This document shows, one piece after another, positions 1 through 5,944 of a stretch of DNA of 5,944 nucleotides. Source of the DNA: a virus. A program made the translations under genes and the position numbers. The notes under the pieces were generated by a model that saw nothing but the letters and a program-made list of their open reading frames with translations, made no database searches and was not told the origin of the DNA. The DNA lies in IMG/VR virus record IMGVR_UViG_3300045988_000211, positions 1 to 5,944 of that record; one strand, given 5' to 3'. Positions within the stretch are counted from its first letter, which is position 1, and every line of letters starts with the position of its first letter.

Positions 1-111
1 CGTAAAGCAATGAAAGGCGCAAAAGACCGCCGTATGTTTAACGTAACCGCACGAAAAACCAAAAGCATAAACCTCAGCCAGAAGCCTATGCGCGGTGGCA
101 TCCGGCTGTAA
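1..111 (+). CDS. 3' fragment of the small basic J/ORF8-like DNA-binding protein (duplicate of 5826..5936 caused by the wrap)
   Basis: Frame 1 reads RKAMKGAKDRRMFNVTARKTKSINLSQKPMRGGIRL, then TAA at 109..111. This matches the C-terminus of the 5814..5936 ORF. Confidence 0.85.
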   Translation, partial: RKAMKGAKDRRMFNVTARKTKSINLSQKPMRGGIRL

Positions 112-119
112 AAAAAAAG
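1..119. repeat. Terminal redundancy (copy 1), identical to 5826..5944; circular-contig wrap
   Basis: Base-by-base comparison shows cgtaaagcaatgaaaggcgc...ggctgtaaaaaaaaag identical at both ends, with an offset of 5,825 nt. Confidence 0.95.
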
Positions 120-132
120 GAGAGTAAATATC

Positions 133-372
133 ATGAAGCATGAATATTTTGGCCTGTGGGACAGTGTAGCAAAGTGCTACGCATGGGTAGGCGAGAGCAA
201 GAACAATGCAACCTTTGCACGTATGTGCAACGTAATGGCAAAGGATGAAAAAACGTTTGTAGGACAGGCACCCGAAGACTATACCGGCTTCAAACTGGCA
301 GTGTTTGACGATGAAACCGGTGAGTTTACCAACGACAAGGAAAAAGTATGGGAGAGTAAGCCGCATGAATAA
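133..372 (+). CDS. Small conserved microvirus non-structural protein, VP5-like (79 aa)
   Basis: ATG at 133 follows GGAGAG (119..124). The gene sits immediately upstream of VP3, where gokushoviruses carry VP5. From memory, the motif PEDYxxFxLxxFDDETGE resembles a small gokushovirus protein family; this is unverified. Its stop overlaps the VP3 start by 8 nt. Confidence 0.6.
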   Translation: MKHEYFGLWDSVAKCYAWVGESKNNATFARMCNVMAKDEKTFVGQAPEDYTGFKLAVFDDETGEFTNDKEKVWESKPHE

Positions 373-757
373 ACGATACGAAGAAGGGCGAAAGCCCTTC
401 TTTTCTGAACCAGGCGAAAAATTCCGAAAACAATACGTCTGGACGAAAGACGAAAAAGGACAAGAAGTGCTGCAAGAAACTGCGCCAATCGACATCCAAC
501 AGGAAATTGAAAGCTATGCGGATGAATGTGATATCAAAAACATCGTCCGAAAAGCAAGCTTTGACCCGCAGTTTCTGAAAAGCCTGTCAGAAGGAGCACT
601 AAACGGAACAGAAGTGGACATCACCGAATTTCCGCAGAACATTCACGAGTATCATCGCATGATCGCAACAGCACAGGCAAACGCCATGAAACTAGAAGAG
701 CTGCAAAAATTAGCAGCAGAAAAGCCTAAAACAGAACCTAAAGAAAAGGAGGAATAA
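365..757 (+). CDS. Internal scaffolding protein VP3 (130 aa from ATG 365; the ORF is open from 305)
   Basis: GGGAGAG at 350..356 lies 8 nt upstream of ATG 365, whereas ATG 305 has no SD. The sequence IESYADECDIKNIVRKASFDPQFLKSL...DITEFPQNIHEYHRMI resembles the gokushovirus VP3 scaffold. The gene is directly upstream of the capsid gene. Confidence 0.75.
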   Translation: MNKRYEEGRKPFFSEPGEKFRKQYVWTKDEKGQEVLQETAPIDIQQEIESYADECDIKNIVRKASFDPQFLKSLSEGALNGTEVDITEFPQNIHEYHRMIATAQANAMKLEELQKLAAEKPKTEPKEKEE

Positions 758-759
758 AA

Positions 760-2433
760 GTGAATCGAAACAATGAACAGCACTTTAACCAGATTCCGGA
801 AATGCGAGCAAGTCGAACACGATTCAATCGTGACCAGACGATTCTCACAACGTTTGATTCTGGCAAGCTGATTCCGTTCTATGTTGACGAGGTATTGCCA
901 GGCGATACCTTCAACGTGAATACGTCAGCTATCATCCGCATGACCACGCCGAAATACCCGGTGATGGACGATGCATTTATTGACTTCTACTACTTCTATT
1001 GTCCAAACCGCATCTTATGGGACCATTTCAAACAGTTCATGGGAGAAGTAGAGGAAACACCCTGGATGCCAACAAAAACATATAAAGTACCCGAAATCAA
1101 AATACAGGGTAATGAAAAAACGAGCATCCCATATGAAGGCTCAATCTTAGACTACATGGGAGTACCAACAAAAGTAAAAGGAACCTTCAAAGTCAACGCA
1201 CTGCCTGTCAGAGCATATGTAAAAATCTGGAACGAATTTTTTAGAGACGAAAATGTTGGGAATGCAGCAGTGATTAAAACAGATGATGCAGACGTAGCAT
1301 ACGAAGATTCAATCACAGATAACATCAACTTAGTGCTGAACATAGCATATAAAGGTGGAAGATGTTTACCTGTAAACAAGTTCCATGACTACTTCACCAG
1401 CTGCCTACCCTATAGTCAACGTGGGCCAGAAATTACACTACCCATGACAGGTAACGCAATGGTGACAGGATACACAGACGAAAACTACACAGAAAAAACG
1501 AGTGTCTACGCAAGCAGCTTTTTCGATGGAAGCACAAACTCGGGCAACGTCAAAAACAAACTGTATGCAATCGCACAAAACGGAAATAACGGTGCAGCAT
1601 ACTTAAACATTGGAAGCGGAAATGGCACAGCACACACCACAGCATACCTTGGCGCAGACTTGAGCACAGTAACAGCTGCAACCATCAACGACTTGCGAAA
1701 AGCCGTAGCAGTGCAGCAGTACTACGAAGCACTTGCAAGAGGCGGCAGCCGTTACCGTGAACAGGTACAAGCACTGTGGAACGTGGTTATCAGTGATAAA
1801 ACCGTACAGGTGCCGGAATACCTGGGCGGTGGCAGATATCACGTCAATATCAACCAAATCGTGCAGACCAGCGGACAGCAGACAAACGAAGACACACCTA
1901 TCGGTGAAACTGGAGCAATGTCGGTAACGCCAATCAACGAAAGCAGCTTCACGAAATCTTTCGAGGAGCACGGTTTTATAATCGGTGTATGTTGTGTACG
2001 ACACAATCACAGTTATCAGCAAGGTTTGGAACGTTTTTGGAGCAGAATCGACAGACTTGACTACTATGTGCCACAGTTCGCAAACCTTGGCGAACAACCT
2101 GTCAAAAAGAAAGAGATCATGCTCACCGGCGCTGCAACGGATGAGGAGACATTCGGCTACCAGGAAGCATGGGCAGACTATCGCATGAAGCCTAACCGGG
2201 TATCCGGCAAAATGCGAAGCAATGCAACAGGCACGTTAGACTTCTGGCACTACGCTGACAACTACAAAGAAGTACCCACGCTGTCGCAAGAATGGATGGA
2301 AGAAAGCAAAAACGAAATTGCGCGCACGCTCATCGTGGAAGATGAGCCACAGTTCTTCGGTGCTATCCGTGTAGAAAACAAAACCACAAGACGGATGCCA
2401 CTGTACAGCGTACCGGGCTTGTACAAACTATAA
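760..2433 (+). CDS. Major capsid protein VP1 (F-like), 557 aa
   Basis: A GTG start at 760 lies 7 nt after a perfect AGGAGG (747..752). The N-terminal signature FNxIPEMxxSRxRFxRxxxxxTTFDxGxLIPFYVDEVLPGDTF is typical of Microviridae major capsid proteins. It is the largest ORF in the genome. Confidence 0.93.
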   Translation: MNRNNEQHFNQIPEMRASRTRFNRDQTILTTFDSGKLIPFYVDEVLPGDTFNVNTSAIIRMTTPKYPVMDDAFIDFYYFYCPNRILWDHFKQFMGEVEETPWMPTKTYKVPEIKIQGNEKTSIPYEGSILDYMGVPTKVKGTFKVNALPVRAYVKIWNEFFRDENVGNAAVIKTDDADVAYEDSITDNINLVLNIAYKGGRCLPVNKFHDYFTSCLPYSQRGPEITLPMTGNAMVTGYTDENYTEKTSVYASSFFDGSTNSGNVKNKLYAIAQNGNNGAAYLNIGSGNGTAHTTAYLGADLSTVTAATINDLRKAVAVQQYYEALARGGSRYREQVQALWNVVISDKTVQVPEYLGGGRYHVNINQIVQTSGQQTNEDTPIGETGAMSVTPINESSFTKSFEEHGFIIGVCCVRHNHSYQQGLERFWSRIDRLDYYVPQFANLGEQPVKKKEIMLTGAATDEETFGYQEAWADYRMKPNRVSGKMRSNATGTLDFWHYADNYKEVPTLSQEWMEESKNEIARTLIVEDEPQFFGAIRVENKTTRRMPLYSVPGLYKL

Positions 2434-2443
2434 GAAAGGAGAA

Positions 2444-2469
2444 AGCCCGGAGAAATCCGGGCTATTTTT
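2444..2469 (+). terminator. Intrinsic-terminator-like hairpin between VP1 and VP2
   Basis: The stem AGCCCGG (2444..2450) pairs with CCGGGCT (2457..2463) around the loop AGAAAT. It is followed by A and then T5 (2465..2469), and lies 11 nt after the VP1 stop. Confidence 0.55.
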
Positions 2470-2471
2470 AA

Positions 2472-3341
2472 ATGGGAGCATTATCAGGATTCTTAACAGC
2501 ACTAAACGTAGCGGGAAACGTGGCAAACACAATCGGAACTGTTGCGGGAGCAGCTAAAAACGTAGCCGGAGCGTTTGGCGGATGGGGACAGACAGGCAAT
2601 AGCCAAAGCAGCGGCGGCAGCACAAGCCAAGGCGGCGGGCACTCCGAAAGCGGAAGTCAAGCCGGCACAAACGTTCAACAGGTCAACGACTGGCTAAAAC
2701 AGGCATACGCGTACCAAGGGCAAGAAGCAGCCATGCAAGGTAAATACAACAGTCAAAGCATGCTTAAACAAATGGGTTACAACACCTTACAAGCAATCAT
2801 GCAAGGCGTATACAACCACATTGAAAACAGCGTAGCAATGAACTACAACAGCGCAGAAGCACTAGCTAACCGTGAATGGCAAGAACACATGTCAAGCACA
2901 GCATACCAACGAGCTGTTGAGGACATGAAAAAAGCGGGGCTTAACCCTATCTTAGCATTCTCAAACGGCGGCGCAAGCACACCGGGAGGAAGTGCGGGAA
3001 CAATCAGCGGAGCAAGCATGGGACTTGCAAGCAGCAGCGCACTAGGAGTAAGCAGAAGCGGAGGGTTTGTACCAAATGCATACTCAAGCTCAAGCTGGAG
3101 TAAAAGTGACTGGTACAACGCTGCACAAAGTTGGCAGCAGATGCTTAGTTCAACGCACATGACACCCTACGGGCTACAAAAAGCGCTTACAGAAGTCGGA
3201 AACGACACAAGCAAAGCAATCGAAGACGCAACATCGAAGACAGGAAAAGAGAAAGCTGCAGCACAAAACAGAAGCATAAAGCCACAAGACAAAAACGGAG
3301 CATACGGAGAAAAACGAAAGCCGGGTGATTACTTAAAGTGA
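2472..3341 (+). CDS. Minor capsid / DNA pilot protein VP2 (H-like), 289 aa
   Basis: The protein has a Gly/Ala/Ser-rich N-terminus. The conserved block TAYQRAVEDMKKAGLNPILAF is typical of gokushovirus VP2. It lies between VP1 and VP4, and its stop TGA overlaps the VP4 GTG start (GTGA). Confidence 0.85.
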   Translation: MGALSGFLTALNVAGNVANTIGTVAGAAKNVAGAFGGWGQTGNSQSSGGSTSQGGGHSESGSQAGTNVQQVNDWLKQAYAYQGQEAAMQGKYNSQSMLKQMGYNTLQAIMQGVYNHIENSVAMNYNSAEALANREWQEHMSSTAYQRAVEDMKKAGLNPILAFSNGGASTPGGSAGTISGASMGLASSSALGVSRSGGFVPNAYSSSSWSKSDWYNAAQSWQQMLSSTHMTPYGLQKALTEVGNDTSKAIEDATSKTGKEKAAAQNRSIKPQDKNGAYGEKRKPGDYLK

Positions 3342-4357
3342 GTTGCTACAAGCCATTAATAAGGCTGTACGACCCGAACAATAAGGACATAAGCGGGCGG
3401 GTGTATTCACTCGCCCGCTTTTCTGAAATAAGCGGGAAACAGCTAAAATATGAAGATTTGATGTACAGAAAAGATGTCATGTTGATACCATGCGGTCAAT
3501 GCATCGGATGTAGAATCAGACAAAGGGAAGACTGGGCAACACGAATAGAATTAGAAGCGCGAGACTATCCAAGAGAAGAAGTTTGGTTTATCACATTAAC
3601 TTATGACGATGACCATGTGCCGGGCATGATAGTAAACACAGGCGAAATCATGCGAAAAGTACAGTACGTCTGGAAACCGGGAGAGAAGCGCCCTGAAAGC
3701 GTCCAAACTTTGCTATATACTGACATTCAAAAGTTCTTAAAACGCCTCAGAAAGGCTTATAGGGGCAAATTACGCTATTTCGTAGCGGGAGAATACGGAG
3801 AACAGACGGCAAGACCACACTTCCATATGATTCTATATGGATGGAGACCAACAGACCTAGAGCACCTATACAAGATACAGCACAACGGATATTTCACAAG
3901 TAAATGGTTAGAAGACCTATGGGGCATGGGTCAAATACAGATAGCACAAGCAGTACCGGAAACATATAGATATGTTGCGGGATACGTTACAAAAAAAATG
4001 TACGAAATTGACGGTCAAAAGGCAAACGTATACTACGAACTAGGACAACAAAAACCTTTTGCATGTATGAGCCTAAAACCAGGCTTAGGAGATAACTATT
4101 ACAAAAAGCACAAAGCAGAAATCTGGAAACAAGGGTATATCCAATGCACAAACGGCAAACGCGCACAAATACCACGTTATTATGAAAAAATGATGGAAGC
4201 GGAAAACCCACAAAGGTTATGGAGAATTAAGCAGAACAGACAAGCAGCAGCCATAGAAGAAAACCGACTAAAGTACGAAAATGCAGACTTTGCAGAACAG
4301 TGCAAAACGAAAGAGAGAGTGATAAAGAAGCAGATGAAGAAGAGAGGGACACTTTAA
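3338..4357 (+). CDS. Replication initiator VP4 (A-like HUH rolling-circle endonuclease), 339 aa
   Basis: The N-terminus is M-SCYKPL. The protein carries a Cys cluster (CGQCIGC), motif 1 (FITLTYDD), the HUH motif (RPHFHMILYG), and a double-Tyr catalytic motif (YVAGYVTKK, compare phiX174 gpA YVAKYV). The GTG start is translationally coupled to the VP2 stop. Confidence 0.93.
   Translation: MSCYKPLIRLYDPNNKDISGRVYSLARFSEISGKQLKYEDLMYRKDVMLIPCGQCIGCRIRQREDWATRIELEARDYPREEVWFITLTYDDDHVPGMIVNTGEIMRKVQYVWKPGEKRPESVQTLLYTDIQKFLKRLRKAYRGKLRYFVAGEYGEQTARPHFHMILYGWRPTDLEHLYKIQHNGYFTSKWLEDLWGMGQIQIAQAVPETYRYVAGYVTKKMYEIDGQKANVYYELGQQKPFACMSLKPGLGDNYYKKHKAEIWKQGYIQCTNGKRAQIPRYYEKMMEAENPQRLWRIKQNRQAAAIEENRLKYENADFAEQCKTKERVIKKQMKKRGTL
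3391..3420 (+). promoter_or_regulatory. 13-bp-stem hairpin inside the 5' part of the Rep coding region
   Basis: AAGCGGGCGGGTG (3391..3403) pairs with CACTCGCCCGCTT (3408..3420), with 12 Watson-Crick pairs plus one G-T and a TATT loop. Two further T follow, giving TTTT at 3419..3422. Confidence 0.5.
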
Positions 4358-4375
4358 CAGTGTCACGGTGTCACC

Positions 4376-4409
4376 TAGCCCAGTACCTATCAAGTAAGGT
4401 ACTGGGCTA
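4376..4409 (+). terminator. Perfect 13-bp-stem hairpin 19 nt downstream of the Rep stop (terminator-like or origin-related)
   Basis: TAGCCCAGTACCT (4376..4388) pairs with AGGTACTGGGCTA (4397..4409) around the 8-nt loop ATCAAGTA. The downstream sequence TTGTCATTT is only moderately T-rich. Confidence 0.4.
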
Positions 4410-4432
4410 TTGTCATTTAAAGACTCCATGTA

Positions 4433-4450
4433 TCAGTCTATTCAGTCTAT
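4433..4450. repeat. Perfect tandem duplication of the 9-mer TCAGTCTAT
   Basis: 4433..4441 equals 4442..4450. Confidence 0.9.
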
Positions 4451-4468
4451 CAAATAGCTATCTCTTAT

Positions 4469-4512
4469 CGCGCGTGCGCACGCGCGCGAAGCGCGCACGC
4501 GCGCACGCGCGG
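4469..4512. repeat. Alternating CG / palindromic GC-rich tract
   Basis: A perfect 18-nt palindrome CGCGCGTGCGCACGCGCG lies at 4469..4486. GCGCACGC recurs at 4476, 4493 and 4501. The tract is almost pure alternating purine-pyrimidine, in an otherwise A-rich genome. Confidence 0.9.
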
Positions 4513-4525
4513 CTCTTCAGCGCTA

Positions 4526-4555
4526 TTGTTCGCAAGCTCACAAGCGCTGTATAAT
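4526..4555 (+). promoter_or_regulatory. Candidate sigma70-type promoter (TTGTTC-N18-TATAAT)
   Basis: A perfect -10 TATAAT at 4550..4555 is immediately preceded by TG. The -35 TTGTTC at 4526..4531 is weak (3/6) and the spacer is 18 nt. Confidence 0.3.
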
Positions 4556-4567
4556 ATATAACTTGTT

Positions 4568-4583
4568 GTAGTAGTAGTAGTAG
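4568..4583. repeat. (GTA)5 / (TAG)5 trinucleotide microsatellite
   Basis: The sequence is gtagtagtagtagtag, preceded by ttgttg. Confidence 0.9.
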
Positions 4584-4649
4584 AGACTGTGGAAAAGTTG
4601 ATAAGTGCTAAAATTTAACGTTAAGACGTAAATAAAAGGCAAAAAACAA

Positions 4650-4762
4650 TGTTGAAAGATTTGTTGAAAACTTGTTGAAATGTTGAAAGTTCGTCAAAAT
4701 GACGAAAACCTTTGTGCAACATTTTGTTGAAAACCTGTTGAAAGTGTTGAAAGTGTTGAAAA
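4650..4762 (+). repeat. Iteron array: eight direct TGTTGAAA copies in two clusters of four
   Basis: Copies start at 4650, 4662, 4673 and 4681, then at 4725, 4736, 4745 and 4754. The last three are head-to-tail 9-mers (TGTTGAAAG, TGTTGAAAG, TGTTGAAAA). All copies share one orientation. Confidence 0.9.
4690..4706. promoter_or_regulatory. 7-3-7 perfect inverted repeat TTCGTCA-AAA-TGACGAA at the centre of the iteron array (operator-like or hairpin)
   Basis: TTCGTCA (4690..4696) is the reverse complement of TGACGAA (4700..4706). Confidence 0.6.
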
Positions 4763-4895
4763 CGCGCACAGCGCTAAAAAGGAATGGATTCAGCCGAATT
4801 CCGCTGCGCTCCATACGGCAAGGCGCTAAAGCGCCGTTCAAAACAAAGGAGCAAAACTGAGTTACTGATATATCAATTAAAGTTTCAAAAAAGGC

Positions 4896-4924
4896 TTGAC
4901 TTTTTATCAAAAATATGATAGAAT
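4896..4924 (+). promoter_or_regulatory. Sigma70-type promoter with extended -10 (TTGACT-N17-TGaTAGAAT)
   Basis: The -35 TTGACT is at 4896..4901, the spacer is 17 nt, TG is at 4916..4917, and the -10 TAGAAT is at 4919..4924. An A-rich tract lies upstream. The SD and ATG of the next ORF follow within ~30 nt. Confidence 0.65.
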
Positions 4925-4951
4925 ATAATCACAGAAAGGAAGGTGCTCAAA

Positions 4952-5134
4952 ATGATGCACAAATACGAGTTAAGAAAATGGAACAATGACGACACGATGA
5001 CCACGGTATTAAAAATCAATGATGCACCCAAAAACGCAAAAAAGAGGGCAAGAGAATACGCAAACGAACACAAGGGAATCTATTCCTTGTGCAGAGTCGA
5101 AGAAGTAAAAATATACTCCACTGAAAAAGAATAA
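4952..5134 (+). CDS. Hypothetical 60-aa protein (accessory, no recognisable family)
   Basis: ATG 4952 lies 8 nt after AGGAAGG (4937..4943), whereas the ORF-track start at 4943 is a GTG inside the SD. The ORF is bracketed by a promoter upstream and an intrinsic terminator downstream. No hydrophobic segment is present. Confidence 0.6.
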   Translation: MMHKYELRKWNNDDTMTTVLKINDAPKNAKKRAREYANEHKGIYSLCRVEEVKIYSTEKE

Positions 5135-5139
5135 AAAGC

Positions 5140-5173
5140 AAACTCCCGGTTGACAGCCGGGAGTTTTTGTTTT
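5140..5173 (+). terminator. Rho-independent terminator
   Basis: The 10-bp stem AAACTCCCGG (5140..5149) pairs with CCGGGAGTTT (5157..5166) around the 7-nt loop TTGACAG. A T-rich tail TTGTTTT follows through 5173. It starts 6 nt after the stop of the 60-aa ORF. Confidence 0.75.
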
Positions 5174-5178
5174 ATAAT
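5150..5178 (+). promoter_or_regulatory. Perfect consensus sigma70 promoter TTGACA-N17-TATAAT nested in the terminator
   Basis: TTGACA at 5150..5155 lies in the terminator loop. The spacer 5156..5172 is exactly 17 nt, and TATAAT is at 5173..5178. The SD AAAGGGGGG and ATG 5200 of the peptidase gene lie just downstream. Confidence 0.65.
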
Positions 5179-5199
5179 AAAGACAAAGGGGGGCTAAAC

Positions 5200-5592
5200 A
5201 TGATTAAAAGCTATATCATGGACACAGATGGAAACGTAAAGCTGGCAAGACACTTCAAAGTAAAAGAATTTGCTTGCAAAGACGGCAGCCAAGTAGTATT
5301 CATAGATGACTACCTATACACCATTCTAGATATCTTACGACATAAGCTAGGAAAGCCGGTGATCATCACCAGCGGATACAGAACACCAGAGTGGAACAAA
5401 AAATGCAACGGAGCAAAATACAGCTACCACATGCGCGGTATGGCAGCAGATATCCGAGTCAATGGCATGAGCGCAAAAGAGCTTGCCAACAAACTGAATG
5501 AAATCGTCCCGGATGAATGCGGCATTATCGTATACAACAATTGGGTGCACTTTGATGTGCGACCCGGAAAAAAATACAGAAAGGGGATGTAA
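5200..5592 (+). CDS. Peptidase M15 family (M15A / Peptidase_M15_3-like) zinc cell-wall hydrolase, 130 aa
   Basis: The motif series FxVKEFACKDG ... ITSGYRTPEWNxxxxGAxxSYHMRGMAADI ... WVHFDVR matches the H/D/H zinc-ligand pattern of D-Ala-D-Ala carboxypeptidase-fold phage endolysins. ATG 5200 lies 5 nt after AAAGGGGGG (5186..5194). The ORF-track start at 5167 is a TTG inside the terminator tail. Confidence 0.85.
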   Translation: MIKSYIMDTDGNVKLARHFKVKEFACKDGSQVVFIDDYLYTILDILRHKLGKPVIITSGYRTPEWNKKCNGAKYSYHMRGMAADIRVNGMSAKELANKLNEIVPDECGIIVYNNWVHFDVRPGKKYRKGM

Positions 5593-5593
5593 A

Positions 5594-5716
5594 ATGGCAC
5601 TGATTTCAATTAAGGACGTCAAGCAAGCAATCCGCATTATGATGCAGATTCTCGAAAAGCTTGACGAAATCTATCATGCGCTGCACGATAGCATCAACGA
5701 AGACAAAAAGGAGTAA
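5594..5716 (+). CDS. Hypothetical 40-aa protein (predicted helical, acidic C-terminus)
   Basis: ATG 5594 lies 7 nt after AAGGGGA and 1 nt after the peptidase stop. The upstream part of the ORF-track frame (5498..) overlaps the peptidase gene and has no SD. Confidence 0.45.
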   Translation: MALISIKDVKQAIRIMMQILEKLDEIYHALHDSINEDKKE

Positions 5717-5722
5717 ACCGTA

Positions 5723-5830
5723 ATGCCCAAAACATGGAATGCACGAGACCAGACCGAAGAAGCAAATTGGAACCATGGCCGAAACAAAAAAAAGAAAAGA
5801 AAGGTACACAACAATGGCACGACATCGTAA
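5723..5830 (+). CDS. Possible 35-aa ORF (MPKTWNARDQTEEANWNHGRNKKKKRKVHNNGTTS)
   Basis: ATG 5723 lies 9 nt after the best SD in the region (AAGGAG 5708..5713). All three + frames are open here, so coding status is uncertain. Confidence 0.3.
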   Translation: MPKTWNARDQTEEANWNHGRNKKKKRKVHNNGTTS

Positions 5831-5936
5831 AGCAATGAAAGGCGCAAAAGACCGCCGTATGTTTAACGTAACCGCACGAAAAACCAAAAGCATAAACCTC
5901 AGCCAGAAGCCTATGCGCGGTGGCATCCGGCTGTAA
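5814..5936 (+). CDS. Small basic DNA-binding / packaging protein (phiX174 J-like, gokushovirus ORF8-like), 40 aa
   Basis: The product is MARHRKAMKGAKDRRMFNVTARKTKSINLSQKPMRGGIRL, with 13 of 40 residues K/R. The C-terminal PMRGGIRL is a recurrent ending of gokushovirus ORF8-type proteins (from memory). GAAAGG lies 9 nt upstream of ATG 5814. The frame is open back to ATG 5739, but that start has no SD. Confidence 0.75.
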   Translation: MARHRKAMKGAKDRRMFNVTARKTKSINLSQKPMRGGIRL

Positions 5937-5944
5937 AAAAAAAG
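5826..5944. repeat. Terminal redundancy (copy 2), identical to 1..119
   Basis: Same as copy 1. The overlap runs exactly to the last base of the window. Confidence 0.95.

Follow-up and report, generated by a model that had tools for sequence, protein, structure and literature searches.

The window, i.e., the whole 5,944-nt stretch of viral DNA that we analyzed, represents the circular 5825-nt genome of a gokushovirus, a gut ssDNA phage, whose genes were identified by means of a Pfam scan of the window. The non-coding region downstream of its VP4 (Rep) gene harbors a series of distinct elements (Table 1), among them a 43-nt imperfect inverted repeat at 4469-4511, in which 37 of the 43 bases are G or C (hereinafter the CG tract). 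Across the genome, the G+C content of 200-nt windows averages about 45%, and the base composition at 4-fold sites reveals an A-rich + strand (50% A; A/(A+G) 0.72; T/(T+C) 0.44). The tract is non-coding: an ORF called mechanically at 4300-4554 runs across it, yet the relatives display 1-, 5- and 14-nt indels as well as whole-module differences in this stretch. A scan of the whole window against Rfam at a permissive threshold recovered three sub-threshold chance matches, none of them at the tract.

Table 1. Elements of the non-coding region in the order of their position in the window.
Element	Position	Strand	Description
Hairpin 1	4376..4409	+	13-bp stem, 8-nt loop ATCAAGTA, preceded by GGTGTCA; directly after the VP4 (Rep) stop codon
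Tandem TCAGTCTAT x2	4433..4450	+	between hairpin 1 and the CG tract; kept in the class A alignment
CG tract	4469..4511	+	as ssDNA, an 18-bp hairpin with two 1x1 A.C mismatches
5' arm	4469..4488	+	20 nt, strictly alternating pyrimidine-purine; includes the 18-nt palindrome 4469-4486
Hairpin tip GCGAAGC	4486..4492	+	GCGNAGC "mini-hairpin" motif at the center of the tract
Alternating run of the 3' side	4491-4511	+	21 nt
3' arm	4492..4511	+	two overlapping GCGCACGCGCG units, which provide alternative pairing registers
M4 stem-loop	4518..4549	+	CAGCGCT / AGCGCTG around the loop ATTGTTCGCAAGCTCACA; from the fold
AT-rich element TATAATATATAA	4550..4561	.	putative duplex-unwinding element
TTG TTG, then five TAG	4563..4583	+	TAGs at 4569-4583, read 3'-GAT-5', the DnaA-trio consensus
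Spacer AGAC	4584..4587	.	4 nt from the trios to the first box; variable and G/C-leaning in relatives
Tandem DnaA-box-like sites TGTGGAAAA + AGTTGATAA	4588..4604	-	sequence match
TGTTGAAA(A/G) array	4650..4762	-	about 10 repeats; reverse complement TTTTCAACA
CGCGCAC-type element CGCGCACAGCGCT	4763..4775	+	immediately follows the TGTTGAAA array; right-hand end of the segment inverted in some relatives

Two further stem-loops accompany the tract. Hairpin 1, which was detected both as an inverted repeat and as a terminator-like match, presents its conserved loop on at least five different stems across the relatives and is a candidate for the origin recognized by Rep and/or for a terminator. The M4 stem-loop is found only in the subclass to which the window belongs, where it separates the CG tract from the AT-rich element; its stem covaries (A-T to G-C; GCGC/GCGC to GCAC/GTGC) and its loop is nearly invariant.

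Within the tract, CGCGCGTGCGCACGCGCG (4469-4486) constitutes the longest perfect palindrome of the genome at 18 nt, the next independent one being 10 nt, and it is followed by two copies of GCGCACGCGCG (4493-4503 and 4501-4511). The arms of the inverted repeat as a whole (4469-4488 and 4492-4511) are 90% complementary with 3 nt between them, and 4469-4479 is 100% complementary to 4493-4503. The two arms also furnish the two longest alternating purine-pyrimidine runs of the genome (21 and 20 nt), the next being 14 nt; in shuffled genomes the longest such run averages 12.3 nt. Thus, the palindrome, the further units and the related CGCGCAC-type element of the original prediction are all present, as are the CG-rich, strictly alternating runs of 20 and 21 nt behind its mention of Z-DNA potential.

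The original prediction had further described the tract as the most structure-prone segment of the genome, and, when the whole + strand was folded as ssDNA and ranked, 4466-4525 indeed came first among all 60-nt windows with -27.7 kcal/mol (mean -4.9, sd 3.3; runner-up -17.2 kcal/mol). The alternative pairings that it listed are likewise real and mutually exclusive: when enforced, they yield -27.7 kcal/mol for 4469-79 with 4501-11, which is the minimum-energy fold, -22.5 kcal/mol for 4469-79 with 4493-4503, and -21.5 kcal/mol for the 18-nt palindrome folded on itself. However, relative to its own dinucleotide-preserving shuffles the tract has a z-score of only -1.74, so that good folding is to be expected of any sequence with this composition. 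Its composition and two-arm layout, rather than a finely adjusted pairing within the single sequence, are hence what sets the tract apart.

The tract recurs in dozens of independent relatives, in several sequence classes and with the same strand polarity; its independent carriers include the GenBank entries KX513868, KT264791 and the MG945xxx series along with many IMG/VR contigs. It is present once per genome, with no second such tract in any of 71 related genomes. The original prediction had named an assembly artefact as something that would undo it. Palindromic, GC-rich DNA is error-prone, and a few contigs show internal deletions (L038 and L120), but an origin of the tract in assembly or sequencing is effectively refuted by independent genomes bearing lineage-specific variants, which come from different laboratories and hosts in GenBank and from many IMG/VR contigs, and we assign it a practically negligible chance.

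The compensatory covariation of the arms that was proposed as a check proved positive. In the window's class, 97.2% of the cells are paired and three pairs show double compensatory changes, a level reached by none of 500 shuffles. In a set of 80 distinct variants, Watson-Crick pairs are seen in 70-98% of the variants at 18 of the 20 positions closest to the loop, with several pair types at positions 10, 11, 14, 15, 18, 19 and 20 from the loop, and none of 200 shuffles attains the observed pairing at any of the 20 positions. Even the outer stems are divergent yet complementary (TATAG/CTATA, AATGCA/TGCATT and ACAGGCAT/ATGCCTGT). As pairing is maintained using several pair types, the hairpin or inverted repeat is under selection; hence, the origin region carries an imperfect inverted repeat, rich in G+C, that is maintained by selection; its candidate functions are considered below. 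We considered and rejected a repeated GCGCAC protein-binding site or Z-DNA alone as the primary property, given that a T in one arm is mirrored by an A in the other and that several pair types occur per position.

One way in which a selected hairpin might act is in the sense RNA, either as a stable 3' stem-loop guarding the VP1-VP2-VP4 transcript or as a block to read-through into the origin region. The tract does lie downstream of the structural/Rep block, with the terminator-like hairpin 1 between it and that block's last gene, and the sense RNA of the tract folds at -38.5 kcal/mol; intergenic hairpins of phiX174 serve as mRNA stabilizers. Nevertheless, we hold this to be quite unlikely, because there is no U-tract and a terminator scan misses the tract, because A.C mismatches are the worst choice for a helix of the sense RNA, and because in two relatives (L085 and L116) the tract is found upstream of VP4, after the module. 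An intrinsic (rho-independent) terminator in particular was rejected: the tract has no T-run and is followed by GCTCTTCAGC, and what the scan reports is hairpin 1 (4376-4409).

The same mismatches bear on the question of which strand carries the selected structure. They occupy fixed places, 81% of the variants having one at position 6 from the loop and 64% at position 9, and among the non-Watson-Crick cells of the + strand A.C outnumbers G.T by about 40 to 1. Such a preference for A.C over the milder G.T mismatch is not expected from selection for maximal stability of the + strand. On the opposite strand each A.C becomes a G.U or G.T wobble and the helix is continuous, so that the antisense RNA forms an unbroken 20-bp helix of -45.4 kcal/mol, as against -38.5 kcal/mol for the sense RNA, and in 81 of 85 variants the fold of the complementary strand is the more stable one, with a mean difference of 5.2 kcal/mol. 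These observations would accord with a structure selected in the - sense, be it an antisense transcript, a primer RNA or a cruciform's arm on the - strand. However, hairpin 1 displays the same strand asymmetry, with 28 G.T pairs in its - strand fold versus 2 in its + strand fold, and the + strand is strongly A-rich, such that a G-to-A rate about 3.4-fold over that of C-to-T would give an A.C:G.T ratio of approximately the square of this value. The excess of A.C can hence be explained by the A-rich composition, and in view of this composition and the same bias in hairpin 1 we have downgraded the stronger - strand fold as proof of a - strand function. Moreover, the sole promoter-like site on the - strand is weak (4950-4922, 9/12 matches) and lies about 450 nt away, and the - strand is not normally single-stranded in rolling-circle replication. 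Accordingly, we attach little probability to a - sense structure.

The polarity and phyletic distribution of the tract offer further clues. Its CA-type arms lie on the gene strand in essentially all of the 85 variants, even where the neighboring module is inverted; of the three apparent exceptions, two (L089 and L091) stem from partial loci, whose sequences were used in the opposite orientation. A constant polarity relative to the genes fits a function exerted by one strand.

The expectation that close relatives would conserve the tract stood only in part: dozens carry it, but a sizeable minority lack it, and no hairpin of equal stability takes its place there. Among relatives that carry the same neighboring module, 8 of the 59 whose layout matches that of the window and 7 of the 12 in which the module is inverted are without the tract, and the best hairpins in the 29 tract-less genomes of the full non-redundant set, often hairpin 1 itself, reach only -13.5 to -23 kcal/mol. 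Thus, the tract is an accessory rather than an essential core element. Its presence does not follow the VP4 tree, over which the non-coding layouts are scattered, a behavior also shown by the single-strand-origin cassettes of rolling-circle plasmids. The loop, too, is fluid: among genomes with 85-96% identical VP4 one finds GAAG, GAAAC, GATAG, GTAG, GTAGA, GTAAT, GAATA and GTCTA. On account of this variability we rejected the tract as the nick-site stem-loop of the HUH Rep, i.e., the plus-strand origin; the loop of hairpin 1, by contrast, is conserved.

Such mosaicism might also be taken to mean that the tract has no dedicated function and is a self-perpetuating palindromic or slippage-prone sequence, acting mainly as a hotspot of recombination or inversion at the edge of exchangeable modules. 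As the original prediction had observed, CGCGCAC-type elements bracket the repeat array, and we find that they coincide with both boundaries of the segment inverted in some relatives: the tract lies at one end and the 4763-4775 element at the other. The scatter of the non-coding layouts over the VP4 tree points in the same direction, as do the common length and indel variants, with arms of 10-30 nt and, in apparently complete relatives, a 14-nt deletion of the 5' arm (L038) or loss of the loop (L120). Yet a G+C content of 37/43, held in a genome of about 45% G+C with 50% A at 4-fold sites, should decay if unselected, and both the compensatory changes and the near-exclusive transitions among its substitutions argue for constraint, leaving this a very unlikely explanation. 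As for a packaging signal, which had also been suggested, we know of no such case among the Microviridae, which couple packaging to Rep-driven synthesis.

The more surprising result concerns the module next to the tract: judged by its sequence, 4550-4604 closely resembles the basal unwinding system of the Bacillus subtilis oriC. It comprises, in this order, an AT-rich stretch, five TAG DnaA-trios, a 4-nt spacer and tandem DnaA-like boxes. The B. subtilis oriC reads 5'-TATAAAAAA TAGTAGAAGTAATAGTAG GGCC TGTGGATT TGTGGATAA-3' (supplement of PMC8287927) and the module of the window 5'-TATAATATATAAC TTGTTG TAGTAGTAGTAGTAG AGAC TGTGGAAA AGTTGATAA-3'; between the two, the elements agree in order and relative orientation, and in both the spacer is 4 nt long and the second box is offset by 12 nt. 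The published search rule for such systems calls for a DnaA box, a spacer of at most 16 bp, at least three DnaA-trios (3'-NAN-5', preferred 3'-GAT-5') and an AT-rich flank (PMC8287927), all of which are found in 4550-4604; the consensus of the trios is described in PMC10201434 and PMC6669920, and the spacer of basal unwinding systems averages 4 bp (PMC8287927).

As to the individual boxes, TGTGGAAAA (reverse complement TTTTCCACA, 4588-4596, - strand) fits TTWTNCACA, AGTTGATAA (reverse complement TTATCAACT) has two mismatches to TTATCCACA, and the array repeats TTTTCAACA are one mismatch away from the relaxed DnaA box. At homologous positions of the array, the relatives interchange TGTGGAAAA, and one of them carries TGTGGATAA. 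The module pattern is kept across 79 diverse genomes, with almost full conservation of the three box-proximal TAGs. Strict DnaA-box matches number 1 in the window versus 0.81 expected, which is not significant alone, and the oriC-like case hence rests on the arrangement together with the enrichment of TTTTCAACA (3 matches versus 0.11 expected). Unlike a bacterial oriC, the module belongs to an ssDNA phage of 5.8 kb with an HUH Rep of its own, and it occurs in both orientations relative to the genes: it is inverted in about a sixth of the relatives, one end of the inverted segment being at the CG tract. Among the further boxes the majority are TTTTCAACA, which departs from the relaxed consensus at one position, and the role of these sequences as DnaA boxes is putative.

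A search of 185,579 species genomes with the module motif returned 16 matches, which point to no host and no bacterial oriC homolog: 15 arose by chance within unrelated coding sequence, and the remaining one is an entire microvirus contig that had been binned with a Bacteroides MAG. A scan of viral contigs with GCGCACGCGCGCACGCGC gave matches that mix these microviruses with unrelated larger contigs and was uninformative. The phiX174 origin, CAACTTGATA, resembles both AACTTG (4560-4565) and the reverse complement of the hairpin 1 loop, ACTTGATA; we do not rely on this likeness, as AACTTG belongs to the module that is inverted in relatives and ACTTGATA is on the wrong strand.

This setting raises the alternative that the tract works in duplex DNA, at an oriC-like origin of the replicative form that would depend on DnaA. 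Located beside the AT-rich unwinding element of this origin, the GC-rich inverted repeat could be a GC clamp that focuses or limits supercoil-driven melting or could absorb supercoils by cruciform extrusion or a B-to-Z transition. The same layout is known from ori-lambda, with its iterons, AT-rich region and palindrome, and from RK2 oriV, with its iterons, AT-rich region and GC-rich region. Of the 59 direct-layout genomes, 51 have the end of the tract 6-97 nt upstream of AACTTG; in about half of these the distance is 6-11 nt, so that the tract abuts the AT-rich element of a module that corresponds to the bacterial basal unwinding system element for element. Substitutions in the tract comprise 14 transitions to 1 transversion, as opposed to 32 to 25 in the flanks (p = 0.007), a bias that preserves the purine-pyrimidine alternation. 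Further, adjacent GC-rich DNA reportedly enhances the supercoil-induced melting of AT-rich DNA (PMC8235120).

The module-inverted relatives are difficult to reconcile with such a role: there the intact tract sits at the box end and not at the AT-rich end, an arrangement that has outlasted about 10-15% divergence in VP4. The window, for its part, has the 32-nt M4 hairpin between the tract and the AT-rich element. Neither a GC clamp nor Z-DNA requires covariation between the arms, and a B-to-Z transition or cruciform would be expected to compete with origin melting. A function in the duplex is, on balance, rather unlikely. The tract also cannot be equated with a defined element of oriC, since its place is past the AT-rich end and inversion separates it from the module. 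The GC-rich element proper of oriC is the 4-5-bp spacer between box and trios (PMC8235120), and its counterpart here is the AGAC at 4584-4587, not the CG tract.

A composite origin might unite these elements, with the CG hairpin as one of its working parts, in which case a rolling-circle ssDNA phage possessing its own Rep would have captured an oriC-type unwinding system. Host DnaA, along with DnaD in Firmicutes, might open the replicative form or assemble on the single-stranded trios of the entering genome; the adjacent hairpin would then offer a fixed duplex/single-strand junction for loading of helicase and primase, and inversion of the module between the CG tract and the CGCGCAC element would switch the strand on which loading takes place. 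We found no description in the searchable literature of DnaA-dependent initiation for any microvirus, nor of a gokushovirus replication origin for either the plus or the minus strand, and regard this proposal as unlikely.

In agreement with the original prediction, our best guess, which we would put at about one chance in three, is that the CG tract is an auxiliary hairpin, akin to a single-strand origin, for complementary-strand priming. On the packaged (+) strand, the tract would snap into an 18-20-bp hairpin capped by the GCGAAGC mini-hairpin, and its duplex might resist coating by single-strand-binding protein on the entering genome. The hairpin could then serve as an auxiliary landmark, at which the host priming machinery, by way of recognition by primase, PriA or RNA polymerase, would start complementary-strand synthesis, with an effect on the conversion of the ssDNA to the replicative form. 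As an accessory module similar to a single-strand origin, it would be interchangeable with other hairpins. In keeping with such a role are the stability, conservation, compensatory changes, polarity and distribution of the tract; in addition, according to a review, the complementary-strand origins of G4, St-1 and alpha3 contain mini-hairpin motifs, to which SSB binds poorly (PMC13037366), and intergenic hairpins with compensatory changes have been conjectured to be microvirus complementary-strand origins, a hairpin of this kind being generally expected to be needed by every microvirus (PMC9865509). Weighing against it are the relatives that lack the tract or bear deletions in it, the A.C instead of G.T mismatches on the packaged strand, the lack of similarity to the phiX174 primosome assembly site, and the mini-hairpin motif, which only 27 of 79 relatives keep at the center of the tract on the gene strand and none of the 79 has on the other strand.

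On its own, the tract is nothing out of the ordinary, namely a hairpin in an origin region. Gokushoviruses rank with the most abundant ssDNA viruses found in the gut, and about 400 nt of anonymous non-coding DNA now become a testable parts list: the Rep-proximal stem-loop, whose loop is conserved, as well as the CG hairpin, the covarying M4 stem-loop and a DnaA-box/DnaA-trio-like module. If the CG hairpin were a priming signal, it would represent a compact, portable element for single-strand initiation. Should it be true that the module recruits DnaA, a rolling-circle ssDNA phage would additionally use the chromosomal initiator of its host, and the module would provide a sequence-based clue to host range.

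Finally, the tract may be set against known systems. In most relatives, the order of boxes, ssDNA-binding repeats, AT-rich element and GC-rich inverted repeat recalls the 28-bp palindrome of ori-lambda and the GC-rich region of RK2 oriV; in contrast to these, the adjacency is lost in the module-inverted relatives and is interrupted by M4 in the window. With Z-DNA-forming (CG)n/(CA)n tracts it shares CG-rich alternating runs of 20 and 21 nt and a preponderance of transitions, but its arms covary as a hairpin and an AA step puts the two runs out of phase. The complementary-strand origins of microviruses, i.e., the n'/PriA hairpin of phiX174 and the primase-dependent origins of G4, St-1 and alpha3, are likewise stable hairpins in non-coding DNA of the packaged strand. 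In the window, though not in most relatives, the tip of the tract, GCGAAGC, falls in the GCGNAGC/GCGNNAGC mini-hairpin class, as do the origins of G4 (GCGAAAGC) and of St-1 and alpha3 (GCGTTAGC) (PMC13037366). Beyond this tip motif there is no sequence homology to the origins of G4, St-1, alpha3 or phiX174, and with the phiX174 primosome assembly site in particular the only similarity is that of being a hairpin; unlike the known microvirus origins, the tract is an almost pure alternation of CG/CA, has two conserved A.C mismatches and is absent from some close relatives.

Plasmid single-strand origins, for their part, are strand- and orientation-specific imperfect palindromes, which are modular, exchangeable between replicons and individually dispensable. 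They span about 150-200 nt and feature an RSB together with CS-6 (TAGCGT/A in the loop). With its 43 nt and, in the window, a GAAG loop, the tract falls outside the ssoA definition in size and motif; TAGCG(C) occurs only in its ATAG- and TAG-loop classes, where the likeness to CS-6 may be a coincidence. Its orientation relative to the displaced strand is nonetheless fixed, as in ssoA, and its distribution is mosaic in a manner similar to that of the ssoA- and ssoU-type single-strand origins.

The window represents the circular genome, 5825 nt in length, of a gokushovirus (Microviridae). It is written with an exact overlap of 119 nt (1-119 = 5826-5944) and has every gene on the + strand; its nearest GenBank genomes are gokushoviruses from the human and pig gut, at about 85% identity. 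The alternating-CG tract lies in a 585-nt non-coding region extending from VP4 to a strong promoter-like site (4896-4924). This site, an ORF and a terminator-like hairpin form, in that order, a separate small transcription unit (4896-5170) directly past the origin region. Within the VP4 reading frame, about 50 nt from its start and directly past the VP2 stop codon, is the second most stable + strand hairpin (3391-3423; -17.2 kcal/mol), with TTTTCT directly behind it. It resembles an intrinsic terminator or attenuator, which would restrict the expression of Rep, and gives a weak sub-threshold Rfam match.

Features of the gokushovirus genome and of its origin region (window positions)
Feature	Position	Strand	Description
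Scaffold protein	305-757	+	Chlamy_scaf match
VP1	760-2433	+	Phage_F capsid family match (Pfam)
VP4	3338-4357	+	match to rolling-circle Rep family REP_ORF2-G2P
Hairpin 1 with leader	4366-4409 (stem-loop 4376-4409)		GGTGTCA, then 13-bp stem-loop, directly past VP4 stop codon
Tandem TCAGTCTAT, two copies	4433-4450		between hairpin 1 and CG tract; conserved in the window's class
M4 stem-loop	4518-4549		clearly covarying stem; nearly invariant 18-nt loop ATTGTTCGCAAGCTCACA
oriC-like module, 5' part	4550-4604	+ (reading)	AT-rich TATAATATATAA, TTG TTG, five TAG, 4-nt spacer AGAC, TGTGGAAA-AGTTGATAA
Further boxes of oriC-like module	up to 4762		about ten TGTTGAAA(A/G) repeats
Promoter-like site	4896-4924		10/12 consensus positions: TTGACT, 17 nt, TAGAAT, extended TG
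63-aa ORF	4943-5134		without Pfam match
Terminator-like hairpin	5139-5170		clean; AAACTCCCGG...CCGGGAGTTTTTGTTTT
M15 peptidase	5167-5592	+	

The original prediction had described the tract as the most structure-prone segment of the genome, with several alternative pairing registers. This observation is confirmed and its sequence statements are all correct: the arms (4469-4488 and 4492-4511) are 90% complementary in an inverted-repeat search, and in the ssDNA fold two 1x1 A.C mismatches divide the stem into blocks of 11, 2 and 5 base pairs. At -27.7 kcal/mol it is by a wide margin the top 60-nt fold of the + strand (runner-up -17.2; genome mean -4.9, sd 3.3), and the alternative registers cost only 5-6 kcal/mol more. 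The tract also contains the longest perfect palindrome of the genome (18 nt; next independent one, 10 nt) and, at 21 and 20 nt, its two longest stretches of alternating purines and pyrimidines (the next reaches 14). Because dinucleotide-preserving shuffles fold nearly as well (z = -1.74), the exceptional feature is the composition together with the two-arm layout.

The comparison set consisted of 80 loci retrieved by VP4 similarity, 120 contigs retrieved by a conserved neighbouring motif and ten GenBank relatives. The tract is real and conserved, and an assembly artefact is excluded. None of the 71 full genomes with the neighbouring motif has more than one alternating CG/CA tract, or has one outside this region; the tract is present in 51 of 59 genomes that share the layout of the window and in 5 of the 12 whose neighbouring module is inverted. 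Its 85 distinct variants form several classes that differ in loop (GAAG, GAAAC, GATAG, GTAG, GTAGA, GTAAT and others), arm length and outer stem. Two apparently complete relatives, L038 (~3141-3163) with a 14-nt deletion of the 5' arm and L120 (contig start) with a tract devoid of the central loop, are either natural variants that are viable or products of misassembly at the palindrome. In two tract-less relatives (L149 and L201), the most stable hairpin (-20 to -22 kcal/mol) is formed by tandem repeats of the GCTGCATGCTGAAG type, which lie about 2 kb from the module and have no relation to the CG tract.

Compensatory covariation of the arms, which the original prediction had offered as a check, is seen both in the window's own class and across 80 variants. 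In the former (26 distinct sequences), 97.2% of cells are paired, with double compensatory changes at three pairs; slid controls yield one such pair, and 0/500 shuffles reach the observed pairing. The 80 distinct two-armed variants were aligned symmetrically around the loop, and, with each centre chosen for maximal pairing, 18 of the 20 positions counted from the loop are Watson-Crick in 70-98% of them; at each of the 20, the observed pairing is reached by none of 200 shuffles. Position 14 is T-A (n = 40), C-G (n = 23) or G-C (n = 5), position 20 is C-G (n = 47), T-A (n = 13) or A-T (n = 12), and the outer stems beyond the CG core are wholly different between lineages with complementarity kept. 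The conserved property of the tract is a hairpin or cruciform-capable inverted repeat; pairing, covariation and complementary outer stems together mean that neither Z-DNA potential alone nor a repeated protein-binding word can be what is primarily under selection. The excess of transitions in the tract (14 transitions to 1 transversion versus 32 to 25 in flanking non-coding columns, p = 0.007) is compatible with maintenance of the hairpin and of the alternation alike.

We propose, with a probability of about one in three, that the tract is an accessory element with a single-strand-origin-like role. On the entering genome, its hairpin would stay free of single-strand-binding protein (SSB) and in that state might help priming of the complementary strand. 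The hairpin tip in this genome is the mini-hairpin GCGAAGC; such motifs occur at the complementary-strand origins of G4, St-1 and alpha3 and bind SSB poorly (PMC13037366). Uniqueness, stability, covariation, fixed polarity and modular distribution speak for this role; against it stand the lack of the tract in a sizeable minority of relatives, with no equally stable substitute, its deletion variants, the loss of the tip motif in two thirds of genomes, and A.C mismatches in place of the expected G.T. Hence, the complementary-strand origin originally predicted is partly supported by stability, covariation and polarity, is weakened by the absences, tip loss and A.C mismatches, and is unproven.

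The gene strand has CA steps in both arms, rather than CA in one and TG in the other, so non-Watson-Crick positions, with few exceptions, read A.C on the packaged strand and G.T on its complement. On the gene strand, A.C exceeds G.T by about 40 to 1; counting from the loop, position 6 is A.C in 81% of variants and position 9 in 64%. In 81/85 variants the complementary strand has the more stable fold (mean gain 5.2 kcal/mol), and as RNA the antisense forms an unbroken 20-bp helix (-45.4 kcal/mol) versus -38.5 for the sense. Two lesser rivals are a - sense structure, which the asymmetry could indicate, and roles in the sense RNA. Hairpin 1 shares the bias (28 G.T pairs in the - strand fold versus 2 in the + strand fold), and + strand 4-fold sites are strongly A-rich (A 50%, G 19%, T 13%, C 17%). 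The A.C bias of both non-coding hairpins may reflect only this composition or structures read on the - sense; if G-to-A changes were faster than C-to-T, A.C intermediates should be far more numerous than G.T. As evidence on the strand of action, the asymmetry is unexplained rather than decisive.

Hairpin 1 and M4 alongside make the tract one of several structured modules, in which the phage resembles G4-type phages with their multi-hairpin complementary-strand origins. The stem of hairpin 1 takes at least five different covarying sequences among relatives, its GGTGTCA leader is conserved, and so is its loop (ATCAAGTA, or AGACAAGGA in distant genomes), even at 37% VP4 identity. With a polarity constant in all layouts inspected, and as the top hairpin of many tract-less genomes, it is a better candidate than the tract for a Rep recognition or nick site. 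It is also terminator-like. The phiX174 origin CAACTTGATA includes ACTTGATA, which recurs in the reverse complement of the hairpin 1 loop, on the opposite strand. By analogy with other Rep-encoding ssDNA viruses, the tandem TCAGTCTAT copies could be Rep-binding repeats next to the stem-loop. M4 is found in the window's subclass alone, where it is inserted between CG tract and AT-rich element.

The whole module beyond these hairpins is inverted relative to the genes in 12/71 genomes with the neighbouring motif and in 6/71 close VP4 relatives with enough downstream sequence, the inverted share being about 15-19% of module-carrying genomes (L085, L089-L091, L099, L112, L116, L124, L135, L140, L143, L147, L149, L159, L171). 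In L140-type genomes, the two breakpoints of the inverted segment are exactly the end of the CG tract and the CGCGCAC element corresponding to window 4763-4775, the bracket remarked on in the original prediction. The layout and orientation types are scattered over the VP4 tree, implying that the modules recombine freely. A function-less recombination hotspot is a further lesser rival. The tract itself is never inverted, and in inverted-module genomes it adjoins the module at its boxes and not at its AT-rich side, still intact among lineages with VP4 differing by 10-15%. The main rival, which we regard as rather improbable, is a duplex-level role adjoining the unwinding element, as a GC clamp, cruciform or Z-DNA. 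It is supported by the adjacency of tract and element in most genomes and by PMC8235120, where GC-rich flanks are reported to enhance the supercoil-induced melting of AT-rich DNA beside them, and is weakened by the inverted layouts. A module that occurs in either orientation agrees with a function in duplex DNA, and a hairpin of fixed polarity with one read on a single strand.

Hairpins in the origin regions of ssDNA replicons are a known kind of object, to which the tract belongs, and the main interest lies in its neighbour. The most widely conserved non-coding DNA is 4550-4762, rather than the tract; it recurs in 50 GenBank microvirus records, and more than 120 viral contigs keep its oriC-like pattern. 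A comparison of 79 diverse genomes shows almost complete conservation of the three box-proximal TAGs, nearly as much of the first box, and a variable spacer between them. The DnaA box TTWTNCACA is matched by TTTTCCACA, which is TGTGGAAAA reverse-complemented; TGTTGAAAA and TGTGGAAAA are swapped at homologous positions among relatives, one of which (L083) has a perfect TGTGGATAA. The consensus DnaA-trio is 3'-GAT-5', and the phage TAG read 3'-to-5' is GAT (PMC10201434, PMC6669920). We found no paper in the searchable literature linking Microviridae or gokushoviruses to DnaA boxes or DnaA-trios. At the sequence level, 4550-4604 is a match to a bacterial oriC unwinding system, with putative DnaA sites. 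In B. subtilis, the basal unwinding system of oriC, 5'-TATAAAAAA TAGTAGAAGTAATAGTAG GGCC TGTGGATT TGTGGATAA-3' (PMC8287927, supplement), shares with the phage segment the order and relative orientation of the elements, the 4-nt spacer and the 12-nt offset of the second box.

Follow-up and report, generated by a model that had tools for sequence, protein, structure and literature searches.

The window analysed here, the whole stretch of 5944 nt, is a complete gokushovirus-like microvirus genome that encodes VP1-VP5 and a peptidase. VP5 (133-372), which matches a PHROG family annotated 'DNA binding protein', is followed by VP3 (305-757), VP1 (760-2433; an exact-protein look-up returned no record), VP2 (2472-3341) and, on the + strand, the gene for the replication initiator VP4/Rep (3338-4357; Pfam REP_ORF2-G2P, 3e-18; PHROG 942, 1e-109); an M15 peptidase is encoded at 5167-5592. 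Between the end of the VP4/Rep ORF at 4357 and the next plausible gene, from about 4953, the DNA is intergenic, in agreement with a sequence-only reading of the same DNA that had placed a repeat array in this intergenic region. That reading had also called a promoter at 4896-4924, and a consensus scan recovered a promoter-like site there, 135 nt downstream of the array. An Rfam scan of the whole window by E-value gave three weak matches, none of them in the array region, and a search for plasmid relatives gave no match in PLSDB.

Repeats, trios and an A/T tract downstream of VP4

Eight exact copies of TGTTGAAA lie on the + strand in two clusters of four, one at 4650-4688 (starts 4650, 4662, 4673 and 4681) and the other at 4725-4761 (starts 4725, 4736, 4745 and 4754). 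The starts are spaced by 12, 11 and 8 nt in the first cluster, by 44 nt across the gap and by 11, 9 and 9 nt in the second; exact search thus bears out the same-strand octet of the sequence-only reading, positions and intervals included. The repeat occurs nowhere else in the 5944-nt window (chance expectation 0.42), and none of 200 shuffles contained eight or more copies. At the position of the 4725 box, relatives carry TGTGGAAAACC instead. Coding repeats were rejected as an explanation: reading frames overlapping the array stay intact in just 5 of 72 and 13 of 50 relatives.

Between the clusters stands the perfect 7-3-7 palindrome TTCGTCA-AAA-TGACGAA (4690-4706). Its presence had been correctly noted, yet the clusters do not flank it symmetrically as had been claimed, the left gap being 1 nt and the right gap 18 nt. 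The palindrome is lineage-specific and forms the tip of an imperfect hairpin (4678-4727) whose stem includes the box at 4681-4688. This hairpin folds at z = -5.6 in the window and is strong only in the window's sublineage; across lineages hairpin and dyad are weak or absent in most, with no compensatory changes. The arms of the palindrome fit TGNCGAA, the pattern of Spo0A boxes. As an identity for TGTTGAAA itself, Spo0A boxes were discarded: the CG of TGNCGAA is missing from the repeat, and the repeat and TGTGGAAA replace each other.

The array had been taken to consist of the eight repeats only. In fact, it extends further: two more degenerate boxes lie at 4588-4604, together with a run of trios and an A/T tract, so that the rest of the module sits about 50 nt upstream of the eight repeats and the whole measures about 220 nt. 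On the + strand of the window the upstream part reads TATAATATATAA-CTTGTTG-(TAG)5-AGAC-TGTGGAAAA-GTTGATAAG. It begins with the A/T-only tract TATAATATATAA (4550-4561), a candidate duplex-unwinding element, and continues with the invariant, microvirus-specific motif ACTTGTTG (4561-4568, + strand), which lies between this tract and five 5'-TAG-3' trios (4569-4583, + strand). Read in the other direction these are five copies of 3'-GAT-5', the consensus DnaA-trio (PMC10201434, PMC8287927). A 4-nt spacer, AGAC (4584-4587), separates them from a tandem pair of + strand boxes, TGTGGAAAA (4588-4596) and AGTTGATAA (4596-4604), whose reverse complements are TTTTCCACA and TTATCAACT.

It is these trios, the tandem pair and the A/T tract beside the array that identify a putative oriC-type DnaA unwinding module. 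Published criteria for a basal unwinding system (BUS) of a chromosome origin are a box with at most two mismatches to TTATCCACA or to the box of the species, a spacer of at most 16 bp and at least three trios of the form 3'-NAN-5', with 3'-GAT-5' preferred; in the commonest arrangement a second tandem box follows with at most four mismatches, and the spacer, a 'GC-rich region', averages about 4 bp (PMC8287927). In the window (TAG)5 stands 4 nt from TGTGGAAAA, which has one mismatch to TTATCCACA, and the tandem partner AGTTGATAA has two. The trio-plus-box pattern appeared in none of 200 shuffles. For the ten boxes together, helical phasing at 10.5 bp is no more than suggestive: R is 0.76, and a null that keeps to the spacing constraints gives p of about 0.08.

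The left edge of the module is marked by a GC-rich alternating palindrome (4469-4511) that forms a strong single-stranded DNA hairpin, the region 4358-4545 folding at z = -6.6; another strong hairpin, at 4376-4409, lies upstream. The ACGCGCAC motif of this left edge is repeated at the right edge, at 4760-4769. The single-stranded fold of the module is itself unremarkable (z = -1.5 for 4540-4770), as is that of the adjoining 4758-4900 (z = -0.2). With these values, and with a central hairpin confined to one sublineage, a structured ssDNA or RNA element was rejected.

Distribution and conservation of the module

A scan of IMG/VR for three closely spaced copies of TGTTGAAA found at least 120 contigs, and 81 of those listed encode a VP1 homologue. 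The module is present in at least 81 IMG/VR microvirus contigs, with 3-12 copies of the repeat per array-bearing contig, almost all on one strand. It is also found, almost always unannotated, in 45 GenBank gokushovirus records, from the faeces of humans, pigs, monkeys, dogs, mink and raccoons. When the window is added to the 81 listed contigs, 73 of these 82 array-bearing genomes have the trios and box in the same arrangement, and in every one of the 73 at least 11 A/T-only positions lie beyond the trios. The sequence-only reading had proposed a search for such arrays in other Microviridae and in host chromosomes; across IMG/VR, GenBank and bacterial genomes, they are present in both.

The non-coding stretch at about 4545-4765 is conserved better than the genes, and within it conservation follows the boxes: among 23 close relatives, conservation is 97.5% in the columns of the boxes and 85.7% in the other columns. 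In 47 unique relatives, A or T fills each of the 11 positions before ACTTGTTG (100%). The tract itself measures 12 nt in the window and reaches some 35 nt in certain relatives; its shortness counts against reading the module as oriC-type. Conservation of ACTTGTTG is 90% or more throughout the 73 listed microvirus contigs with a BUS. The spacer varies in relatives (GGGAG, GGGGG, GGCAA), and the position of the tandem pair is taken there by TGTTGAAA, TGTGGAAA or AGTGGAAA, with TGTTGAAATGTTGAAA as second box. More generally TGTGGAAA, TGTGGATA and TGTTGAAA interchange at homologous positions in relatives, as do TGTGGAAAA and even the perfect TGTGGATAA.

How does the module move? Megablast matches to distant genomes begin or end at about 4545 and at 4761-4765, and some GenBank gokushoviruses match the window only in the module, others only from 4762 on. 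Because matches are limited in this way, the module seems to have recombination boundaries, and by this comparison it appears to behave as a recombination cassette. It lies in gene sense in 57 contigs and in antisense in 16; in the antisense clade it is found between VP2 and VP4, not after VP4. In one contig (L118) the module is inverted in place beside a VP4 that is 94% identical to the window's. The boxes stay constant while VP4 identity drops to 37% and VP1 identity to 40%.

The boxes are not confined to microviruses. A 39-kb viral contig (L071) carries a complete BUS with the same boxes, several plasmid- or phage-like contigs carry arrays of them, and two tailed-phage contigs (L111 and L182) have box arrays without trios. 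A scan for (TAG)3 with the canonical box TGTGGATAA returned 41 contigs, with BUS-like modules on large viral contigs; the sole microvirus among the 41 (L275) had a chance-like single box. Within Microviridae the module therefore appears tied to the host group that uses TGTTGAAA-type boxes.

Host chromosome origins with the same repeat

With an A added, TGTTGAAA becomes TGTTGAAAA, the reverse complement of TTTTCAACA and one position off the relaxed DnaA-box consensus TTWTNCACA. A scan for triple TGTTGAAA across the genomes of 185,579 bacterial species gave at least 120 loci. About 43 of the 120 listed come from Oscillospiraceae, Ruminococcaceae or unclassified Clostridia MAGs (by record title, taxonomy as labelled), and in 10 of the 120 a gene whose product has Bac_DnaA and Bac_DnaA_C domains (E 1e-63 to 1e-69) is flanked by the arrays. 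At these ten loci dense box clusters lie in both orientations around the dnaA-type gene and fill the spacer before dnaN. In nine of nine dnaA-dnaN spacers from Oscillospiraceae, Ruminococcus and Clostridia, TGTTGAAA is the top 8-mer, with 5-23 copies, and canonical TGTGGAAA is a minority, as it is in the phage. Since TGTTGAAA is the commonest 8-mer in all nine, it appears to be the main origin repeat of these bacteria.

The anatomy is shared as well. Five host spacers end in a tandem pair of boxes, typically as TTTCAACAgTTTCAACA-ccccc-(CTA)4-AT-rich, with a mostly C-rich spacer of 4-5 nt and (CTA)4-5; on the opposite strand they read AT-rich-(TAG)4-GGGGG-TGTTGAAAcTGTTGAAAact. Trios, as (TAG)4-5, and an AT-rich stretch thus occupy the same places in host oriCs as in the window, where the A/T tract likewise lies beyond the trios, and the order and orientation of the elements are the same as in these five spacers. 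At the tandem pair, host oriCs have TGTTGAAAcTGTTGAAA or TGTGGAAA, and two of the spacers (L190 and L134) have the canonical TTTCCACA in the pair. One microvirus relative (L078) reads tagtagtag-ggggg-TGTTGAAATGTTGAAAact, nearly identical to host sequence. ACTTGTTG is absent from the host oriC BUSs and from the 39-kb phage contig; an invariant motif with no counterpart in host origins is an observation against reading the module as an oriC mimic.

The DnaA proteins encoded beside these oriCs read RDHSTIVY(A/S) or RDHSTMTT where those of B. subtilis and E. coli have RDHTTV(I/L)HA. The altered positions correspond to T435 and H439 of E. coli, residues that touch the DNA bases in the 1J1V complex, and the altered motif would fit a changed box preference. 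From its position and the architecture around it, TTTTCAACA is most likely bound by DnaA in these hosts. The same box type also occurs in origin-like sites of Thermotogota and Anaerolineae, and therefore the box alone is no proof of host. Box type combined with the gut or rumen source of the phage relatives makes gut Oscillospiraceae/Ruminococcus the likely hosts.

Candidate roles and known systems

What, then, binds the array? The sequence-only reading saw a replication-origin-like array for protein binding, and this much stands; its choice of phage binders and its analogy with rolling-circle and CRESS origins are not supported. A host factor is much more likely by comparison of the carriers, because the box is constant despite VP4 identities down to 37% and VP1 identities down to 40%, because the small 63-aa and 44-aa ORFs are missing from most carriers, because ORFs overlapping the array are unconserved and because unrelated elements carry the same boxes. 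It is very improbable that the repeats are Rep (VP4) iterons of a rolling-circle double-strand origin. The module does always adjoin VP4, its direct repeats and dyad are laid out like those of plasmid and CRESS origins, and ACTTGTTG contains AACTTG, as does the phiX174 origin, CAACTTG^ATATT. Yet TGTTGAAA is unchanged among carriers whose VP4 is only 37-44% identical and, over the full range of 37-94%, does not vary in step with VP4; host oriCs are dominated by the identical 8-mer, which is also present on unrelated elements; neither the dyad (4690-4706) nor the hairpin (4678-4727) is conserved as a nick-site stem-loop would be; and the 16 contigs with an inverted module would have the viral-strand nick site on the wrong strand. 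Even less credible is an operator for a small accessory protein, be it the 63-aa ORF, the 44-aa ORF (the 60-aa and 40-aa proteins of the sequence-only reading) or VP5. The small ORFs lie just downstream of the array and VP5 has its 'DNA binding protein' match, but of the 81 IMG/VR microvirus contigs listed with an array only 10 have the 63-aa ORF and none has a full-length 44-aa ORF (a 1-nt indel in relatives shifts its frame), and host chromosomes share the repeats without these proteins. An ABC-primosome A site, in which the incoming viral strand would carry a DnaA box in a hairpin stem and synthesis of the complementary strand would be primed from there, has in our view only a slim chance of being right. 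The box at 4681-4688 does sit in the stem of the z = -5.6 hairpin, and some relatives have inverted pairs of the type TGTGGAAAA...TTTTCCACA; the box-in-hairpin is nevertheless absent from most lineages, the module lies on either strand, and stronger candidate hairpins stand upstream at 4376-4409 and 4469-4511.

If DnaA is the binder, the module need not be a firing origin. The boxes could form a sink or sensor, multicopy replicative forms titrating DnaA as datA does, so that host initiation would be blocked or phage development coupled to the DnaA-ATP status of the host. Each replicative-form copy would indeed add ten boxes, and the tailed-phage arrays lack trios; still, we hold this unlikely. 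Boxes suffice for titration, yet 73 of 82 carriers keep trios, short spacer, a proximal box of fixed orientation and A/T tract, and trios, spacer, box orientation and A/T tract are specific requirements of unwinding (PMC8287927, PMC6669920). Somewhat less likely again is a DnaA-controlled promoter, with DnaA acting at the boxes as a transcription factor for Rep or downstream genes. It would suit a -10-like TATAAT at 4550-4555 in the A/T tract, the A/T end that faces the VP4 start in the inverted clade and the promoter-like site downstream of the array, but a promoter scan calls none at 4550, where the -35 is poor, trios have no known role in transcription, and the module is found in both orientations and at varied positions relative to genes. 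Neither titration or sensing nor a DnaA promoter would explain the conserved trios, the spacer and the fixed orientation of the proximal box.

We consider it probable that the eight copies of TGTTGAAA, the two further boxes, the five trios and the A/T tract together form a phage-borne copy or mimic of the host BUS, with host-type DnaA boxes, that makes opening of the replicative form dependent on host DnaA. Its anatomy, the identity of this anatomy with that of host oriCs, its conservation, its modularity and its independence of phage proteins come straight from the computation; from them we infer DnaA binding, unwinding and all later steps. Host DnaA would load densely on the two four-box clusters, in the role of a distal subregion, and be passed to the trio-proximal pair. 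It would then oligomerise along the strand of TAG trios, and the adjacent A/T tract and ACTTGTTG would melt. The opened DNA would start phage DNA synthesis, either because host replicative helicase and primase are loaded (for theta-type or complementary-strand synthesis) or because single-stranded DNA is exposed to the phage HUH initiator. The conserved ACTTGTTG suggests a phage-specific step coupled to opening. Work on B. subtilis offers a precedent for the distal boxes: distal DnaA boxes are active at 132-462 bp, in either orientation and helically phased, the distal subregion supplies more DnaA to the proximal boxes, and boxes next to the trios are bound to one orientation (PMC6669920). The eight repeats appear to correspond to such a distal DnaA-box subregion. 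The module is found in either orientation and before as well as after VP4, its single strand folds unremarkably, and the hairpin is not maintained elsewhere. Together these findings suggest that it acts on the double-stranded replicative form.

In textbooks, Microviridae stand for rolling-circle replication without DnaA. They encode their own rolling-circle initiator, an observation that goes against the module reading, and we know of no role in them for a second, DnaA-dependent initiation. A tentative proposal, which we regard as possible but doubtful, is a hybrid origin in which the duplex would be opened by host DnaA and not by supercoiling or a hairpin. It comes in two versions that share this grading. 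The replicative form could be a DnaA-dependent mini-chromosome that replicates in theta mode, in which case plasmid-like persistence tied to the host cell cycle could follow. Or DnaA melting could present ACTTGTTG as single-stranded DNA to VP4, in which case the inverted-module clades would package the strand complementary to mRNA sense.

That plasmids and phages have DnaA boxes beside their origins is well known. What is new, to our knowledge, is a complete unwinding module of chromosomal type in an ssDNA rolling-circle phage; the gut ssDNA phages of this family had been regarded as relying on no initiator but their own rolling-circle one. A search of open-access full text found no paper combining gokushovirus with DnaA, or Microviridae with 'DnaA box'; the open-access papers on DnaA-trios that mention phages describe no such module, and a literature search for the repeat sequences themselves gave unrelated papers only. 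If the phage module does mimic the host BUS, a large, widespread clade of gut microviruses would use the host's chromosomal initiator, which would be a new point of host dependence, of host-range determination and possibly of persistence. It would allow the hosts of an uncultured gokushovirus group to be predicted from sequence (Oscillospiraceae/Ruminococcus), bring to light a non-canonical DnaA box, TTTTCAACA, that goes with an altered DNA-reading motif in DnaA, and provide a compact 220-bp natural substrate for studies of origin unwinding in these bacteria. Given that BUS-like modules are also found on larger phage contigs, mobile elements may quite generally use mimicry of origins as a strategy.

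Several known systems share parts of this design. datA is a DnaA-box cluster that titrates DnaA, and like such clusters the phage module has dense boxes of one type outside oriC; datA lacks trios and an unwinding element, and the phage module has both. The origin of phiX174, 30 bp inside gene A with the nick at CAACTTG^ATATTAATAAC, works in a replication cycle without DnaA. It belongs to the same virus family, is served by a homologous initiator and shares AACTTG beside an A/T-rich stretch, at 4560-4565 in the window. That hexamer is, however, all of the phiX174 30-mer that matches, and it is intergenic here, not inside the Rep gene. A phiX-like nick site at AACTTG is speculation only, because in the 16 inverted contigs the motif turns with the module relative to the genes. 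Origins of CRESS viruses and rolling-circle plasmids likewise place direct repeats close to a dyad and to an HUH Rep gene, but the phage repeats, which host chromosomes have as well, do not follow changes in Rep, and the phage dyad is unconserved and lacks a nonanucleotide-type loop.

Closer in principle are the DnaA-box-assisted origins of P1 (oriR), F, pSC101, R6K and RK2, where a mobile element also recruits host DnaA through boxes beside its own origin. Opening there depends on iterons bound by the element's own Rep, and they are not known to have DnaA-trios in BUS geometry; the phage module, in contrast, has no evident phage-specific iterons and the full chromosomal unwinding grammar. Closest of all is the bacterial oriC. 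The BUS of B. subtilis incC reportedly (Richardson 2016/2019, Pelliciari 2021) consists of DnaA-boxes 6/7, a GC spacer, DnaA-trios and an AT-rich region, and the phage module has the same tandem box pair, 4-nt spacer, five 3'-GAT-5' trios and A/T tract, with extra box clusters 50-170 bp away as in the distal incC subregion. By this likeness it would work like the core of an oriC, yet it is evidently no chromosomal oriC: it has no dnaA beside it, and none of the viral loci examined carries dnaA. Instead, it sits on a 5.9-kb ssDNA genome beside an HUH Rep gene, and it differs further from the bacterial BUS in its extra ACTTGTTG, in its short A/T tract and in what looks like the behaviour of an invertible recombination cassette.

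Motifs inside the module

Directly 5' of the TAG trios of the DnaA-box/trio module lies the motif ACTTGTTG (4561-4568), which is invariant across 73 microvirus loci and was found neither in host origins nor in the basal unwinding system (BUS) of the 39-kb phage contig L071. It contains AACTTG, which is also present in the phiX174 nick site. Further into the module, the central palindrome (4690-4706) is retained at the level of its arms by the distant clade of the microvirus L003, with the loop flipped to TTT, and the arms are missing from lineages other than this clade and that of the window. These arms, TTCGTCA and TGACGAA, match the Spo0A "0A box", TGNCGAA.

Edges, orientation and neighboring features

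The module is bounded on its left by a GC-rich palindrome of alternating purines and pyrimidines (4469-4511), which forms a very stable ssDNA hairpin and is contained in a segment (4358-4545) that has a fold z of -6.6. This palindrome could be a complementary-strand or Rep-recognition hairpin. Its ACGCGCAC motif is found again at the right module boundary (4760-4769). A conserved non-coding stretch (4762-4860) starts exactly at that boundary, lacks a structure signal (z = -0.2) and is common to genomes without any other nearby match to the window, such as MT121961 and KX513876. A 44-aa ORF in this stretch was ruled out by a 1-nt indel in relatives.

Sixteen microvirus contigs, among them L118 (4996-5182), L036 (2658-2839), L083, L100 and L109, carry the entire module reversed with respect to their genes, and in one clade it sits between VP2 and VP4 rather than after VP4. 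Inverted ACGCGCAC copies at both edges could explain the in-place inversion in L118.

Outside the module, a terminator-like 13-bp hairpin (4376-4409) follows VP4, TCAGTCTAT occurs twice in tandem (4433-4450), and a perfect (12/12) sigma-70 promoter (5150-5178) lies just upstream of the M15 peptidase gene, overlapping a hairpin at 5140-5166.

Related modules in other viruses and in bacteria

L071, an IMG/VR viral contig that is not a microvirus, has a full BUS (1709-2000), in which an extended A/T tract is combined with TAGTAGTAG, GGGC and a pair of boxes, together with nine further TGTTGAAA boxes; L060/L117, L074 and L111/L182 have box arrays in which trios are not obvious. Large IMG/VR contigs of 28-162 kb (L242/L253/L271, L252, L278, L261 and L268) bear BUS-like modules with canonical TGTGGATAA boxes, none of which adjoins a dnaA gene. 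One of these, L252, reads (TAG)6-GGGG-TGTGGATAAGTTGATAAGTGC, a close likeness to window 4569-4608.

In bacteria, the triplet TGTTGAAAactcTGTTGAAAgTGTTGAAAact (spacing 12, 9) recurs in many Oscillospiraceae intergenic regions distant from oriC (L165, L202, L236, L199, L154/L207/L224 and others), and these triplets may be dispersed DnaA-box clusters. BUS-like sites built from TGTTGAAA were also found in the Thermotogota Mesoaciditoga and Athalassotoga and in one Anaerolineae MAG (L155 2311-2890, L196 2128-2707 and L163 767-1346). Thus, because these sites use the same box, the TGTTGAAA variant is not restricted to Clostridia. In the DnaA proteins encoded beside TGTTGAAA-rich origins (L129, L134, L144, L177, L190 and L223; also L160, L162 and L240), RDHSTIVY(A/S) or RDHSTMTT replaces the canonical DNA-reading motif RDHTTV(I/L)HA, an alteration which suggests that the initiator and its box co-evolved.

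Follow-up and report, generated by a model that had tools for sequence, protein, structure and literature searches.

The locus under study encodes a predicted peptidoglycan peptidase of the M15A family, hereafter M15, with its promoter and small neighbouring ORFs (Table 1), and lies in the window, which is the whole stretch of 5,944 nucleotides that was analysed (IMG/VR record IMGVR_UViG_3300045988_000211). From its 119-nt terminal repeat, the window was recognised as a complete circular genome of 5825 nt plus this assembly repeat. Taking as criterion the presence of VP1 to VP5 on one strand of a circular genome of 4.5-6 kb, the virus was assigned to the Gokushovirinae (Microviridae), as all five VP genes, coding for an F-type capsid protein (VP1), a pilot protein (VP2), a Chlamydia-phage-type scaffold (VP3), a Rep (VP4) and VP5, were found on a single strand. 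Gokushoviruses are the dominant microviruses of the human gut. Pfam profiles identified Phage_F (459 bits), Chlamy_scaf, REP_ORF2-G2P and Phage_ORF5 in the genome, and the pilot protein was identified via PHROG. The nearest database records are Gokushovirinae, and the genome of Human gut gokushovirus SH-CHD5 (KX513868) shows 85% nucleotide identity to the window.

Table 1. Positions in the window of the M15 gene and of the features around it.
Feature	Position	Strand	Remarks
Conserved non-coding block of about 100 nt, upstream of the M15 unit	4762..4865	+	in 80/86 relatives
Promoter-like site TTGACT-17-TAGAAT with TG extension, upstream of ORF63	4896..4924	+	10/12 match
ORF63/60, small basic hydrophilic protein	4952..5134	+	60 aa, pI 9.1; own promoter-like site and terminator
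Intrinsic-terminator-like hairpin, stem AAACTCCCGG/CCGGGAGTTT, then T-run	5140..5175	+	would close the ORF63 unit
Perfect sigma-70/sigma-A type promoter, TTGACA-17-TATAAT	5150..5178	+	12/12 match
Shine-Dalgarno AGGGGGG	5187..5193	+	6 nt 5' of M15 ATG; read from the sequence
M15A (Peptidase_M15_3) zinc peptidoglycan peptidase gene, predicted	5200..5592	+	Pfam, PHROG, invariant residues, AF2 model, dN/dS
ORF40, hydrophilic helix-like protein	5594..5716	+	40 aa; conserved, without membrane-spanning segment

The M15 ORF of 393 nt (130 aa and a stop) encodes a protein of 15.0 kDa and pI 9.4, for which a preliminary description of this DNA had claimed the full signature of M15-type zinc hydrolases. 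Every motif named there was found, with SGYR at residues 58-61, SYH at 75-77, AAD at 82-84 and VHFD at 116-119, and the HMM search that it had called for gave a match to PF08291 (Peptidase_M15_3) over the whole domain (E = 1.7e-23; 83.2 bits for a gathering cut-off of 23.2 bits; profile positions 2-108 of 108), in addition to a match at 8e-43 to PHROG 894, 'endolysin'. Alignments of 26 and of 60 homologues show no variation at H77, D84, H117, D119, R61 or S75, nor in the SxHxxGxAxD motif (S75-Y-H77-M-R-G80-M-A82-A-D84), which aligns with SRHMYGHAAD of 1lbu; the (W/F)xH motif reads W115-V-H117-F-D119, D119 being the acidic residue expected close to the third ligand and R61 the predicted arginine for the substrate carboxylate. 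The same triad and motifs occur in the verified M15A endolysin LysPM1 (PMC13461873), in which H104, D106 and R47 correspond to H117, D119 and R61 of M15. The predicted zinc ligands are thus H77, D84 and H117 with the triad intact, and the lack of conservation of these residues that had been named as grounds for abandoning the assignment was not observed.

Structure prediction with AlphaFold (AF2) yielded a model with a pLDDT of 94 and a LAS (Hedgehog / DD-peptidase) fold. In Foldseek comparisons its best PDB match was 1lbu, followed by VanXYc, VanY, Ply500, LysB4 and ChiX, with the Hedgehog N-domain also found; matches in BFVD reached TM values of 0.93-0.95 with peptidases of gut Siphoviridae/Myoviridae. 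Orthology with MepK (YcbK) was rejected, NCBIfam NF053624 giving 47.3 bits against a cut-off of 185, and the DUF882 profile of Pfam matched at 33.8 bits (cut-off 27); by these profile scores M15 is a relative of MepK and not an orthologue, with no Tat or Sec signal. M15 is therefore predicted to be a soluble, single-domain, zinc-dependent M15A (LAS-fold) peptidoglycan peptidase.

Among solved structures, the closest in both sequence and fold is 1lbu, the zinc D-Ala-D-Ala carboxypeptidase of Streptomyces albus G and type enzyme of MEROPS M15A, whose zinc-ligand motifs align with those of M15, yet at 24% identity and a TM of 0.55 only. This enzyme is secreted, has 213 aa and carries an additional N-terminal peptidoglycan-binding-like domain that M15 lacks, and its substrate specificity cannot be transferred to M15. 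A likeness is also found with the single-domain M15A endolysins of tailed phages, such as LysPM1 (Proteus phage Homer), the ST79 peptidase M15A (Burkholderia phage) and the FP_Toutatis endolysin, which are small like M15 (116-137 aa), share with it SxHxxGxAxD, (W/F)xH and the zinc triad at about 40-45% identity, and also have 1lbu as closest solved structure. The ST79 and FP_Toutatis endolysins are encoded in cassettes with holins, and with spanins too in Gram-negative hosts, whereas the microvirus has neither.

The preliminary description had further credited M15 with a perfect consensus promoter of its own. Perfection was confirmed, the site being the sole 12/12 match in the window, where promoter-like sites overall are not enriched (4 observed vs 8.7 expected), and only 34 of 85 relatives have a site of at least 10/12 ahead of M15, a perfect one in 9 cases. 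Exclusive ownership was not, as the promoter, with a putative transcription start near 5185, probably drives M15-ORF40-ORF8-VP5-VP3-VP1, that is the whole structural operon. The unit is taken to be this long because the next downstream plus-strand terminator-like site is found after VP1, at 2444-2463, the operon structure being deduced from consensus scans alone. The terminator-like hairpin overlapping the promoter has 12 pairs and a 3-nt loop on the plus strand (10 pairs and a 7-nt loop on the minus strand), its loop and the adjoining bases hold the -35 hexamer of the M15 promoter, and the same hairpin/promoter architecture is present in three relatives (L014, L015 and L018).

Both small ORFs flanking M15 are hydrophilic (GRAVY -1.19 for ORF63/60 and -0.25 for ORF40) and have no transmembrane segment, as had been claimed. 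ORF63/60 is variable and occurs in a minority of the relatives (19/82 loci; dN/dS 0.25). The ATG of ORF40 is located 1 nt past the M15 stop with its Shine-Dalgarno sequence within the 3' end of M15, and the ORF is kept in 80/82 and 71/72 relatives of two sets with a dN/dS of 0.08. No match to it was found in Pfam, PHROG or NCBIfam. A role of ORF40 as dedicated partner of M15 was rejected because KT264799, a relative that has no M15, keeps ORF40. The non-coding block upstream always has the plus orientation, co-occurs with M15, is absent from KT264799, and is 88-97% identical between genomes whose VP1 proteins are about 42% identical; it belongs to DNA common to distant gokushovirus lineages. 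Neither a coding region (no codon periodicity) nor a structured RNA (fold z = -0.04, no Rfam match above noise) was retained as its identity, and no similarity to donor DNA for the non-coding blocks was detected in the bacterial loci with M15 homologues.

In order to establish how widespread the gene is, near-complete relatives were chosen on VP1 capsid similarity alone, and M15 was found at the same locus in 72/72 of them, from many samples. Relatives of M15 form 1384 clusters at 90% identity, almost all of the best 120 lying on contigs no larger than a microvirus genome, and the gene is also present in independent genomes deposited in GenBank from China and from France. The KT264791 copy is 90% identical in protein, KX513868 already annotates a 'peptidase M15', and M15 genes also occur in several cultured microviruses. 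M15_3 peptidases of human-gut gokushoviruses were described and proposed as endolysins by Roux et al. 2012 (PMC3394797), and an endolysin role was again proposed by Kirchberger 2022. The earlier guess that the gene is probably rare rather than unprecedented is therefore half right: it is not unprecedented, being published in 2012, and it is not rare either, M15 being a fixed core gene in the human/animal-gut gokushovirus clade of the window. Compared with the genes of Roux et al. and of KX513868, M15 shares virus group, habitat, Pfam family, the locus between VP4 and the VP5/VP3/VP1 block and the affinity to Faecalibacterium/Clostridiales homologues; it is another member of this group, with nothing essential different. 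What is added here is the clade-wide fixation, the lack of membrane-spanning ORFs on the coding strand throughout the clade (one exception among 72 genomes), the strongly constrained 40-aa ORF after M15, and a module common to lineages with VP1 about 42% identical.

M15 is under purifying selection, with a dN/dS of 0.16, all 42 unique alleles free of stops, and the catalytic residues retained in 43/44. A decaying passenger gene or an assembly artefact with no viral function would find an argument in the chimeric contigs encountered among the relatives (L052, L200 and L192), but with an intact ORF, conserved catalytic residues, this degree of constraint and the same locus in all 72 genomes, as well as in the Chinese and French GenBank records, such a reading is effectively refuted. 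These contigs were also discarded as prophages, since the longer contigs L052 and L200 are each made up of pieces from a pair of distinct microviruses and in L192 a microvirus adjoins genes that, from their translations, resemble portal/terminase genes of tailed phages; all three are taken as assembly chimeras.

M15 alleles in the clade span 44-96% identity, those down to 44% being swapped inside a single capsid clade, and the gene is exchanged as a small module among distant gokushovirus lineages. Its closest non-microvirus relatives, which the preliminary description had proposed to place with either Caudoviricetes endolysins or host genes, are lysins of Clostridia and of their tailed phages at 54% identity at most. 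In bacterial genomes, scanned with a 6-sequence alignment, the best 80 homologues are at most 50% identical and mostly in Clostridia assemblies, and the endolysin of Faecalibacterium phage FP_Toutatis is 45% identical. A 52%-identical homologue is encoded on a phage contig of about 65 kb between small membrane-spanning ORFs and adjoining an Amidase_2 gene, 52/54 bacterial loci have, at most 1.5 kb from the homologue, a small membrane-spanning ORF on the same strand, and in more remote homologues a GH25, SH3_3 or PG_binding_1 domain is joined to the peptidase as in Gram-positive lysins. The probable source of M15 is thus a lysis cassette carried by a tailed phage of Clostridia (Oscillospiraceae, Acutalibacteraceae, Lachnospiraceae), from which the gene would have been taken over and the holin left behind. 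Judged solely from homologues of at most 54% identity, the window virus may itself infect Clostridia; Gram-positive hosts of microviruses are rare and mostly unproven (Kirchberger 2022), and a prophage-based host assignment gave nothing, with microvirus genes in 0/80 bacterial loci carrying M15 homologues.

The preliminary description had also stated that no muralytic enzyme takes part in lysis by characterised Microviridae, a statement that is outdated given the M15 genes of cultured microviruses and given Gp7 of the microvirus Ebor, which degrades peptidoglycan in vitro and is the first microvirus hydrolase shown biochemically (PMC11980548). Like M15, Gp7 is an accessory wall hydrolase in a microvirus, but the two probably belong to different enzyme families, because 6SSC, the HHpred match of Gp7, is unmatched by the M15 profile; in addition, Ebor encodes a predicted 45-aa membrane protein, Gp1, and the window genome encodes none. 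No biochemical or genetic study of any microviral M15A was found in the literature searched.

M15 was also considered as an entry enzyme of which a few copies per particle would open the peptidoglycan locally at genome delivery, as is the case for M15A domains in tailed-phage tail proteins. Trace amounts of the unrelated Gp7 have been found in Ebor virions (PMC11980548), such an activity would be of advantage to a tailless T=1 particle that meets a thick wall, and M15 is probably co-transcribed with structural genes. In addition, the structural matches include M15A domains of large tail/baseplate proteins, among them Gp5 OB-fold fusions and a 'cell wall hydrolase' of 1191 aa. The closest homologues, on the other hand, are free-standing lysis-cassette endolysins of about 130 aa or catalytic domains of modular lysins, M15 has no capsid- or pilot-binding extension because the entire protein is the catalytic domain, and the exchange of 44%-identity alleles within one capsid clade disfavours a specific capsid fit, which together make the entry role quite improbable.

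A search for a membrane protein that could release M15 was carried out with a 19-residue Kyte-Doolittle hydrophobicity of at least 1.6 as threshold for membrane-spanning segments, a procedure that can overlook amphipathic or short membrane-active peptides. Among plus-strand ORFs of at least 25 aa, the maximum in the window was 1.12, and 1.6 was reached in only 1 of the 72 VP1-selected genomes. Shorter ORFs were covered by a stop-to-stop scan of the three plus frames, made without regard to start codons, in 83 M15-selected genomes (the window and 82 others), which revealed nothing conserved and in which the window stayed below 1.51, the lowest of the 25 values listed. The region from VP4 to ORF40 of M15-less KT264799 likewise contains no plus-strand ORF with a membrane-spanning segment. 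The absence of a visible holin, noted in the preliminary description, thus extends on the coding strand from the window to 71/72 genomes of the clade, and neither a canonical holin-endolysin cassette, with a small membrane protein adjoining the endolysin, nor a small overprinted ORF of the phiX174 E type, beginning with a membrane-spanning helix, was found in the window. The absence of an N-terminal signal or anchor was also borne out: by hydropathy, the N-terminus MIKSYIMDTDGNVKLARH has no hydrophobic core of a signal peptide or SAR segment, and in the AF2 model one strand of the catalytic domain is made up of residues 2-6 (pLDDT 96). Two candidates were rejected. The alternate-frame segment LLYGYLFLLCSVPSAVGTL, which is recurrent, moderately hydrophobic and starts directly after a stop, is confined to the interior of VP1 in a divergent lineage and does not occur in the window. 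An antisense 62-aa ORF at 4885-5073(-), holin-like with two membrane-spanning segments, is open in only 3/21 relatives, about nine having mid-ORF stops, and hydrophobic antisense ORFs are expected because the coding strand is A-rich.

The clade-wide absence of a viral holin would be accounted for if M15 lysed the cell with no other viral lysis function, either by crossing or destabilising the membrane with its basic surface and C-terminal tail (...RPGKKYRKGM, pI 9.4) or by being released through a holin-like or secretion system of the host. The basic character of the protein and its fixation in 72/72 genomes behind the strongest promoter are in line with this, and the literature reports endolysins that work without a holin and carry no classical signal. 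The tail, however, is short, modelled with low confidence and without amphipathic helix, and the tailed-phage homologues retain adjoining holin-like genes, which implies that the M15 domain is not intrinsically self-exporting. Moreover, M15-less KT264799 lyses its host by other means, as gokushoviruses in general do. Lysis by M15 with no viral partner is consequently considered unlikely.

The same absence in 71/72 genomes could also be explained by an enzyme that stays inside the cell as an 'enzymatic amurin', cleaving D-Ala-D-Ala, UDP-MurNAc-pentapeptide or the lipid II stem peptide, so that cross-linking is starved and growing cells lyse without a holin. phiX174 E, Qbeta A2 and LysM cause lysis via the wall-precursor pathway, and to our knowledge precursor synthesis is the target of every lysis protein that has been characterised in small phages. 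D-Ala-D-Ala carboxypeptidases are the best relatives of M15 among solved structures, and VanXYc/VanY have precursors as substrates. As in phiX174 and the other 'amurin' phages, the virus is a small ssDNA phage with minimal coding capacity and no holin-endolysin pair, but E is an overprinted, non-enzymatic membrane protein inhibiting MraY and M15 a predicted soluble hydrolase. Its nearest sequence relatives are holin-associated endolysins and extracellular modular-lysin domains acting on the mature wall, and M15 has a weak likeness to MepK, a cross-link endopeptidase whose substrate is absent from the cytoplasm, so that precursor cleavage is considered a very improbable function. Even when widened to any holin-free lysis device of a new type, be it this cytoplasmic precursor-destroying M15 or a holin replaced by a viral factor without membrane-spanning segment, such as ORF40 or the glycine-rich N-terminus of VP2, the chance is considered small.

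The explanation that we favour, with somewhat better than even confidence, is that M15 acts as a cell-wall endolysin in lysis and reaches the wall by a route other than a holin. Transcription from the strongest promoter of the replicative form would reach M15 first, and the presumed co-transcription of M15 with ORF40, ORF8, VP5, VP3 and VP1 implies that the enzyme would accumulate in the cytoplasm beside the capsid proteins. With neither a holin nor a signal peptide or SAR domain encoded in the genome, M15 would have to take a non-canonical route to the wall. The membrane would be breached by a putative ancestral gokushovirus lysis function, on which relatives without M15 must presumably also rely, and M15 would then dismantle the sacculus; this membrane-breaching partner, or access step, is purely inferred.

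Taken together, an endolysin-type enzyme is fixed in this clade in a 5.8-kb genome without holin, signal peptide or other membrane protein, and since M15 was reported in 2012 and is present in all close relatives examined, the question is narrowed to the route of the enzyme to the wall. Infection of Clostridia, if true, would considerably widen the host range of microviruses, and a compact catalytic domain of 15 kDa with specificity for Clostridia-type walls could be used as a scaffold for enzybiotics. An 'enzymatic amurin', if true, would represent an enzymatic counterpart of the protein antibiotics of phiX174 and RNA phages in a very abundant human-gut clade. Once settled, the access route of M15 or its action on precursors would indicate both whether Clostridia are the hosts and how these gokushoviruses release their progeny.

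The predicted zinc peptidoglycan peptidase gene M15 lies in a complete circular gokushovirus genome, whose 5944 nt include a terminal repeat (bases 1-119 equal 5826-5944) and leave 5825 unique nt. All recognisable genes are on the plus strand and were named from matches to Pfam Phage_F, Chlamy_scaf, REP_ORF2-G2P and Phage_ORF5 and to the PHROG pilot protein. The closest GenBank genomes, KT264791 and KX513868, are human-gut Gokushovirinae of about 85% nucleotide identity to the window; KT264791.1 (L002) carries an intact M15 at 4506-4892 (90% protein identity) plus ORF40, the small ORF downstream of M15, and its record annotates neither.

Features of the window, in genome order
Feature	Position (nt)	Strand	Remarks
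VP5	133-372	+	Pfam and PHROG gene calls
VP3	305-757	+	
VP1	760-2433	+	
Terminator-like site	2444-2463	+	after VP1
VP2	2472-3341	+	PHROG pilot protein
VP4	3338-4357	+	
Terminator-like site	4376-4409	+	perfect 13-bp hairpin, just after VP4
CG-rich tract	4464-4512		~48 nt, alternating, self-complementary (CGCGCGTGCGCACGCGCGCG...)
Iteron block	4554-4761		~200 nt; eight repeat copies at 4650-4761
(GTA)5 run	4568-4582		
Conserved non-coding block	4762-4865	+	~100 nt, always +, upstream of M15
Promoter-like site	4896-4924	+	10/12
ORF63	4952-5134	+	60 aa
Terminator-like hairpin	5140-5166	+	after ORF63
Promoter-like site	5150-5178	+	TTGACA-17-TATAAT, 12/12
M15	5200-5592	+	130 aa
ORF40	5594-5716	+	40 aa
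ORF8-like protein	5739-5936	+	basic

The preliminary description of an M15-type hydrolase with a zinc-hydrolase signature was upheld by profile, residues and structure. The protein matched Pfam Peptidase_M15_3 over the full profile at 83.2 bits (cut-off 23.2) and PHROG 894 'endolysin' at 8e-43, and H77, D84 and H117, together with D119, R61 and S75, were invariant in alignments with homologues at 41-70% identity. These residues align with the zinc-ligand motif of 1lbu, the type enzyme of M15A, and agree with the triad and motifs described for LysPM1, a verified M15A endolysin (PMC13461873). An AlphaFold2 model obtained from a 60-sequence alignment reached a mean pLDDT of 94, and its top solved structures (1lbu, VanXYc, VanY, Hedgehog N-domains, Ply500, LysB4 and ChiX) jointly define a predicted LAS fold; among predicted viral structures, gut Siphoviridae and Myoviridae peptidases gave TM values of 0.93-0.95. 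Because D-Ala-D-Ala peptidases head these solved-structure relatives and VanXYc and VanY use precursors, it is attractive to suppose that cytoplasmic M15 would act on wall precursors, an enzymatic form of the amurin strategy of small phages. The nearest sequence relatives, however, are holin-associated enzymes and modular lysins, and this reading is considered the least probable of the functional ones.

The presence of M15 in gokushoviruses was already known, being published and annotated in a close GenBank relative. Roux et al. 2012 (PMC3394797) found M15_3 peptidases in human-gut gokushoviruses (five genomes) and in six alpaviruses and put forward a lysis role. They considered the gokushovirus genes to derive from homologues like those of Faecalibacterium, and pointed out that homologues lie in holin-endolysin cassettes. 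Kirchberger et al. 2022 (PMC9239249) classed peptidases as lysis-associated accessory genes of microviruses and documented a single exchange between families. M15 genes are also present in cultured microviruses (Occultatumvirinae roseophages, vB_RpoMi-Mini, phiHBP1), and the wall hydrolase of microvirus Ebor degrades peptidoglycan (PMC11980548), although it differs from M15, whose profile did not match its structural template. In a large protein collection 1384 clusters matched M15 at E <= 1e-5, the best 120 of which had identities of 83% or more and lay, with few exceptions, on contigs no larger than a microvirus genome (about 6 kb or less), and IMG/VR holds 262 close relatives; the window is a further member of a very abundant clade. 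The expectation that the gene would be rare in microviruses did not hold for this clade: among 72 near-complete genomes chosen by VP1 only (73-84% identity), M15 was found in 72/72 and ORF40 in 71/72. M15 is therefore a fixed core gene of the clade and no sporadic passenger.

M15 is under purifying selection: the median dN/dS is 0.16, the 42 unique alleles are free of stops, and 43/44 retain the catalytic residues; these values and its presence throughout the clade exclude an artefact or a decaying passenger. Alleles within the single VP1 clade are 44-96% identical to the window copy, and in divergent genomes (L007, L011-L013, L020-L023 and others) M15 keeps 82-95% amino-acid identity despite about 42% for VP1 and 37% for VP4. 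Nucleotide similarity of these divergent genomes to the window falls almost entirely in five regions, namely M15, the ORF40 region, the 100-nt non-coding block, the iteron block (4554-4752, inverted) and the VP1/VP2 junction. Given such similar copies in distant genomes and such different alleles in one clade, M15 behaves as a module that recombines among distant gokushoviruses and is occasionally swapped for another allele. These comparisons point to repeated exchange and replacement, at a higher frequency than the one transfer between families in Kirchberger et al. 2022 would indicate.

Three longer contigs look like assembly chimeras. L052 (IMGVR_UViG_3300045988_007630) and L200 (…_004182) each combine portions of two different microviruses, which in L200 have the conserved non-coding blocks in common, and L192 (…_086966) joins a complete microvirus to opposite-strand tailed-phage-like genes, whose translations read as a portal, a minor-head protein and part of a terminase. 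None of these contigs counts as prophage evidence.

As far as hydropathy scanning can show, the earlier remark that neither a holin nor a spanin nor a signal can be seen held up well across the clade. By hydropathy and model, the M15 N-terminus has no hydrophobic core and is a strand of the catalytic domain, and both flanking small ORFs are hydrophilic. The highest 19-residue hydrophobicity of any plus-strand ORF in the window was only 1.12, and a plus-strand ORF reached 1.6 in only 1/72 clade genomes, this being an unconserved ORF of 29 aa. Antisense hydrophobic ORFs, including 4885-5073, were discarded as genes: an A-rich coding strand produces them as a side effect, and stops break them up in relatives. 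M15 homologues of tailed phages and bacteria, on the other hand, are flanked by small ORFs with membrane-spanning segments. In Faecalibacterium phage FP_Toutatis, the closest isolated phage (endolysin 45% identical to M15), the ORF directly downstream is 131 aa long and has two of these segments, and on a ~65-kb phage contig a 52%-identical homologue adjoins an Amidase_2 gene and lies between 105-aa and 80-aa ORFs with one segment each. Such a same-strand ORF occurred within 1.5 kb in 52/54 bacterial loci, some by chance because raw ORFs were counted.

The window maximum lies at the VP2 N-terminus (2472-2590), a glycine/alanine-rich, glycine-zipper-like segment (GALSGFLTALNVAGNVANTIGTVAGAAKNVAGAFGG) that is clade-wide the most hydrophobic conserved coding-strand stretch (Kyte-Doolittle 1.1-1.5) and, of what the virus encodes, the sole visible candidate for a membrane-active element. 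In the divergent M15-bearing lineage, the VP1 gene contains a recurrent alternate-frame segment, LLYGYLFLLCSVPSAVGTL, continued by an arginine-rich tail (L013 347-598, L067 5377-5655, L021 3202-3357 and about 10 further loci). The segment begins directly after a stop codon, lacks an obvious start codon and is absent from the window.

Good promoter-like sites on the plus strand of the window are limited to two and terminator-like sites to three, the -35 hexamer of the 12/12 site lying in and beside the loop of the hairpin after ORF63. The perfect promoter attributed to M15 is present; from the positions of these sites, however, we infer that it is the main promoter of an M15-ORF40-ORF8-VP5-VP3-VP1 unit of which M15 is merely the first gene. 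ORF40 starts 1 nt past the M15 stop with its Shine-Dalgarno sequence within M15, which makes translational coupling of the two genes probable. The promoter upstream of M15 is not universal: only 34/85 relatives have a match of 10/12 or better in the 120 nt before the gene, and in many others M15 is directly 3' of an ORF63-like gene. The profile, residue, structure, N-terminus, flanking-ORF and promoter checks confirmed every detail of the observation, which is real and correctly described.

ORF40 shows a heptad-like hydrophobic pattern and, at dN/dS 0.08 (0.06 for VP4), ranks with the most constrained of the genes measured. It occurs in nearly all relatives, one M15-less relative included; it has no family match, and almost none of the GenBank records containing it annotate it. 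The iteron repeat TGTTGAAA has eight exact copies, all on the plus strand (0.42 expected by chance), and none elsewhere in the window genome. Restricted to gut gokushoviruses, the iteron block was present in 83/86 related genomes, 49 in plus orientation and 34 inverted, and in some divergent genomes has moved upstream of VP4; this orientation independence suggests action in the double-stranded replicative form, e.g. as an array of putative protein-binding sites. The adjacent 100-nt block is 88-97% identical across genomes with VP1 only about 42% identical, and codon periodicity, a stable fold and an Rfam match were all looked for in it and not found. The block occurs in 80/86 M15-bearing relatives and is missing from KT264799, which has no M15, and so seems to move together with the M15 module. 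The hairpin (47/86 loci), CG tract (42/86) and (GTA)5 run follow consecutively just after VP4 and may be terminator or origin elements; hairpin and tract are conserved solely in the sub-lineage to which the window belongs. The side features of note are ORF40 with its strong constraint, the iteron block with its indifference to orientation, and the 100-nt block.

Across 185,579 species genomes, the best 80 M15 homologues were at most 50% identical, mostly in Clostridia assemblies (Acutalibacteraceae; Oscillospiraceae including Faecalibacterium; Lachnospiraceae), and none of their loci held microvirus genes. Homologues further removed from M15 carry additional GH25, SH3_3, PG_binding_1 or NAGPA domains in the same protein, resembling lysins of Gram-positive hosts. 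Strong Shine-Dalgarno sequences precede VP5, VP1, ORF63, M15 and ORF40, a usage more in keeping with Bacillota or Proteobacteria than with Bacteroidota. Clostridia are the best guess for the host, judging from homologues at up to 54% identity; Gram-positive microvirus hosts are regarded as rare (Kirchberger et al. 2022, PMC9239249).

Taken together, M15 is a conserved, selected, soluble peptidase without an export device in a genome without a membrane protein, and we infer that its part in lysis is to degrade the wall. Self-sufficiency of M15, or its export by the host, appears unlikely, and a virion-borne entry enzyme, for which M15A domains in tail proteins offer a parallel, even more so. 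In the M15-less KT264799, none of the ORFs of the corresponding region has a membrane-spanning segment, and other gokushoviruses, for which no lysis gene is known, lyse their hosts too. In the most economical model, favoured with modest confidence as a joint package, a putative ancestral gokushovirus function would breach the membrane, after which M15 would degrade the sacculus. The remaining interest lies in how M15 gets to the wall, a question sharpened by the clade-wide lack of membrane-protein genes.
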